This document shows positions 1-64,000 of a stretch of DNA of 64,000 nucleotides, in pieces. Location: NCBI GenBank assembly GCA_000146465.1, contig CP001945.1. The stretch is one strand, 5' to 3'. Under the pieces are notes generated by a model that searched no databases, was not told where the DNA came from, and saw only the letters and a list, made by a program, of their open reading frames with translations. The position numbers and the translations under genes are program-made. Numbering within the stretch: the stretch's first letter is position 1; every line of letters begins with the position of its first letter.

Positions 1-1631
1 AGAGACCCATTGTATCGCCCCCTTATTGGATTTGCCGCTGCTATCACGCTACATCTTGCATGCAATGTTGCAACAATTCCTGCCTTCGAAATCGAGATCG
101 ACTGTTGCTCCATCGCCTCGTGTATACTAGTTCTGTCATGCTCATTCATTTTGTCAAACTCATCAATAAGGCACACTCCTTTATCTGCTAGCACTAGTGC
201 CCCTCCCTCGAGTGTCCATTCCTTTACAACCGGATCCTTCCGAACAGATGCCGTCAGCCCAACACTCGAAGCTCCCTGCCCTGTAGCCAGCACTGCTCGG
301 TGCGATGTATTTTCCACATATCGGAGAAACTGAGACTTGGCCATTCCAGGATCTCCAAGAAGAAGGACATTAATGTCTCCCCGGATCCTGTGGCTTGTAC
401 TTTCCTTAGGAACCCCTCCAAGCATAGCTAATGCGATGGCTCTCTTCACCTCTTCGTGTCCATACACCGATGGAGCTATCGAATTAATTATTATTTTCTT
501 GATTTCCGGATGTCTTCCCATCTTCCTGATCTCCCTGATATCATCTTCAGTCATCTCGATCTTCCCAACTCTTTTACTAACAGAACTTGCCTCAATCACT
601 GTGAAAAACACAGGAAATCCATTCTTTATGTTCAAGGACACATTGAAGTTGTTTTTGTATATCCCAACAATCTCAACCTCTTCTCCAGGCTTCGCACAAT
701 CAATTAGATCATAGAAAAGCAGCACCTCCTTCGATCGAGGAAGAGACCCTGGCGGGACACTCCCAGGAATCTCCTGGATTGTTAACTTCTGGAAGTCCTT
801 GTAAATGGTCTCCGAGGTACTAACAGTAAAAGGCCCTTTCGACTGGCATTCAAAGCAATGTGTAGGCTTAAATGATGATGCCACAAATGGCCCAAACACA
901 GACTTGCACTTAAGGCAGCTAAACTTCACAATAGAGTAAAGCGGAAATACACCGCTTCTTCGTGTGACCACACCGTTTACCCTCACCAGCTTTCCAAGGT
1001 GGCTATTCCTCAGTGAGCGGATACTATCGCTCACTGGAAGATCAACAACTCTTGCATGCACCTTTGGCTTTATGAGATGGTAGTTTGGAAAATGCATCCT
1101 CACCACCTCGGATAAAGCTTGGTCCATCACCTCAATCGTCATCTCTGCATGCTGGTTAAGGAGCTTCAGGAGATCTGTAGATTCCTCTTCAATATCCAAA
1201 TAGCTCACCTCTATGCTCTCAAGATTCTCCGAGCACATCTTCCGAATCCTTCCAATGTACTTCTTATTTCGGAACTCATTGAAAAAACGAACAAATTTCC
1301 TGGTAAGCTTGACCCGGAAAAAGCCTTGCTCAAAAAAATCCTTTGTAATCTCGTCAGCCTTAAATATGTCCTCGGCGTCGTACTCGTTCCCAGAATCTCC
1401 TTCTCTCCTTGCCTTGTTTTCCTCAGACTTCATACTTGAAATCTCCTGTCCTATGAGGTCTTCAATATCAGAATGCTGCATAACCTCGCTTTCCTCAAGC
1501 TCCGAAGACTCATATAATTCCTCTTTTATCTCATCTATTTCAGAGCTCTCAAGCTCCTTTACCATCCTCATCCCCACTTCTCGTCCCTCTCCAGACGTGC
1601 TCTCGTCCTCTTCAAGCCTTCTTTTCACCAT
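1..1631 (-). CDS. MCM2: MCM-family DNA replication licensing factor (MCM2-like); N-terminus at 1631, C-terminal part runs off the window start
   Basis: Not in the ORF track because there is no stop in the window. My reverse-strand translation from the ATG (complement of 1629-1631) is continuous. It shows a C4 zinc finger (CLKCKSVFGPFVASSFKPTHCFECQSKG), Walker A GDINVLLLGDPGMAKSQFLRYVE, and the block IDEFDKMNEHDRTSIHEAMEQQSISISKAGIVATLHARCSVIAAANP, which is closest to MCM2. Confidence 0.75.
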   Translation of the reverse strand, partial: MVKRRLEEDESTSGEGREVGMRMVKELESSEIDEIKEELYESSELEESEVMQHSDIEDLIGQEISSMKSEENKARREGDSGNEYDAEDIFKADEITKDFFEQGFFRVKLTRKFVRFFNEFRNKKYIGRIRKMCSENLESIEVSYLDIEEESTDLLKLLNQHAEMTIEVMDQALSEVVRMHFPNYHLIKPKVHARVVDLPVSDSIRSLRNSHLGKLVRVNGVVTRRSGVFPLYSIVKFSCLKCKSVFGPFVASSFKPTHCFECQSKGPFTVSTSETIYKDFQKLTIQEIPGSVPPGSLPRSKEVLLFYDLIDCAKPGEEVEIVGIYKNNFNVSLNIKNGFPVFFTVIEASSVSKRVGKIEMTEDDIREIRKMGRHPEIKKIIINSIAPSVYGHEEVKRAIALAMLGGVPKESTSHRIRGDINVLLLGDPGMAKSQFLRYVENTSHRAVLATGQGASSVGLTASVRKDPVVKEWTLEGGALVLADKGVCLIDEFDKMNEHDRTSIHEAMEQQSISISKAGIVATLHARCSVIAAANPIRGRYNGS

Positions 1632-1713
1632 TCCAGGGGAAGCCTTAAGCCCCAAATAAAGATGCCGTTGGAAAAAGGAAAGTACTTTATTACAGATCCA
1701 CATCCCATAAAGA

Positions 1714-2520
1714 TTATGCTTCTTTTTTGCTCAGCAGACTGTTTGCATACTCTTTCAGACGGAGAATAGACTCCTCGTCTCCAAGCTCAGATACAAGAAA
1801 TTCACTACAGAAACCCATTATGTATACATACCCTAGCTCCACCTCCATCCCCGTGGCTTTCACCATGAGAAGATCAAATATACTACCATACACATCCTCG
1901 ATCTTGTAGTCGTCTATTCTTTTTTGCCCCAGAATCCCTTCAGACAGATTCATTCTGTCTTTCAGTCGGCTGTCTTTTGCAAGAAATGAGCTTCCAACCC
2001 CCTTCACCTGCTTATTTACAAACTCCACGGTCCTCCGGAGCTCTGCCATCCTGCTAACCAGGATCTGCGGATCCTCAATGTATCTTGTATAGGGATCAAC
2101 AAGCATCCGTGTTAGATCAATCGGCTCTGTTGTGTAGTAATACAGATACCGGAGGTTATTAAAATTCTGTCTTTGCACCTCTTGATCCACCCTGTCTATC
2201 AATATTGCTATTCCCTTGATAAGGACCAGAGTACATTCAAGATAGAATCTTTCGTCATAAAACTCTTTTTTACAGAACTCATGCAGCAGTTCCTCCACCT
2301 CCGGGAGATTCAGGTCAGAAGATCCCTCGGAAAGTGCCCTTCCTATCACAAGATCAAGAAAAATTGGTTCAAACCTCTCGTAATATGAAATGTCCTCTAA
2401 ATACACTTTTACAGGCACATTTCTTTGCTTTTCATAAACATCCACATACTCCCTTATGAACTCCACAGGGTCGGAAAACTCCTTCATAACTTCCTCCTGC
2501 TCCGTCAGGCTAAGCTTCAT
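1714..2520 (-). CDS. hypothetical protein, 268 aa, helical; possibly a PCI-type scaffold subunit
   Basis: Clean ORF with an ATG at 2520 (cat on the plus strand). There are no diagnostic motifs, so the function is not supported. Confidence 0.45.
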   Translation of the reverse strand: MKLSLTEQEEVMKEFSDPVEFIREYVDVYEKQRNVPVKVYLEDISYYERFEPIFLDLVIGRALSEGSSDLNLPEVEELLHEFCKKEFYDERFYLECTLVLIKGIAILIDRVDQEVQRQNFNNLRYLYYYTTEPIDLTRMLVDPYTRYIEDPQILVSRMAELRRTVEFVNKQVKGVGSSFLAKDSRLKDRMNLSEGILGQKRIDDYKIEDVYGSIFDLLMVKATGMEVELGYVYIMGFCSEFLVSELGDEESILRLKEYANSLLSKKEA

Positions 2521-2606
2521 AACAAACTGATGGGTCCTTGGAAGAAACTTTTATGCTCTACATCATCTGCTCTGGTCGTTAAAAATATTTTCGTCTCCAA
2601 GCCTTA

Positions 2607-4664
2607 ATGGAGAAAGAGAACATTCCGGACAGGACAACTGCCTCAAACATGGGGGATGCCTCCATCTCCCCGAGTCTTCTTGAGCCCTCAGAGCCGGGGT
2701 GCTGTCCCTTCGATGTGTTCACACCCGAGGCCCTAGTAAGCAGATTCAAAACATATGACGACTGCACTGAAGATATCATCAAGCTTATCAGATCGGTCCA
2801 TGTCTGCCAGAACAAAATAAAGAAGCTGTGCCGTGTCTTCGACTCACTGTCCAACTATGACACCGGCTTGATAGTTAACCTTACAAGGGATGGAAATCGA
2901 ATGCTGAGATATGTGTCGACGTATCTGATGCTCAATAAGATAAAGCAGTGGGTTATAGATGGAAGGGGATTTGAAGTGGTGGAGGCTATGTACGATGAGG
3001 TGTTTCTGGTTAGGTTCCGAGATGTGGATTTCAATATAAGGGCTGCTTGTGTTGAGTTTATGTGTGAGTGGATTATCTCTGCCCCTGGGATCTTCAATCT
3101 GCCCTGCTACCTGAAGTACATTGGATGGGCTCTCAGTGACAAAAACGATAGTGTTAGGAGAAAAGGGATAAGCTCATGCACGAGACTTGTACGGAAGAAG
3201 ATCAATGTCCAGGGGTTTGTATCTCGTTTTAAGAGTAGGATAATAGAGCTATCTCTATACGATAGGAGTCCTGCATTAAGGGACGAAGGAAAAGCACTCT
3301 GTATGGAGCTGTATATTGGAGGGATGGTCTCTAAGGATGATGTATACAAAGTTCTAAGGTCCATGAACGAAGGAGATAAGAAAGGATTGATGAGCTCTAC
3401 CATCAGAAAGATACTTGGAACAGAGGAACCAAGTGATAGAAGTCTCTTGGAGAATCACGAGGGCTTGCATGAACTACTTTCAAACACGTCTTTATTTATT
3501 TGCTCATGCATTCCTCACAGTGGAAAAGATGTTGAAGGATTCATAGACTTTATTTTGGACTTCCTACGCACAAAAAACTCTTGCTGCCAATCAAAGAGCC
3601 TGTGTTACCTAAGAATCCTCGGAGTTCTCTCTGGCTCGGGGGTGGATGTTGAGAAATATCACAGAATCTTTGAGATAGTCAAGGACAGTAGAGAAAACAC
3701 GGCACAAACTGTGGAAGCTATCTCAAAAGTTGATCCAGAGGTGTTTAGGAGGCATCCAGATGCTACCAATAGGCTTCTGGAGGCAATGAAAGATCTTCTG
3801 GCCCAGTACAAATGTGAAGAGATGTTTTCAAGGTTTGTACATCTCTTGAAGAAGCTTGAGAAGGACTTTCCAGCCTTTGTTCACCGAGTTGTGGAATCAC
3901 TTAAATCCTCCTGTGTAGAGTTTGTGCATTGCGCAATCAAGTCGTTTGACATATCGGAAAGCGTGGAAAACAACTTTCCATCAGAGATCAAATGCTATGC
4001 TGCACTATGGAAGATAATGTCCGAGGACTACGAAAGAGTCAACGGATATGAGTTCAAGAAAATCGGCAATCTTTCTGTACTTTGTGACTTTCTCCTTTTC
4101 TTTAGAGAGAAATGCATTGAATTTGGAGTAGTGAACCGGAGTGTTGAAAGAGCTTCTGACCAGGGGGAATGTTTCAAGATAATGTATGATCGTCTCTCTG
4201 TTCTTATTCATTCACAAGCAGAAGATGTTTTTACAGACCAAAAAGGATGCATTTCGTTGTTCAAGCTTGTTGATGGAGGCCTTTTTGTTGACTACTCGAG
4301 TATTATATTCAGGACTTGTAACCTAGAGCTGATCTCAGAGTTTCTGGGCAAGAGTAAGTCAAAGATGAACCTTGTCTCTGGATACTTCAGATATCTTATG
4401 GATGTGGAAGAAAAGGATGTAGACAAGAAGGTCGGAAGACTAGTGGGTTCCAGATGCAGCATGGCAAAGAGAGGGCTTGATACGGAGAAGGTTGTTTTCC
4501 GAGGTATGAAGGAGCTAATCGAACTAAGAAAGGTGTTTCTGTACGATACAGTTCTCATTTACTTTGTTTCTTCCCTAACAGCCAACGAATGCATAATCAT
4601 AGAACAGGGTCTGGAAAAGTCAAGACTTAAGGCATCTTTGCTCCGAAGGATCAGAGAGGGTTGA
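2607..4664 (+). CDS. SCC3: cohesin subunit SCC3/IRR1 (stromal antigen, STAG-like)
   Basis: Stromalin conserved domain-like block VRFRDVDFNIRAACVEFMCEWIISAPGIFNLPCYLKYIGWALSDKNDSVRRKGI, compared with SA/Scc3 RYRDVxPxIRAxCIxEIGxWM...YLKYxGWxLxDxxxxVRL. Long helical-repeat protein of 685 aa with an ATG at 2607. Confidence 0.5.
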   Translation: MEKENIPDRTTASNMGDASISPSLLEPSEPGCCPFDVFTPEALVSRFKTYDDCTEDIIKLIRSVHVCQNKIKKLCRVFDSLSNYDTGLIVNLTRDGNRMLRYVSTYLMLNKIKQWVIDGRGFEVVEAMYDEVFLVRFRDVDFNIRAACVEFMCEWIISAPGIFNLPCYLKYIGWALSDKNDSVRRKGISSCTRLVRKKINVQGFVSRFKSRIIELSLYDRSPALRDEGKALCMELYIGGMVSKDDVYKVLRSMNEGDKKGLMSSTIRKILGTEEPSDRSLLENHEGLHELLSNTSLFICSCIPHSGKDVEGFIDFILDFLRTKNSCCQSKSLCYLRILGVLSGSGVDVEKYHRIFEIVKDSRENTAQTVEAISKVDPEVFRRHPDATNRLLEAMKDLLAQYKCEEMFSRFVHLLKKLEKDFPAFVHRVVESLKSSCVEFVHCAIKSFDISESVENNFPSEIKCYAALWKIMSEDYERVNGYEFKKIGNLSVLCDFLLFFREKCIEFGVVNRSVERASDQGECFKIMYDRLSVLIHSQAEDVFTDQKGCISLFKLVDGGLFVDYSSIIFRTCNLELISEFLGKSKSKMNLVSGYFRYLMDVEEKDVDKKVGRLVGSRCSMAKRGLDTEKVVFRGMKELIELRKVFLYDTVLIYFVSSLTANECIIIEQGLEKSRLKASLLRRIREG

Positions 4665-4689
4665 GATATAATAGGATTCTGTTGCATGA

Positions 4690-5259
4690 ATGATGCATGG
4701 CTGGAAAGTGTTCAAGTATTCAAGAAGAGTGGAAGGAGAAGAAGGAGAGAAGTCGTTTTGTGGGATTGGGTTGGAGGAAATAAGCCGAGTGATACTTCAT
4801 TCAGAAGTTGGTCGGCAAGGGATTATAAAGGAGAGGTGGCTCCATGTGTTCACAGAGGGTAGCAAAACACTAGGGTTGGCTCTGTTGCCATCTATGCTAG
4901 AGGTTCGGGTCTACATCGTCTCTGCCATTAGACAAGAGCTGGTGATACTGGAGAGAATAAAGCTTGAGGAGAAATGGGATATTAGGGTTTGTGTAAGCAA
5001 GAGAGTGATTAGATGTAGATGTAAACAGAGGAAATTTCAAGTCATCTTCTTTAGTAAAGAAGATTCAGAAGACTTTGCAAGTAAGTTTGGGCACTTTTCC
5101 AAGCCCCCTCCTTCAATACCAAAATATTTCCCGTTGATTGGGACATTTGAAGGACTTGATGGAAACGAGAAAAAGGAGAAGAAGACTCCCAAATACAAAA
5201 AGAAGAAGAAAGTTATTGAGGAGTTTTTATCGTTGCTGTTTGAGGCCCTTGGGAACTAA
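4690..5259 (+). CDS. hypothetical lysine-rich ORF, 189 aa, in an otherwise empty 590-bp convergent spacer
   Basis: ATG at 4690 and a Lys-rich C-terminus (KKEKKTPKYKKKKK). It overlaps the 3' end of the PUS1 gene by 4 nt. No homology was recognised, so it may be spurious. Confidence 0.3.
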   Translation: MMHGWKVFKYSRRVEGEEGEKSFCGIGLEEISRVILHSEVGRQGIIKERWLHVFTEGSKTLGLALLPSMLEVRVYIVSAIRQELVILERIKLEEKWDIRVCVSKRVIRCRCKQRKFQVIFFSKEDSEDFASKFGHFSKPPPSIPKYFPLIGTFEGLDGNEKKEKKTPKYKKKKKVIEEFLSLLFEALGN

Positions 5260-6293
5260 CCTATGAACACCATGTTTTCTCTGTGAAACCTTACAGAATC
5301 CAGACATGCAAAAAAGCCAATGAGGTTTTTTCTTTGGTGAATCCTCGGGTAGATGGCATTTCTCTTGTATTCCTCCCGGGCTGCATCATCGACCCCTATG
5401 TCCTCTGTGGTTCCGTCTCCTCTTCTCAACCGGTGGAACGTAGGCTTGTCAAGTAAAAGATATTCAGAAGGTCCTTTTGGAACATGAATGTTCTCTTTGC
5501 TAAACACCATGTCGAACTTTGATTCCACACTATCTCTGGAATACCTACACAATAAAATCCCAAAAAGCATCATCTTTCTAATCTGGTGGAGTAGGAAGCT
5601 CTGGCCGGTAATCGATACCCTCACATATTCTATCCCGTTGTTTACGTATGGATCCGAGACGATGACAGATTTAATGTATCTCTTAGTGCCCTTTTCACTA
5701 TTGAGCTTAGTGAAGTTGTGAAAGTCCTTGGTTCCTGTGTACTTCTGAAGGATGGCTTCAAAGACCCTGAGGTCGTCTTCAGAAGATGTATATCCGACCA
5801 AACTATCAATCATATCGCTTGGATAATCTCTTGTTACTCTTCCATCTCTGCATTCTCCATCCTTCTGCCTCAAAACCTCCACCTCCTTGTCGAAGTCTCC
5901 CTTTGCAAGGAAGAACGTCGGGACAATGTATTCGTAGGCCCGAAAAACAGCCTGCTTGGATGGAATAGTGCTTTTTGTAAGCCTTATGATGTCATATAGA
6001 TGGATCTCCTTTCTAGAAAGAAGGGTTCTAAGTCCAGATATAAGTTCCGGAGTGATGTCGGCCTCTATCTTCACAGAGACGAGGTTGAGTGCAGCATGGA
6101 CGCCCTTATCCGTTCTGGAAGACGATTTGATGTGAACTTTCTTTGGGTCGTCGGCATTTCTTTGGCTGATCACCTCCATCTCAAGAAGGCAACCAATTAT
6201 TTCCTTCTCCACCGTGTCCAGCTCCTTGTTAAACTGCAGCCCGTGGTATTTGCTTCCATCGTATCCCACTAGTAGTCCAGCCCTGACCTTCAT
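5256..6293 (-). CDS. PUS1: tRNA pseudouridine synthase (TruA/Pus1 family)
   Basis: GYDGSKYHGLQ near the N-terminus and RTDKGVHA catalytic-Asp motifs. ATG at 6293. Confidence 0.85.
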   Translation of the reverse strand: MKVRAGLLVGYDGSKYHGLQFNKELDTVEKEIIGCLLEMEVISQRNADDPKKVHIKSSSRTDKGVHAALNLVSVKIEADITPELISGLRTLLSRKEIHLYDIIRLTKSTIPSKQAVFRAYEYIVPTFFLAKGDFDKEVEVLRQKDGECRDGRVTRDYPSDMIDSLVGYTSSEDDLRVFEAILQKYTGTKDFHNFTKLNSEKGTKRYIKSVIVSDPYVNNGIEYVRVSITGQSFLLHQIRKMMLFGILLCRYSRDSVESKFDMVFSKENIHVPKGPSEYLLLDKPTFHRLRRGDGTTEDIGVDDAAREEYKRNAIYPRIHQRKNLIGFFACLDSVRFHRENMVFIG

Positions 6294-6328
6294 TAGGGGA
6301 AGAGAAGGTTGGAGAAAATTTGATCCCT

Positions 6329-8002
6329 ATGCCAACGCTTATAGTAAAGAAGAAAAAAGTCCAGGAACTTCTTCAGAGGGAATTTGACGACCACTGGTTT
6401 GAAAGGACTCTGTTTGACTTTGGGCTGGAGTTGGACGACACTGTGGAAGAAGAAGGAGAATGCATGTACAGGATAGACATCCCAGCCAATAGATATGACC
6501 TTCTTTGCACCGAGGGACTTTGCTATGCATTAAGGGTATTTCTCTCTATGGAAGAGTACGAGGACATAGAAATCGAAGAAGGAAGAGTCTCGGTTTACAA
6601 GTCTGGAGGAAGAGAAAGGCCCTGTGTTGCCTGTGCAATTGTCAGGGGAGTGGACTTCCGGTCGGAGGAAACCTACAGGAGCTTCATCGACTACCAAGAT
6701 AAACTCCATCTAACGATTGGAAGGAACAGAACATTAGTATCAATGGGGACACACGACCTAGACAAGATCCAAGCACCTATTTTTTATAGGAGTGAGACTC
6801 CTGATCGGATTGTGTTCAAGCCTTTGAGCGCAGATAGGAGGATGAGTGCACAGGAACTGAGTTCATACTTTGCTCCAGGGAGTAAGATTGGAAAGTATAT
6901 GAAGCTTATTGAGAAGAATGAAAAGTATCCCTACTTTGAAGATTCCAAGGGAACTGTTTTGTCGTTACCTCCAGTAATAAATTCCGATGCAACAAAGATA
7001 GACCTTGAGACAAAGAACGTGTTTATCGATGTGACAGGAACAGACTTCCACAGAGTCAACACGGCATTGAAACTAATATTGGGATGCTTTCGAGGAAAGA
7101 GGATAGAAAGTGTTGAGATTTTGGATGGAGACGAAAGGATAAGAACACCCATTATGCACAATCACTTGTACACGCTGGAGCTGGATGAGATCAATAGGAG
7201 GCTAGGCTTGGATCTTTCTCTGGAAGTTGCAAAGACTTACATGGAAAGAATGATGCATAAGGCAAGCATTGTTGATGGAAAAACCCTTCAGGTTAAGGTG
7301 CATGATATCAGATCGGACGTTATCCATAAATGTGACTTGATTGAGGACGTAGCTATTGCCCATGGATTCAATAACTTCAAAAGAGAGTTGCCCTTGATCT
7401 CAACTATTGGATCAGAGGATCCTTTGAACAGATTCTCGGACAAACTCCGAATGGAGCTCTCCATCATGGGATTTGATGAGGCTCTGACTCTGACACTATT
7501 ATCCCGGCAGGAGAATATAATTGACGGAGATCTGGCCGTTGTCCTCATGAACCCAAAGTCCATAGGATATGAGGTCTGTAGAACGTCTCTTATTCCAGGC
7601 CTGATGAAGACAGTGGCTTCGAATCTGCACGTGAAAATTCCCTTCAAGCTGTTTGAAGTCTCGGATGTTGTTCTTTTGGATAAAGAAAACCAGAGTGGAG
7701 CAAGAAACTCAAGAAGACTGGCGGCCCTATACTGTGGGCATTCGCCATGTCTTGAAGAGGTCCAGGGCTCTTTATCTCTTCTTCTGGAGAAGTGCGGAGT
7801 TCAGCCGTCGTATACTCCCCACGACGATCCTATAAGGTATCTCAAGAACCAGGGTGCATTTGTAGTTGTAGAGGGCATTCCCATTGGATCGATAGGCGTG
7901 TGCAACCCAGAAATATGCAGAGCTTTCAAGGTTCCGTATGCAGCATCGTTCTTTGAGATAGATGCCGAGAAACTGTTTTCTGTCTACAAAGATATGAATT
8001 AA
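6329..8002 (+). CDS. FRS1: phenylalanyl-tRNA synthetase beta subunit
   Basis: N-terminal MPTLIVKKKKVQELL...FERTLFDFGLELDD...YRIDIPANRYDLLCTEGL is typical of eukaryotic PheRS-beta. The ORF track starts at a TTG at 6320, and the first ATG is at 6329. Confidence 0.85.
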   Translation: MPTLIVKKKKVQELLQREFDDHWFERTLFDFGLELDDTVEEEGECMYRIDIPANRYDLLCTEGLCYALRVFLSMEEYEDIEIEEGRVSVYKSGGRERPCVACAIVRGVDFRSEETYRSFIDYQDKLHLTIGRNRTLVSMGTHDLDKIQAPIFYRSETPDRIVFKPLSADRRMSAQELSSYFAPGSKIGKYMKLIEKNEKYPYFEDSKGTVLSLPPVINSDATKIDLETKNVFIDVTGTDFHRVNTALKLILGCFRGKRIESVEILDGDERIRTPIMHNHLYTLELDEINRRLGLDLSLEVAKTYMERMMHKASIVDGKTLQVKVHDIRSDVIHKCDLIEDVAIAHGFNNFKRELPLISTIGSEDPLNRFSDKLRMELSIMGFDEALTLTLLSRQENIIDGDLAVVLMNPKSIGYEVCRTSLIPGLMKTVASNLHVKIPFKLFEVSDVVLLDKENQSGARNSRRLAALYCGHSPCLEEVQGSLSLLLEKCGVQPSYTPHDDPIRYLKNQGAFVVVEGIPIGSIGVCNPEICRAFKVPYAASFFEIDAEKLFSVYKDMN

Positions 8003-8051
8003 AGGACTAAACAAATAAGGATGAAAGCTTCAGACTCTAATACTTTTAAAT

Positions 8052-10850
8052 TCAAACGTAAAGGGAATTCGCAAAGACTATGTCTCTTTTGATTTTCACT
8101 ATTCCCAGAGCAAACATGTTTTCCAGTTCTGTGTTGCCAATCACCCTGGCAGCACTACTCAACTGCCTGAGTAACTCTTCAAGTCTCTTGAAGGTTCTAA
8201 TGATGCTTCCTTCGAAAACACTTGTCTTGTTGCAGATGTTAATGAATGTATGTCCGCACACCCACATCCGGACAACATCCATCAGCTCATAGGAAAACTT
8301 CCGGAGATATGTGGTCGGATCCACGTCTATCGAGCATGACTTCAAGACCTTGCAGACCTTCTCAACAGAGTCCGACAGAAGCTTGTAGTACAACTTGTTT
8401 TCTTCGCTCAGAACAAAGTTGTCCGAATCCCATTCCTCAAACACAATGCACGAAAGAAGCGGAACAAAGTGCTCCACAGGAATCCCTGCAAAGTCTCCAT
8501 TGAATATCATTTCTGTCAGGACCAGCTCATCTCCTGAGGAAATCTCGCATGCCATTCGGCCCTTTATCAACACAGTAGTATCGTCACAATATTCAAGCTT
8601 CTTCAGAACCTTGATCATCTTCTTGCATTCTCTCATGTGGTAGATTTCTTTGAGACTATTGAGCTCCAGGAGCTTTTCAAGACATTGCTGCTTCATTATC
8701 TCGTTCAGGAAGTATGATCTTGCAGAGGACATCTCTTCTCCCATTTCTACATGCAAGTGTCCCGCCTTGGGGTTTTCTGCATGCCGTCTCCCGTTCTCCG
8801 GTACCTGGACCATGACTGCATCATCCCCAATCACGTCTTTGCTGCACAAAGAAAGACACTCCATCGAAGTCTTTCCGCAGACTATACAGACATCGAAGCT
8901 CCATCCTGGATTTGCCGATATTATCTCTGTTTCTATCCTGTTTATCTCTTCATCCAGTTCGTCCTCAACGGGAATTTTCCCAAAGCTCCGGGTAAATACC
9001 CGCATGTCTAACTTTACTCTGCTGTCATATACATTGTCGACGCAATCCAAGGGAAAGCTGCACATGTACACACCTTTGTTAGTCCCAACCATGCAAAGAA
9101 TCTTCTCCTTTACCTTGCTAACTATTGCATTTCGAATCGTAATCGAAGGACCATTTCTCTGCACAAATAAGTCAATCACTCTTCCCTTCTTCAAGTGCCC
9201 GTTAAACTTATCAACTAGCCTTTTGTTTCTTTCGATTTTCTTCTCCTCCCTTCTCTTGTATAGGTCCACAATTCGGTTGGGCGAAAGGTCTTCCAGACGA
9301 TTATGCATTATATGCAGAGTCTCCTCCTCTGCAAGGGCCTTCTTATATGACTGGAAATGATAGAAACTTCTACTAATGAGGTACAGAGGATCTAGGCCCT
9401 CCACCCTCATCAGATTCAAAAGCATGTTGTACGTCAGTCTAAATGCACTCACAAGATTGTCCGAGGATGTGGAAAAAAGCTTGTTAACCTCCTTGTAGGT
9501 GATTGGTTCTGAGATAATGCTTATGACAATTCCCATGCTGTCTATTCCTCTTCGTCCAGCTCTTCCGCTCATTTGTGTGTATTCTCCTGGGCTCACGAGC
9601 CTCATGCTTTCCCCATCAAACTTCTTCAGCGCAGTAAACACCACCGACTTCGCGGGCATGTTGAGCCCAATAGAAAACGTCTCCGTTGCAAACAGTACCT
9701 TGAGCAGCCCTTCTTGAAACAGTATCTCGACAACCTCTTTGATAATAGGCAAGAGTCCAGAGTGGTGAATCCCAATCCCTCTCATAAGAAGAGGAAGAAT
9801 GTTTTGGATAATCGGAATTTCCCTATCCTCCTTGCGGAGAGACATTATGGCATTGGTAAAGATCGTTTCAACCATCTCGGCCTCGGAGTCTTTCAGATAA
9901 CTCTTGTCCAGCTTCATTGCAAACCGCTCGCAGTCCTTTCTCCTGAAGGAAAACACAACAACAGGAAGAGATGCATCACTAATCGCCTCTCCCACCTCCT
10001 TAGGCCCGATGTTCCTCTTCTGGATTGACCGCATTGCGGACAAAAAATTCGACTTGTGGAACTTTGCATCCTTGATCTTGTACAGCTTGTTGCTACGGAA
10101 GTAATGAACCAATGGCGTCACTCTTTTCTCTGTATATACAACATGAACAACCTGGCTTTGGATATGGCATATCCACTCTGCAAACTCCAGTGCATTTGGA
10201 ATGGTTGCACTCAGAAATACCATCCGAACATGTCTTGGAAGTAGTATTATAGTCTCTTCCCACACCACTCCTCTTTCTTTATCTCTCATGTAGTGGATTT
10301 CGTCAAAGATGATCCAGTGAATCTCACGGACAACTTCTCCTCCCTTGTAGAGCATGTTCCGGAGAATCTCCGTTGTCATCACAAGGCAAGTTGCTGTGGG
10401 GTTGATGGTAACATCCCCTGTCATCAGCCCCACATCTCCAAACTCCGAAAGAAGCTCTCTGTACTTCTGGTTCGACAGCGCCTTGATCGGAGATGTATAC
10501 ACAACTCTCTGGCTGTTTTTCAGAGACATTGCAATTGCATACTCGGCAACAACTGTCTTTCCAGAGCTTGTATGGGCACTTACAAGAACACTCTCATCTC
10601 TCTCAAGACTACAGACAGAAATCTTCTGGAAGTCATCCAGCTCGAACAAGTAGTCCTTTGCAATCGGCTTGCCAAACTCTCTTGGGAGAGGCACGTAGTC
10701 TACTCCAGCCGGAATGACTGCCTCGTGGCGAGTTCCATTCCGGTCTATTTGGTCGACCACGGCCGTTCTCCTCTCCAACCTCTCGGGAATAGTAATATCC
10801 TGCGGAGTCGTATTGTCCTCGAGGACATCGAAGTATTTGTCATCGATCAT
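8052..10850 (-). CDS. Ski2/Mtr4-family DExH-box RNA helicase (paralog A, 932 aa)
   Basis: FQKISVCSLERDESVLVSAHTSSGKTVVAEYAI (motifs I/Ia), FDEIHYMRDKERGVVWEE (DEIH), SATIPNA, MSGRAGRRG, and a C-terminal IKRDIVFANSLYV as in Ski2/Mtr4. Confidence 0.8.
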   Translation of the reverse strand: MIDDKYFDVLEDNTTPQDITIPERLERRTAVVDQIDRNGTRHEAVIPAGVDYVPLPREFGKPIAKDYLFELDDFQKISVCSLERDESVLVSAHTSSGKTVVAEYAIAMSLKNSQRVVYTSPIKALSNQKYRELLSEFGDVGLMTGDVTINPTATCLVMTTEILRNMLYKGGEVVREIHWIIFDEIHYMRDKERGVVWEETIILLPRHVRMVFLSATIPNALEFAEWICHIQSQVVHVVYTEKRVTPLVHYFRSNKLYKIKDAKFHKSNFLSAMRSIQKRNIGPKEVGEAISDASLPVVVFSFRRKDCERFAMKLDKSYLKDSEAEMVETIFTNAIMSLRKEDREIPIIQNILPLLMRGIGIHHSGLLPIIKEVVEILFQEGLLKVLFATETFSIGLNMPAKSVVFTALKKFDGESMRLVSPGEYTQMSGRAGRRGIDSMGIVISIISEPITYKEVNKLFSTSSDNLVSAFRLTYNMLLNLMRVEGLDPLYLISRSFYHFQSYKKALAEEETLHIMHNRLEDLSPNRIVDLYKRREEKKIERNKRLVDKFNGHLKKGRVIDLFVQRNGPSITIRNAIVSKVKEKILCMVGTNKGVYMCSFPLDCVDNVYDSRVKLDMRVFTRSFGKIPVEDELDEEINRIETEIISANPGWSFDVCIVCGKTSMECLSLCSKDVIGDDAVMVQVPENGRRHAENPKAGHLHVEMGEEMSSARSYFLNEIMKQQCLEKLLELNSLKEIYHMRECKKMIKVLKKLEYCDDTTVLIKGRMACEISSGDELVLTEMIFNGDFAGIPVEHFVPLLSCIVFEEWDSDNFVLSEENKLYYKLLSDSVEKVCKVLKSCSIDVDPTTYLRKFSYELMDVVRMWVCGHTFINICNKTSVFEGSIIRTFKRLEELLRQLSSAARVIGNTELENMFALGIVKIKRDIVFANSLYV

Positions 10851-10910
10851 TTAGGGTGGTTGGGCGATAAGTATTAGAACTGTTGGCCGAAATCTGTTTG
10901 CAGCCACCGG

Positions 10911-10914
10911 CAAA
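10911..10914 (-). terminator. oligo-T Pol III terminator immediately 3' of tRNA-Leu
   Basis: AAAA on the plus strand equals TTTT directly after the tRNA discriminator base on the minus strand. Confidence 0.5.
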
Positions 10915-10996
10915 ATGGGACCTGGGGGATTCGAACCCCCGAACGTTACCGTATTCGATCTTGAGTCGAACGCCTTAGACCACTCGGCCAAAGTCC
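10915..10996 (-). tRNA. tRNA-Leu (anticodon CAA), no intron
   Basis: The reverse complement reads GGGACTTTGGCCGAGTGGTCTAAGGCGTTCGACTCAAGATCGAATACGGTAACGTTCGGGGGTTCGAATCCCCCAGGTCCCA. It has a 7-bp acceptor stem, a GCCGAGTGGTCTAAGGC D-arm and an anticodon loop CTCAAGA. It also has a long variable arm, a GGGGG/TTCGAAT/CCCCC T-arm and discriminator A, followed on the minus strand by TTTT (plus-strand 10911-10914). Confidence 0.85.
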
Positions 10997-11089
10997 CTCA
11001 GGTCGGATTCAGGACATGCCGAAAGCACTCCGGAAGACAGTACACAGCCATCCAGGTTCTTTAAATAAGTCTTAATAAAGGCCCTTTGG

Positions 11090-12028
11090 ATGGATGACAT
11101 TGATCTGCATTATTCCATGAGGTACATAATAAACTACAGAAATGTATCTGTTATGATGTTATGCCATCTATTATGCCTGCTGAAACAACATCTGAAGATG
11201 ACACTAACCTATCCAGACATTCCGGTTATTATAACGGACGAAGTTGCCCAGTACTATCGCTCCCGAGACCCAAGAATAATTCAAGAATTTAGGGAAAGCA
11301 CATACGTTGCAAGGAAAAACATCGAGAAGCTTATTCTAAGGGTGAGCAGATGGATAGTAATGTGCGAGGAACAATTCGATTACTTCCAAGGCTACGACCA
11401 CTTTGAGTCGAACGTGTGCAGCGATTTCGACAAGCTTCTTGAGGATTACTTTAAAAATAAAAGCTCTGAAGAGAATAAAAAAAGATGGGATGACCTACAA
11501 GAATTTGTTGAAATTTGTAGTTACAGATACCTAAATTACGACAGCCAGAAGGCTAACTGGCTTGCAGGGATAAGTAAAACAATTTCAAAGTGCGATGAGC
11601 TTAATACACTCCTGAACGCAAAGCTGTGTTTTGTGCCGAAGGAGGCTCTAGACAGCGAAGACTATGTGATGGGGATTATCCAGTCCGAGATGCAAAACCA
11701 CCCATGGACACCCACTCACTACCTGGAGGAAGCGAAGCACAGGTATGTGATCGTCACACTAATGAATCTTCTGCACATGGTGGCAGAAGTAAAGAACAAA
11801 GAGAATTCCTTCTGGATACTCGAAAAGGAGTTAAAAAACAGAATGCCAGGCTTGAAGAAAGAGGAAAGACTTCTGGATGTTTCTTATCAAAGCGGAACAG
11901 AAGAAAAAAAGCCGGCTGTTGGGATTTTCAAGAAGTGTATCATTTTAGTTAAGGATGCTAGACTATCAAGCGTGGTAGTGATTGTTGGAATTGGTATGGC
12001 AATAGGTATTATTAAATTCCTGAATTGA
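11090..12028 (+). CDS. hypothetical protein, 312 aa, with a C-terminal hydrophobic tail (possible tail anchor)
   Basis: ATG at 11090, preceded by GCCC. C-terminal VVIVGIGMAIGIIKFLN. No recognisable domain. Confidence 0.4.
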   Translation: MDDIDLHYSMRYIINYRNVSVMMLCHLLCLLKQHLKMTLTYPDIPVIITDEVAQYYRSRDPRIIQEFRESTYVARKNIEKLILRVSRWIVMCEEQFDYFQGYDHFESNVCSDFDKLLEDYFKNKSSEENKKRWDDLQEFVEICSYRYLNYDSQKANWLAGISKTISKCDELNTLLNAKLCFVPKEALDSEDYVMGIIQSEMQNHPWTPTHYLEEAKHRYVIVTLMNLLHMVAEVKNKENSFWILEKELKNRMPGLKKEERLLDVSYQSGTEEKKPAVGIFKKCIILVKDARLSSVVVIVGIGMAIGIIKFLN

Positions 12029-12086
12029 TCATCATGATTATTCTTCTTGGCCTCGGATCTGTTCCAAAGATCTTGATTTCGATATT

Positions 12087-12395
12087 TCATTGTTCTTGGG
12101 ACTTCTTGATATGCAAGAGTCGGCATACTTCTTGGGAGTCAGCCTGAGCAATGATGTGGTCCCAGCTGGATCCGAGACATTTATATGCATAGTAGAAATA
12201 CTCTGCAGACAGCTCGTACTCTTTTGCCCTGGCGTGTTTTCTGGCTTCGTCAATCATTCGGGCAGCCAGCTCGTCGGCATGGCCTGTTATTTTCATAAGA
12301 TACTCCTCATCATTCTTCATTGCTTCTTCAGCTCTTCTGTAAAGCTTATAAGCAACACATCCTGTTATAACAATCTTAACCATTGTAGATAGCAT
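12087..12395 (-). CDS. small hypothetical protein, 102 aa, N-terminal hydrophobic anchor followed by charged helices
   Basis: MLSTMVKIVITGCVAYKLYRR followed by a helical K/E/A-rich sequence. A 100-aa ORF on the opposite strand is hydrophobic junk, so the minus frame is preferred. Confidence 0.3.
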   Translation of the reverse strand: MLSTMVKIVITGCVAYKLYRRAEEAMKNDEEYLMKITGHADELAARMIDEARKHARAKEYELSAEYFYYAYKCLGSSWDHIIAQADSQEVCRLLHIKKSQEQ

Positions 12396-12444
12396 GAAGA
12401 TTGGCAGAGGATTTTAGGTTAAAAAAAATATTTCCAAATACATC

Positions 12445-15400
12445 ATGGGACTGGAGAGAGTTGAAGTAGAGAACTTCAAGTCGTATGCGGGATTTCATAT
12501 TATTGGGCCTTTTGATAGGTTCACTTGCATTGTCGGGCCAAATGGATCGGGGAAGAGCAATATAATGGATGCTGTGACATTTTGCCTTGGGATTGGATCC
12601 AAGCACCTCCGAGCTAACAATATTAGGAGCCTGATCAACGGTGGATCCAGCCATGCCAGTGTGGCACTTCACATCGAAGGGTCTGGAGAGAGGAGAGTCT
12701 TTAAGAGGAGGATTAGTAGTGAAGGGCGAAGCCAGTACTTTGTGGATTCTGAGAGTGTTGGGTATGAGAGGTTCAGAGAGGTTGTTGAGGGGATGAATCT
12801 GCTGGTTGATGCCCGAAACTTCCTGGTGTTCCAAGGGGATGTCAATGCGATAGGAAACATGATGCCGATGGAGCTTACAAGGGTATTTGAAGAAGCAAGT
12901 GGAAGCCTGAAGCTTAAGGAGGCTTATGAGGAGAAGCAGAGGGCACAGGCAAAGGCTGTGAGTGAATGTGCGTCGCTGTTTGAGGAGAAGAAAGAGGTGA
13001 TGAGCCGGATGAAGGAGGCTGAAGAGGTTCGAGAGCAAGAAGGAGAGTTTCGAAAGCTAGTGGAGAGGAAGCATAAGGTGCAGAGAGATATAGTGCTGTA
13101 TGAACTTATGGAGAAGAGGAATAAGAAGAAAGACATAAGCAATGAAATGTTGAGTCTTGGGCAGGAAAGTAGAAAGATGGAGGAGTTGGTATGCAAAAAG
13201 GAGAAGGAGGTTGAAAAGCATAGAGGAAGGATAAGTGAGATCAGGAGAAGGTATTTTGAGGCCGATGCCCTAGTGTCGAAACAGAAGGAAGTGGTGGCGG
13301 AAAGAAGAGCATGGAAGTCCTTAGGGGAGTCAGAGAGGAGTAAGAGAAGAGTACGGATTGCGGAGATTGAAATGGAAATCAGGGCGGGACAGGAAATGAT
13401 GGGGGGAAAGAAGAGAGAGATTGAGAGGAGAAGGAGAGATCTGGCAGGAGTTGCCGAAGGGTATTCTGAGCTATGGAGGGAAGAGGAAGAAAGAAAAGAA
13501 CGGCTGAACGGAGTTAAGGAGAAAGAAGAGGAGATTGAAAAGAGAGAAAAGGAATTTCTTCGGATGTGTGGAGAGGAGAGGGAGAGATTGAATACTCTGG
13601 AGATGGAAGAATTTCCTCGGCAAATGATGAAAGATGATTGCATAAGGAAGATTGGCAACTTGAAGGAGAGAAGCGAAGAATTGGAAAGTATGATCAAGGA
13701 AAAGAAGATGATCCGGGGAAATACTGGAGTGAAGATAGATGCGCTTGAAAGATCTTCGGAAGAGTTGGGGAGGAAGATATTACATCACGAGGAAAAGTAC
13801 TCAAGGCTTATCTCTGAGGAGAAGGAAAAAAATGAGGAGCTTTCGTGGGTGCTTGGAGAGATTCTGCGCATCAAAGGGAAGAGAAGAATTGATGGACGGC
13901 ATTCTGTGATTGCAGGGGCTGTGGAGACTCTTAGGGAGATGTTTCCTGGGGTGTATGGAAGGGTTGTTGATCTGATTAAGCCCACCCGAGACAAATACGA
14001 GATTGCATTGTCGGTGCTTTTGGGAGGGCATGATCAATCTGTTGTTGTTGACACAGAGGTGACAGCGATGTCGTGTATCAACTTTATAAAGGAGAAGAAG
14101 CTGTGCAAGATGACGTTTGTTCCTCTGCACAGCATCCGAGACCAGGGAGATGGTAGAGATGTGGAGAATGCTGTGGAGAAGTATGGAGAAGGGGTAAGAA
14201 GAGCATCGGATGCGGTTAAATACGATGGGAAGTATAAGAAGATAGTATCTTTTCTATTTCGAGAAAAGCTAATAGCAGATAGCATGGAGATAGCCAAGGA
14301 TATTTGCTATGGAAGAAAAATCAAGGTGAGTGTGTGTACGTTGGATGGGATCTACATATACGGAGGAGGATATTTGATAAGCGGAGGAGGAGAAGGACGA
14401 AACAAGTTCCAGGAGGATGAGCTGGATGAACTAGTGAAGAAAAGGATGAGGATTTTAGACGAGCTTCGGCGAATCCAAGATGGCAAGAATGAGCTTTCTC
14501 ATGTTGAGATATGTAGAGAAAGAATGGAGGTTTGGAAAAAGAGCAAGGAGTTGGAAATGGAGACTTTGAGGGAGCTGGACTCGTGCATTGAGGATCTGGA
14601 GCTCCGGATTGGAGAAAATAAAAGGATGTTGGAAGAAACAGAGGAGTGTTTGAAACGAACAGAAGAGGAGATGGGGCAGTCTGAAGTTTATCTAAAGGAG
14701 CTTCGAAAGAAAATCGAAGAAGTGGAATCTTCTGTGTTTTGCGGAATATTTCCAAATGCCTACTTCGGAAGCTTTGAAGAGTACAAGAAGGCTCGGGAGA
14801 GTGAAGCTTTTGCACTGAAAAGTATGGAGTATGAGGGAATAAAGGCAAAGACTGAGCTTAGGATTGAGATGCTGGAACGGGAGGTAAGGGACCTAGAAGA
14901 GGAAACAGAAAGACTTCGAAGGGAAGTAGAAGGATTGAGTAAAGATCCCTGCCGCGATGAAATAGACATCGATGCATTGGATTCGGAGCTCATGATTCTT
15001 GAAGAGGGAAGAAGAAAAAATCTTGAGGCTTTTAAAAAGGCTCGGGACGAGTTTAAAGAGATCAATGAGGAGTTCAAAGAGTTGGTTGACCGTAGAAATG
15101 AACTTGATCAGCAGATAATCCACAGCACATCTGCTCGAGAGCGTCTTGAAGAAGAGATTAAGGACACCCTGAGCTTTGCAGTTCTCGAGGAGATTGATCT
15201 CCCTTGTGCAAAGAGGATGTCGATGGGGGAGATTTCTGTGGATGAGATAGACTTCTCTGGACTGGAAGGGAGTGTCTCGAAACTTCGAAAGGAGCTGGAG
15301 GAAATCAACCAAAAGATAAGCAGCCAGGCACCTGTGATAAGAATGGAGGAAAGAGATGGAGATAATGCTAGATACATGAGGATAAGCGCAGAATACGAAA

Positions 15401-15924
15401 AGCGAAAGGCAATGGCAATTGCTGCCAAGAATGAGTTCAACGAGGTGAAGAAAAGAAGAACACACTTGTTCATGGAGTGTTTTGAGAAGGTCAATAAGGA
15501 GATATCAAGGATATACAAGCTTCTTACAATGACCGAGACAGGTGAAGGAAATGCATACCTGGTCCTTGAAAACACAGCTGAACCCTTCAGAGAAGGCATT
15601 AGATTCCATCTGATGCCTCCAAACAAGAGATTTCGAGAAGTTAGACTGCTTTCAGGAGGAGAAAAGACTATGGCTGCTTTGTCCCTCCTCTTCTCTCTCC
15701 ATGCGTACAGGCCTGCTCCCTTCTATTTATTTGACGAGGTGGACTCTGCCTTGGACAAGGCTAATGTGTCGAAGATTGTGTCCTTCATAGTTTCGTGTAA
15801 CGCCCAGTTTATCCTCATCACCCTAAAGCCATCTCTATTCCAACATAGCGATGGCCTGGTTGGAGTGTACAAGGATCCTCGCGAAGGTGTGAGTAAGGTT
15901 CTTACCTATAGATTGGGAGACTGA
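12445..15924 (+). CDS. SMC1: structural maintenance of chromosomes protein, SMC1-like cohesin ATPase
   Basis: N-terminal Walker A FTCIVGPNGSGKSNIMDAVTFCLG. Long E/K/R coiled coils and a hinge region (GRVVDLIKP...ALSVLLGGHDQSVVVD). C-terminal signature LSGGEKTMAALSLLFSLHAYRPAPFYLFDEVDSALD, which matches SMC1-type Walker B/D-loop. Confidence 0.75.
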   Translation: MGLERVEVENFKSYAGFHIIGPFDRFTCIVGPNGSGKSNIMDAVTFCLGIGSKHLRANNIRSLINGGSSHASVALHIEGSGERRVFKRRISSEGRSQYFVDSESVGYERFREVVEGMNLLVDARNFLVFQGDVNAIGNMMPMELTRVFEEASGSLKLKEAYEEKQRAQAKAVSECASLFEEKKEVMSRMKEAEEVREQEGEFRKLVERKHKVQRDIVLYELMEKRNKKKDISNEMLSLGQESRKMEELVCKKEKEVEKHRGRISEIRRRYFEADALVSKQKEVVAERRAWKSLGESERSKRRVRIAEIEMEIRAGQEMMGGKKREIERRRRDLAGVAEGYSELWREEEERKERLNGVKEKEEEIEKREKEFLRMCGEERERLNTLEMEEFPRQMMKDDCIRKIGNLKERSEELESMIKEKKMIRGNTGVKIDALERSSEELGRKILHHEEKYSRLISEEKEKNEELSWVLGEILRIKGKRRIDGRHSVIAGAVETLREMFPGVYGRVVDLIKPTRDKYEIALSVLLGGHDQSVVVDTEVTAMSCINFIKEKKLCKMTFVPLHSIRDQGDGRDVENAVEKYGEGVRRASDAVKYDGKYKKIVSFLFREKLIADSMEIAKDICYGRKIKVSVCTLDGIYIYGGGYLISGGGEGRNKFQEDELDELVKKRMRILDELRRIQDGKNELSHVEICRERMEVWKKSKELEMETLRELDSCIEDLELRIGENKRMLEETEECLKRTEEEMGQSEVYLKELRKKIEEVESSVFCGIFPNAYFGSFEEYKKARESEAFALKSMEYEGIKAKTELRIEMLEREVRDLEEETERLRREVEGLSKDPCRDEIDIDALDSELMILEEGRRKNLEAFKKARDEFKEINEEFKELVDRRNELDQQIIHSTSARERLEEEIKDTLSFAVLEEIDLPCAKRMSMGEISVDEIDFSGLEGSVSKLRKELEEINQKISSQAPVIRMEERDGDNARYMRISAEYEKRKAMAIAAKNEFNEVKKRRTHLFMECFEKVNKEISRIYKLLTMTETGEGNAYLVLENTAEPFREGIRFHLMPPNKRFREVRLLSGGEKTMAALSLLFSLHAYRPAPFYLFDEVDSALDKANVSKIVSFIVSCNAQFILITLKPSLFQHSDGLVGVYKDPREGVSKVLTYRLGD

Positions 15925-15992
15925 CAATTAAAACCTGCTTATGTGTTCACACAATTTACTCTTTATTGGGCTTTGAGATGCAATACCTTGCA

Positions 15993-16499
15993 TTACTTGG
16001 CAATCCCTAGCTTTCTCATCAATTCAAGCTCAAGCACCTCTTTTTTCTTTTGATGGAGACTGTTGCCGTCTCCAAGGCTTTTCCCCTTCTTCGCATTCAC
16101 TGTGCTGATCCGGGAAGCATCTTTAAAGATCTCCTCCCCATACCCGGGCTTGATGATGTTTGCCTCGGACTCAATACATATTCTCTCCACCTCACAATTC
16201 TTGCTCTCCTCGTTAACTCTTTCCCAATGCTCCTCACTTATCATCCTGTCCTCATACAACACTCCAAGAATCTCCATGTCCTTCTCTAACTTCATCACCC
16301 TTTCCTTGAAGCAGGCTGCTGCCTTGACAAGTTGTCTGAGAAGTACAGAAGAGGCTGCTCCCTCGGATTTTTGCAGAAAATACATCTCAAGCTCCATGTT
16401 TGGATTCTCTTCTGCCGGCATCTTCCTCTTGTTGATTCTTCTTACGAAGGAAAACGTCAGAATCATTGTCGACAGAATTATCCCAAGCAAGAGAATCAT
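15993..16499 (-). CDS. hypothetical signal-anchor membrane protein
   Basis: The ORF track extends to 16628 with a TTG start and overlaps the TAF13 3' end. An internal Met at 16499 begins MILLLGIILSTMILTFSFV (TM helix). The start is uncertain. Confidence 0.35.
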   Translation of the reverse strand: MILLLGIILSTMILTFSFVRRINKRKMPAEENPNMELEMYFLQKSEGAASSVLLRQLVKAAACFKERVMKLEKDMEILGVLYEDRMISEEHWERVNEESKNCEVERICIESEANIIKPGYGEEIFKDASRISTVNAKKGKSLGDGNSLHQKKKEVLELELMRKLGIAK

Positions 16500-16599
16500 T
16501 TTAATGGGCTTTGAGGGACGCAATTTGTTTACCGCTTCAAAACAAAAAACAGAAAGTCTAGAATGATCTGTCTGGAAGTAATTTAATCTTGCGTATAAG

Positions 16600-16911
16600 T
16601 CACTCCTTTTCATAGTCCTTGGGCTCAAACGCCTTCTTTGCCAACTTGATCTCCTCGTTTGTAATCAGTAAATGCCTAACTCGTGAGTACTTCTTCCTAT
16701 CTCTCTTCAAGTAGTATAAGAGATCCTCTGTCTTTGTCTTTCCCTTTACCTGTGCCATGTTGTGAGTGTTTGTCAAAAGAATGCTCATGTAGTCCAAGAC
16801 ATATCCATGGAGAGCTTCTGCAGTGTCATATCTAGGCGCAATGACATCTCCATATCCATACATCATTACTTTTATGTCTTTCATGAAGTTCACTCTTCTG
16901 GTTTCCCTCAT
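16600..16911 (-). CDS. TAF13: TFIID subunit TAF13 (histone-fold)
   Basis: MMYGYGD, compared with TAF13 MMYGFGD. KRDRKKYSRVRHLLITNEEIKLAKKAF, compared with RKDPRKFARVKDLLTMNEELKRARKAF. Confidence 0.8.
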   Translation of the reverse strand: MRETRRVNFMKDIKVMMYGYGDVIAPRYDTAEALHGYVLDYMSILLTNTHNMAQVKGKTKTEDLLYYLKRDRKKYSRVRHLLITNEEIKLAKKAFEPKDYEKE

Positions 16912-16935
16912 CCCAAGGGCCCCACTATCTCGATG

Positions 16936-17238
16936 TCAAAGATTCACAAAGACCCCATTATCTCCGTATGATAGAACGGTACATTCGACAGTGTCTCCTT
17001 TTGCAAATCTATCGCATAGGTGCTCGTTTGGATTGAAGTCAACAGGCCGGAAGATTCCTCTGTATTCAATGGCTGTCTTTCTCCCCTCCACTTCAAATAT
17101 CTGCACAATCATCTGTGTAAATGTCACTTTTATGACTCTGGCCTTCCCTTTGGATCCTATCTCCGGAAATATGGTGCCTATTGCGGGATGTCCATTGCAC
17201 GTCAAAACATCTGCTCCATCTCCAGGAAGCCTAGTCAT
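16936..17238 (-). CDS. small S1/OB-fold protein, possible exosome cap subunit CSL4-like
   Basis: IEYRGIFRPVDF...FAKGDTVECTVLSYGDNGVFVNL resembles the Csl4 S1 domain (LRGIxR...FRPGDIVxAKVxSLGD). Only 100 aa, so assignment is tentative. Confidence 0.3.
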   Translation of the reverse strand: MTRLPGDGADVLTCNGHPAIGTIFPEIGSKGKARVIKVTFTQMIVQIFEVEGRKTAIEYRGIFRPVDFNPNEHLCDRFAKGDTVECTVLSYGDNGVFVNL

Positions 17239-17468
17239 TAAGGGAGGATGCTCATGAAATAAATTAAAAGCTCGATGGATGTGCTAGGGAGCCTGCTCCA
17301 CCCCTATCTCCAGATCCTGAATTCCTACAGGCAATCAGCCTCCACAACTCCTTGATTAAAGGGAGAAGGAGGTGAGATGTGAATAGGAGCGACATAGAGT
17401 AAAGGAAGAAAATTGTATAATAACTGGTTGTCTTTCAATTAAAAGTATTCTGAACAGGGCTTGGAATA

Positions 17469-17828
17469 ATGAAGAGGAAGACAGTGGAGTATAAGTTGGT
17501 TGACGAGGAAAACGATATTGTAAGAAGCTACGAGCCCAGACGGAAGCCAAAGAGAAGCAGGATACTGCTCCACGAATGGCAAAGCATGATGCTAGAGCAT
17601 AGCTTCCGGACAAACCCATATCCAGACAGAATAGAAAAATACAATCTGTTTCTGAAGACAGGGATTCCTGTCAAGAACATCAAGATCTGGTTCCAGAACA
17701 GAAGAGCCCGGGAAAAGTCGTTCTATGAGGAAATGGAGGAGATTCATGAATGTGAGAGGATGGAGTATCAAGGGCTGGACACAAGAGTAGCTAGTTTTGG
17801 AGAGGAGTTCCAGTACTACAAGTATTGA
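17469..17828 (+). CDS. homeobox protein with TALE-like spacing (NPYP motif, 3-aa extended loop)
   Basis: RRKPKRSRILLHEWQSMMLEHSFRTNPYPDRIEKYNLFLKTGIPVKNIKIWFQNRRAREK. The W of WFQNRR falls at homeodomain position 51 instead of 48. The NPYP plus KTGI pattern is of TALE type. Confidence 0.75.
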   Translation: MKRKTVEYKLVDEENDIVRSYEPRRKPKRSRILLHEWQSMMLEHSFRTNPYPDRIEKYNLFLKTGIPVKNIKIWFQNRRAREKSFYEEMEEIHECERMEYQGLDTRVASFGEEFQYYKY

Positions 17829-17897
17829 TGGAGACTCTTGTCCTGGAAGTGTTTTCCGAGACTATGTCTTTGGCACTTGGTAGCAATAAATAACCTA

Positions 17898-17908
17898 GGG
17901 CCCAGCCC
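17898..17908 (+). promoter_or_regulatory. GGGCCCAGCCC CCC-type motif about 10 nt upstream of the SRP54 ATG
   Basis: C-triplet motifs recur directly 5' of many ATGs in this window: EF-1alpha, DPM1, TOP3, ValRS, TMPK, eL32, eS27, eL29, CCT8, the ARP, the transporter and 37576. Confidence 0.4.
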
Positions 17909-17918
17909 TCAAAGAAGG

Positions 17919-19319
17919 ATGATCACCGAGCTTGGAAAGTCGATAACAAACACTTTGTCAAATCTTTTAAGATCGCGGGCCACAGACCAAGACATCGAGG
18001 CGGCGATAAAGGAGATATGCCATTCGCTGATTCTATCGAATGTAAATCCAAGATATGTAAGCAACTTGAGAAACGAACTGAAGGCCCGGTTGGACCCAAG
18101 TGGGATGGCGCCAGGACTTAACAAGGCAAGGGTAGTCCAGAATGCAGTCTACGAAAAGCTAGTTGATCTTCTGGATCCAAAGGCCAAGGGCTACAAGATC
18201 GAGAAGGGAAAGACAAGCATTATTGTGTTTGTGGGGCTGCAAGGGTCTGGAAAGACAACCAGCATATGCAAGTACGCCAACTTTTATAAGAAAAAAGGAT
18301 TCAAGGTTGGGATAGTGTGTGCAGACACGTTCAGGGCAGGGGCGTTTGACCAGGTTAGACAGAATGCCTTGAAGATCAAGGTTCCTTTTTTCGGAAGCTC
18401 AGAGGCAGATCCTGTGAAGGTTGCAGGAGCGGGGGTAGAAAGATTTAGGAGAGAGAGGTTTGAGGTTATTCTTGTGGATACCAGTGGGAGACATACACAG
18501 GAAAGTGAGCTGTTTGTGGAGATGAAAGATATCATGAGAGAGGTAAGGCCAGACAGCATTGTATTTGTGATGGATGCGGGAATAGGGCAGTCCGCAGAAG
18601 ATCAGGCTATTGGATTCAAGAAGGCAGTGAATGTGGGATCCATAATTTTGACAAAGATTGATGGGACAAACAAGGCAGGGGGAGCAATAAGTTCTGTGGC
18701 AGCAACAGGATGTCCGATCGAGTTTGTAGGAAATGGAGAGGGAATGGAAGATCTTGAGGTGTTTGACGCAAGAAGGTTTGTGTCGCGAATGCTTGGAATG
18801 GGAGATGTGGAGGGACTGATGGAAAAGGTCGAAAGCCTTGGGATTGACGAAAAGGAGGTTGTAAGAAAGCTGAAGCAGGGGAAGTTTACTCTCGGAGACT
18901 TCTACGATCAATTCCAGAAGATCCTGAGCCTCGGGCCGATTTCCAAGCTGCTTGAAATGATGCCGGGCTTTTCGGGGCTTTCCCTACCTGACGAAGAGTC
19001 TTTTAAAAAGCTCATCTATATATTTGATTCTCTGAGCCGCGGGGAGCTGGACTCCACAGGACAGATGTTTGAGAAGGAGCCAAGTAGGATTATGAGGGTA
19101 GCCCGGGGAAGTGGGACATCTGTCCAAGGAGTGGTTGAGATTCTTACCCAGTTTAAGAAGGCCCATGCAGTGATGCAGAAGATCAGTTCGATTCCTGGAA
19201 TTGAGAGCATGATGGGGAATCCATCTTCGATGAGCTTGACACAGAAAGCAAAGCTAAAGGAGCAGGCGAAGAATATCCTGCCAAAGGATCTTCTTGACAA
19301 GATGGCCTCGATGTTTTGA
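17919..19319 (+). CDS. SRP54: signal recognition particle 54 kDa protein (SRP54)
   Basis: N domain MITELGKSITNTLSNLL. G domain FVGLQGSGKTTSICKYANFYKKKGFKVGIVCADTFRAGAFDQ, DTSGRH, TKIDG. M domain retained. The ORF track begins at 17838. The conserved N-terminus starts at the ATG at 17919, directly after GGGCCCAGCCC. Confidence 0.9.
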   Translation: MITELGKSITNTLSNLLRSRATDQDIEAAIKEICHSLILSNVNPRYVSNLRNELKARLDPSGMAPGLNKARVVQNAVYEKLVDLLDPKAKGYKIEKGKTSIIVFVGLQGSGKTTSICKYANFYKKKGFKVGIVCADTFRAGAFDQVRQNALKIKVPFFGSSEADPVKVAGAGVERFRRERFEVILVDTSGRHTQESELFVEMKDIMREVRPDSIVFVMDAGIGQSAEDQAIGFKKAVNVGSIILTKIDGTNKAGGAISSVAATGCPIEFVGNGEGMEDLEVFDARRFVSRMLGMGDVEGLMEKVESLGIDEKEVVRKLKQGKFTLGDFYDQFQKILSLGPISKLLEMMPGFSGLSLPDEESFKKLIYIFDSLSRGELDSTGQMFEKEPSRIMRVARGSGTSVQGVVEILTQFKKAHAVMQKISSIPGIESMMGNPSSMSLTQKAKLKEQAKNILPKDLLDKMASMF

Positions 19320-19400
19320 ATGTGGTAGGAAATACATTTAATTATCCGTTTTTGAGTAAAATGCTTTGAATTGAAATTGGAACTCTTCTACGTTTAGTGT

Positions 19401-20093
19401 TCACGGATCTGTCCGGGTGTTTCCTATGATCCTGTCTTCAAGAGATGAGATCCCCTTGAAGACAATGGCATTTGATTTCTCGATATGGTTGTGGCACTTT
19501 TCGCCCATAAGTATTATTTCCCCTATGTGGTTCCTGACTTTATGTAGGAGGTTAAGGATTCTTTTCTTTTTCAGAGCACTACTTCTTATAAGGTCCCGAA
19601 CCTCCTCGGAAAGCTCTGGAGTGGCTGCTTCGAGATCGATGAAGTGTTCTCCATCTCTGTTGAGCTTCATACAATAGTCGATCATCTCAAGAGACATTTC
19701 TCTCAGTCTTCGGCAACTTATTTTTTCTTTAATTTCCTTGGAGTCTCTGATTGTCTCGATATCGCAGGGAGAAGTGGGCTTGTATTTGTAATAGAATGCA
19801 TCCTCGTTAATGTCCCTTTCATATGTTCCTCCCTCCCTCAGCCTGCTTATATTGAAAGCAAATCTATCGAGAATCCTATCGCAGTATGATAGATCCAGGT
19901 CATAATCAACATCTCTCTTTATCCAAAGCTTGTTTGGAAGGCAGGGCCTGGAAAGGGTTTTGAGGCAGTCCATCTCGCTTTCCGAATCTCTAGGATCCGC
20001 CCCTGGATGGCCAAGGCTCTCATTGACTACGTCTGAAGAAATGGAGATCGAACTTTCTTCTATCATTTCATTAGTGGTTTCCTCTACAGCCAT
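19401..20093 (-). CDS. hypothetical acidic protein, 230 aa
   Basis: ATG at 20093. Divergent from myosin with about 70 bp between starts. No recognisable domain. Confidence 0.4.
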   Translation of the reverse strand: MAVEETTNEMIEESSISISSDVVNESLGHPGADPRDSESEMDCLKTLSRPCLPNKLWIKRDVDYDLDLSYCDRILDRFAFNISRLREGGTYERDINEDAFYYKYKPTSPCDIETIRDSKEIKEKISCRRLREMSLEMIDYCMKLNRDGEHFIDLEAATPELSEEVRDLIRSSALKKKRILNLLHKVRNHIGEIILMGEKCHNHIEKSNAIVFKGISSLEDRIIGNTRTDP

Positions 20094-20163
20094 TTCTGGA
20101 ATGTCTGGGGAGTCAAAAATATTGAAGAGACCTTATTTCCTGATTCCGGCAGGGGCATTAAAA

Positions 20164-23100
20164 ATGGAAGAGACAACAAACAAACACACAAGCGGTCTCC
20201 GACTTGGCGAAAAAGCAAGTCTTAAGGACGAGATACAGAGAAGGTTTATGGAGAAGAAGTGGGTATGGGTTCCGAGCAATAAGGAGGCCTACCGAAGCGG
20301 GTTTGTGGTGAAGGAGGAGGGAGATAACCTTGAGGTTGATTGCGAAGGGGTTGTTATCAAATGCAAAAGCTGTGAGATATTTAGGATGAATCCTCCGAAG
20401 TTCGACATGATAGATGACCTTGCAGAGCTGAGTTATCTCAACGAGCCCGGGGTCCTGCACAATTTGAAGAGAAGATATCAGAACGGACGGATATATACAT
20501 ACTCGGGACTGTTTCTTCTTGCAATCAACCCATACAAGAACCTCCGGATATATGGAGAGAAGGATGCAAGGAAATACACTCTTAGCAAGAAGTATGAGCT
20601 GGAGCCGCATATCTTCGCGGTTGCAAATGAAGCATATAAGTCGATGGTTTCAAGCAGGGAAAACCAATCGATCTTGATTACAGGGGAATCTGGGGCAGGG
20701 AAGACAGAAAACACAAAGAGAGTGGTGGAGTTTCTTGCGATGGTGGGAGGAAGCAAGGATGCAGAAGTAAGCATTGACAGGAAGATAATAGATGCAAACC
20801 CCATTCTGGAAGCGTTTGGAAATGCACAGACGGTGAAGAACGACAATTCCAGTAGATTTGGAAAGTTTATAAAGATCAAATTCAACGGAGGAAACATATG
20901 TGGAGCACATATTGAGAAGTATCTGTTGGAGAAGTCTAGGGTGACCAACCAGAACAGAAACGAGAGGAACTACCACATATTCTACCAGCTTCTTGGGAGT
21001 GAGGACCAGGGACTCAAGAAGCAGCTGTTTCTGTCGGGGGAGCCAAAGGACTATAGGTTCCTCCGAGGTTCCAAATTCAGGATCCCTGGGGTGGATGATG
21101 CAGAGGAGTTCAAGAGGCTTAGAGAGTCGATGGACATTTTGGGGATTAGCAGGGGTGAGCAGAATGGGTACTTTGGGATTGTGTCTGCGGTCCTGCATCT
21201 TGGAAACATCGAGTTTCGAGAAAAGGACGGGGCAGCCGAGATAGCCAATCTTGATGTTGCAGAAAAGGTCTGCAAGCTCCTCAACATTCCTCTTACAGAG
21301 TTTATCAAGGGTCTTATCCATCCAATGATCAGGGCTGGGAATGAGTATGTTGCACAAAGCAGGAGCAAGGAACAAGCTCTTAAGATTGTGGAAGGGCTTG
21401 CAAGGATTCTGTATGACAAGATGTTTGACAGCGTGATAGGAAGAATCAACATGTCTCTCAGCTCTCCACACAAAGGCAACTTTATTGGGGTTCTTGACAT
21501 AGCAGGGTTTGAGATCTTCGAGAAGAATTCATTTGAGCAACTCTGCATAAACTACACAAACGAGAAGTTACAGCAGTTTTTTAATCACCACATGTTTATT
21601 TTGGAGCAGGAGGTGTACCGGAAGGAGAATATTGATTGGGACTTTATTGACTTTGGGCTGGATCTGCAACCGACGATCGACCTGATAGAGAAGAACAATC
21701 CAATTGGGATTCTGAGCTATCTGGACGAGGAGTGTGTGATGCCGATGGCAACGGAGAAGACATTTCTTGGGAAGCTGATGAAAAACATCCGGGATGAGAA
21801 GTTCGAGGTTGACCGAATCCGAGATGTTTTTATTCTAAACCATTATGCAGGAGATGTGGAGTACACAGTTGAGGATTGGCTTTCAAAGAACAAGGACTCG
21901 CATTCTGAGGCGCTGACATCGTTAATCCGCATGTCGAGTGATGAGACTGTTTCTAAGCTAAGCCTGGAGGAGGAGATGATCAAGAAAGGGTTTTTCCGAA
22001 CGGTTTCGCAGAAGCATAAGGAGCAGCTCGCATCCTTGATGTCTGAGCTTCGTGGGACAAACCCACACTTTGTGCGGTGCATAATTCCGAACCTTGAGAA
22101 AAGCGGAGAGAGTTTAGACAATGGAGTAGTTCTAGGGCAACTGAAGTGTAACGGAGTTCTTGAGGGGATAAGAATCAGCAGACAGGGATTTCCGTCTCGG
22201 ATGGGGTATCTGGAGTTTGTGCGGAGATATAAGATAATGGTAAAAGAGGAGGTTCTGGATGGGGAGCTCTGGGGGGATGGGGTTTGTATGGAGCTCTGCA
22301 AGGAAGGAACAGGAAAGATTTTATCAGAGATTGGAATTGGGGGAAGCCAATACAGGATGGGACGTACGAAGGTGTTTTTTAGACAAGGGGTTCTTGCAGA
22401 CATCGAGGACATGAGGGATGGAAAGATCTCTGAGATTGTCAAAGAGGTTCAGGCTCTTATTAGAAGAAGACTTGCATTCCGGAAATACAATCTGACACAA
22501 AGGAGGATGCAGGGGATTCTTGTGATTCAAAGGAATGGAAGGATATGCAATGAGCTGCAGCGATGGAACTGGTGGAGATTGTATCAGAAGATCAAACCCT
22601 TGCTGGATGTCCGGAAGAAGGATAATGAGATGAGGGAGAAGGATGCGATGATTCAGGAATACATTCGAATGCTTGATGCTGAGAAGAGCAGGAGGGAGGA
22701 GTCTGAAGAGATGATGAAGATGATAAGTCTGAAGAAGGATCTATTGGAGAAGACTGTTGAGGATGAGAAGAGGTTTTCTATGGAGAAGGACGAACTGCTG
22801 ATGGCCTTAAGATACAAGGTGGATTCGATGGGGCAAGAACTTGAGAAGGCACGGAAGGAAGCTGATGAAGCTCATGAGGAGAAAAAGGTATGCTCGGAAC
22901 GTCTAGCTGAGATGGGCAAGACATTGGAAGGGAGAGAAGCAGAAATATGTGATCTCCGAAAGGAGATGGAAGAACAGAAGAATACTCTTTTATTACAGGA
23001 GAGAGACATCTGTACACTGCGTGAGGAGATAGTAAGCAAGCTGAGCGAGAAGGATGCAATGGTGGAGAAGATGCTTCGAGAGAGGGATAAGGAGGTAATG

Positions 23101-25197
23101 ATGCTGAAGGAAAAGATCAAGGAGAAGGACCTTGATGGAGAGAAGAAGGCTGAGAAGATCAAAAGGCTTGAGTTGTCTGAAGAAGAAAGAAGGAGAGAGC
23201 TGAAGAAAAAGGAGCAGGAGATGAACGAGCTCCGAACTAATTGGTTGAGCATGAAGAAATGGAAGGAGGAGTGTGTAGAGCTAAGGGCAGACTATGAGGC
23301 GATGCAGAAGAAGTTAAAAGACGAAGCAGAAGATGCATTGCTTGAAAACGACCGCCTCCAGAACGAGATTCGAAAGATGAGGAAGGAGATGGAGGAGCAG
23401 GAACTTATGCGGAAGAAGCTTCTGGACGATCTGGAGTTTGAGAGGAGTAGGGGGCAGAAGCTTGAAGGAGCATTTCAAGAGCTCAGGAGAGAACACGAGA
23501 TTGTAGAGGAGCAGCTTCAGAAGGAAAAGCAGCTGAAGGATTCAACACAAGAGTCGTTAGTGGAGAGGATAAAGGGCCTTGAGAGGAAAACCAAGAGCCT
23601 TAGTGAGAAGTTGAAGAGTGAAGAGCTTGCAAACAAGCAGCTTATGAATGAGAAAGACGACATGCACAGAGAGATCCATGTTTTGCAGCAGTCGAAACTG
23701 GACGAGATTTTCGACAGGGAGGCAGCATTCAACAGTGCCAAAAAGAATCTTCAGATGGAGATCCAAAGGCTGGAAATGGAGAACCAAAAGCTGAATACGG
23801 AGATTATGGAATCGAAGTGTATGGGGGAGGCTAGTGAGGAGAGTGTTTCGGCAATGGAAAAGTTTTATGTGATTCTTGAGGAGGAGAGGAAGAAGAGAAA
23901 AGAGATTGAGCACCAGGTATCTGAGCAGGAAAACAAGAACGTCATATTGAGCAGCGAAGTGGAAATGCTAAAGGAGATGGTTGAGATAGAAAGAAGAAGC
24001 AAAGAAGAAATGATGAGGGGGCAAGAGAAAGAGACAGGACTGCGAAGGGCGATTTCTGGGGTGCGGAAAGAGATTGAGGATGTTGAAAATGAAATGAACA
24101 TGATTGTCAGTGGGTTCAATGAGCTGTATTTCTCTGTTCTTAACAAATACAAAGGGGATCTTAAGGAATGTAAAGAGAGTTTGGAATTGAAGAATCATAC
24201 TATTGAGGAGCTGAATGATAGGATTTTGGATCTGAGCTCGCTTGCCGAAGGAAGGAGAGCGGTGGAAGAAGAAACGAGTGGAAGGATGGAAGAAATGAGC
24301 AAGCAGTACAGCAAGATGGCCAATGACTTCTCATCGCTGAGTGCCAAATGTAATTCTCTTGAGATATCTCTATCTGAGAAGGAGGAGGAGATCAAGAGAT
24401 ATGAAGAGAAGTGCAGTGAATATGACAATCTGGTCAGAGATTTGGGATGCCGAATTGACGAGGAGATTAAGAATCTCCACAGGAGTGATGAGGAGAGAAG
24501 AGGATATATTAGAAAGCTCGAAGATGATTTGAACGGAAGTATGGCAGGAATAAGGAAGCTGGAGGAGAAGTATAGGGCACGAATGGAGGAAAGTGTACAG
24601 TATGTCCTTGATGGGGAGAAGAGGAAGCTTAAGGCTCTAGAGGAGTTACACGGGCAGCTAGCAAAGAGATTTGATGATCTACAAGGGGAACATCGGATTC
24701 TTTTGGACGAAAAGATGAAGGACTCGTTGAGGATTGAGCAGCTTGAGGGAGAGCTCTGTGCTCTCCGGAAGGCGGAGACACAAAGGCAAGACATGATTTT
24801 GATGTATGAATCCGAGATTTCTGGATTGAAGCGGTGTGCAAGGTTCCAAGACGAGATCCAAACATCGTTTGGGGGAGAAAGAAGCCCTGCAGTTGTGCAT
24901 GTCTGTGATAAAGAGAAGTATCAAGCGCTGGATCGTAAGAGGGCAGTTATTGAGAATGAGTTGTTAAGGGCAAACAACGATAAGGAGTCCCAGATTGCAG
25001 CCAATAAGAAGCTTCGGGAGGAGGTAGAAAGACTCCGAGGAGAGATTGAGGGGAGCAGGAGCAAGGCATTGGAAATGAAGAAGAAGTTGGGGCATCAGAT
25101 GCTAACGGCGAACCGTCTCAGCAGGGAACTTGAAGAAGAGAAGGAGATGGTAAGGTTTCTGAGGACTCTTGGAGGAGGGAGGAAGAAGAAAGCCTGA
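20164..25197 (+). CDS. myosin II heavy chain (motor domain plus long coiled-coil tail)
   Basis: GESGAGKTENTKRVVEF P-loop, NDNSSRFGKFIKI switch I, LDIAGFEIF switch II, and an SH3-like N-terminus. IQ region (IRRRLAFRKYN) followed by about 870 aa of E/K/R/L heptad coiled coil. The ORF track begins at 19930 and would overlap the upstream minus gene, so the ATG at 20164 (MEETTNKH) is preferred. Confidence 0.85.
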   Translation: MEETTNKHTSGLRLGEKASLKDEIQRRFMEKKWVWVPSNKEAYRSGFVVKEEGDNLEVDCEGVVIKCKSCEIFRMNPPKFDMIDDLAELSYLNEPGVLHNLKRRYQNGRIYTYSGLFLLAINPYKNLRIYGEKDARKYTLSKKYELEPHIFAVANEAYKSMVSSRENQSILITGESGAGKTENTKRVVEFLAMVGGSKDAEVSIDRKIIDANPILEAFGNAQTVKNDNSSRFGKFIKIKFNGGNICGAHIEKYLLEKSRVTNQNRNERNYHIFYQLLGSEDQGLKKQLFLSGEPKDYRFLRGSKFRIPGVDDAEEFKRLRESMDILGISRGEQNGYFGIVSAVLHLGNIEFREKDGAAEIANLDVAEKVCKLLNIPLTEFIKGLIHPMIRAGNEYVAQSRSKEQALKIVEGLARILYDKMFDSVIGRINMSLSSPHKGNFIGVLDIAGFEIFEKNSFEQLCINYTNEKLQQFFNHHMFILEQEVYRKENIDWDFIDFGLDLQPTIDLIEKNNPIGILSYLDEECVMPMATEKTFLGKLMKNIRDEKFEVDRIRDVFILNHYAGDVEYTVEDWLSKNKDSHSEALTSLIRMSSDETVSKLSLEEEMIKKGFFRTVSQKHKEQLASLMSELRGTNPHFVRCIIPNLEKSGESLDNGVVLGQLKCNGVLEGIRISRQGFPSRMGYLEFVRRYKIMVKEEVLDGELWGDGVCMELCKEGTGKILSEIGIGGSQYRMGRTKVFFRQGVLADIEDMRDGKISEIVKEVQALIRRRLAFRKYNLTQRRMQGILVIQRNGRICNELQRWNWWRLYQKIKPLLDVRKKDNEMREKDAMIQEYIRMLDAEKSRREESEEMMKMISLKKDLLEKTVEDEKRFSMEKDELLMALRYKVDSMGQELEKARKEADEAHEEKKVCSERLAEMGKTLEGREAEICDLRKEMEEQKNTLLLQERDICTLREEIVSKLSEKDAMVEKMLRERDKEVMMLKEKIKEKDLDGEKKAEKIKRLELSEEERRRELKKKEQEMNELRTNWLSMKKWKEECVELRADYEAMQKKLKDEAEDALLENDRLQNEIRKMRKEMEEQELMRKKLLDDLEFERSRGQKLEGAFQELRREHEIVEEQLQKEKQLKDSTQESLVERIKGLERKTKSLSEKLKSEELANKQLMNEKDDMHREIHVLQQSKLDEIFDREAAFNSAKKNLQMEIQRLEMENQKLNTEIMESKCMGEASEESVSAMEKFYVILEEERKKRKEIEHQVSEQENKNVILSSEVEMLKEMVEIERRSKEEMMRGQEKETGLRRAISGVRKEIEDVENEMNMIVSGFNELYFSVLNKYKGDLKECKESLELKNHTIEELNDRILDLSSLAEGRRAVEEETSGRMEEMSKQYSKMANDFSSLSAKCNSLEISLSEKEEEIKRYEEKCSEYDNLVRDLGCRIDEEIKNLHRSDEERRGYIRKLEDDLNGSMAGIRKLEEKYRARMEESVQYVLDGEKRKLKALEELHGQLAKRFDDLQGEHRILLDEKMKDSLRIEQLEGELCALRKAETQRQDMILMYESEISGLKRCARFQDEIQTSFGGERSPAVVHVCDKEKYQALDRKRAVIENELLRANNDKESQIAANKKLREEVERLRGEIEGSRSKALEMKKKLGHQMLTANRLSRELEEEKEMVRFLRTLGGGRKKKA

Positions 25198-25268
25198 GTG
25201 TGAATTTGCAGGATGTTAGGATGAAAAACCTTTTTTAGTTATGTTTGAAAATTTTATGCCCTTGTCTC

Positions 25269-25442
25269 ATGGCGAAGAGGAAGAACCATACCAATCATAA
25301 TCAGAACAGAAAGGATCACCGAAACGGGATTAAGAAGCCTAGGATGCCGAACTTCTCTGAGTTCTTAGGCCTTCATCCAGCAACCTTAATGAGAATGGAA
25401 GAGGCAACCAAACTATGGAATGCATCTATCTCAAGAAAATAA
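25269..25442 (+). CDS. RPL29: 60S ribosomal protein eL29
   Basis: MAKRKNHTNHNQNRKDHRNGIKKP, compared with eL29 MAKSKNHTxHNQxRKxHRNGIKKP. The ORF track begins 8 codons upstream at 25245. CCC precedes the ATG at 25269. Confidence 0.75.
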   Translation: MAKRKNHTNHNQNRKDHRNGIKKPRMPNFSEFLGLHPATLMRMEEATKLWNASISRK

Positions 25443-25459
25443 ACGTTCTTTTTGAGTCT

Positions 25460-25912
25460 ATGTTTGTTATGTATATGGATTTATGGAAGGCCCCTGGAAT
25501 GGTGCTAATAGTTGATACATTTGAAGTTCCGTCTCTACTGATATCCCAGAAGCTCTTCCGGTCTTCGTCTGTTGTGGAGATAGAGGAGGTGACGAAAGAG
25601 ACGATAGATGAGGTTTTAACGGCGGACGGGGTATATAGTATTCATAAGGAATGCTTTGACTACGAAAGGATCAGATGGATGAAATACTACTTCAATGAGG
25701 TTGTCGAGGTGTTTGCAAATGTCCAATACATTAACAAAAGCAAGAAGGTTGTTAGGTACTACTCGATAGTCAGGGATGCAGAAGGAGTTGCCACAGATCT
25801 GGTTGAGATCAAAGAAGACGAAGAAAAAGAGGCATATGACAAGACGGCGTTTCTCCCACATGTTCAAGCACAAGAAGAGGAAATTGTTATTTTCCCGGAT
25901 GATGAAGACTGA
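25460..25912 (+). CDS. hypothetical acidic protein, about 150 aa
   Basis: The ORF track start at 25415 overlaps the eL29 stop, so an internal Met at 25460 was chosen. No domain recognised. Confidence 0.35.
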   Translation: MFVMYMDLWKAPGMVLIVDTFEVPSLLISQKLFRSSSVVEIEEVTKETIDEVLTADGVYSIHKECFDYERIRWMKYYFNEVVEVFANVQYINKSKKVVRYYSIVRDAEGVATDLVEIKEDEEKEAYDKTAFLPHVQAQEEEIVIFPDDED

Positions 25913-25976
25913 TGTGGGCCACGGCCCTGCTCCTAGAGGAATTATAAGAAAATTTTTAAGATAAAGCCCTAAGAAG

Positions 25977-26234
25977 ATGACACTTGACTTAGCATTTCCC
26001 ACAAGAGAAAAGGTTGCATCAACCTACAAGAAGGACCGGTTGTACAGGGAAGGCAACGGGTTTTTTATGTATGTGAGGTGTGGAGGATGCAGACACACTA
26101 CGTGCTGCTACTCGCACTCGCAGACGAACATCTCCTGTCCAGGGTGCGGAGATATAATCCTGACGTCCTCAGGGGGGAGGGCGATTGTGTCACCCAACTG
26201 TGAGTTCAAGAGGATCATAAGAAGTATTGATTAA
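25977..26234 (+). CDS. RPS27: 40S ribosomal protein eS27 (C4 zinc ribbon)
   Basis: LAFPTREK...FFMYVRCGGCRHTTCCYSHSQTNISCPGCGDIILTSSGGRA matches eS27 [40 protein letters not shown]. There is no intron at the 5' end. Confidence 0.85.
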   Translation: MTLDLAFPTREKVASTYKKDRLYREGNGFFMYVRCGGCRHTTCCYSHSQTNISCPGCGDIILTSSGGRAIVSPNCEFKRIIRSID

Positions 26235-26304
26235 AGATTTTAGTTCTACTCTTCTATCATTTGGCAGCCTTGGAGAGTCAAAGTTGAAAATTTTTCAAGC
26301 CCTG

Positions 26305-27759
26305 ATGGACATTGGACAGACACATCTCGGCGGGTTGATATCTAATTCCCAGCAAGACGAGAAAGTAAGGTATCATGTTGTCGGATCAAGGGTCAAGATG
26401 GCATGCAATGTCATAAGGAGCCTATATGGGGGATCCCATCGGACAAAGCTTATAGTGAACGGATATGGACAGGTAATCCTTTCTTCCCAGCCAGGAGTCA
26501 TTTATGATAACATCAAGATAAACCATCCTCTTGTGAAGCTACTGCAGGATTATGTCAAGAAAATGGATGTGGTTGGAGATGGAGCAACGTTTTTTGTGAC
26601 TCTTGTGTCGGAGCTGATCCAGGAGGCGATGGATGTTGTTGGAAAAGGAATGAAGGGGGCATATCTTGGCTACATGCTTCGGGAAGTCCATAAGGAGATA
26701 GAAGAGTTAGCCTCTGAACTTCGGATTAAGCACGAGGTTGACTTTGAGGACCGGGAGAGCATATCAAAGGTTCTGAAGGGGGTTTTGAAGGATTCTGTAC
26801 TGGAGAAAATAGTTGTCGAGGGGATATCGCTTTGCAGAAGCTTCAGCACAGAAAACATCCGGGTGTGCAAGGTGGTGTGTGGGTCTACAGAAGATAGCTA
26901 TGTTGTGCAGGGAATGGTGTTCAACAGGTCTCCGGAAGGAGAAGTAAAGCATGTGACCAAAGGAAAAACATCTATCTACAACTGCCCGTTGGATATATCG
27001 AGAACAGAGCTGAAGGGGACGGTTCTGATGAGGACGGCATCTGAGCTCTTGTCCTTTAGTAAAGAGGAAAACAAGAGGATCAAGGAGACAGTGGAGTCTA
27101 TGAATGGAGATGTTGTAATATGCAGTGGGAAGGTTGATAAGATCTACCTCGACTTTCTGAACAAGAAAAAGAAGCTTGTTTTCCGAATCACCAGCAAGTA
27201 TGATTTGAGAAGAATTAGAGAACTGGTAGGAGGACACATTCTGGCGGCTTTAGATCCGCAGACGGAAGATTCGATGGGGTTTGTTGAAGAGGTGGAAACC
27301 TTTAAGGAAGGCAACTCCGAGTATACCAAATTTATCTCGGGAAGCAAGAAGGTGTATACCTTGGTTCTAAAGAATTCTGTGCAGGCAGTGCTGGATGAGC
27401 AAGAAAGGATGGTCCAAAAAGCATTGAACGTCCTGAGTAAGAATTCCAAGGAAGGAAAGATTGACCTAGTGGATGGGGCTGGGAGATTTGAGAAAAAGTT
27501 ATCGAAGATATTTCTAGAGAGATCCATGGGTTGTAAAGAGGGCAAGAATCTTGTGTACAAGTGTATTGGAAAAGCCCTTGGGACATTCAAGACCTCCGAT
27601 GCTGAAGTCTACGATGCATACAATGCCAAGGTAAAGGCATTAAAGTACTCAATCGAGTTCATCTCCACTCTATTTGAGACTGGAGACTATCTCATAGGAA
27701 AGCCAGAAGCAATCAATATTGCACCCAAGAGTAACCAGCATTGGGATGAAGACCACTAG
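26305..27759 (+). CDS. CCT8: T-complex protein 1 subunit theta (CCT8-like chaperonin)
   Basis: VGDGATFFVTLVSELIQEA (GDGTT-like). NIRVCKVVCGSTEDSYVVQGMVFNRSPEGEVKHVTKGKTSIYNCPLDISRTELKGTVLMRTASELLSFSKEEN aligns closely with CCT-theta NIRVCKILGSGISSSSVLHGMVFKKETEGDV...YSCPFD...TETKGTVLIKTAEELMNFSKGEE. The ORF track starts at a TTG at 26227 inside the eS27 gene. The ATG at 26305 is preceded by CCC. Confidence 0.75.
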   Translation: MDIGQTHLGGLISNSQQDEKVRYHVVGSRVKMACNVIRSLYGGSHRTKLIVNGYGQVILSSQPGVIYDNIKINHPLVKLLQDYVKKMDVVGDGATFFVTLVSELIQEAMDVVGKGMKGAYLGYMLREVHKEIEELASELRIKHEVDFEDRESISKVLKGVLKDSVLEKIVVEGISLCRSFSTENIRVCKVVCGSTEDSYVVQGMVFNRSPEGEVKHVTKGKTSIYNCPLDISRTELKGTVLMRTASELLSFSKEENKRIKETVESMNGDVVICSGKVDKIYLDFLNKKKKLVFRITSKYDLRRIRELVGGHILAALDPQTEDSMGFVEEVETFKEGNSEYTKFISGSKKVYTLVLKNSVQAVLDEQERMVQKALNVLSKNSKEGKIDLVDGAGRFEKKLSKIFLERSMGCKEGKNLVYKCIGKALGTFKTSDAEVYDAYNAKVKALKYSIEFISTLFETGDYLIGKPEAINIAPKSNQHWDEDH

Positions 27760-27966
27760 GGAGAGTCTTTGAATTCTGCCATTGGTAATAGCTATGATTA
27801 AATCTAACTTTTAAACGAAGGACAATTAAAGAAAATTCATTGGGGAAATATTTCCTCTGGGCTTTCCATCTCTTTTGAGGGATAAGAATCCTAACTGTAG
27901 AGATTCTATATTTCTGCTAAAAATCGGAGTATAAAATATAGCACAAGAGATGGGTTTAAGGTTGGA

Positions 27967-28368
27967 ATGCCGATTCGCTCAAGATTCACCAAGGACGAGA
28001 AAAAGGTTATGAAGTTCATTGATTCGACCGAAGAGATAATAAAGCATATGAACAAGTCCGACTCAAACAAGAGGTCAAGGTTAAAGTTGAGTGGGGAGCA
28101 GATTGATATCCTGGAGTCGAACTTCAAGATCGACAGCCATCCGAACAGTACCACCAAAAGCCTCCTGGCAAATGCCCTGAGCATACCGTTTAAGAACATC
28201 CAGATATGGTTCCAGAATAGAAGGGCCAAGGAGAAGATGGTGAGAGATAGCTCCAAGAGAAGGAATGGAAATACGATAGCTGAGGAAAGGGACCAGGAGC
28301 GGGGTACGGTAAACTACCAGACAATGTGCCCCTTCGACTTTCCTCCTCAGGAGAGGTACTTTCTTTAG
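27967..28368 (+). CDS. homeobox protein (typical 60-aa homeodomain)
   Basis: KRSRLKLSGEQIDILESNFKIDSHPNSTTKSLLANALSIPFKNIQIWFQNRRAKEK, with WFQNRR at canonical positions 48-53. Confidence 0.75.
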   Translation: MPIRSRFTKDEKKVMKFIDSTEEIIKHMNKSDSNKRSRLKLSGEQIDILESNFKIDSHPNSTTKSLLANALSIPFKNIQIWFQNRRAKEKMVRDSSKRRNGNTIAEERDQERGTVNYQTMCPFDFPPQERYFL

Positions 28369-28680
28369 CCCATGGAACATCTGCACTATTGTAATTTAAT
28401 TGTTGCTTCGGTGCCATTTAAAAGGATAGTTAGCACCCAGGTAGCAAAATTTTGTATCCTTGTTCCAGCGGCCGAGAACTACTCTCAAAACGAATTCTAT
28501 TTAAATTTACCGAAGGAATGCCCTGCTTTTTGAGTCGCTCATCTCCAGATGGAGAATGAGTGCTATACAAAGCAAAACCAAGTCCATGTGCTTCTGATCG
28601 ATGAAACACATGTCTACATTTTGGTGTAATCTTTTTTTGTTCGTACTACTGAAAAGTATCTTTAGCCACAGACCCTTAAG

Positions 28681-29550
28681 ATGTTGATTCTGGCCAACAC
28701 CAACAGGGAGATGAGCTTTGAAGTTTCCCGCGTCAACGGAAGAGTTTTTCTTGCGGGGAGTCTGGAGGGAATAGAGTACAAGGGGTCTGAATGGAATTCT
28801 CCTTGCAACTATTATGTGGTTGAGTCTTCGGAAGGGATATTTGAGCTGAACAAGGCCATGGAAGCCAAAGTAATTGTGTTTGAGACAATCTATGAGACAG
28901 GACTACTTCATGAGAAGACGTCTTTCGAAAAGCTAGCCTCCACTTTTGGGAACAGGAAGTTTGCCGAGCATTATAAGAGAAAGGGGATTGAAGGATACTC
29001 CAAGAGATTCTTCACGTCGAAATTTCAGTACAGAGAACAAGTACTGCCTCCTATTGATAAAGAGAAATGGAATCCTGAAGAGAGATTTCCGTTGGAAAAA
29101 ATGTTTCCCCAGGACGTGCTTTCCAGCTTTTTGGAGATAAAGCTAGACACAGTGCTGCTACATCCAGATCTTATGAGTTTGAAGCAGGATGTAAACTACA
29201 AAATACACTTTTTGCTTGCCGACTGTATAATCAAGCTTATGGAGAAGAAGTATGTCACCAGCGATTGCCTGAACGATTCCGGATACTCGAGTTTTTTCGA
29301 GATGATCAAGGATGAGGTGGAAAACAGAATGCTGACTCCTTTGTGCAGAGATAAGCTAGCCATTCTCTGTTACATATTGTTTCTACAAATCGAGGGATCT
29401 TCTGTGAGGTACGAAGTCTTGCCGGACTTTAAGTTTTCCAAAGAGAAAGTCTTGGCTATGTTTAGGGTGATAGGATGCTCGTATATTGCGAAATTAGACA
29501 GTTTCAAGATGAAGGAGAAACAGATGCACCCATCAGATACTAGAAATTAG
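28681..29550 (+). CDS. RPA49: RNA polymerase I subunit A49-like (RPA49)
   Basis: N-terminal LEGIEYKGSEWNSPCNYYVVESSEGIFELNKAMEAKVIV, compared with yeast A49 LEYEGYTDSSSQASNQYVVGLFNPEKKSIQLYKAPVLV. C-terminal KLAILCYILFLQIEG...KEKVLAMFRVIGC, compared with KILCYILAIIMHLD...KVVSLFRVLGA. Confidence 0.55.
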   Translation: MLILANTNREMSFEVSRVNGRVFLAGSLEGIEYKGSEWNSPCNYYVVESSEGIFELNKAMEAKVIVFETIYETGLLHEKTSFEKLASTFGNRKFAEHYKRKGIEGYSKRFFTSKFQYREQVLPPIDKEKWNPEERFPLEKMFPQDVLSSFLEIKLDTVLLHPDLMSLKQDVNYKIHFLLADCIIKLMEKKYVTSDCLNDSGYSSFFEMIKDEVENRMLTPLCRDKLAILCYILFLQIEGSSVRYEVLPDFKFSKEKVLAMFRVIGCSYIAKLDSFKMKEKQMHPSDTRN

Positions 29551-29723
29551 CCTTGAACTTAGAAGACTTAAGATCTGGAGCCAGACACAATATAGGAAAT
29601 GTTCGGGGCTCTACTATTCAGAGGCATACCGTTGATCACGTGTCCCCGTGCATTCAAGGGCTGAATTTGGTGGGGATATGGTTAATCATTAAAAGCCATA
29701 TCTAAACGTTCTGTAGATATTAA

Positions 29724-29732
29724 TTTTTTTTT
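29724..29732 (+). other. T9 homopolymer tract inside a 470-bp non-coding gap
   Basis: taaTTTTTTTTTgtc. The gap has no ORF of 60 aa or more on either strand. This is a possible Pol III terminator or a poly(dA:dT) promoter element. Confidence 0.3.
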
Positions 29733-30020
29733 GTCACTTTCTGATGAAATAGAGCTTGCTAGGGAGATAATGAAGGCTTTGGTGAAGTGAAGCATTTACA
29801 TTTTCCAGTTACCTTATCTATCTCTTATCTCGGATTCTTTGTTTATACTTGTGGAATCTGTTTACTTAAAATCCTAATCCATTTCCCGATGAGCATGGTC
29901 TATTAAGTGATTTGGTACTGTATCGAGACCTCCAGGCACGGAAGATCGGGAATCTTTGCAGGATCCCGAGCTAACTTCATGGAATGGGCTGAAATGTCGC
30001 GTGATCCATATCCCTAAGGA

Positions 30021-30566
30021 ATGAAAAGCGTAGACTTTGAAATGAAGCTTGTAGAAAGGTATGGGACTGGAGTGATTCCAAAGGAAGACATCGAAAGTGT
30101 GTTGAACGAGGCGATCGAGAACAACGTCATAGAGAAGGATGAGGTGGGGAGATGGGAAAAGGATGAAGAGTACACAGTATCGAGATTTCTCAGGACGATA
30201 AGAAAATGGAGAACAGACTTCTTGAAGGACTCATTCAGCATAAATGACATTTCCTGTAAGGACGAGGGTCGTTGCGGAGACAGGTACTTGGATGAAGGAG
30301 AGTTCAAAGGATTGGAGTGCCATGAAGAACCAAACGTCAATGATTCGTTTGTGACAACCGATGAAGCATTTCTCTCCTCTCTTCGGGACAAGACCAAGAT
30401 AATTACATCGCGAAGAAACAACAATGGGAAGAAGATTGTGAGGGAAGTCCTGAGGGCATGGGGGGAATACGAAAAGCTTCCGACAAAAAAGAAGAGCTAC
30501 GGATGGTATTTTCTTGTACTGCTGGTTGTTCCTGTGTACTTCTTGTATGTACAAAAGCCATTTTGA
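30021..30566 (+). CDS. hypothetical tail-anchored membrane protein, 181 aa
   Basis: ATG at 30021, preceded by TCCCTAAGGA. C-terminal WYFLVLLVVPVYFLYV TM segment. Acidic cytosolic part. Confidence 0.4.
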   Translation: MKSVDFEMKLVERYGTGVIPKEDIESVLNEAIENNVIEKDEVGRWEKDEEYTVSRFLRTIRKWRTDFLKDSFSINDISCKDEGRCGDRYLDEGEFKGLECHEEPNVNDSFVTTDEAFLSSLRDKTKIITSRRNNNGKKIVREVLRAWGEYEKLPTKKKSYGWYFLVLLVVPVYFLYVQKPF

Positions 30567-30600
30567 TCTGTATTAAAACTCTATTTTCCGAGGCTTACCC

Positions 30601-31293
30601 ATGTACAATGTTATCATACCAACATACAATGAAAGAGAGAATATCTGCGTTCTGTTGCGAATGGTTTCCGATGTGCTGAGAGAAGAGGGAAAGGCTTTCA
30701 AGATAATTGTTGTGGATGATAGTAGTCCCGATGGGACACATGAAGCAGTAGAATCGCTGGGGCTTCCAAATGTGTGTCTTTTATTGCGGAAGAAGAAGCT
30801 TGGGCTTGGAAGTGCATATAGAGCAGCACTGGAACATTGTGAGCATCCCTTTACAGTTGTAATGGATGGAGATCTGTCACATGATCCTATGTACATCAAG
30901 GATATGATCAGGTTGCAAAAAAAGGGAGCGGATATAGTTGTCGGAAGCAGATATTCCAAAGAAGGGGGGGTGTATGGTTGGTCAATCAAGAGGAAGATCA
31001 TAAGTCTTGGGGCCAACAACCTTGCCCGGACACTCCTCAACATGGATGTGTCGGACCTCACAGGGAGTTTTCGATTGTACAAAACAGAGGTGTTCAAGTT
31101 GCTGGTTAAGGAGTCTGTATCCACGGGCTATTCGTTCCAGATGGAACTGATGTTCCTAGCGAAAAGGCACAATCTTACTATTGCCGAGTGCCCAATAGTT
31201 TTCCACGATAGAAGGAAAGGACAATCCAAACTGTCTGCAATGGAGATGGTGATGTACTTTAAAACAGTGGTCTCTCTGTTTTTCAGTGTTTAA
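30601..31293 (+). CDS. DPM1: dolichol-phosphate mannosyltransferase catalytic subunit (DPM1, GT2)
   Basis: IIPTYNERENI...IIVVDDSSPDGT...VVMDGDLSHDP...GSRY...TGSFRLYK. The ATG at 30601 is directly preceded by CCC. Confidence 0.9.
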   Translation: MYNVIIPTYNERENICVLLRMVSDVLREEGKAFKIIVVDDSSPDGTHEAVESLGLPNVCLLLRKKKLGLGSAYRAALEHCEHPFTVVMDGDLSHDPMYIKDMIRLQKKGADIVVGSRYSKEGGVYGWSIKRKIISLGANNLARTLLNMDVSDLTGSFRLYKTEVFKLLVKESVSTGYSFQMELMFLAKRHNLTIAECPIVFHDRRKGQSKLSAMEMVMYFKTVVSLFFSV

Positions 31294-31350
31294 TTAAATC
31301 TGTGAATTTGCAGAACTTTGGTGTAAGTTATCTTCCATTGGATCCCTTAG

Positions 31351-33522
31351 ATGAGGATATTGAATGTTGCCGAGAAACCTTCTGTTGCAAGATCGATATC
31401 CTCGGTCTTATCGAAGGATCTAAGTGTCAGGAGAGGGCTTCATCAGTACTGTCCAAACATCCAGTTTGACCATGGCAATCAGATGGTCTTCACAAGTGTT
31501 CTGGGACATGTGCTCTCGAGCGACTTTGAGAACAAGAGCCGGTGGGATGAAGTAGATCCAGAGACACTGTTTACAGAAAGGATTGTCAAGTATGTACAGC
31601 CGGAGTTTATAAAGGTTAAGGAAAATATAGAAAGAGAGGCGTTGAAATGCGACATGGTTGTGATTTGGACTGACTGTGATAGAGAAGGGGAAAACATTGG
31701 AAGGCAGATAAGAGACATTGTCCTTGGGGTGAAGAAGGTTGAAGTGAAGCGGGCAAGATTTTCTGGGATCACTCTCCGGGACATAGAGGGAGCATTGGGA
31801 AACCTAGGGGAAATAAACGAAGCAGAGGCAGAGGCGGTCGAAGTACGCATGGAATTGGATCTTAGAATAGGATCGGCGTTTACTAGGCTGCAGACCTTGT
31901 CACTGGGCAGGACGATACAGGAGAAAAGGGTACTAAGCTTTGGGCCGTGCCAGGTACCTACATTGGGATTTGTGGTTGAGAGGGCAAGGGAAAGGGAGAG
32001 CTTTGTCCCTGAGATGTTCTGGACTCTAATGTTTAAGACTAAAAGTAAGAAACTTGGAGATGAATTTACGTGGAGAAGAGGATCTGTCTTTGATAAGAAC
32101 TGTGTTATATGTTTCCATAGAAGCTTGTCTGGAGAAAGTGCTAGGATAGTGTTAAAAGAAGTGAGAGAAAGAACCAAATACAAGCCGCTTCCTCTTAGAA
32201 CTGTTGAGCTTCAGAAGAAATGTTCATCGTACTTCAAGCTAAGTGGACACAAGGTGATGGAGATTGCAGAGGGGCTGTACAACAAAGGATATATAAGCTA
32301 TCCCAGGACAGAGACAGATGCATTCGATAGGAAGTTTGACTTCAAGTACATATTGGGTAAGTTATGTAAGGATTCGAAGGTAGGTGAGCATGCTGAGAAG
32401 TTGATTGGGGGGTTTGATTATCCGCGGAATGGAAGAAACAATGACATGGCACATTCTCCAATATATCCACTAAAAGAAGGGACAGGACTTTCAGGAAAGG
32501 ATAGAGATATCTATGACTTTATTTGTAGAAGGTTTCTTGGATGTATATCAAAGGATGCCAAGGGCCTTGAGACACGGTATGAACTGAAGATTGGATCTGA
32601 GATGTTTGATCTGAAGGGGATAAGGGTGGTCGAAAAGAACTATCTGGAGGTGTATTACTATGATAAGTGGGATGATAAAGAAGTCAGTGACTTTCAGATG
32701 GGAGAGATGGTTTCGGGGGATCTTTGTATCTCGGAGGGCAAGACAACACCTCCAAACTATCTTACCGAGGCCGAACTGATAAGCCTGATGGATAAGAATG
32801 GAATAGGAACAGATGCAACGATACATGAGCATATTCAAAAGATTCAAGAGAGAGGATATGCAATCAAGGTTGGAGAAGAAATAAGGCCTCTGGAGCTTGG
32901 GGCAGCTCTTATTGGAGGATATGAAAGGTTTGGATTGAATGTTGGCAAGCCTGAGCTTCGGAAGAGCCTAGAAGGTAATCTCAAGAAGATATCGGAGGGC
33001 CGGATGAGTGGAAGAGAAGTAGTGAAGGAGGGAATTATAGCCTATAGAGACATATATGCCCTCCTTAAAAGAAATATCGAGGAATTTGTCTGTATTCTTA
33101 GACAGGGTATTGAAAATGATACAAAGCGGCTGGGAGTGGAGAAGAGAAAAAAGGCGGAAAGGGCAGAACAAGGAAAGACAAAAGCAGAGGGTTTCAAGGG
33201 TCTCAACCCAAAGAAAGCTCTGAACAAAGAAGGAGAAAAGAAAAGAGTGGAATGTGATTGTAAAGACGAAGCCAAGGTGCTGAAGGTAAAGAAGGGAGAC
33301 AATACTGGAAAGGAGTTCTATTGTTGTGGAAAGACAGCAAAAAGATGTTATTTTTTCCAGTGGTGTGACAAGGAGGAAACCAAGAGAGACGAGGAGCTGA
33401 AATGCTTCTGCGGGTTTGAGCCCCAATTGCTTGTAGCAAACACAGAAAACAATAAAGGAAGGAAGTTCTTCAAGTGCAAGAAAGCATACAAGCCATGTAA
33501 GTTCTTCCAATGGGAGGAATGA
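31351..33522 (+). CDS. TOP3: DNA topoisomerase III (type IA) with C-terminal GRF-type zinc fingers
   Basis: Toprim MRILNVAEKPSVARSIS...VFTSVLGHVL. Active-site GYISYPRTETD. C-terminal C4 repeats CCGKTAKRCYFFQW and FFKCKKAYKPCKFFQWEE. Confidence 0.9.
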   Translation: MRILNVAEKPSVARSISSVLSKDLSVRRGLHQYCPNIQFDHGNQMVFTSVLGHVLSSDFENKSRWDEVDPETLFTERIVKYVQPEFIKVKENIEREALKCDMVVIWTDCDREGENIGRQIRDIVLGVKKVEVKRARFSGITLRDIEGALGNLGEINEAEAEAVEVRMELDLRIGSAFTRLQTLSLGRTIQEKRVLSFGPCQVPTLGFVVERARERESFVPEMFWTLMFKTKSKKLGDEFTWRRGSVFDKNCVICFHRSLSGESARIVLKEVRERTKYKPLPLRTVELQKKCSSYFKLSGHKVMEIAEGLYNKGYISYPRTETDAFDRKFDFKYILGKLCKDSKVGEHAEKLIGGFDYPRNGRNNDMAHSPIYPLKEGTGLSGKDRDIYDFICRRFLGCISKDAKGLETRYELKIGSEMFDLKGIRVVEKNYLEVYYYDKWDDKEVSDFQMGEMVSGDLCISEGKTTPPNYLTEAELISLMDKNGIGTDATIHEHIQKIQERGYAIKVGEEIRPLELGAALIGGYERFGLNVGKPELRKSLEGNLKKISEGRMSGREVVKEGIIAYRDIYALLKRNIEEFVCILRQGIENDTKRLGVEKRKKAERAEQGKTKAEGFKGLNPKKALNKEGEKKRVECDCKDEAKVLKVKKGDNTGKEFYCCGKTAKRCYFFQWCDKEETKRDEELKCFCGFEPQLLVANTENNKGRKFFKCKKAYKPCKFFQWEE

Positions 33523-33614
33523 AGGAGATCTCCTTTAAGAGGGGAAGTCCCCTTTTAAGGTTTGATTCAAGGAACAGGTTCTCCTTTTAAAATATAAAAT
33601 CTCTCTTTTGGAAG

Positions 33615-33962
33615 ATGGGAATGGTTGAAGAGAGCAGTGTGGCAGAACCAGTTCCACAGGCAAAGCCTCAACAAGAAATAGAGAGAAAAGGGTCTTTTCC
33701 AGAGAATGAAGTATCCAAGGACATGCCGGTGGTCAAGTTGAAGGACATTATGATGTATGCAGAAAACATGGAAGGGATGGAAAACAAGAAGTTGATTCCC
33801 TATGTAGTCTACTTGGACGAGCAGTTCAAGGAAATTGTCCAGAGAAGGAGAAAGGATGCAAAGGTAGTTCTTATACTCTACATAACTATTATGTCTATCT
33901 TTGTTATTGGGCTAATTGTATGTGGAGTAAAGCTCTTTGGGTATTTGATGGGATGGGAGTGA
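33615..33962 (+). CDS. small tail-anchored protein, 115 aa; possible SNARE-like
   Basis: Helical cytosolic segment followed by RRRKDAKVVLILYITIMSIFVIGLIVCGVKLFGY. The SNARE assignment is speculative. Confidence 0.3.
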   Translation: MGMVEESSVAEPVPQAKPQQEIERKGSFPENEVSKDMPVVKLKDIMMYAENMEGMENKKLIPYVVYLDEQFKEIVQRRRKDAKVVLILYITIMSIFVIGLIVCGVKLFGYLMGWE

Positions 33963-34044
33963 GTTTGAGTTTTGAGGATTCTCTGGTATCCAAATATGGT
34001 ATTAAATGGATTTATGTTGAGTTGTTTGTTAGAAGGTAGCCCTG

Positions 34045-35070
34045 ATGTATGTTGCAGGAGATACCATTACGGCTGTTATTGATATAGGCAGTGAAACAGC
34101 CAAGATTGGATATTCGGATACGCTCTTACCGATGATATTCTGTCCTAGCATATCATGGAAGAACGAGTACATATCCCCGGTGACTAGGTCGGTTGTAAGC
34201 GATGTGGGATCGTATCTTAGGATTCTATGCGACAATGCGCCACGGGATGCACAATCACTGGTGATTTCAGAGAACACGATGGAAGCAGGAGGAACAAAGA
34301 GGGAGATTCTGGGGTATCTTATGGAGAGACGAATGTGTGAATCAGTGTTGTTTGTCAGGAGTGGAATCCTGGATGCCTTTTCATATGGAAAAACAACAGG
34401 AGTGGTTGTTAGTCTTGGAGGAGGATCGAGCCAAGTTTGTAGTGTTGTTGATGGGCTCATCACTTGCCGGAGACGGCTGGATGTTGGGGGGAACGACCTG
34501 ACACAGGACTTTAGAAGAGGGATGGAAGAATGCGGGATTGATTTAAGGAAGTTTATTGGTGTGAATGATGGTGGATCTTGGTGTGAAAGGAAGATTGAGT
34601 TTGAGAAAAACGAATTTTGCCGATATGTTAAAGAAGCAGTTCTGAGTTTTCGGAGCGAGGAAACAGACAGAAGATATGAGTTTCCGAATGGAGAGACGGT
34701 TGAGATGGAGGACTGGTGTAACAGAATTTCAAAAAGGCTGAAGGAGGTTGTAAAGCTGATTGTTGAGGTTACTGAATTGAATGCAATGGAAGTGAGGTCT
34801 ACGCTGAGCAGTAACATATTGGTTGGGGGAGGATGCGGAGAAATAAGAGGAATGGAGAGTTTTATTTGCGAAGAGCTTGGGAAGGAGCGGCCGCGATGGA
34901 AAGTGAAGGTGAACGTTGAAAGGAGCCGGTTTAGTACGTTTGAAGGGGGTTCTGTGATTGGATCTATGGGGAGTGCAAAAAGCTTCCACATTGGAATCAA
35001 GGACTATGAAGAGTACGGAGAAGGAATTCTAGACAGAAAGAAATGCGAATGGATTGTGGAGACTGTATGA
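34045..35070 (+). CDS. actin-related protein (short ARP, 341 aa)
   Basis: Actin-fold N-terminus VIDIGSETAKIGYS (compared with actin VxDNGSGxxKAGFAGDD) and a later LVGGG-type motif (NILVGGGCGEIRGMESF). The fully overlapping 323-aa minus-strand ORF was rejected. Confidence 0.6.
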   Translation: MYVAGDTITAVIDIGSETAKIGYSDTLLPMIFCPSISWKNEYISPVTRSVVSDVGSYLRILCDNAPRDAQSLVISENTMEAGGTKREILGYLMERRMCESVLFVRSGILDAFSYGKTTGVVVSLGGGSSQVCSVVDGLITCRRRLDVGGNDLTQDFRRGMEECGIDLRKFIGVNDGGSWCERKIEFEKNEFCRYVKEAVLSFRSEETDRRYEFPNGETVEMEDWCNRISKRLKEVVKLIVEVTELNAMEVRSTLSSNILVGGGCGEIRGMESFICEELGKERPRWKVKVNVERSRFSTFEGGSVIGSMGSAKSFHIGIKDYEEYGEGILDRKKCEWIVETV

Positions 35071-35151
35071 TTTGAATGAATAAAGCATGAGCTATCTAGG
35101 GTTTTAACCTCTGTTTTTAGACTCTAAAAAATATAAAAACTTTTTCATCCA

Positions 35152-35158
35152 GGGCCCC
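35152..35158 (+). promoter_or_regulatory. GGGCCCC motif 5 nt upstream of the EF-1alpha ATG, preceded by an A/T-rich stretch
   Basis: aaaaaatataaaaactttttcatccaGGGCCCCtacaATG. Confidence 0.4.
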
Positions 35159-35162
35159 TACA

Positions 35163-36584
35163 ATGGCTACAAAGATTGAGAACGATGTCAAACCACGTTT
35201 GAATGTTTGTTTTATCGGACACGTAGACTCTGGAAAGAGCACTACGGTGGGAATGCTTGCCTATCAGTTAGGAGCGGTTGACAAGAGAGAAATGGAGAAG
35301 TATGAGAAGGAGGCAGCTCTCAACAACAAGGAGTCGTTCTATCTTGCATACTTAACCGACAAGACCGAGGCAGAAAGAAAGAGAGGAATTACAATCACAA
35401 CCACTCTTATTGCTCTCTCTACAGAGAAGTTCGATATCAACGTTCTTGATTGCCCCGGGCACAAGGACTTTGTGAAGAACATGGTGGCAGGAGCATCGCA
35501 GGCAGATGTGGCAGTAGTGATTGTTCCAGCATCTGGATTTGAGTCCTGTGTTGGGGTTGGAGGGATGTTGAAGACACACATTATGATTTCAGGGATTCTC
35601 GGATGCGAGAAGCTGATTATATGTGTCAACAAGATGGACGAGATTGCCGAGGACAAGAGGAGGATGGAGAAGTTCAAGGAGGTATCTGATGAGATGCGTA
35701 GAATTGTCAAGAGGTGCCACAGAGATTCAAACCCTATTGTCCTGCCTATATCTGCGTACAAGGGAATCAACCTGACGAAGAAGGGAGAACACTTCAACTG
35801 GTTCAGTGGATGGAAAGAGAAGGAAGGATCGGAGGTGATACACACTCTTGAGGAGGCTCTGGATTACCAGAAGGTACCTGAGAGACACAACGACAAGCCT
35901 TTAAGAATGCCGATCACCAAAGTTTGCTCTATTGCAGGAATTGGTAAGATTTTCACAGGGCGTGTGGAGTACGGAACCATCACACCAAATCTTAAGATTA
36001 CAATTCAGCCGGCAGGAGTGGTGGGAGAGACCAGGTCTGTGGAGATCCACAACAAGCCAAGGCCCATGATTCCATGTGGAGAGAACTGTGGAGTTGCTCT
36101 CAAGGGAGGAGTTGTTGGGGAAATCGACAAAGTGGATGCAGGACACGTGATTTCGGCCAACGATGAGAACAAGGCCATAGCATATCCTGGGGCAAAGATC
36201 AGAACAATTGTTGTTGCCAGGCCAAAGGGATTGTCGGTAGGATATACTCCACAGATCAACTTTGGAAACTGCCACTCTCCAGGAAGGATTGCCAAGATTA
36301 TTTCAAGAGTAGTTGGTGGAAAGGAAGTACAGGAGAACCTTGAAAACATTGGAAATGGACAGACGTTTATTGGAGTTGTTGTTTTCCAGAAGCCGTTGGT
36401 TGTCGATAGGATGGACAAGTTCCAGAACCTGGCAAAGTTTGCACTTATGGACAGTAACGGGGTTGTGGGAATTGGAAATGTCATGGAGCCTCTTACCAAA
36501 GACCAGCTTCTCAAGGAGTACGGGATTGACATAAATGAAGATCCCAAGGCAGCAAAAAAGGCAGCCGGTAAGAAGAAAGCATAA
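35163..36584 (+). CDS. TEF1: translation elongation factor 1-alpha (divergent)
   Basis: IGHVDSGKST, DCPGHKDF, NKMD G-motifs. No N-terminal extension, which argues against eRF3/HBS1. The lysine-rich C-terminus KAAKKAAGKKKA is typical of EF-1alpha. Confidence 0.7.
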   Translation: MATKIENDVKPRLNVCFIGHVDSGKSTTVGMLAYQLGAVDKREMEKYEKEAALNNKESFYLAYLTDKTEAERKRGITITTTLIALSTEKFDINVLDCPGHKDFVKNMVAGASQADVAVVIVPASGFESCVGVGGMLKTHIMISGILGCEKLIICVNKMDEIAEDKRRMEKFKEVSDEMRRIVKRCHRDSNPIVLPISAYKGINLTKKGEHFNWFSGWKEKEGSEVIHTLEEALDYQKVPERHNDKPLRMPITKVCSIAGIGKIFTGRVEYGTITPNLKITIQPAGVVGETRSVEIHNKPRPMIPCGENCGVALKGGVVGEIDKVDAGHVISANDENKAIAYPGAKIRTIVVARPKGLSVGYTPQINFGNCHSPGRIAKIISRVVGGKEVQENLENIGNGQTFIGVVVFQKPLVVDRMDKFQNLAKFALMDSNGVVGIGNVMEPLTKDQLLKEYGIDINEDPKAAKKAAGKKKA

Positions 36585-36636
36585 GTAATCTTTCTTCCAA
36601 AAGAAGTATCTTTATTAAACTTCTTTTATTAATTTC

Positions 36637-37527
36637 TTATATTCTTTTTAGTGCTTTTGTAAGGAAATGGTTCATCTCCCGTCGGCCTTTGCTAAGGAAA
36701 GCCTCCATTTCAACCTTCTTGCCTGTCTTCTTAAGAAGCAACGGGTCATTGGTAAAACATTCGAACTCCATAAGTCTGTCAACCATCTTCAGGTCGTATT
36801 TATTCAGGCCTGCAAGGCCGTCCTGATGGATCCTCTTGTCTAGGATGTCTTCTGCACAGACGCCAATCCGCACAATAGTTTCAACTCTTGTCTCTGGAGC
36901 CTCTCTACTCCCATACTTATAGACACAAAAGATGTGAATACCAAAGGGATCAAAGTCAAAGAGTCCTCCAATGGCTGTCTTGTGTTCTATCATCTTCAAC
37001 AATAGCATAGTGTTCTTGCATGGATATCCTCTCCCACACACAAGTAGCACACCTTCAAGATATCTTTCCCTTTCAATTCCAGATGCTATTCTTTGTAATA
37101 TTGTATCTTTTTCAACAACCAAAACCCTCTCGTAACTGCAGAACACCTCAACTATGCCCTCCATGTCTGGAATAAGCTGTGGGTTGTTCCTACATGAGGA
37201 CATCTCTATTATGTCTGGGCCCTTAACAAAAGCTAGCTTTCCGATAAAGGTTCCTTTGAGAGTATTTCTTATTCTAAGATCGCTTTTTGAAACTCGAAGC
37301 TCTGAGGCGATGGTAGATATCAACCTTTTGACAGCAGTCTGACTTTTGAATATATTCACAGCCATGTAAAAGATTTCTCTTTCATTTCTGGTGATTCCTA
37401 GTTCTTGCATCTCCATGATTATCTCATGGAGCCTTATCCTCATTACAAGAGTTCTCGACTTCAGCTCTGTCAGGAGCTTTAGTGCATTGTGCTTTAGCGA
37501 TGTGGATATCTCAGAAGAAAAGGCCAT
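36637..37527 (-). CDS. SPO11: SPO11 / topoisomerase VI subunit A-like meiotic DSB transesterase (compact, 296 aa)
   Basis: Catalytic-Tyr motif REIFYM (compared with RDIFY/RDIYY). LVVEKDTILQRI (metal-binding Glu, compared with VEKDAVF). Toprim LLVCGRGYPCKNTMLLL and DFDPFG (DxD, compared with DADPHG). KYGS. Confidence 0.8.
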   Translation of the reverse strand: MAFSSEISTSLKHNALKLLTELKSRTLVMRIRLHEIIMEMQELGITRNEREIFYMAVNIFKSQTAVKRLISTIASELRVSKSDLRIRNTLKGTFIGKLAFVKGPDIIEMSSCRNNPQLIPDMEGIVEVFCSYERVLVVEKDTILQRIASGIERERYLEGVLLVCGRGYPCKNTMLLLKMIEHKTAIGGLFDFDPFGIHIFCVYKYGSREAPETRVETIVRIGVCAEDILDKRIHQDGLAGLNKYDLKMVDRLMEFECFTNDPLLLKKTGKKVEMEAFLSKGRREMNHFLTKALKRI

Positions 37528-37575
37528 TCTATCGCCAAAGCATAAACCCAGAATAACGAATCCCTGGGATATTGC

Positions 37576-38082
37576 ATGATATATACCGCAGAGATATACG
37601 AAAGAGTTAGGAAGCTCTTAGGAGATTTGTGCATGGTGCAGACCGGGGACAATCCAGTGGCATACAAGGTGTCAAAGTACAAATCAAAGAAGCCTGTGTA
37701 TCTTGTTGAAGGAAATGGAGGAGAAATGTATCTGATGGGGGATCACGTCTTCGAGCTTGAGCGTAGTGGGTTTGATGTAGGGGTTTCAAAGGAGAAAGAG
37801 GTATTGGTTATGCTTTTCAAGTTCAGCACTAGAAGTCTAGAGGGAGGCAGAAGAGTTGCAAGAGAATCTCCAGAGGAAGGGCAATTTATAGAGGTGGATG
37901 TAGGTCCGGTGACATGTGATGGAAGAAGAATGGGAACCCTGATAGCATCAAGTATTCCACAGGGTTTATGTGCATTGTCTAGTGTGCTAAAAAGATTTAT
38001 TCGGATTGATACCAACGGGTATTCAGAAGGAGGATTTGAAAAGTTGCTTGTGAGGGTTCTTAGTTCCAACAGGGTCCTATGA
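37576..38082 (+). CDS. hypothetical protein, 168 aa, divergently paired with SPO11 (48-bp spacer)
   Basis: ATG at 37576, preceded by TCCCTGGG. No recognisable domain. Confidence 0.4.
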   Translation: MIYTAEIYERVRKLLGDLCMVQTGDNPVAYKVSKYKSKKPVYLVEGNGGEMYLMGDHVFELERSGFDVGVSKEKEVLVMLFKFSTRSLEGGRRVARESPEEGQFIEVDVGPVTCDGRRMGTLIASSIPQGLCALSSVLKRFIRIDTNGYSEGGFEKLLVRVLSSNRVL

Positions 38083-38254
38083 ATCTGTTTATTGAAGCTG
38101 TATCCTGTATGGTTGGTTCTTGGAGATTTGCTTATTAGCTGGACCTATTAACTTGCTTGCTCTGGAAAGTGGTTTAATTCAGGCTCCATAGAAAATCAGT
38201 AACCTGAAGCATAAATAATAAATAAGGAATATCAACACGACTAGAGGGAAAATA

Positions 38255-39223
38255 ATGCTTCTACTTCTTACAATTGTTGGAATAGTGGTCTGCAGGGAAA
38301 ATGCAGTGATTCTGATTCTCTGTAGGAACAGCGACAAGAATGGCATAACAGAAACGATAAAGAATTTCGAAGAGGTGTTCAATAGAAACTTCGGATATCC
38401 TTATGTATTTCTGAACGATGAGGAGTTTACCGAGGACTTCAAGAAAGCTATAAAGGATGTTACATCTAATAGTGTTGAGTTTGGAAGACTCGAGCCCGAG
38501 GAGTGGGAGATTCCAAAGTGGATAGATATGGAGAAGGCAAAGGAGGAAATGAAGAAAATGGAAGACAGGAAAATCATCTATGGAGGGTCTCTATCATACA
38601 GGAAGATGTGCAGGTTCTTTTCTGGATTCTTCTACAGGAACAAGCTTGTCCAGAAGTATGACTATTATTGGAGGATAGAGCCAGATGTAAAGTTCCTGTG
38701 CCAGATAGAGTATGATCCGTTCACATATCTTCGGGAGAACAACAAACAGTATGGGTTTGTGATATCCTTGGTTGAGTTTATGGAGACGATTCCCAGTCTG
38801 TTTGGAGAGGTGATAAAGTTTGCAACACATAACCTGAACTTGATCAAAAAGGCCAATGGAAATAGATTCATACTAAACAAGGACGGGTCATACAACGGAT
38901 GTCATTTTTGGTCCAACTTTGAAATAGCAAACTTTGGATTCTTTAGAAATGAAACATACCAGAAGTACTTTGATTGGTTAGACAAGGCTGGGGGGTTTTT
39001 CTACGAAAGATGGGGTGATGCGCCTGTGCACAGTATTGCAGCATCTCTCTTCCTGGATAAGGATCAGATCCACTTCTTCAGCGACATTGGGTATGAGCAT
39101 CCTCCATTCCAGCATTGTCCAAGAGAGGCGTCCATGAGATCGAAATGCAAGTGCAGTATTTCGAACTCGTTAGACTTTTCTCCAAATTCGTGTCTGGGCT
39201 TGTACATAAAGTCTCTTTTGTGA
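38255..39223 (+). CDS. alpha-1,2-mannosyltransferase, KTR/KRE2 family (GT15), type II membrane protein
   Basis: N-terminal signal anchor [92 protein letters not shown] and [17 protein letters not shown] are all hallmark GT15 blocks. Confidence 0.9.
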
Positions 39224-39303
39224 ATGAAGAATGCCTGGAAGTATATTCGATAATAATAAATTGGTACGACGGATATTTTGGTTTATTTTTGACCCGATAC
39301 GAG

Positions 39304-42078
39304 ATGGATTCTGAAAAGGAAGCTTTGAAGGAAAGGAAGAAAATGGAGAAGGAAGAGAAGAAGAGGCAGAAGCTGGAGAAATTCCTGGCAAAGAAAACAC
39401 AAGAAATGAATGTTTCCAAGCCAAGGAAGGAGTACAAGGGAGATGGCTATGACCCGCTAGGGATTGAAGGGAAGTGGTACGAGTTCTGGGAGAACAACGA
39501 GCTTTTCAAGCCTATAGAGGGAAAAGAGAAATATGTAATTCCGATTCCTCCGCCAAATGTCACAGGAAACCTTCATATAGGACATGCAATGATGGTTTCA
39601 ATTCAGGATACTTTGTGTAGATACAAGAGGATGTGCGGGTATGAGGTTTTGTATATTCCTGGGACAGACCATGCAGGAATAGCCACACAGAATGTTGTAT
39701 TGAAGCAATTGGAAAGAGAAGGAGTTGTCTCTGACAGAGAAGGGTTTCTTAAGAAGGCCTGGGAGTGGAAGGATAAGCATGGATCAAGAATATATGAGCA
39801 ATTTAAGAGATTAGGGACGAGTGTAGACTTCAGCAGGGAAAGATTTACCCTAGATCCAGGGATGAACGAAGCTGTTGTTGATGCGTTTGTAAAGCTCTAT
39901 GAAAGAGGCCTTATATATCGAGAGCTGAAAATTGTGAACTGGTGTGCCAAGCTGTCGACAACCATAAGTGACTTGGAGGTTAATCACGAAGAGGTGATGG
40001 CCAGCACAGATCTACAAGTAGATGGAGGAAAGTATGAGTTTGGGGTAATTTATCATTTTAAGTATCCCATGACAATAGATAAGGAATTTTCAGGAGATTA
40101 TCTTTCGCTACCGGCAATTGAAGTGGCAACAACAAGACCGGAAACGATTCTTGGAGACACGGCGATATGTGTGAATGGAAAGGACGAAAGATTTGGAGCC
40201 AGAGGAATAAAGGAGACTTTTGGGGATGTTCCTGAAGGAAGCAAGCTCTATTGTGTAAATCCGTTGACCAGTGAGGTGATTCCTGTTGTCTTTGACGACT
40301 ATGCAGATATGAGCTTTGGAACTGGAGTGGTGAAAATAACACCTGCACATGATGCAAATGACTTCGATGTATCGAGGAGACATGGACTTCCTTGCAAGAT
40401 TGTGTTTGATGAAGAAAACAGGGTAATCATTGAGGGAGAGTTCAAGGGGCTAAAGAGATTTGAGGCAAGAAAAGCTGTTATTTCAAAGCTTACAGACATT
40501 GGCTTGTTTGTTGGAAAGAAGGAGTATCCTCAGGTGATTCCAAGATGTTCCCGATCTAATGACATTATAGAGCCTATTGTCAAGAGTCAATGGTGGATGG
40601 ACTGTAAGGAAATGGCAAATAAGGCTATTGAGGCAGTTAAAGAAGGAAGAATAAGAATACTACCTGAAGGGGCAGAAAGGCGATGGTATAAATGGCTTGA
40701 GAATATCAGGGACTGGTGTCTATCGAGGCAACTGTGGTGGGGGCATCGAATACCTGCATACAGAATGCCTTCTGGAAAATGGTATGTTGGAAGAAGCAAG
40801 GAAGAAGCATTTTTGAAGATGAAGAATGAGTGTCCTGAGGATGGATGTAGTATTGATGAGTTTGAGCAGGACGAGGATGTTCTAGACACATGGTTTTCTT
40901 CGGGCCTATGGCCGTTTGCCATTCTAGGATGGCCCAAAGAGACAGAAGACCTTCAAAAGTACTATCCTAGCACCTTGCTTGAAACAGGCAGCGACATTCT
41001 CTTCTTCTGGGTGGCGAGAATGGTGATGCTTGGAATTGAACTGACCGGAAAAGAGCCTTTCAGCCAAGTGTTTCTCCATGGGATAGTAAGAGATGCACAT
41101 GGAAGGAAGATGAGCAAAAGCCTTGGGAATGTCATTGACCCGATTTTTGTGATTGATGGATGTCCTCTTTCAAAGCTGATTTCGACAATGAGAAGCGGGA
41201 ATCTCGATGAGAGGGAGATGAAGAGGGCAGAAGAAGTCCTACGAAAGGATTTCCCAAACGGAATACCAAGGTGCGGGGCAGATGCTCTTAGATTTACTTT
41301 ACTTTCCTACACCTCTGGAATGAAGGATATCAACCTTGATGTACTGAGGGTGGAAGGATATCGAAGGTTTTGCAACAAAATATGGAATGCTCATAGATTT
41401 GTGAAGGCAGCAGTAGATGAGGCCATTGAAGAAAGCCTTAGAGGGTCCACTTGTAAGAAGAAATACGAGAAGTATATTCTTCCGGCTGATAAGCTACAGA
41501 TTCGTTCTGGAGAAGGACCCGTTGAATGGATTCTTAAAAAAAGGAACGAGTTAATAGAAATAAGCCAGAGAATGATTGATTCATTCAACTTCATGGGAGC
41601 CACACAAGCAATCCATCAGTTTTTTATTTACGATCTGTGTGATGTCTTCATAGAGGTTGTTAAGAAAAACAAGAGCGAAAGATACATAGGGGTACTATTA
41701 AGCGTGTTTATCGATTCGATGAAGATACTCCATCCATTTATGCCATTTATCACAGAAGAGGTGTTTTCTGATTATTTCGATAGTTCTATTTCCACTTCAC
41801 CATATCCTAGGACAGATGGGTCTAACCATGAAAACAAGTTTTCTGGGACACTTCAAATTATAAGGCATGTAAGGGCAAAGGCAGAGTCAAAGGGATGGCC
41901 TAGGGTTGCAGTAGGGATTGCCCCAGGAGAAGATGTTGACCTTGCAGACCTGGAGTTTGTCCGTCTGCTTTGCAAAAAAATTATCGAATTTAAGGTAGTA
42001 GAACATTCAGAAAGCTCAGAAAGCCATCTGTATGAGAAGGTAGGGGATTCTGGAGTATTTGTGAGCCAAGCAGATTGA
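39304..42078 (+). CDS. VAS1: valyl-tRNA synthetase with lysine-rich N-terminal appendage
   Basis: [14 protein letters not shown] (HIGH). KMSKSLGN (KMSKS). Editing and anticodon-binding regions are conserved. The ORF track starts at a TTG at 39115 inside the KTR gene. The ATG at 39304 ([13 protein letters not shown]) is preceded by CCC. Confidence 0.9.
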
Positions 42079-42103
42079 CAAGAACATAACTGATTAAAGT
42101 CTT

Positions 42104-42754
42104 TTAATTTAGCTTTTTGGCAGAGTGAGTGGAAACCAAAAAGTCTCTTCCCCTTCGGTAATATTCCTGTACATCACGTGGGCAGCTGAGAACCCACTTG
42201 TCCAGAGACACACGTATTTCCCCAAAGACACTTCGCATTGATGGATTATTGAAGTATTGCTGCCTCACCATGGCAATGAAAGTTGTAAAGGTCACGAGGC
42301 TCGACTTTCTGAGGAATATCATTAGGAAGGAGAGAGGAACAGCAAGAACCTCTGTAAACAATGCTAGTCTCCCCAGGGTGACATGGTATGCCGACAAGGA
42401 GACACAGATGGGATATATAGATGTTCTTTCGAAAGTCTTCTTGTTGGACAGAACAAATGAGCTGAGATGATATATCGACAGAAGGTAAAACGGGAGAAGA
42501 AGAGCCTCATGGGGAAACGTGAAGAACACTGTGATGCAGTAAATGTTTGGCTGTGACAGGATTTCCTTCATGGATGAGAGATGTGGAAGTAAGGAAATTG
42601 AGTATGACGATATCAAGCACAGAATGTTTACGAAGTTTGGCAGTGGATATATAGGAATTCTGATCAGATGAAGCACAATGTATAGTGTGTAGTTTACCGC
42701 AAACAAAGTATTCAGTAACATCCATGTCTTCTTAGTAGAATTTATCTCTAGCAT
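42104..42754 (-). CDS. hypothetical polytopic membrane protein, 216 aa, about 5-6 TM segments
   Basis: Multiple hydrophobic helices (LLNTLFAVNYTLYIVLHLI, ILCLISSYSISLL, ITVFFTF, LLLPFYLLSIYHLSSFVL, LAVPLSFLMIFL). No family recognised. Confidence 0.4.
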   Translation of the reverse strand: MLEINSTKKTWMLLNTLFAVNYTLYIVLHLIRIPIYPLPNFVNILCLISSYSISLLPHLSSMKEILSQPNIYCITVFFTFPHEALLLPFYLLSIYHLSSFVLSNKKTFERTSIYPICVSLSAYHVTLGRLALFTEVLAVPLSFLMIFLRKSSLVTFTTFIAMVRQQYFNNPSMRSVFGEIRVSLDKWVLSCPRDVQEYYRRGRDFLVSTHSAKKLN

Positions 42755-42902
42755 TTTTCTTAGAAGGGCTAAGGGATCAAGTGGTATTTAGAGAACGAAG
42801 TTTGGGGTGTTTCATGTAGTGTGCCAAATAACAAAATGCTGAATAGTGATATTTGAAACGTCCATAAAGACATAAAGGCAGGCGAGAAAGAAAATCTCGG
42901 GA

Positions 42903-43900
42903 ATGATAACTATCAAAGAGGCCTTGAACCAAGCTATAGATGAAGAGATGGAAATGGATAAGAGAGTGTTTGTTCTTGGGGAGGAGGTGGGCATATCTGG
43001 AGGAAACAAAGGAGTCACTAGAGGTCTATACGAGAAGTATGGAAAGTGGAGAGTTCTTGATACACCCATCAGTGAAATGGGATTCACAGGCCTGGGTGTG
43101 GGGCATCCTATCTAGGCCTAAGGCCGATAATTGAGTTTATGACATGGAACTTTGCATTGCAGTCTATTGACCATATAATCAACTCGTGTGCCAAGACACT
43201 GTACATGTCTGGGGGGAAAGTTAGTTGCCCTATTGTATTTAGAGGGCCTAATGGATTCAATCCTGGATATGCAGCTCAACACACACAAGACTTCTGCAGC
43301 TACTATGGTGCAGTCCCCGGTCTTAAGGTTGTCGCTCCCTTCACAGCAAAGGATCATAAAGGATTACTGAAATCGGCGATCCGAGATAACAATCCAGTGG
43401 TATTTTTGGAAAATGAGACGCTTTACGATGATACATATAAGGACATAGAACAGGGATACATGCAATCACTAGATAAAGCTGTGATCGAAGTAGAAGGGTG
43501 CGACGTCACTCTTGTAGGAATTTCACTTTCAGTAAAGACATGTCTGGAGGCTGCTAAGGCACTGAAAGATCTAGGGATTTCTTGTGAAGTTATCAACCTC
43601 GTGTCGATCAAGCCCATAGATAAACAAACATTATTGACCTCTGCCAAGAAGACAAAGCATGTGTTTGTAATTGATTTTGCATGGCCATCGTTCAGTGTTG
43701 CTTCCGAGATTTCTGCAATAATACACGAGAACTGCTTTAAAGATTTGATGGCTTCTGTTCAAAGAATAAACGCAAAAGACATTCCTACTCCCTACTCAGA
43801 GAAAATAGAAGCAATGGCGTTTCCAACATGTACAGATGTCATTGATTCGGTGGTTGAAGTCTATAAAAGCACCTCCAAAGATAATAAATTAGGTCTTTAA
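42903..43900 (+). pseudogene. PDB1: pyruvate dehydrogenase E1 component beta subunit, reading frame broken by a 1-nt loss in the G4 run at 43100-43103 (genuine frameshift or homopolymer sequencing error)
   Basis: Frame 0 (42903-43115) gives [67 protein letters not shown], then HPI and a stop. Frame -1 continues without a break: [51 protein letters not shown]...NPVVFLENE..., through the stop at 43900. Together the two frames reproduce the canonical E1-beta block [25 protein letters not shown] exactly if the run reads GGGGG. There is no N-terminal targeting presequence. Confidence 0.8.
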
Positions 43901-43908
43901 TTTCTACT

Positions 43909-44268
43909 CTAAAGAAGTTCTTCAAACTCAACTAATCCACTGTTTTTATCGTTAACAGCAAATGTGTCGTCATTTATTTCTCCATCCTCCTTCAATATCT
44001 TAATTTCTTTTGGCATATACTTCCTGTCAATATCTGCCCTCTTCTCATCCCCGTCTCTAACACGTAGTAAAACTATGTCGCCTGGAATCATTCGAACACG
44101 TCTGTAGTCTCTTCCACGAACCTTTGCAGTCCTGTAAACTCCGTCAGAACAACTTACCTTAAACTGTCCTTGGCCAAGGGGACATATTATTTGCCCATAC
44201 ACAGTCCCCTCTTCTTCTGCAAATACCAAAGCTCTGTCGTTCGTAAATCTTCCTTTCCTTCCTTTCAT
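43909..44268 (-). CDS. TIF11: translation initiation factor eIF-1A
   Basis: GRKGRFTNDRALVFAEEEGTVYGQIICPLGQGQFKVSCSDGVYRTAKVRGRDYRRVRMIPGDIVLL matches the eIF1A OB-fold (GKNKRRG...[52 protein letters not shown]). Confidence 0.8.
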   Translation of the reverse strand: MKGRKGRFTNDRALVFAEEEGTVYGQIICPLGQGQFKVSCSDGVYRTAKVRGRDYRRVRMIPGDIVLLRVRDGDEKRADIDRKYMPKEIKILKEDGEINDDTFAVNDKNSGLVEFEELL

Positions 44269-44332
44269 CCACCCCTAGATCTCCGCCAATTTTATCACAA
44301 CCAATCTTGTAAAGAAAATTCAAAAGTCAACA

Positions 44333-44917
44333 TTAGGGGCCATGAGTTTTAATTATCCCTTTTGAAGCCATGTATGCAGCTAGGCTCCTACTCGCAATTC
44401 CCCTATGGCTTATCCTGTTTTTCTCGTCAGTTGGCATATTTTTTAGGACACCATTAAATCCATCGGGAATGAAAATATACCCAAATTCTGTTTTGCAATC
44501 TTTCTCTGGCTCTGTGATAGAGCCCTTCAGTTTCCCTGAAAACACCTTCTTGACTATTTCTCCATTTTCATAATGGGCAATTCCCAAGCTACAGACTGCT
44601 GTGGCGCTTTTATTCCCTATCTTCTCTACAATCTCCCAAATCTTCCGGGTGCCTATTTCGAGAAAATCCTTCACATAGACACCGGGAAATCCTCCTAAGG
44701 CTTCAAGAGAAAACGAAGTGTCGTCAACTATCACTGCATCCTTTGGGTTTATAAAGGGCGCCGCTTGATCCAGTTTGTGTTCTACAATCTTTTCTGAAGG
44801 CCCTTGGATTTCGGTCATTGAAATTCTCATGTGATCTATGTCTGTCTTGAGGAACTCTTTAACCTCATTTAGTTTTTTCAAATTGGTTGTTGCAAAATAA
44901 ATTTTCCCCGTGGTCAT
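44333..44917 (-). CDS. HAM1: inosine triphosphate pyrophosphatase (ITPase/HAM1 family)
   Basis: IYFATTNLKKLNEV. VIVDDTSFSLEALGGFPGVYVKDF. FGYIFIP. DEKNRISHRGIA. Confidence 0.85.
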   Translation of the reverse strand: MTTGKIYFATTNLKKLNEVKEFLKTDIDHMRISMTEIQGPSEKIVEHKLDQAAPFINPKDAVIVDDTSFSLEALGGFPGVYVKDFLEIGTRKIWEIVEKIGNKSATAVCSLGIAHYENGEIVKKVFSGKLKGSITEPEKDCKTEFGYIFIPDGFNGVLKNMPTDEKNRISHRGIASRSLAAYMASKGIIKTHGP

Positions 44918-45132
44918 TCCTAAGGGTATCAGTTCGTTAATAATTCACTCCTTCCTGTATTTTTCGATCCCTCATGCCGTTCTTTCAAAAGACAGGTGAA
45001 TGTGAATATGAATTAGCACGGAGTAATTTCACAAGGAGCTATCCGGATAAGCCTAAGTCTATTAAAACAATTGGTAATAATCTATTTATGGAAACAAACT
45101 AATTTTTTAAATCGTAAAATAGTTTGCCCTAA

Positions 45133-46344
45133 ATGAAAGGAGGCTTGAGTGTTACATCGGCAATAGTAACAATGGTAACATCGATGATGGGTACTGGAAT
45201 CAACTACATGCCATATGCATTTAAAAGTGTTGGATACATCAGGGGGATTCTTCTGATAAATGGAGTGGGAATTCTAACGTTTTTCTCTCTATATGCGATC
45301 TCAATTGCAGCAAATAGATCCAAGGAGCAAAACCCAACCTATTCCTCATTATCAACACACATCTCGAAGGCACTTAAGATCTTAGTGGATATGTCTATTT
45401 TCAGTTCGTGTTTTGGAGTGAATATTGTGTTCTACAGATATCTTGCGGAGCTCATCACGATCATGGTTCCAATAGGCAAGTATGTGGATCCAGAAATAGG
45501 GAGAAAGATAGTTATTGGAGCTCTTTCAATTCCATTTCTGCTTCTATCATTACAAAAGAATCTTTCGAACCTCAAAGTGACATCCTATATTACGGTGGCT
45601 TCTGTAAGCTATCTTGCAGTACTGATGGGGATTTACTGTCTTTTTATTGGAGGAAAAAGTGCTGAAGAGCCAATGCAGAGGTTTGGAAGCAACTTTTCAG
45701 GTGGGATTTCCTGCTTTATGTTTGCATTGTCCTGCCAAGCAAATATGGTCAAGACATACACCGAGATGGAGCATAAGTCTCCAAGCAACATAATCAAAGT
45801 CGCAATGGGAGCTTCGTTGATAGGAACTCTTATTTATGGAAGTGTTGGGCTTTGTGGATATGCTGTGTTTGGGGACACCATCAAAGGTTCGATAATTGAT
45901 ATACTGATAAGCCCAGAAAGCAGTATCAACTTATATCTCATGAGAAACACCATCGACAAGTACGCACTATCTTCAAAGATGGCTTGCATCGGGGCGATGC
46001 TGGTTCTGTTTGGGGCATTCCCGGTTCAGATGAACCCGTTGGTTGGAATACCCCTTAGCTACTTCGCTCGGGAAGGGAGCAACGAAGATGCAGTAAGGAG
46101 AAAGGTAGTCTCCGTGCTTATGATTTTATTCTTATCGTTGTCTCTTCTGGAAGATCTTAACATTGACACTATTCTTCAGATGGTAGGCGCCACAGCAGTT
46201 AACCTGGTGTCTTTTACCTATCCCTTCATCTATTACCTATATTTCAGAAGCAAAGTGGACTTCATGTCTGGCTTGGCTTTGTTTGGAATAATTGGTAGTA
46301 TAGCATCTATGATCTACATGTCATACAACATAATGTTATCATAA
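45133..46344 (+). CDS. amino acid transporter (AAAP/SLC38-like, about 10-11 TM)
   Basis: VTMVTSMMGTGINYMPYAFKSVGYIRGILL N-terminal Aa_trans signature. Polytopic throughout. The ATG at 45133 is preceded by GCCC. Confidence 0.65.
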   Translation: MKGGLSVTSAIVTMVTSMMGTGINYMPYAFKSVGYIRGILLINGVGILTFFSLYAISIAANRSKEQNPTYSSLSTHISKALKILVDMSIFSSCFGVNIVFYRYLAELITIMVPIGKYVDPEIGRKIVIGALSIPFLLLSLQKNLSNLKVTSYITVASVSYLAVLMGIYCLFIGGKSAEEPMQRFGSNFSGGISCFMFALSCQANMVKTYTEMEHKSPSNIIKVAMGASLIGTLIYGSVGLCGYAVFGDTIKGSIIDILISPESSINLYLMRNTIDKYALSSKMACIGAMLVLFGAFPVQMNPLVGIPLSYFAREGSNEDAVRRKVVSVLMILFLSLSLLEDLNIDTILQMVGATAVNLVSFTYPFIYYLYFRSKVDFMSGLALFGIIGSIASMIYMSYNIMLS

Positions 46345-46451
46345 TAGTTCTTAGTTGGGAAATCTCTAGGGAAATTTAATTAGTTCAAAAACTCTTTCTA
46401 GAAAGTTGAAGATTTTAATTAAAGCATCTGTTGAGTTCAAATTGTTATGAG

Positions 46452-47501
46452 TTACTCTAGTCTCTTCAACAACTCAAAGACCCTTTCCTGCACATCCTTG
46501 TTACAAAAAAGAGGTGTTCTATGGCACGCATCGTTCATATCAATGCATATCCACCTGTTGATAAATGCAGTAGGATCTCTCTCAAATTCATTTAGCACCC
46601 TCTCTCTTTCTTCACACCTCTTCAGCAGCTGCCTAAGAGATTCAATTTTTCTGTCAAGCGCATGGATTTTTTTGGTATAAAGCGTAGGATATTGGTGTAG
46701 GTCATCCCATTCAAATGGAATATCAAATATCTCGGTGTACTCATCGACCGGGGGGATATCAACTATCAGGTAGTCCAAAGCACACAAATGTGGAGCCACA
46801 AGCCCCGGAAGTTCGGGAAATGAAAATCTGTCCACTCCAAGAATATCTTTCAGTAAGGGATTGCATTCAACTATATCCGAGTCAATAGACATCAATCCGC
46901 TCTTGTTTATGTATCTCCACAAGTGTGTTATCACATTTGGCTTTGTGTCTGTGTATCTCCCCAGGATATTACTCAGCTTTGGAGACAATCTGAAGATTTC
47001 TCTTGGGTTTTCAAGGTCGAACATCAATCTTATGGTCTTCGGGCTTTTATCACTGTTCACCTCAAACGCTTCAGCGTCTCCATTACACTTTGTCCATTCG
47101 AAGAAGTTTTCCATGGACATATTCTTACATTTCATCTGTCCTAGTTGGCCTTCTTGATCCCCAGTCATGTCTTCTTCCATACCCCTATCACTTTCATCCG
47201 ATCCAGAGGAAGGCCCAAAGTGAATATCAGCTGTTGTAGGAATAGAGCTATCAAATATAACACAGAATCTTTTCACAACATCGGAAAACTTCATTTGCCC
47301 TCCATTCTTATAGTCATTGATCACTCTACTATCAAGGCGTATGAATATACCCTTCTTCATAGCAACCTTGACATAACATCGGAGAGACTTCTTGCATTTG
47401 ATTCTTTTGAGATACTCGGCTTCCATATTCAGTTTCTTTTCTAAGCATAACCGGTCAATCTCTGCCTCAATGTTTTGTAACTTGTCGTACAAGACGGTCA
47501 T
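46452..47501 (-). CDS. SWIB-domain protein, SWI/SNF subunit SNF12/BAF60-like
   Basis: SWIB/MDM2 domain FRLSPKLSNILGRYTDTKPNVITHLWRYINKSGLMSIDSDIVECNPLLKDILGVDRFSFPELPGLVAPHL, compared with BAF60 KLSPxLxxxLGxxxxTRPxIIxAxWxYxKxxxLQxxxDxxxxxCDxxLxxxFGxxxxxFxxxxxxIxxHL. Confidence 0.6.
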   Translation of the reverse strand: MTVLYDKLQNIEAEIDRLCLEKKLNMEAEYLKRIKCKKSLRCYVKVAMKKGIFIRLDSRVINDYKNGGQMKFSDVVKRFCVIFDSSIPTTADIHFGPSSGSDESDRGMEEDMTGDQEGQLGQMKCKNMSMENFFEWTKCNGDAEAFEVNSDKSPKTIRLMFDLENPREIFRLSPKLSNILGRYTDTKPNVITHLWRYINKSGLMSIDSDIVECNPLLKDILGVDRFSFPELPGLVAPHLCALDYLIVDIPPVDEYTEIFDIPFEWDDLHQYPTLYTKKIHALDRKIESLRQLLKRCEERERVLNEFERDPTAFINRWICIDMNDACHRTPLFCNKDVQERVFELLKRLE

Positions 47502-47585
47502 TCCTCTCTAACTGGGGTATGTGAAGAAAGTTATTCGAATACATCCAGTACAAAGTAAACATTTACCTAAAGTTTTCTATTACGA

Positions 47586-50087
47586 GTGTATGCATCGTAC
47601 ATCTTGGAGATTTTGGGAGTGAGACACCCATTCCCCTATCCTCATTCAATTGTTTTCCTGGAATACCCTGGAATGAACAGAAAAGAATTATACGAAATGT
47701 TTAACCATGGAGAACCCGCAGACACAGGCTCTGTAGACATGGACGAGGCCGAATATATTCGGCTATCTTACATTACCAACTTTTCAAGGGATGACATTCT
47801 TCTGGATCTAATTCCAAGATACAAGTCTTCATACAGTCCTGAGGGCACCCGGTTCTTTGTTGAAACGATAGCCATGATTGTGGATAATCCAAGGATGGCA
47901 GGATGTGTATTCAGCCCTATTTCCCTCACAACCCTTGTTGTGAATTCTTTTGGGACATCATACTTTGATGTTATGGATTGCTTTGAAAGGCTAAGCGAAG
48001 TCGAAGGGATGCCAAAAAAGGTATTCCTTCCGATGATCTACGGACTGTCGTTTAGATGTTCTAAAATGGATGCTACATCAAATATAGCCAGCTATAGCTC
48101 TGCACTTGAAACACTGGCAGGTCTCCCTAGTGTTCTTGAAGAACTTAAGAACGAAGTCTACTGGGGCCTGTGTGACCTTAGACCTGGAAGAGATGTTGTT
48201 CTTGACTTTCCTGTGTACTCTGGGTTTGCTTGTGCCTTTCCTTGCTTTCTTGATGGATTCTTCGAGCCTTTCATATACAAGAAATGTGACTATGCAACAC
48301 CTGCCCACGACTACCTTGGGATTTCTATGAGGGAAGTGGTGGAGAAGTCCCGGAGATCGTACCATTCCCTCTGTGATCATTCTTACAAGATGCATCAAAT
48401 AATATACTCGATCATAAGATCTTCGAAAGAATTGAGGATTAATTTCATGAAATATGTATGCAAGGTCATATCGGTGAGTAAAGAAAGGAATAAGACTGTT
48501 TTCAACTGGAGAGAAAATATAAGCGATGGGTTTGCATACAATATGTCCATGGTCATGAGCAGGTTTAATGGAAAGATAATTGACAGAAACATGACCGATA
48601 AAATAAACCCAGAGAGTGTGGAAGAGATCTCTGTGGATTCATTTCCAACATTCTGCTACTTCTCAAAGATCCATCTACAGTTTACATCCTGTGTCAAGTT
48701 TGGAGAATACATTAGAAGCCTTGCTTATGAATACAGGCTCCTCGATGGAGACGGAGGAGAAAGAATAGAGGCATATAGAAAAGGAATCGACTCAAAGATG
48801 AGTGCTTTGAACGGTCTTCTTTTTATGACAGATCTCTTTTCAGACGAGAAGGCATTTACGGATTTCATGACCGAATACACTGCAGAAACTGAGTACCCAT
48901 GGCCAGACTACTACTATAGGACACTCCTATGGATGCAGGAGATGACTATTGACATCATGAAGTCGGCAACAATTTCGAGTTCATTGAATAAGGTTATGGA
49001 GAATATCATGGACTGGAAAAGTCCTCTTTTTAAGAAAGAGGTTGTGAAGATACTAAGCCATCGAAGCAACTCCATAAAGTTCACCATGCTCAATCGGGTG
49101 ATAGATTACTATAACTCTTTGGGGAGAGATGAGATGAGGATGGAACCTAGAAGCATAATCCATTCTATCTTCAAGGAGGGAAGAGTGTTTGCTAAAATGA
49201 ATGTTTGCAGAAGAAACATCACATTCATCAACTGCATGATGAAGGACTTTGAATACAGCTTGTCTGAGGGTCTTTCTTCAATCAAGGATATAAAGGAAGA
49301 CATGAAGACTGTTGAAGAGCTTAGCAGGGAACTGGAAGAAGTTAAGAAAAAGAACTCCGAAATCAAAAAGGCAGAGTCGATCAACGAAAGAATAATTTCC
49401 ATGAAGAAGAGTATCCGTTTCTCCAAAAGTAAGGCAAGAAACTCCTTCCTATATGTTGATGGGTGCTTTGACTTGTTTATGCATATCCTCGACGAAAAGC
49501 CTGACTTGTTTTTGGTGGAAGAGATGATCTCGAACTTTGTGAGAGTTCTGAATTGCAATCTGAAAGTGATTGCAGGGCCTAGATGCACAGACCTTGTGAT
49601 CAAGTCTCCAGAGCAGTACGGCTTTGACGCTAAAAACCTCCTGAGGAGAATGGTCATGATCTATATAAAGATTAGGAGCTCTAAGTTTGTTGAGATGGTG
49701 GCCAATGACAAGATGTACTTTGACATTGAGTTCTTCCGCACAGCTCTTCGGATATGCGAGAATAAGTATCTCATCAACGAGTCTCAGTTGGAAGAGCTGA
49801 GAAGCCTTATCTCTGATCTGGAGAAAGTCGAGGTGGTGGAGAAGATCGAGTCTGTTCCTGACGAGTTTATTGATCCACTAACGTTCAACCCAATAAGAAA
49901 TCCAGTGAAGCTCTTGACTTCTCGGATAACTGTAGACAAATCCACATACGATATGTTAATGATGAATGGAGGAATGGATCCATTCAACAGAATGCCTCTT
50001 ACAGAGGACATGGTTGTGGAGGATTCCGAACTCAAAGAGAAGATAGACAGATACTATAGCTATAGTAGTAAAGGGAAAGAAATCTGA
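47586..50087 (+). CDS. UFD2: ubiquitin conjugation factor E4 (UFD2) with C-terminal U-box
   Basis: C-terminal DEFIDPLTFNPIRNPVKLLTSRITVDKSTYDMLMMNGGMDPFNRMPLTEDMVVEDSELKEKI matches the Ufd2 U-box DEFLDPLMYTIMKDPVILPxSxxxxDRSTIxxHLLSDSTDPFNRxPL...ELKxKI. The upstream 700 aa are the helical E4 core. The true ATG may be at 47675 (MNRKELYEM). Confidence 0.7.
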   Translation: MYASYILEILGVRHPFPYPHSIVFLEYPGMNRKELYEMFNHGEPADTGSVDMDEAEYIRLSYITNFSRDDILLDLIPRYKSSYSPEGTRFFVETIAMIVDNPRMAGCVFSPISLTTLVVNSFGTSYFDVMDCFERLSEVEGMPKKVFLPMIYGLSFRCSKMDATSNIASYSSALETLAGLPSVLEELKNEVYWGLCDLRPGRDVVLDFPVYSGFACAFPCFLDGFFEPFIYKKCDYATPAHDYLGISMREVVEKSRRSYHSLCDHSYKMHQIIYSIIRSSKELRINFMKYVCKVISVSKERNKTVFNWRENISDGFAYNMSMVMSRFNGKIIDRNMTDKINPESVEEISVDSFPTFCYFSKIHLQFTSCVKFGEYIRSLAYEYRLLDGDGGERIEAYRKGIDSKMSALNGLLFMTDLFSDEKAFTDFMTEYTAETEYPWPDYYYRTLLWMQEMTIDIMKSATISSSLNKVMENIMDWKSPLFKKEVVKILSHRSNSIKFTMLNRVIDYYNSLGRDEMRMEPRSIIHSIFKEGRVFAKMNVCRRNITFINCMMKDFEYSLSEGLSSIKDIKEDMKTVEELSRELEEVKKKNSEIKKAESINERIISMKKSIRFSKSKARNSFLYVDGCFDLFMHILDEKPDLFLVEEMISNFVRVLNCNLKVIAGPRCTDLVIKSPEQYGFDAKNLLRRMVMIYIKIRSSKFVEMVANDKMYFDIEFFRTALRICENKYLINESQLEELRSLISDLEKVEVVEKIESVPDEFIDPLTFNPIRNPVKLLTSRITVDKSTYDMLMMNGGMDPFNRMPLTEDMVVEDSELKEKIDRYYSYSSKGKEI

Positions 50088-50172
50088 TTATTTGGTTTCT
50101 GGTGGTAAATAGAATTGGCGGCATTATGTTATTTTATATTAAGTTCGTGCTCTCAAGAGCCCTTCCGATTTG

Positions 50173-50748
50173 ATGACCCAAGGAAAATTTATTGTATTCG
50201 AAGGATTGGATAGATCTGGAAAGACAACCATAGTTGATAGCTTATATGATAGCCTTTCTTCCATGGGGGATGTTCGAAAGATGAGGTTTCCTAATAGAAG
50301 CGGCAATATAGGAAAAGTCATAGATGCATACCTACGGAAAGAAATCAATCTGGAAAACGAAACCATTCACCTGCTGTTCAGTGGAGATAGATATGAACAA
50401 AAAAGTACAATCGAGGAGCTTAGGAAGAGCTCTATACTTCTCTGCGATCGCTATTCCCTAAGCGGGGCATCTTATTCTGTAGCCAAGGGCTTAGATCTCG
50501 ACTGGTGCGTTATGGTTGATTCTGGACTTCCCAAGCCTGACATGACTATTTTCATAGATATCCCTCTAGATGAAATATCTCGAAGAAAAGGATTTGGAAA
50601 CGAAGTTCACGACCACCTTCCATTTTTAGAGAAAGTTCTTTCTGCATACAAGGTCCTTCTTAAAAGAGAAAAAAATGTCCTTATTGTCGATGGAACTTTT
50701 CCTATCTCCTCCATTGTTGAAATTGTGAAAAGAAAAATACTTGAATAG
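50173..50748 (+). CDS. CDC8: thymidylate kinase
   Basis: KFIVFEGLDRSGKTT P-loop. DRY motif (LLCDRYSLSGASYS). The ORF track starts at a TTG at 50170. The ATG is at 50173, with CCC upstream. Confidence 0.85.
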   Translation: MTQGKFIVFEGLDRSGKTTIVDSLYDSLSSMGDVRKMRFPNRSGNIGKVIDAYLRKEINLENETIHLLFSGDRYEQKSTIEELRKSSILLCDRYSLSGASYSVAKGLDLDWCVMVDSGLPKPDMTIFIDIPLDEISRRKGFGNEVHDHLPFLEKVLSAYKVLLKREKNVLIVDGTFPISSIVEIVKRKILE

Positions 50749-50824
50749 TTTCTTTATTAGTACCTGAGGAGATCAGTGCTCACGTACAAGATCTTTAAAG
50801 AAATTGGTTCTTCTCGGGATACTC

Positions 50825-51817
50825 CTATTCAACCCTTTCCAAATCTGAAGGCGTGATACATTTTTCATCCTTCTCTCCATGTTCTCTGTCACTATCTCCG
50901 ATAAGATCCTTTCCTCCATGGGTTTGCAAGATATATTTGGTGAGATAGTACTTGGTCTGCGTAGAATTTTTGCATGTGTTAGGAAAGAGATCAAGAATAT
51001 TATTGTATGCTTCTTTTCTTGCCTTATTAAAAGAGATACTCTTCTGATTCATAAGTGAGGTCTTAATAAAAAGTAAAAAGTACTCACTGACGTTGAATAG
51101 AAAACCCTCTTTCTGGAAACCTTTAAATAAGGAAAGGTCCTCGGAATAAAGATGATAACTCCGAATGTCTTCTGCAATTGCACTGAACACCCCTTCCATT
51201 TTGTTCTCGCAATCCTTTACATATTTGTTTGCTTCCTCATCCGATGGCTTCTCGGCCGAATCCAGGCCCGGCAACCCCCAGTCGAGTTCCCTTTCTTTCT
51301 GGAAGATCTCAAGTACCATTAGAGACACATAGTACTCTGTCTTGCAATCCCCAGGTTGAATTGGCCTTTCTAGCTTCTCGATCCCAGACTTTATAAGACT
51401 TGCCAGGCAGTCGCAGATCTTAGTGTCGTTTTTGGGAATCTTTCCATATTTCCTCTTTGAGGCCAATGTTTTCGTATTAGACAATTTTCCCTTAGACCTC
51501 TCCTTCTTTACATCATTTCCTTTATCGAGAGACCCAGTACCTGATTTCAAGAGCTTGGATCGTTCCCTTGCCTTGTGTACACTCAACACTTTCTTGGCGC
51601 TGTATGGTAGTCTTCCCTTATATACAAAGAAATCCTCTAGTTTACACTCTATCATCACCATCTGTGTCTCTCCCTCAAAAGGTTCTATGAACGGGTCGTT
51701 ATAGTCATATTCGTCGGCCCTTTGTCTTCTCTTCCTCGGCTTCTCCTTCTTCAGGAGATCTATCTCTTTGGATTCCATAACACTTACCTGAACTGTAATC
51801 TCTTTTTCAAAGTTCAT
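50825..51817 (-). CDS. hypothetical basic/acidic protein, 330 aa; N-terminal EYDYNDPFIEPFE motif reminiscent of the HPC2/ubinuclein HUN domain
   Basis: KRRQRADEYDYNDPFIEPFEGE. The assignment is weak. Confidence 0.35.
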   Translation of the reverse strand: MNFEKEITVQVSVMESKEIDLLKKEKPRKRRQRADEYDYNDPFIEPFEGETQMVMIECKLEDFFVYKGRLPYSAKKVLSVHKARERSKLLKSGTGSLDKGNDVKKERSKGKLSNTKTLASKRKYGKIPKNDTKICDCLASLIKSGIEKLERPIQPGDCKTEYYVSLMVLEIFQKERELDWGLPGLDSAEKPSDEEANKYVKDCENKMEGVFSAIAEDIRSYHLYSEDLSLFKGFQKEGFLFNVSEYFLLFIKTSLMNQKSISFNKARKEAYNNILDLFPNTCKNSTQTKYYLTKYILQTHGGKDLIGDSDREHGEKDEKCITPSDLERVE

Positions 51818-51893
51818 TGTAAAAGTAAAAGGGATAAGCTATTGCATAGAGAAAGGCGTCTTTATTATCTGTTTTCTAACTATAGAAGAATAA

Positions 51894-52619
51894 TTAAGTT
51901 CTCTCCTGAACGCCACCAGATCTTTTGGTCTTCTTGAGTTTGATGTCTCTGAGATCCTGCTTGTCAATATAAATAGTCCCTATCCTATCGTTGAATAAAT
52001 TCTTGGTTGTATTCCTCCTGGGCTTGCTCGGCTCATCAAGTGCCTTTTTATAAAGCTCGTCACTACAATGATAGCTTCTTGCAAGCTCCATTTCAAACAA
52101 AGGCCCACAATCCTCAACACTAAGATCCTTTAAAACCCGGACATACTTCAGTACATATCCGCTTTCTGTCCTTGCAAAGACCCATGAGTATCTTATCCCT
52201 TCTAGACAGACCTTGGAACTTCTCATGTTGAAAAGATCTATCACAAGACTTTCCAGCCTAGGGTTATTAATGTTCTCTAGAACCACAAAATATTTCATAT
52301 GGAGCTCTGGGCTTACACACTCAAAGTCCGACACCGGTTGATATTTATTTATCTTGAACTCAACCATATCTATAATCTCATCGTTGAAAGTACGTCCAAT
52401 CACAAGGAGATTCTCCTTGGTTACAGAAATAAATATCCCGGACTTCTTCTTCTTCATCAACTTCTCCACTTGCTCCACACAATCAAAAGCACTTATCTTT
52501 TCCTGTATGTGGATTGTATCTCCTCTTATAGCGCCTATCTCTCTTTGGATCTTTTCTCCCTCGCTGCTGCAGATCACCGAGAGCAAGATCTTCCTTTCAC
52601 GAGGCCTCTTCACTCTCAT
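51894..52619 (-). CDS. RPF2: ribosome production factor 2 (Brix domain)
   Basis: LVIGRTFNDEIIDMVEFKINKYQPVSDF matches yeast Rpf2 IFGRLFDGHLLDMVEFGIENYKSLSDF. KILLSV Brix N-terminus. Confidence 0.7.
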   Translation of the reverse strand: MRVKRPRERKILLSVICSSEGEKIQREIGAIRGDTIHIQEKISAFDCVEQVEKLMKKKKSGIFISVTKENLLVIGRTFNDEIIDMVEFKINKYQPVSDFECVSPELHMKYFVVLENINNPRLESLVIDLFNMRSSKVCLEGIRYSWVFARTESGYVLKYVRVLKDLSVEDCGPLFEMELARSYHCSDELYKKALDEPSKPRRNTTKNLFNDRIGTIYIDKQDLRDIKLKKTKRSGGVQERT

Positions 52620-52730
52620 TTGTGGGTAAAAAATTGAAGCCAGATGTACAAACAGAAATAAGCACTAGTATCTTTCTTTAAAGCCAGGAGACAGCAGGAT
52701 GCTTCTTTACAGTTCAATAAAACAAAATTA

Positions 52731-53864
52731 TTGTTCTTGGTTTCACATGTTTACCCCCTTGAACACACCACGCCAATGAGCATAAACTTAGGTGACATAT
52801 TTACAATATCCGGGAGAAGACAATCACAAAAAGAGGATAGATACACAAAGAGTACAATGGGAATACACACAAATGTTCTGGCCAGCATAAGGCTTATGAC
52901 ATCTTCCCGAAGCACTCGGATAGAAAACAGACATATTGACACGTCTCCACATAGGATACTGGATGCACCAGGTATGCTGGACGACTATTACCTCAACTTG
53001 CTCGACTGGAGCACCACAAATCTTCTGGTAATAGGGCTGGGAGAGTCTGTCTATGGATATAATGCCGTTGACAAAAGTGTAGTCGATATCCATTCTGGGG
53101 AGAATTATGTGTCATCGGTAAAAAGCAATGGAAACATCCTTTGCATTGGTACTTCAGACGGAGCGATGCGCCTTGTAGACACCTCGGTGAATAAGGAGAT
53201 AAATACAATAAGAAATCACCAAGCCAGAGTCTCATCGTTGAGTTGGAATGGAAACATAATAAGTAGTGGAGACAAAGCGGGAAAGTTATGCAACTTCGAC
53301 ACAAGATGCGGAAAAATCTCTATGGTTGGAGCCCATTCCCAGGAAATATGTGGCCTGGCATGGAGTGCAGATATGAAATATCTTGCTAGCGGGGGAAATG
53401 ATAATGTTATAAGAATATGGCAATTGGGAAACAACAATTCGCAAACGCTTTTAGGGCATAAATCTGCTGTTAAGGCTCTTGCGTGGTGTCCTTGGAGATC
53501 GGGGATATTGACTTCTGGAGGAGGAGCAAAGGATATGACCATAAAGTTTTGGGATGTTGCCGAAAATAGGCTGGAAAGAAGCATAAGCACACAGTCTCAG
53601 GTGTGTACCCTCACATATCTCCCCAAGTATAAAGAAATCATCTCCTCGCACGGATACAGTGAAAACGACATTCGAATATGGAAGACTTCCACAATGAATC
53701 TAATCTCTTCCTTCGGGAAGCACGGGTCGAGAGTTCTTCACGTAGCTCTAAGTCCTGATGGATCGGAACTGGCCTCGGTATCTGCAGATGAAAACTTGAA
53801 GTTCTGGAAGATATTCAACACAGAAAAAGCATCTGTAAGAAGAGACAGCCTCTCGTTTAGGTAA
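52731..53864 (+). CDS. CDC20: APC/C activator of the CDC20/CDH1 (Fizzy) family, WD40 propeller
   Basis: ILDAPGMLDDYYLNLLDWSTTNLLVIGLG, compared with RILDAPGLxDDFYLNLxDWS. Seven WD repeats follow, ending with an LKFWKIF-type last blade. The true start may be a downstream Met. Confidence 0.75.
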   Translation: MFLVSHVYPLEHTTPMSINLGDIFTISGRRQSQKEDRYTKSTMGIHTNVLASIRLMTSSRSTRIENRHIDTSPHRILDAPGMLDDYYLNLLDWSTTNLLVIGLGESVYGYNAVDKSVVDIHSGENYVSSVKSNGNILCIGTSDGAMRLVDTSVNKEINTIRNHQARVSSLSWNGNIISSGDKAGKLCNFDTRCGKISMVGAHSQEICGLAWSADMKYLASGGNDNVIRIWQLGNNNSQTLLGHKSAVKALAWCPWRSGILTSGGGAKDMTIKFWDVAENRLERSISTQSQVCTLTYLPKYKEIISSHGYSENDIRIWKTSTMNLISSFGKHGSRVLHVALSPDGSELASVSADENLKFWKIFNTEKASVRRDSLSFR

Positions 53865-53953
53865 AGTGCAACTCTCGGAATGCTGTGCAACGGCATAGAT
53901 CTGTATGGATAGGCGAGAGTCTATAAGTTATATTTTAATTAAAGCTTTCAAAA

Positions 53954-55726
53954 CTACAGACACAAACCAGTGTGGCCCATACTTCCCTCTTCGTAGTAGA
54001 CGTCGCATTCAGTGAGAGGCTTATCGTCATATAGCAGAGAAAGATTATTTTCGAGGGAGTCCTCATTTCTTCCGTTGTCTATGAGCTTAACGATTGTCTC
54101 TATTGCTTCCACCTTGCTCATCTCACCAATGAGGGTAAGCAGTGTGGACTTCCTGATCTTTGGTGAATTCACTGCTCTTTCATAGATTTCGTCGACTCTT
54201 TTAGAAAGACCCTGGGGAGTATCAACAATAAGATTAACCATTCGATATTTGTTGTACAGTCTTTCACGCCTGTTTCTTGAAGTTGAGAAAATACAAAGAT
54301 TATACATCAGCATCTCATCTACAGTAATCTTTTCTATATATGTAATCGTAGGAGCAAGAATATTCAAGATGGAAGAGTTGATATTCCCCACAAGGGAAAC
54401 CGAGGATACCTCTCTGTCCAGTACAACTAGCAGGATGTATTTGTTCTTGGCCAAAACATCTTTGTTCCTTGCTATCGCCTGGTTCCTCCACTTAACGAGG
54501 TATTCTCTCAACGCATTTAGGAACATGATTCTAGAGAACACTTCAATAGTGGTCTTCCTAATAATCTCTTCAAGTATGGAAACACATATTTTCCTTACAA
54601 CGGTCTTTCTCTCTACAGAGCCCAATCTTTCCTTGTCTTTCGGGAACTTATTACAAAGGGACTCCTTGGAGATATTCAATTTTTTCCAAAGCACTGCAGA
54701 GAGAATATATGACAGGATTTGATAATCCACCGCCCCATGGAGCATAAAAACAACTGGCTTCTTCACATTTGTTTCTATCTTTCTGCTTTTAGGAACTACT
54801 TTATCATATTCCTCTCCACATCCCTTTTCCTCAAAATCCACCTTTCCTCCCCTAATGGGGATCCCCTTGTCTCGAAAGAGATCTTCGGCCTCTGCCTCAC
54901 TAGTCAACAGGACATCTCCAAAAAATCCAATCTTCACTTTTTCTACAAGGGACTTCTTAAACAGTTGCACACACTTTCCTCTAACTTCTCCTATAAAGGA
55001 TTGCGCCAGGCAGAATGAAATATAGTCAAGTTTTCGCAGAAGCCTGAAGAATCCCGCCCCATTTCCTTGCATGTACTTCTTTGTGATTTCCATCGATAAC
55101 CTTATTCTTGGCCCATCATCCTGTTCTCCCGAATCTAAAACATATTTCTCGCACATTGAGGCTAGAATGTGATAACAGTAGAACTCTTCTTTGTTCCTAT
55201 TTTCATAACCTCGGCTTTCTAAGCTATACAACCGCATAAGAGTTTCCATTGCCATCCTAAGCTGGCTTAAATTTAAATCCTTATTGAACTGAGGATGATC
55301 ATACAGCTGGTATCTAAAGACAATGTAAAACCTGACAACCTTCTCAAGTATCTCAATTGCCTCCCTTCCTCTTTCTTCTTGGACCTTCATGTCTAGTAAG
55401 ACTGCTCTGATTCTGTTCTCTACAAATTTGTATATTTGAATACTCTGGTCATCTGCACACAGTCTGATGACATGGTTTATTACTCTCCATAATACTTCAA
55501 TTGGCCTTATATCTTCTGCAAGAACTCCTCCCGAGTCCGGAAACGATTTCCGATACTTCTTTACCATAACCTCTGTCTCGTAAGGAGATACTTCATTATT
55601 AAGAACTCGCTCGAGACCTTCAAACTCAGGACAAAACGTTATGCATTCTCCTATCACTACTTTTCCCTTCTTGGTATTTCTGCGTTTCTCCTGCAGTCTT
55701 TTGTACCTTACTCTTAAGTCCTCCAT
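53954..55726 (-). CDS. SAC3/GANP-domain protein (TREX-2 mRNA export scaffold family)
   Basis: GECITFCPEFEGLERV, compared with the Sac3 GTCPDMCPExER motif. VKKYRKSF, compared with VKEYSRS. IRPIEVL, compared with LRPPEVL. FVENRIRAVLLDMKVQ...VVRFYI, compared with FxWDRxRxIRQDFxxQ...ERIVRFHI. Confidence 0.6.
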   Translation of the reverse strand: MEDLRVRYKRLQEKRRNTKKGKVVIGECITFCPEFEGLERVLNNEVSPYETEVMVKKYRKSFPDSGGVLAEDIRPIEVLWRVINHVIRLCADDQSIQIYKFVENRIRAVLLDMKVQEERGREAIEILEKVVRFYIVFRYQLYDHPQFNKDLNLSQLRMAMETLMRLYSLESRGYENRNKEEFYCYHILASMCEKYVLDSGEQDDGPRIRLSMEITKKYMQGNGAGFFRLLRKLDYISFCLAQSFIGEVRGKCVQLFKKSLVEKVKIGFFGDVLLTSEAEAEDLFRDKGIPIRGGKVDFEEKGCGEEYDKVVPKSRKIETNVKKPVVFMLHGAVDYQILSYILSAVLWKKLNISKESLCNKFPKDKERLGSVERKTVVRKICVSILEEIIRKTTIEVFSRIMFLNALREYLVKWRNQAIARNKDVLAKNKYILLVVLDREVSSVSLVGNINSSILNILAPTITYIEKITVDEMLMYNLCIFSTSRNRRERLYNKYRMVNLIVDTPQGLSKRVDEIYERAVNSPKIRKSTLLTLIGEMSKVEAIETIVKLIDNGRNEDSLENNLSLLYDDKPLTECDVYYEEGSMGHTGLCL

Positions 55727-55795
55727 TGAAAACAGGGGATCGATAACTCATTAGGACATTTTCAACAGCAGTACATCCGCAAATAAATATCAAGT

Positions 55796-56476
55796 TCAAG
55801 CAATAGAATCCGCATTAAATCCTATTCTCTTTCCTATGGATCCAAGAACACTTTTGCTTACGTTCAGCCGATAGCTGTCTCCATTCCTGACCACAAGAAG
55901 TTTACCAACAAGCCCATTAAGCTTCATCTGTAGGAAAAAGCCGTTTCCTAATTTACTTTCGATTTCTTTGCAACCACTCAAGATATCCTTAAACTTATTT
56001 CTGTTCTTTACAACAAGCATTATTACACTTTCAAAGTAATCGAGTCCACTCCCAAAATAACTTTCTATCGTCCATTCTTCCCCTTGGGAAATCCTCCGAA
56101 GCTCATTAATGTTTTTATAACTATATGCTTGGACCGTATATTTGTCCCCAACTGCAGCAAGCTTCTCTTCCAGCGTTGGACTGAATACAATCTGAACAAA
56201 GTCTCTATGTCGTCTGTTACCAAACAGAACATATTTCCCTGGGCTAGGAAGATATATCTTTGAGTCTTCAAGTATGAGAACAAGATCTTCTGACTCTTCG
56301 ATCATAGAGCTAAAGCACTTTTTATATACCACCTTTCTCTCCCTTAAAGCCGCTTCAAATGTGTCAAGAGACTCCAGAGTCACAATCTGGATCTTAAAGT
56401 ATCTTTCGTTTCCCACCACTTCAAAGAAAGCCCTTAGGGACTCAAAGTTGGCCGGATAGGTGGATCCAGGCTCCAT
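55796..56476 (-). CDS. hypothetical protein, 226 aa
   Basis: Clean ORF with an ATG at 56476. No domain recognised. Confidence 0.4.
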   Translation of the reverse strand: MEPGSTYPANFESLRAFFEVVGNERYFKIQIVTLESLDTFEAALRERKVVYKKCFSSMIEESEDLVLILEDSKIYLPSPGKYVLFGNRRHRDFVQIVFSPTLEEKLAAVGDKYTVQAYSYKNINELRRISQGEEWTIESYFGSGLDYFESVIMLVVKNRNKFKDILSGCKEIESKLGNGFFLQMKLNGLVGKLLVVRNGDSYRLNVSKSVLGSIGKRIGFNADSIA

Positions 56477-56523
56477 TTTACACTAGGGGTCCCCGTAAAT
56501 TGCGGAACTAAAAAACCCATATA

Positions 56524-57363
56524 ATGAAAAAGGTTCCTAAAATATTACTCAAGCTGGTGATTTTTCAAGGAATAATAGTGCTATTTCTTCTTGGAATTCC
56601 GTTTTCCATATTTGCTTATCCTCTCTACATATTTAACAGACCGCTATGTATTCAACTATCAAGCTTCTTTGCATACACTCTGTGGACCTTGACAAGCTGG
56701 ATGTTCAATCTATCAAGCACTGTAAATGGTGCCGTTTCCCTTGGGAACGAAAGTTACTTGGTTATAAGCAACCACTTAGGATCTGTAGATTTCATCCTAA
56801 TTAATGAAATAACCAGGAAAAGCGGAATGATGGCCCACGCAAAGTATGCAATTAAGGACGGCCTTCGGATTTTCCCCATATTCTACCAAATCGTTGTTTA
56901 TCTTGGATTTCTTGTCTTGAAAAGAAGCTTTGAGAAAGATAAGAAGAAGATTATAGAATATTTAAGATTTTTCGACGTCTCAAATCTTCCGATATGGTTT
57001 GTTCTCTATCCTGAAGGATCCCGATTCACAGAAAAGCTGAAACTTGAGAGTTGGAGATATTCCGATAAGAAAGGAATGATAAGACTCAACAACGTGCTTT
57101 TTCCCAGATACAAAGGATTTAAACTCATATGTGAACAGCTCCGAAACTCCCGAATAAAGAAGATTGTGGACATCACATTCTCTTATTCGGAGGGAGAGGT
57201 TCCTCCCCTGTGGAAGTTTCTTTTTTGGGATACGAAAGGCTCGTTCAACTGTGACATCAGAACTGTCCTGATCAACGAGATAGATGACTATGAAGAGTTC
57301 CTCTACAAGAGCTTTGAGAGGAAAGACCTCCTCATAGAAAAGTGGAATAGCACAGGAAAGTAA
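56524..57363 (+). CDS. lysophospholipid acyltransferase (AGPAT/LCLAT-like, PlsC family)
   Basis: N-terminal TM. VISNHLGSVDFIL (NHxxxxD motif). LYPEGSRFT (EGTR-like motif). Confidence 0.7.
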   Translation: MKKVPKILLKLVIFQGIIVLFLLGIPFSIFAYPLYIFNRPLCIQLSSFFAYTLWTLTSWMFNLSSTVNGAVSLGNESYLVISNHLGSVDFILINEITRKSGMMAHAKYAIKDGLRIFPIFYQIVVYLGFLVLKRSFEKDKKKIIEYLRFFDVSNLPIWFVLYPEGSRFTEKLKLESWRYSDKKGMIRLNNVLFPRYKGFKLICEQLRNSRIKKIVDITFSYSEGEVPPLWKFLFWDTKGSFNCDIRTVLINEIDDYEEFLYKSFERKDLLIEKWNSTGK

Positions 57364-57389
57364 ACTGTAAAAGAATTCCGTATTTATTC

Positions 57390-59996
57390 TTAAAGGTACA
57401 GACTTGGCAGGAATATAATATCCCTCTTCATGGATGCAGATGCATCTTCAATCTTTTTTTCTAGATCTTTATCTCCTATCATTGCAGATATACTTATCAA
57501 CTCCCTACAACATTCTTCAAGTCTCAATATTAGCCTTACAAAAGTCCCCTCGAGAACATCATATTTAGATACTATCTTTACCAGTGACGATCCATTGCAC
57601 CAATCATAAACTGCATCTACAAGGGAGAAATTCAAGGGCGGAAAAGGCGGAATAGATAATTCATCTAGGTCTTTGGATAGTCTCGCGAAATATTCCTTCA
57701 TTATTTCACATTCGCTGCGGAGACTCTCTCCTGGTTCTTCTTCTCCGCCTTCTTCATGTATCATTGAAGACATCAATGAAATGATTTTACGCCCACACAT
57801 CTCTTTGAATTCATTTGAGAATATCATCTCAACAACCAAAACCTCATTAACCGTATGTATCTCTGCTCCCGCTCTCCCCTTCATTGTTATGGTCCCGTCA
57901 ACAAATCCTTTCCTTCTGAGGAATTCCATCCTGTTGTTATACTCATCTATCATCCCAAGGCTACAAGCATTATATTTTGTGCTTATCTTTTCTATTTCCT
58001 TTCTTCTGTGAAGCATATCTAATGCACTTAAGTAGTGAAGATCAAACTCCTTGCAGTCCTTCTCTTCGGATATTAGGTAATCATACCAACTCTTGAGTTT
58101 TCTTATCTCCAGCACATCCATTACATTTGTCGTATTATAGTTCCAGAAAGCCCTCCCATCTTCCAGTACACAGAAAACATCTGCAAGATCAACTTTACTT
58201 CTATCCAGAGGCTTTCTGATGTTTAGGGGATGAGCCAGAAACCTTGTGGAAATTGGAGAGCTACTCTGGAATTCCCCTTCTTGCTTCAGAAGCACAGACG
58301 TTCCCAAAACCTTCTCAACAGTTCCTACGGAGTTATTCTTCAATAGAATCTGTCTTCCCTCCCCCAAAACGTTGTATTTTCCAATTAATTTCCAATTCTT
58401 AGCGCATATCTCCTCAACAGCATTGATGTACTTTGCCAGGTCTCCACATACACTGCACTCTTTCCCTTGGTAACGCTCTAGTTCAGACAGTTTTTTCATA
58501 TCCTTCTCATAGTTCCTCTGGCTCCTATGCTCCCCATAACTTCTTCTCATTAGGTCTTCCACCCTAATGTTTGATCTTAGTGATATAAGAATAAGGCCAA
58601 AGCTTAGCTTAAATTGACTGGATAGGCTGAATGGTGCACCTTGTATAATCCCTTGAATAGTTGAAAGAGGTGGCATTTTTGGATCTGCTATCATCACTGT
58701 TCCTACTGCATCCATCCCTCGTCTCCCAGCTCTTCCACTCATCTGAATGTACTCTCCAGACGAGACATATCGGAAGGTTCCATTATCGATTTTACTAAGA
58801 GATAAAAACACACAGCATTTGGCTGGCATGTTCACTCCCATTGCAAATGTTTCAGTAGCTATAAGGAGTTTGACCAGGTTCATGGAAAAGAGAAGCTCCA
58901 CACATTCCTTAACAAAGGGGAGTAGAGAACCGTGATGCACTGCAACTCCATTAAGCACCATCGAAGACATGTTAAGAACCTGAGGCAAGTTCTTATCCTC
59001 GGAAGAGAGGCACTTGGTGGCCTCGTTGAGAAACATCTTTACTTCCTCTCTACTTTTTGCATCGTTCAAGTTCAAAGTCCTGAGGATCTCGGCATAATCT
59101 TCGCACCTTCTTTTTGAAAAGCAAAAGAATATCGCTGGAGTAAGCTTTTTCTTGACAACAAAATTGGCCAGGTCCAGTATCTTAAACTTCCCCGTAGGCC
59201 TATTCTTCTTGCTGAAAGGAACTAAATCTCCCTTGAAATTCGATGCATTTTCTGTTTTTCCTCCTTCATTAATGGTATACACATTCCAGTCGCAATATAT
59301 CACATGCTCCAAAGGAACTGCCCTTTTCCCTGTCGAAATCACATATATTGTCCGATCCTTTGTCCTTCCTACCCACTCACTAAACTCCAGGCCGTTGGGA
59401 ATTGTTGCACTTAGCATAATGAAGTTTATATTGCGAGGAATCATGATTATACATTCCTCCCACACAACTCCTCTTTCAGAATCGTTGATGTAATGAACCT
59501 CGTCAAACACAACAAACTCTGTGTCTCTCAAAAGATCTCCATTTCTGTACACAAGGTTCCGAAGAATCTCAGTCGTCATCACAAGGCATTTCGCAGTGGG
59601 GTTAACCTGCACATCCCCCGTAATAATTCCAACGTCGTCGTACTTCTGCTTGAAGTCGTGGTACTTTTGATTGCTCAATGCCTTGATGGGCGATGTATAA
59701 ATAGTCCTTGTCCCATGCTTCTGTGACAGAGAGATGGCATATTCGGCCACAAGAGTCTTTCCGGAACTTGTATGCGCAGAAACGAAAACAGATGAGTTCC
59801 TGCTTAAAAAATAAAATGCCTGCTTCTGGAAAGTATCGGTCTCAAAGTCTATGTTCAGAATCCTCTCGTCAACATACTGTGAATAGTCCGAGGGAATCCA
59901 GTTTTGCTTCACCATCACCGAATACTTTTTTTCCGTGCCTTTGGCTTCCGCTCCAGAGACATTCCTACATTCCACCTCTTCCCCGTTTTGGTTCAT
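57390..59996 (-). CDS. Ski2/Mtr4-family DExH-box RNA helicase (paralog B, 868 aa)
   Basis: FQKQAFYFLSRNSSVFVSAHTSSGKTLVAEYAI. FDEVHYINDSERGVVWEE. SATIPNG. MSGRAGRRG. C-terminal MKRDIIFLPSLYL. Confidence 0.8.
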   Translation of the reverse strand: MNQNGEEVECRNVSGAEAKGTEKKYSVMVKQNWIPSDYSQYVDERILNIDFETDTFQKQAFYFLSRNSSVFVSAHTSSGKTLVAEYAISLSQKHGTRTIYTSPIKALSNQKYHDFKQKYDDVGIITGDVQVNPTAKCLVMTTEILRNLVYRNGDLLRDTEFVVFDEVHYINDSERGVVWEECIIMIPRNINFIMLSATIPNGLEFSEWVGRTKDRTIYVISTGKRAVPLEHVIYCDWNVYTINEGGKTENASNFKGDLVPFSKKNRPTGKFKILDLANFVVKKKLTPAIFFCFSKRRCEDYAEILRTLNLNDAKSREEVKMFLNEATKCLSSEDKNLPQVLNMSSMVLNGVAVHHGSLLPFVKECVELLFSMNLVKLLIATETFAMGVNMPAKCCVFLSLSKIDNGTFRYVSSGEYIQMSGRAGRRGMDAVGTVMIADPKMPPLSTIQGIIQGAPFSLSSQFKLSFGLILISLRSNIRVEDLMRRSYGEHRSQRNYEKDMKKLSELERYQGKECSVCGDLAKYINAVEEICAKNWKLIGKYNVLGEGRQILLKNNSVGTVEKVLGTSVLLKQEGEFQSSSPISTRFLAHPLNIRKPLDRSKVDLADVFCVLEDGRAFWNYNTTNVMDVLEIRKLKSWYDYLISEEKDCKEFDLHYLSALDMLHRRKEIEKISTKYNACSLGMIDEYNNRMEFLRRKGFVDGTITMKGRAGAEIHTVNEVLVVEMIFSNEFKEMCGRKIISLMSSMIHEEGGEEEPGESLRSECEIMKEYFARLSKDLDELSIPPFPPLNFSLVDAVYDWCNGSSLVKIVSKYDVLEGTFVRLILRLEECCRELISISAMIGDKDLEKKIEDASASMKRDIIFLPSLYL

Positions 59997-60076
59997 GGGC
60001 TAGGCCCCACAGAACGTATTTCTGAAGAATAATTCCCTAAATTTCTCTGGCTCATCGTTAAATTTATTCACCAACT

Positions 60077-60961
60077 CTATCTCCTTCGGGAAGAAGCCTT
60101 TTCATTCGAATACTCGTAGTAACATCCAGCCCCCAACCGGTCCTTAATCTCTTCAAACTTCTCTGTAAATGCATTTGCATCTTCTTCATTGGCATATTCT
60201 ATAAATCCATATCCCCTATTTCTTTTGTTTTCTCCGTATATCACTCTTATCTCCTTCGGCTTACATTCGACGTCTGCAAGTATTTTCCTTATTTCGACAA
60301 TCGAATGGGCCTTGTTCAACTTTCCTAAAAAGAATCTTGTCTTGTTTTCCCAAGGCTTCTTCATCCTCTCTATATAAACAGGCTTGTTGTTCATTACAAT
60401 TTCCTCTTTGATCACAGCTTTTTTCTTGAAGGTTATAATCGCTTTACCCGTAGATATGTTATCCTTGTTCTTTTTTATTCTTATTCTCTCTATCTCTCCG
60501 TATTTTTCAAACACTTTTGAAATAGACTCTTCATTTTCTTTATAAGAGAGGTTGGTGAGTATGTATTTGTTGTCCAGATATCTTCCGCTGCTTTCTTTCT
60601 TTTCCTTCCCTTGCTTTCTGTTTGCTTTCATGTCTACAAGTGCATGTTCTTTGCTAGGATACTTCAAGATAAAATGGCCTTTTCCGTTTTCTATTGACTT
60701 GAAGTTTTTGAATGCTTCTTTTATGTCCTTCAAAGTCAGACTTCCCTTTATAACAAGAGAACATGTGGCCTCATCAAATTTAATGGCTTCAATATTCTTC
60801 TTCTTTTCCCTCGATATCTCATCCTTTTCTTTTTTTCCCTTAGAGCTTTCTTTCTTCTCCTTGCAACTTCTTGGGATATCTTCCCCCTTCAAACGTTTCT
60901 TATTCCCTTCCTTGCATTCAAGCTTACTCTTTCCTCTTCCTTCCTTTTTCATGCCATTCAT
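60077..60961 (-). CDS. RRM-containing RNA-binding protein (two RRMs, K/E-rich N-terminus; nucleolar Nop12/RBM-like)
   Basis: RRM2 KTRFFLGKLNKAHSIVEIRKILADVECKPKEIRVIYGENKRNRGYGFIEYANEEDANAF, with RNP1-like RGYGFIEY. An upstream GKAIITFKK-type RRM1. Confidence 0.55.
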   Translation of the reverse strand: MNGMKKEGRGKSKLECKEGNKKRLKGEDIPRSCKEKKESSKGKKEKDEISREKKKNIEAIKFDEATCSLVIKGSLTLKDIKEAFKNFKSIENGKGHFILKYPSKEHALVDMKANRKQGKEKKESSGRYLDNKYILTNLSYKENEESISKVFEKYGEIERIRIKKNKDNISTGKAIITFKKKAVIKEEIVMNNKPVYIERMKKPWENKTRFFLGKLNKAHSIVEIRKILADVECKPKEIRVIYGENKRNRGYGFIEYANEEDANAFTEKFEEIKDRLGAGCYYEYSNEKASSRRR

Positions 60962-61119
60962 ACTATATCTTCTAATGGGTTAATATATATCCAAAGAAAT
61001 AAGACTTCCTACATCCGCCGCATTAAAAGATTTATTAGATATGCTTTGTAATGCCTTCACCTACTTACAGAGCACTCCTCCCTACCCGTTAAAAGTGGCA
61101 AAAAATTTACCCTGAACAG

Positions 61120-61539
61120 ATGAGCAAGGAGCTTTTAGAAGCAAATCCCCTGGTTGAGATAAAGGAAGCTTACCAAAAGAAAAAGAAGTTCATCCGCCAC
61201 CACTCCGATAGGTATAAAAGAGTAAAGCCGTCCTGGAGAAAGCCTCATGGAATTGACAGTAGGGTCAGGAAGAGATGCCGGGGTGAAAGAGAAATGCCAT
61301 CCATCAAATACAAGAAGCCAAAGGAGATCAGACATCTTCTTCCAAATGGACTCAGAAAGGTGAGGATATTCAATATCAACGACCTTACTCCCCTAGCATC
61401 CTTGAACAGATTTTACTGTGGAGAGATTGCACATGCAGTAGGAGCTAGAAAGAGAATAGCCATCGTCAATCGAGCAAAGGAGCTTGGAATTTGCTTGTTG
61501 AACGGAAACGCACGTCTTGTTCAGGAAATCGAGGAATAA
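61120..61539 (+). CDS. RPL32: 60S ribosomal protein eL32
   Basis: [59 protein letters not shown]...[21 protein letters not shown] matches eL32 KKFIRHQSDRYxKIKxNWRKPRGIDNRVRRRFKGQ...MLPSGFRK...YCAEIAHNVS. CCC precedes the ATG. No intron. Confidence 0.9.
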
Positions 61540-61616
61540 AACTTCAGCTGCTTTACTTCTTGTTATCCTAAGGGAAGATTTATTTAATACCGAGAAAAAT
61601 ATCCTCTGACATTCAA

Positions 61617-62378
61617 ATGAATTTAATATCCGCTTCCGATAGAGATATTATCGTCCGCATGGATGAGACTTTGATAGTGAGGGATGTCTTCAGCGGCACC
61701 ACAAGGAAAATGACTGCGCCTCCTCTGATATCCTTTATGTCTGGAAAGTATTTAGTTGACAAAGAAAAAAATTTGCATGTTGTTGACGGACCTGTTCTTA
61801 GGAACGCTTCCAAGCTAAACAGAAACATCTTTTGTTTAGTAGAGCATGAGGGAACTGCATATGTTGCAGATAGGTTTGGAGACGTCTACAGAATTGAAAA
61901 TGAAGGATGCAAATATGTGCTTGGAACTCTATCGTATTTGACGGGAATGGCTATATACAACGGAAGGATTCTATTAAGTGATAAGTACGGAAGAATTCGC
62001 ATCAGTGAAATGAATGGAAGAATATTGGACTATCGCTTTGGCTGCGACTCTATAGAATCTTTGGAATGTGTTAATGGACTCCTGATTTCAATAAGCAATA
62101 AGAATATGGTTCTATATGACGAAGAGTGTTTTCCCAGATGTACGTTTAAGCTTCCCGAAGGCATAAGAGTTATGAAGACCATTACTAAAGGAAAGAACGA
62201 GCTTGTAGTCATTTGCTTGAATTCCTATTTCTTGTTTAAGATAGAGAAAAATAGCATTGGACTTGTTTCTCATGTGAAAGAATCCATAGTTGATGGGGCC
62301 TGCATCGGAGATCTCTTTTACAAGGTGCTTCCGGATCTCACCGTTGTGGATTGCCAGGGCAGGATCTTCTATGAATAA
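61617..62378 (+). CDS. hypothetical protein, 253 aa, beta-rich (possible propeller-like repeats)
   Basis: Repeated G-x-hydrophobic beta-strand pattern. No family recognised. Confidence 0.4.
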   Translation: MNLISASDRDIIVRMDETLIVRDVFSGTTRKMTAPPLISFMSGKYLVDKEKNLHVVDGPVLRNASKLNRNIFCLVEHEGTAYVADRFGDVYRIENEGCKYVLGTLSYLTGMAIYNGRILLSDKYGRIRISEMNGRILDYRFGCDSIESLECVNGLLISISNKNMVLYDEECFPRCTFKLPEGIRVMKTITKGKNELVVICLNSYFLFKIEKNSIGLVSHVKESIVDGACIGDLFYKVLPDLTVVDCQGRIFYE

Positions 62379-62402
62379 ACATTAGTTAATCTTGGTACAG
62401 AA

Positions 62403-63164
62403 TTGATATTCTCGACTATTTATCACTTCTGTCTTCAACACCCTATGGGTAATAGCAAAAGGCATAAGACTGAAAGCTCCCCTAACATCGTGGAAAGTAC
62501 AGAGAGCGGCACCTATTCGGAATCAGTCTCCTTGGAATCTTCATCCGACGAAATTGTTTACGAGGTGGCAGATCTCTCGGTATCCAACTGGACGGATGTA
62601 TCTATACTTATGGACCAGTCCAGGATGTTTCCCTCTTCGGAAGAGTTTCTTTCATTATTTGTCAATTCCAAGGTCTTAGTAAGCGGGGATCTTATTCTCT
62701 CCTTTTGTGGTTTTCTTGAGGTGCCCAAGGTCCTTGAAATGATACACAAGAAGCTCAGGGAAGCTCTTAGCTCTTTGATTTCGACGGCAGAAAAGAACAA
62801 AATCAAAAGTAGCGAGGTTTATATATTCTATATGGAAAGGGCAGCCAATCTTCCTTTGGAAATGATTTTGAGCCTGTACAGGAGCCTTTCCTTAGGAAGA
62901 TTCAAGTACATGATATTTGTCTCGAGAGTTAAGCCGTGTGGAAAAAGAGAGGTAAAGAATCTCATGGAAGACTTCAAGGAGTATAACCCAGTGGACTTGA
63001 GCCATATCCCTGTGCGAGGAGAAGAGATCTTGCTACTATCATCCCACATAGCTAAGAAGCAGATTGGAATGAACAATAATATATTCCGACTGTTTTTGAT
63101 GGACAGGAAGATGTTTGAATCGTTTATAAAGCTCTTCGAAAAAGAAATCTCCAAAAGCATATAG
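62403..63164 (+). CDS. hypothetical protein, 253 aa
   Basis: Ser-rich N-terminus then a helical domain. No family recognised. The true ATG may be at 62445 (MGNSKRHK). Confidence 0.35.
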   Translation: MIFSTIYHFCLQHPMGNSKRHKTESSPNIVESTESGTYSESVSLESSSDEIVYEVADLSVSNWTDVSILMDQSRMFPSSEEFLSLFVNSKVLVSGDLILSFCGFLEVPKVLEMIHKKLREALSSLISTAEKNKIKSSEVYIFYMERAANLPLEMILSLYRSLSLGRFKYMIFVSRVKPCGKREVKNLMEDFKEYNPVDLSHIPVRGEEILLLSSHIAKKQIGMNNNIFRLFLMDRKMFESFIKLFEKEISKSI

Positions 63165-63225
63165 AATAAATAATGATTGACCAAATACAATTCTTATTTT
63201 CTATTTCCCTCTTGTTTCCCTGGGA

Positions 63226-64000
63226 ATGGATGAAGCTGTTGAGAAACTAGAACTAGTTTTGGAGAGCAAAGTTGAAAATCTTCCTGAGAAGATAATGGAT
63301 GCATTAGAAGACCTTGTGCAGGCATCTTTGGAATGTTCATCAGAAGAAATGGTAGAGTACGAGCTAGACGAAATTCTTATTAATGCCTTTGATAAGACAT
63401 CGCATAAGGACCACAAGAGACTTATGGAGATGCTTCTGGACCTCATGTCATGCATGCGAGATCCTCGTAACATCTATCCAGCAGTAGAGAAGTACTTTAG
63501 TCCTGAGTGCAACTTTTCGATGGATGCCGCCAAAGTAATTTTTGTGATGAAGAGGGACTTTGGATTTGAGTTTGATGGCTTTCTTAGCACTCTCCTGGAT
63601 TGTATTAGACCCGAAAACATTGAAAACGATACTGAGAGGAGACTGTTTTTTATTCTAATGGTTTTAGATAATGGTTCTGTCCCACTTGTTGTAACCAAAG
63701 CATTTGTTAAGAAGCTCTGTAATGTCTCTCTGCAGGTCAAGTCCTCATGCTGCCACAAGATACTTTGGGGAGTCCTATGGATTATGAGATTCCATCCAAT
63801 GGCATATGCGATGGCAAAGAGAGAAAGCTTTGAAAAGGATCTTGAATGGAATGTGTCTGTTACGATTAACCAATTTCAACCGTATCTATTTGAGCTTGAT
63901 ATATTAAGTGAATCTCTAAAAGGAATCCAAAAAGTTGTTAGTCTCATCAAGCGCGAGGCAATGGATGCCAAAAACAGACCAAAGCTCCTATCCCTGGACA
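63226..64000 (+). CDS. hypothetical helical-repeat protein, 5' part only (runs off window end)
   Basis: Not in the ORF track because there is no stop in the window. From the ATG at 63226, preceded by an in-frame TGA at 63178, I read MDEAVEKLELVLESKVENLPEKIMDALEDLVQASLECSSEEMVEYELDEIL...RLFFILMVLDNGSVPLVVTKAFVKKLCNVSLQVKSSCCHKILWGVLWIMRFHPMAYAMAKRESFEKDLEWNVSV, continuous to the window end. Confidence 0.5.
   Translation, partial: MDEAVEKLELVLESKVENLPEKIMDALEDLVQASLECSSEEMVEYELDEILINAFDKTSHKDHKRLMEMLLDLMSCMRDPRNIYPAVEKYFSPECNFSMDAAKVIFVMKRDFGFEFDGFLSTLLDCIRPENIENDTERRLFFILMVLDNGSVPLVVTKAFVKKLCNVSLQVKSSCCHKILWGVLWIMRFHPMAYAMAKRESFEKDLEWNVSVTINQFQPYLFELDILSESLKGIQKVVSLIKREAMDAKNRPKLLSLD

Follow-up and report, generated by a model that had tools for sequence, protein, structure and literature searches.

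Spo11, Rec12 and the A subunit of topoisomerase VI (TopoVI-A) are the closest described relatives of the first of the two genes considered here. Yeast Spo11 (8urq), S. shibatae Top6A (2zbk) and the E. cuniculi protein ECU04_1110 carry a tyrosine and an arginine in a winged helix and a glutamate and a D-x-D pair in a Toprim domain, and the gene product described below shares this set with them residue for residue. In the yeast core complex, Spo11 touches Rec102 and Rec104 by way of an N-terminal extension (residues 1-25), the positions G95 and L98, and a helix pair with L60 and L112 (PMC11746154). For the microsporidia, Malik et al. 2008 include Encephalitozoon SPO11 among the meiotic genes that they list (PMC2488364), and the E. 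cuniculi orthologue, ECU04_1110, is held in Swiss-Prot as 'Probable meiosis-specific protein SPO11 homolog' (Q8SVS9).

The second gene, as argued below, probably has its counterparts in the Mediator head subunit Med20, described as Srb2 in S. cerevisiae (2hzm), as MED20/TRFP in human (7emf), and from S. pombe (5n9j); these proteins have 210-212 aa, compared with 168 aa here. Bourbon 2008 gives Med6, Med8, Med11, Med17, Med18, Med20, and Med22 as head-module subunits of E. cuniculi, with apparent Med18 and Med20 at E values of 4e-20 and 9e-22 against yeast (PMC2475620); this Med20 may be ECU04_1120, the E. cuniculi orthologue of the second gene. As to gene structure, the general pattern in E. 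cuniculi is a 5'UTR of less than 7 nt with a CCC-type signal immediately before the ATG, and transcriptional overrun is common (PMC2803860). No mention of ECU04_1110 or ECU04_1120 was found in the literature searched by these locus names, and a 2024 paper on structure-based annotation of microsporidia mentions neither Mediator nor Spo11.

The locus

The DNA analyzed, a 64-kb stretch of contig CP001945.1 (referred to as the window), belongs to the microsporidian parasite Encephalitozoon intestinalis and is compact, intron-poor eukaryotic DNA with a GC content of 39-46%. Two open reading frames of 296 and 168 codons stand head to head in it, separated by 48 bp (Table 1), exactly as a first-pass annotation had placed them, and both proteins match GenBank entries from E. 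intestinalis ATCC 50506 at 100% identity. That annotation had interpreted the pair as a compact but catalytically complete SPO11 together with a gene that might share its promoter and encode its accessory partner. The identity of SPO11 is borne out, for a gene that was already known, whereas the idea of an accessory partner is not. Given the extreme compactness of the genome and a gene order that is conserved in the clade, these are in all likelihood two functionally unrelated genes lying back to back; their pairing would follow from how densely the genome is packed and would not represent a new meiotic partnership.

Table 1. Features of the divergent gene pair in the window, and small ORFs in syntenic position on related contigs
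Feature	Position	Strand	Basis or remarks
SPO11 / TopoVI-A orthologue CDS, 296 aa	36637..37527	-	ORF, Pfam, PDB matches 2zbk_A and 8urq_A, 100% GenBank identity
Winged-helix (TP6A_N) domain, aa 29-86, with Arg50 and Tyr54 (codon 37366-37368)	37270..37443	-	Pfam PF04406
Toprim domain, aa 135-283, with Glu139 (37111-37113), Asp191 (36955-36957), Asp193 (36949-36951)	36679..37125	-	Pfam PF21180
Divergent intergenic spacer, 48 bp	37528..37575	.	GCATAAA box 37540-37546; CCC motif upstream of plus-strand ATG
Probable Med20 CDS, 168 aa, orthologue of E. cuniculi ECU04_1120	37576..38082	+	Predicted fold, motifs
Syntenic small ORFs	L001:8795-9262, L003:2882-3223, L004:2335-2658, L008:7559-7909, L009:7704-8051

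SPO11 and its catalytic residues

The 296-aa protein is the E. intestinalis orthologue of SPO11, intact and already on record, since GenBank lists it at 100% identity as 'DNA topoisomerase VI subunit A [E. intestinalis ATCC 50506]'. Both of its Pfam domains score above the gathering threshold (TP6A_N, E=1.7e-11; TOP6A-Spo11_Toprim, E=4.9e-19), and phmmer searches of PDB sequences retrieve S. shibatae Top6A (2zbk_A, 5e-9) and S. cerevisiae Spo11 (8urq_A, 3e-7). The motifs by which the gene was initially recognized are found where they had been placed: REIFY at aa 50-54, VVEKD at 137-141, DFDPFG at 191-196, and KYGS at 204-207. In the phmmer alignment to yeast Spo11, R50 and Y54 fall on R131 and Y135, E139 on E233, and D191 and D193 on D288 and D290; in yeast, Y135 is the catalytic tyrosine, with R131 as its arginine, and the other three positions are metal ligands of the Toprim domain. 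None of the five residues varies among 11 aligned Spo11 orthologues, with lengths of 268-358 aa apart from the truncated P0013 (227 aa); the ten further orthologues come from E. romaleae, E. hellem, E. cuniculi, Ordospora pajunii, O. colligata and four other assemblies, with one added via tblastn. The earlier statement that every catalytic residue is intact is thus in agreement with both Pfam and the yeast alignment, and no substitution of the tyrosine, the glutamate or the D-x-D pair, which would have argued for loss of catalysis, occurs among the 11 orthologues. Judged by these residues, the protein would be enzymatically competent.

On this basis, E. intestinalis Spo11 may be pictured as a minimal Top6A-type enzyme, consisting of a winged helix that carries Tyr54 and Arg50 and a Toprim domain that carries Glu139, Asp191, and Asp193 as Mg2+ ligands. 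By analogy with Spo11 elsewhere, a dimer of it would cut DNA through a 5'-phosphotyrosyl intermediate. Scans of JGI metagenomes with the Spo11 alignment, and likewise with the alignment of the Med20-like family, yielded no confirmed relatives.

The N-terminus of the protein is short, as had been noted: residue 22 of the query pairs with residue 103 of yeast Spo11 (phmmer, 8urq_A), which makes the N-terminus ~81 aa shorter than in yeast. Native yeast Spo11 has 398 aa, compared with 296 aa here. The shortness is real, because the frame upstream of the SPO11 ATG stays open for 30 codons to a stop without containing any ATG, and because the start position is common to 10 Spo11 orthologues. Most Spo11 orthologues from the Encephalitozoon and Ordospora group have 296-306 aa and matching N-termini, P0011 with 268 aa and P0013, which is truncated, being shorter. 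A more distant microsporidian Spo11, P0014, with 358 aa, has ~60 additional N-terminal residues. When compared with yeast Spo11 by alignment, the protein lacks counterparts of both the 1-25 extension and the segment with G95 and L98, and only the helix equal to residues 103-120, the second of the helix pair, is clearly kept, with equivalents of F103, L105, and L112. There is a slim chance that Encephalitozoon and Ordospora Spo11 is a core-only enzyme that has lost the segments binding Rec102 and Rec104 and maybe needs no TopoVIB-like partner, and that some members of the clade are in the process of losing its gene. If this were true, the clade would provide a natural series for the study of a minimal meiotic break machine and of when sex is abandoned.

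Conservation of the gene pair

At least six genomes retain the two genes in divergent arrangement, namely those of E. intestinalis, O. pajunii (L001), and O. colligata (L010), and those represented by contigs L004, L008, and L009. The orthologous head-to-head spacers measure 36-53 bp, except in L009 (104 bp as called). On all five contigs other than the window, the whole block is retained, comprising TOP3, a small ORF, an actin-like gene, an EF-1-alpha-type GTPase gene, Spo11, its neighbor, a GT15 mannosyltransferase gene, and the ValRS gene; hence, the adjacency of SPO11 and its neighbor is no more conserved than its surroundings.

The neighbor is also kept where Spo11 is not beside it. In the contig L003 (Logan SRR21023573, in which six contigs carry the Med20-like protein), TOP3, the actin-like gene, the GTPase gene, an intact Med20-like gene, GT15, and ValRS are all present, and tblastn finds no remnant of Spo11 in 12.5 kb. 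Here, 75 bp lead from the GTPase stop to the Med20-like ATG (L003:5974-6054, syntenic with 36584-37576 of the window), and SPO11 may have been lost or relocated in that lineage. In two more distant metagenomic contigs, L006 and L007, the Med20-like homolog adjoins the gene for ribosomal protein S9, and no Spo11 lies on these contigs, which are only ~4 kb long. The 168-aa gene, as seen in L003, L006, and L007, therefore has the distribution of a housekeeping gene that is kept independently of meiotic genes.

An apparent absence of Spo11 from L004 and L005 was rejected as an artefact of gene calling, which had placed a 166-aa ORF on the opposite, wrong strand. There, tblastn detects a Spo11 match without interruption and with 46% identity to that of the window (L004:5164-5991 and L005:958-1785, both on the minus strand), and this Spo11 is missing from protein databases. 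A different irregularity is seen in O. colligata (GCA_004324945.1, L010:3001-3909), whose Spo11 has a single in-frame stop at codon 228, with the database protein of 227 aa being the truncated product. In O. pajunii, this codon encodes the Arg of an R-I-G motif that hardly varies, and past the stop the sequence is conserved in frame to the normal end, with 79% identity to O. pajunii overall. The stop may have arisen recently as a nonsense mutation, or else it is an error of sequencing.

The intergenic spacer

The window contains 12 divergent gene pairs, with spacers of 35, 47, 48, 49, 86 and so on up to 384 bp. As four of the 12 have spacers of 49 bp or less, a length of 48 bp is unremarkable. 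In the middle of the spacer lies the box GCATAAA(C/T)C (37540-37549), which is conserved in Encephalitozoon, Ordospora, and related contigs, with GCATAAA shared by five orthologous spacers. The SPO11 ATG lies ~13-20 nt away from the box and that of the Med20-like gene ~30 nt away, and the box may serve as a TATA-like core promoter element for either gene. The CCC motif before the plus-strand ATG may likewise be a core promoter element. Retention of the pair in at least six genomes and conservation of the GCATAAA box make some co-regulation possible; overall, we infer that SPO11 and the 168-aa gene are regulated independently.

The 168-aa neighbor as a probable Med20

The neighboring protein had been described as uncharacterized. 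This is right in that it matches no Pfam family and has no PDB sequence relative, the matches to ELL (E 1.5) and to the transferrin receptor (E 0.32) being at chance level, and it is wrong in that the protein is deposited in GenBank, albeit under an unsupported name. The name in GenBank and UniProt, 'UDP-Gal beta GlcNAc beta-1,4-galactosyltransferase-like', was carried over from the E. cuniculi ECU04_1120 record. A beta-1,4-galactosyltransferase can be dismissed, as none of the 11 family members has a glycosyltransferase Pfam match and no such enzyme is present among the fold matches.

The evidence for a different identity comes from structure prediction. A word-indexed search with the 168-aa protein returns four Encephalitozoon proteins only, and an AF2 model built on this 4-sequence, Encephalitozoon-only alignment has a pLDDT of 33. 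An exhaustive profile search of 1.84 billion representatives, in contrast, finds the family in seven 50%-identity clusters, with lengths of 166-188 aa. With the resulting 11-sequence alignment (A4), AF2 gives a model with a pLDDT of 82 and a pTM of 0.79, in which only the loop 89-102 falls below 50; it is the distant family members added by the profile search that make the model confident. Foldseek searches with this model return a mixture of Med20 chains and triphosphate-tunnel (TTM) enzymes at E values of ~1e-3. When ranked by query TM-score, Med20 chains come out highest (0.55-0.64, compared with 0.44-0.45 for TTM enzymes), and the predicted model thus has the three-dimensional fold of Med20, with identities of 9-11% in the structural alignments.

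At the level of sequence, the support for Med20 is suggestive. The Pfam Med20 family matches none of the 11 members, and the family profile finds no Med20 among PDB sequences. When A4 is compared by hhalign with single Med20 sequences, confirmed to be 100% identical to the respective PDB chains, the P values are 0.17 for human and 0.29 for yeast, neither of which is significant; the segments picked in these weak alignments are an M-Y-x-M motif (human) and a W...D-x-G...DG motif (yeast). When ten members of the family are aligned by MAFFT together with Med20 of yeast and human, Y35 and G110, both invariant in the family, are invariant in all 12 sequences, and three conserved motifs, including the MY motif and W-x8-D-x-G-x4-DG, are colinear with yeast and human Med20. 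The distance from Tyr to Tyr is 16 residues in yeast, 18 in human, and 17 in the 168-aa protein.

Taken together, the predicted fold and these motifs indicate that the 168-aa protein is probably a divergent and shortened Med20. It would then be a size-reduced microsporidian orthologue of Srb2/TRFP, a housekeeping transcription factor, which would pair with Med18 and with the Med8 C-terminus, and act in the assembly of the RNA polymerase II pre-initiation complex, that is, in general transcription and not in the formation of meiotic breaks.

Alternative identities of the neighbor

The foremost alternative is that the protein has retained a fold like that of Med20 and departed from Mediator to take on a lineage-specific role, in which case the fold would not reveal its function. 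Such a departure would accord with a sequence similarity to Med20 that stays below significance, with a length ~40 aa short of yeast and human Med20, and with the small extent of the family, only seven 50%-identity clusters. However, microsporidian proteins are generally shortened and divergent, Med20 is to be expected given that Bourbon 2008 reports head-module subunits in E. cuniculi (PMC2475620), and three motifs colinear with yeast and human Med20 suggest orthology rather than convergence. On balance, a departure from Mediator is improbable.

It is more improbable still that the protein is a TTM/CYTH enzyme or a derivative of one, for example, a small triphosphatase, even though one TTM enzyme ranks first by Foldseek E-value. 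Not only is the structural match weaker than that to Med20, but the ExExK motif is absent from the family, whose N-terminus reads M-[ILF]-Y-T-x-E-x-Y-E and which has no invariant Lys or Arg.

The least credible reading, with hardly any probability left to it, is the accessory partner that had been suspected, in which the 168-aa protein would be a lineage-specific Spo11 factor, an analogue of Rec102/Rec104/TopoVIB-like, Rec114, Mei4, or Ski8, co-expressed from a bidirectional promoter: the pair is indeed kept head to head in at least six genomes with a conserved short box in the spacer, and proteins that partner Spo11 are fast-evolving and difficult to identify from sequence, but the gene is intact without an adjacent Spo11 in L003 and also present in L006 and L007, beside ribosomal protein genes. 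Neither list of fold matches contains a known Spo11 partner, nor is there any sequence resemblance to one, and what the protein shares with Spo11 accessory proteins is only proximity to SPO11 and small size (Rec104 has ~180 aa). By the criterion that was set out with it, the proposal is largely refuted, and the neighbor is best read as a housekeeping Med20 that is kept with or without SPO11 next to it.

Implications

For meiosis research, the locus is of little import, because Encephalitozoon SPO11 has been catalogued since 2001-2008 and no new partner is gained in its neighbor. In practical terms, what is gained is annotation: the protein named 'galactosyltransferase-like' or 'hypothetical' in several Encephalitozoon records is most likely Med20, an assignment that helps to fill in the head module of a transcription machinery that is among the smallest in eukaryotes. 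The pair also calls for caution, since where genes follow one another at approximately one per kb, a head-to-head arrangement with ~50 bp in between is no evidence of functional coupling. The absence of Spo11 from its slot in L003 and the premature stop in O. colligata offer small leads on whether these parasites still have sex.

Other genes in the window

Genes for cohesin subunits and TOP3 are present in the window as had been stated, with SMC1 at 12445-15924 (6yuf_A, 1.4e-142), a protein with an SCC3/stromalin domain at 2607-4664, and TOP3 at 31351-33522. They do not amount to a meiotic gene cluster, as SMC1, SCC3, and TOP3 are general chromosome-maintenance genes and lie scattered among genes for myosin, SRP54, a CCT-type chaperonin, and other housekeeping functions.

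Downstream of the Med20-like gene, the ORF of the GT15 mannosyltransferase (38255-39223) overlaps a TTG-started ValRS ORF (39115-42078) by ~110 bp. The true start of ValRS is probably a downstream ATG, opening '[10 protein letters not shown]', with which the overlap would disappear. The sole Rfam match in the 64-kb window is a tRNA gene on the minus strand (10916-10997, 60.7 bits), which lies within a 239-bp gap between the gene for an Mtr4/Ski2-like helicase and the next ORF. Finally, a small ORF on the plus strand (33615-33962), between TOP3 and the actin-related gene, is found in all relatives (Table 1); its products have 107-155 aa and match no Pfam family, and it represents another unannotated family.

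Follow-up and report, generated by a model that had tools for sequence, protein, structure and literature searches.

Nearly all microsporidia keep both the alpha and the beta subunit of pyruvate dehydrogenase (PDH) E1 without the remaining PDH complex. Both subunits were retained in all microsporidian genomes then sequenced except that of Enterocytozoon bieneusi (PMC2942035), and the two subunits are also missing from Amphiamblys (PMC5381614). Microsporidia keep mitosomes (PMC2742732), and their description as organelle-less in a first-pass annotation of the DNA analyzed here was wrong. For Encephalitozoon intestinalis, MicroAnnot (PMC10815200), which reused the manual re-annotation of Peyretaillade et al. 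(2012), catalogued 11 (+1) loci as 'frameshift, sequence error or pseudogene' among 1,940 genes. One of these, listed in Table S2 as NC_014418:138903-139900, has coordinates identical to those of the interval of the PDH E1-beta gene (PDHB). The catalogue neither names the gene nor picks one of the three categories, whereas the cross-assembly and evolutionary evidence presented here points to a real lesion. Literature text searches retrieved nothing on PDHB being broken in E. intestinalis, and PDHB is not mentioned in the text of the scRNA-seq paper. The locus was thus already known as a catalogue entry; new are only its resolution as a real lesion and the dating of that lesion.

Structure of the locus and identity of its product

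The window, i.e., the whole stretch of 64,000 nt that was analyzed, corresponds to NC_014418:96001-160000 of the 2010 assembly (E. intestinalis chromosome IV), and window positions equal NC_014418 coordinates minus 96,000. This offset was exact for four other genes of MicroAnnot Table S2: 127351-129522 (window 31351-33522), 100690-101259 (4690-5259), 116164-121197 (ending at 25197), and 111993-112499 (starting at 15993). All positions below are those of the window. The whole PDHB locus lies on the plus strand at 42903-43900, and its length of 998 nt equals 3 × 333 minus 1. No single uninterrupted frame spans the entire subunit. ORF A (42903-43115, plus strand; 70 codons and a stop) encodes PDHB residues 1-67 followed by an out-of-frame His-Pro-Ile and, according to the translation of the window, a premature TAG at 43113-43115. 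It has been annotated separately as a 70-aa protein (UTX45094.1 / KAL7347901.1). ORF B (43139-43900, plus strand, frame -1; 253 codons and a stop at 43898-43900) encodes residues 80-332 and is 100% identical to ADM11403.1, the gene model in GenBank, which is titled 'pyruvate dehydrogenase subunit beta [Encephalitozoon intestinalis ATCC 50506]'. The twelve conserved codons for residues 68-79 (43103-43138, plus strand) belong to neither ORF, being open in the -1 frame only, 5' of its first ATG.

Codon alignment with five relatives placed the missing base at T GGGG (43099-43103, plus strand), with the GGGG at 43100-43103. Insertion of a single base anywhere in 43099-43103 restored Val66-Gly67-Ala68, and every such repair gave the same protein of 332 aa. 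The first-pass annotation, which had put the break at this GGGG, the stop at 43115 and the continuation in the -1 frame, was exact to the base. Its seamless repair by one added base was likewise reproduced, yielding the 332-aa product with both E1-beta domains, and so was its reading of a single -1-type lesion: beyond the missing base, no second stop or indel was seen in PDHB.

The repaired translation matched the Pfam domains Transket_pyr (PF02779, residues 2-175, E = 5.9e-37) and Transketolase_C (PF02780, residues 192-313, E = 1.2e-34), of which ORF B carries the remainder of the former and the whole of the latter. Its best homologues were microsporidian PDH E1-beta proteins (E. hellem, E. 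romaleae, Ordospora, and E. cuniculi), with an E-value of 1e-181 that places the match far beyond chance, and human E1-beta (3exe_B) aligned with E = 1.5e-98. Of its orthologues, those of E. hellem and the E. romaleae-like genome were approximately 81% identical and that of E. cuniculi 79%, and the nearest full-length proteins reached 81-82% at most. Glu58 of the DTPISEMGF motif, which is encoded in ORF A, was invariant in 86 homologues and aligned to residue 59 of 3exe_B. The Glu of the DTPISE motif is the cofactor-activating residue in ThDP enzymes. In the alignment with the mature human chain (3exe_B), residue 2 of PDHB fell on residue 3, so the protein has no presequence. Domains, orthology, synteny, and conserved residues all bore out the original call of the gene as PDH E1-beta, as did this alignment the claim that an N-terminal presequence is absent.

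The break was mapped onto an AF2 model (pLDDT 94.3) of PDHB from E. hellem, an intact protein that aligns without gaps to the repaired one. In this model, it falls inside helix 58-70, which begins at the invariant Glu58. The residues found in neither ORF (68-79) comprise the end of this helix and the whole of core beta-strand 74-78, and they include the invariant Pro75 and the near-invariant Gly72, Leu73, and Phe79. Although Glu58 is encoded in ORF A, this ORF covers only two of the core strands. From ORF B, Glu58 and three core strands are missing, and its start ATG is the ancestral, family-invariant Met80 rather than a new start. Neither fragment is a plausible enzyme.

Orthologues in related genomes and the base that was lost

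An uninterrupted syntenic PDHB was found in all five relatives compared, namely E. cuniculi EcunIII-L, E. hellem, an E. romaleae-like genome, another Encephalitozoon-like genome, and Ordospora colligata. The gene order ValRS, TMEM33/Pom33, PDHB, eIF1A, Ham1, and amino-acid transporter was shared by the six loci. Comparison with orthologues in sister genomes had been proposed in the first-pass annotation. The accompanying expectation, that close relatives of a true pseudogene would show the same interrupted frame together with other decay, was half right: the relatives are all intact, with no break in common, and the gene itself is without other decay.

The E. romaleae-like genome (Logan SRR23946965) falls in the same 90% cluster as E. 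romaleae SJ-2008. The other Encephalitozoon-like genome (Logan SRR21633403, 21-kb contig) has the same gene order and a PDHB 78-81% identical to that of every named Encephalitozoon species. In every Encephalitozoon locus, Ham1/ITPase has eIF1A on one side and the amino-acid transporter on the other; in O. colligata it is uncalled at the syntenic spot between these two genes, where a gap of approximately 400 nt occurs (L008:4359-4762, L009).

Some database entries for relatives are as short as the E. intestinalis model. A 254-aa entry of E. cuniculi EcunIII-L (KMV66319.1, L002:2764-3765) was considered as a shared frameshift and rejected, the start being mis-called and the DNA open in one frame. 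The first model of E. hellem ATCC 50504 (XP_003887140.1, 247 aa) was also short, and the later XP_003887140.2 is full length. The short models of both species start at an internal MTWNF methionine. Truncated models of the same shape thus exist for species with intact DNA, and homology-based annotation seems to have carried the broken E. intestinalis model over to relatives.

At the site of the break, the five relatives read GTC GGC GCC, GTC GGA GCC, GTC GGG GCC, GTC GGG GCA, and ATA GGT GCT, and E. intestinalis reads GT(.)GGGGCA. The Val66 codon is GTC in four of the five, two of which have GTC-GGG-GCx across the site. Removal of the C from GTC GGG GCA yields exactly the observed GTGGGGCA in one event, whereas contraction of G5 to G4 requires an earlier change of GTC to GTG. 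By this codon comparison, loss of the C from an ancestral GTC would be the more parsimonious route, the contraction being possible as well. A G5-to-G4 contraction as the sole reading was therefore withdrawn. Of the homopolymer frameshift proposed earlier, the one-base break at the G run stands and the origin in the G homopolymer is not required, because the loss of C is more parsimonious.

Selective constraint and age of the lesion

The dN/dS of PDHB against E. hellem, the E. romaleae-like genome, and E. cuniculi was 0.04-0.05, values that are rough because dS was saturated (>2). By part, omega was 0.06-0.08 for the N part and approximately 0.04 for the C part, indicating constraint on both, and the surplus of unique changes in the N part was not significant (Fisher p = 0.44). 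The dN of the E. intestinalis branch was 0.066 vs. 0.051 for E. hellem, a ratio of 1.30; in five intact neighbour genes, the same ratio spanned 0.85-1.28 when E. hellem served as sister, and it reached up to 1.65 when the E. romaleae-like genome took that place. The Tajima relative-rate test gave 26 vs. 19 unique replacements (p = 0.30). All 38 residues invariant in the 86-sequence alignment were retained, as were nearly all near-invariant positions. Departures from the ≥85% consensus were confined to F147, I257, and I302 (three of 98 positions), all of them conservative; the family median is four. Omega, relative rate, and conserved-site departures thus gave no positive sign of relaxed selection in E. 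intestinalis PDHB.

With such an absence of relaxed selection, the only kind of pseudogene that PDHB could be is a very young one. If the gene has been drifting neutrally, the lack of a second stop or indel limits the drift after the break to approximately 0.017-0.10 substitutions per site (95% bound, depending on the assumed transition bias and indel rate), no more than a few percent of the history of the lineage. Because the gene otherwise looks fully constrained, the break is presumably recent or, less likely, tolerated. One point weighs against a young pseudogene: a gene as constrained as its intact neighbours is also what would be expected of a still-functional, somehow rescued gene.

Taken together, these comparisons of sequence make it probable that PDHB of E. 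intestinalis is a very young (nascent) unitary pseudogene which arose from a genuine one-base deletion. This deletion would truncate PDH E1-beta after residue 67; translation from the normal ATG would stop at the TAG at 43113-43115 and give a 70-residue stub, and the downstream ORF B would have no evident means of expression. PDHB function would then likely be lost, and the break may mark the visible beginning of the loss of the relic PDH E1 enzyme. Among the three explanations offered by the first-pass annotation, i.e., sequencing or assembly error, recent inactivating mutation, and programmed frameshift, the second is the best supported, given a reproducible lesion, intact relatives, and no further decay.

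Distribution of the lesion among isolates

The one-base lesion is genuine and present in every available assembly of E. intestinalis. In DNA it was seen in three data sets. The 2010 genome was sequenced with Illumina GAIIx at 40x and finished by PCR and Sanger sequencing (PMC4355639). The 2023 telomere-to-telomere (T2T) genome was sequenced with Nanopore and iteratively corrected with Illumina reads by Pilon (PMC10158259); its chromosome CP075161.1 was identical to the window over 40403-45615, with the same 70 + 253 split. The third is a Logan contig of 3,292 bp (run ERR13302946), which had zero mismatches to the window across the break. In three further isolates, the break was seen through gene models only: the exact 253-aa model recurred as KAL7345961, KAL7347902, and KAL7349869, and the 70-aa model as KAL7347901. 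The spacing of these accessions (approximately 1,950) fits three separate genomes. Isolates ATCC 50507, 50603, and 50651, from New York, Georgia, and California, were sequenced with Illumina at 303-361x and assembled de novo with SPAdes (PMC12697097), and the three recurring models are consistent with an origin from them. The disabling lesion was therefore reproducible over independent data (three DNA sequences and three further gene models), and it appears to be fixed in all sequenced isolates. Because all of these are ATCC cultures from US patients of 1993-94, species-wide fixation is a matter of inference.

The lesion could also be real without being species-wide, having arisen in the ATCC laboratory lineage(s) or in long-term culture, or being heterozygous with an intact allele collapsed by the assemblers, while natural populations keep PDHB. 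The lack of decay beyond one base is what an event of extremely recent date would leave, the genomes all derive from ATCC isolates that were collected in 1993-94 and kept in culture, and cultures of T. hominis were reported to gather frameshift variants (PMC4654818). However, four isolates, deposited separately and originating from different US states, carry this same lesion, as does an ENA run unrelated to them, and the broken allele was chosen by every assembler in every data set. An intact version is not on record, the intact 332-aa E. intestinalis protein being absent from a collection of approximately 15 billion proteins. We therefore consider this explanation unlikely, although it fares better than those that follow.

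Possible expression by recoding

PDHB could also be functional through recoding, either by a -1 ribosomal slip on G_GGG or by RNA polymerase adding a G, both of which would lead to the GVGASYLG protein. G_GGG offers perfect P-site re-pairing: a -1 slip of the P-site tRNA-Gly from GGG at 43101-43103 to 43100-43102 would be followed by GCA (Ala68) and give the exact canonical GVGAS. Positions 43099-43103 are the only place where such a slip yields the canonical protein. The product would have the conserved sequence, and the purifying selection apparent in both halves of the gene fits a gene in use.

Against this, the site resembles canonical programmed -1 frameshift sites, which comprise an X_XXY_YYZ heptamer, a spacer, and a pseudoknot or hairpin, in that a -1 shift is needed and a re-pairable G_GGG exists, and it differs from them in three respects. 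A slippery heptamer X_XXY_YYZ is not present at the break (GTG GGG CAT), because an A-site CAU would shift to GCA without pairing. A downstream stimulatory RNA structure was not found in four windows of sequence, whose z-scores of -0.01 to +1.09 against 200 shuffles were no better than those of two intact orthologues. A frameshift is not conserved among relatives, the five genomes all being in frame at the site. The programmed frameshift considered in the first-pass annotation is therefore unsupported. Four consecutive G are far too few for transcriptional slippage to be efficient, and spontaneous P-site slippage usually occurs at around 1% or less. Function through recoding is, on this evidence, quite improbable.

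A narrower form of the same idea is that E. intestinalis may keep a working PDH E1 because tRNA-Gly slips by -1 on G_GGG at a low level and without programming, or because an equivalent correction takes place in the mRNA. Nothing indicates that residual spontaneous slippage is selected, and we regard this as about as improbable as recoding in general, or slightly more so. If it were true, a newly broken gene under purifying selection, in what is to our knowledge the smallest known eukaryotic genome, would be translated mostly into a 70-residue stub and would let the beginnings of an evolved recoding site be observed.

Sequencing error and a two-piece enzyme

In principle, the short homopolymer could have been misread or misassembled, the gene being intact in the real genome. 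The break does lie at a G run, and the published table groups the locus under 'frameshift, sequence error or pseudogene' without dividing the three. However, the same sequence was obtained with Illumina GAIIx plus Sanger, with Nanopore plus Pilon/Illumina, and in Logan, and the same gene models were obtained from three SPAdes assemblies. Illumina is accurate at runs of 4-5 bases, and the platform used in 2010 is not homopolymer-prone. A G6 run at 43211-43216, 110 nt downstream inside PDHB, stays in frame, and the 44 other G/C runs of five or more in the window are without a visible gene split; the window holds 34 such runs of five, 9 of six, and 1 of seven. In a coarse scan, PDHB was the sole visibly split gene among approximately 50 ORFs of at least 90 aa tiled over the window, the other apparent gaps between ORFs belonging to a 322-aa ORF, a small zinc-ribbon ORF, and an MCM gene leaving the window edge. 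The small zinc-ribbon ORF presumably resembles ribosomal protein S27. With the break reproduced across independent assemblies and platforms, sequencing error is effectively excluded, and this option of the first-pass annotation was in effect refuted; we consider it very improbable.

Least credible of all is a functional two-piece enzyme, in which the 70-aa and 253-aa products would assemble non-covalently into E1-beta: both ORFs are open and conserved and ORF B begins at the family-invariant Met80, but this ATG is ancestral, reaching it would need reinitiation after a 70-codon ORF and past at least one other ATG (42940), and the arrangement is unlikely because 12 conserved residues (68-79, with Gly72, Leu73, Pro75, Phe79, and core beta-strand 74-78) are in neither ORF.

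Other features in and near the window

The longest ValRS ORF (ATG at 39145, 977 aa) overlapped the 3' end of the upstream 322-aa ORF at 38255-39223 (window 39115-39304). Public ValRS models have 924 aa, which implies a later start near 39304, and the long extension is probably untranslated. A stretch of 470 nt between neighbouring ORFs of at least 90 aa (29551-30020) stood out in this tightly packed genome; it contained open frames of 47-68 aa only, gave no tRNA or Rfam match, and could hold a small, intron-containing or decayed gene. MicroAnnot Table S2 lists a further 'frameshift, sequence error or pseudogene' locus of 698 nt on chromosome IX, outside the window (NC_014423:101943-102640). 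The sole tRNA in the 64-kb window was a tRNA-Leu (CAA) at 10916-10997 on the minus strand (Rfam, 60.7 bits), and Rfam and tRNA scans of the window returned nothing besides it. We take the E. cuniculi E1-alpha gene ECU09_1040 to lie on chromosome IX as well, the same chromosome as the catalogued locus NC_014423:101943-102640.

Significance and comparison with known systems

If PDHB is a true null, E. intestinalis, a cultivable human pathogen, would be a natural E1-beta knockout. Mammalian cell culture and the human infections sampled would then be settings, at a minimum, in which the parasite can do without the enzyme, and a ready comparison with E. cuniculi and E. hellem would be at hand. GenBank and UniProt label the 253-aa fragment 'pyruvate dehydrogenase subunit beta', and because databases present this fragment as PDHB, metabolic reconstructions may err where they credit E. 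intestinalis with this gene.

Events of this kind are ordinary. The E. intestinalis gene shares its syntenic position, the two Pfam domains, the conserved residues, and the lack of a presequence with the intact orthologues of E. cuniculi (ECU04_1160 / CAD25304, 333 aa), E. hellem (AFM98159.2, 326 aa), E. romaleae (AFN82881, 327 aa), and Ordospora colligata (325 aa). Identity to intact microsporidian orthologues was 76-81%, with all invariant residues in common. Unlike all of these, E. intestinalis alone lacks one base after codon 66/67 and has its frame split. As in Enterocytozoon bieneusi (PMC2942035) and Amphiamblys sp. (PMC5381614), the relic E1 would be lost in a microsporidian lineage; its loss from those two shows that some parasites can dispense with it. 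In those two, however, the genes have disappeared along with a large part of carbon metabolism, whereas in E. intestinalis the gene is present and carries a single lesion.
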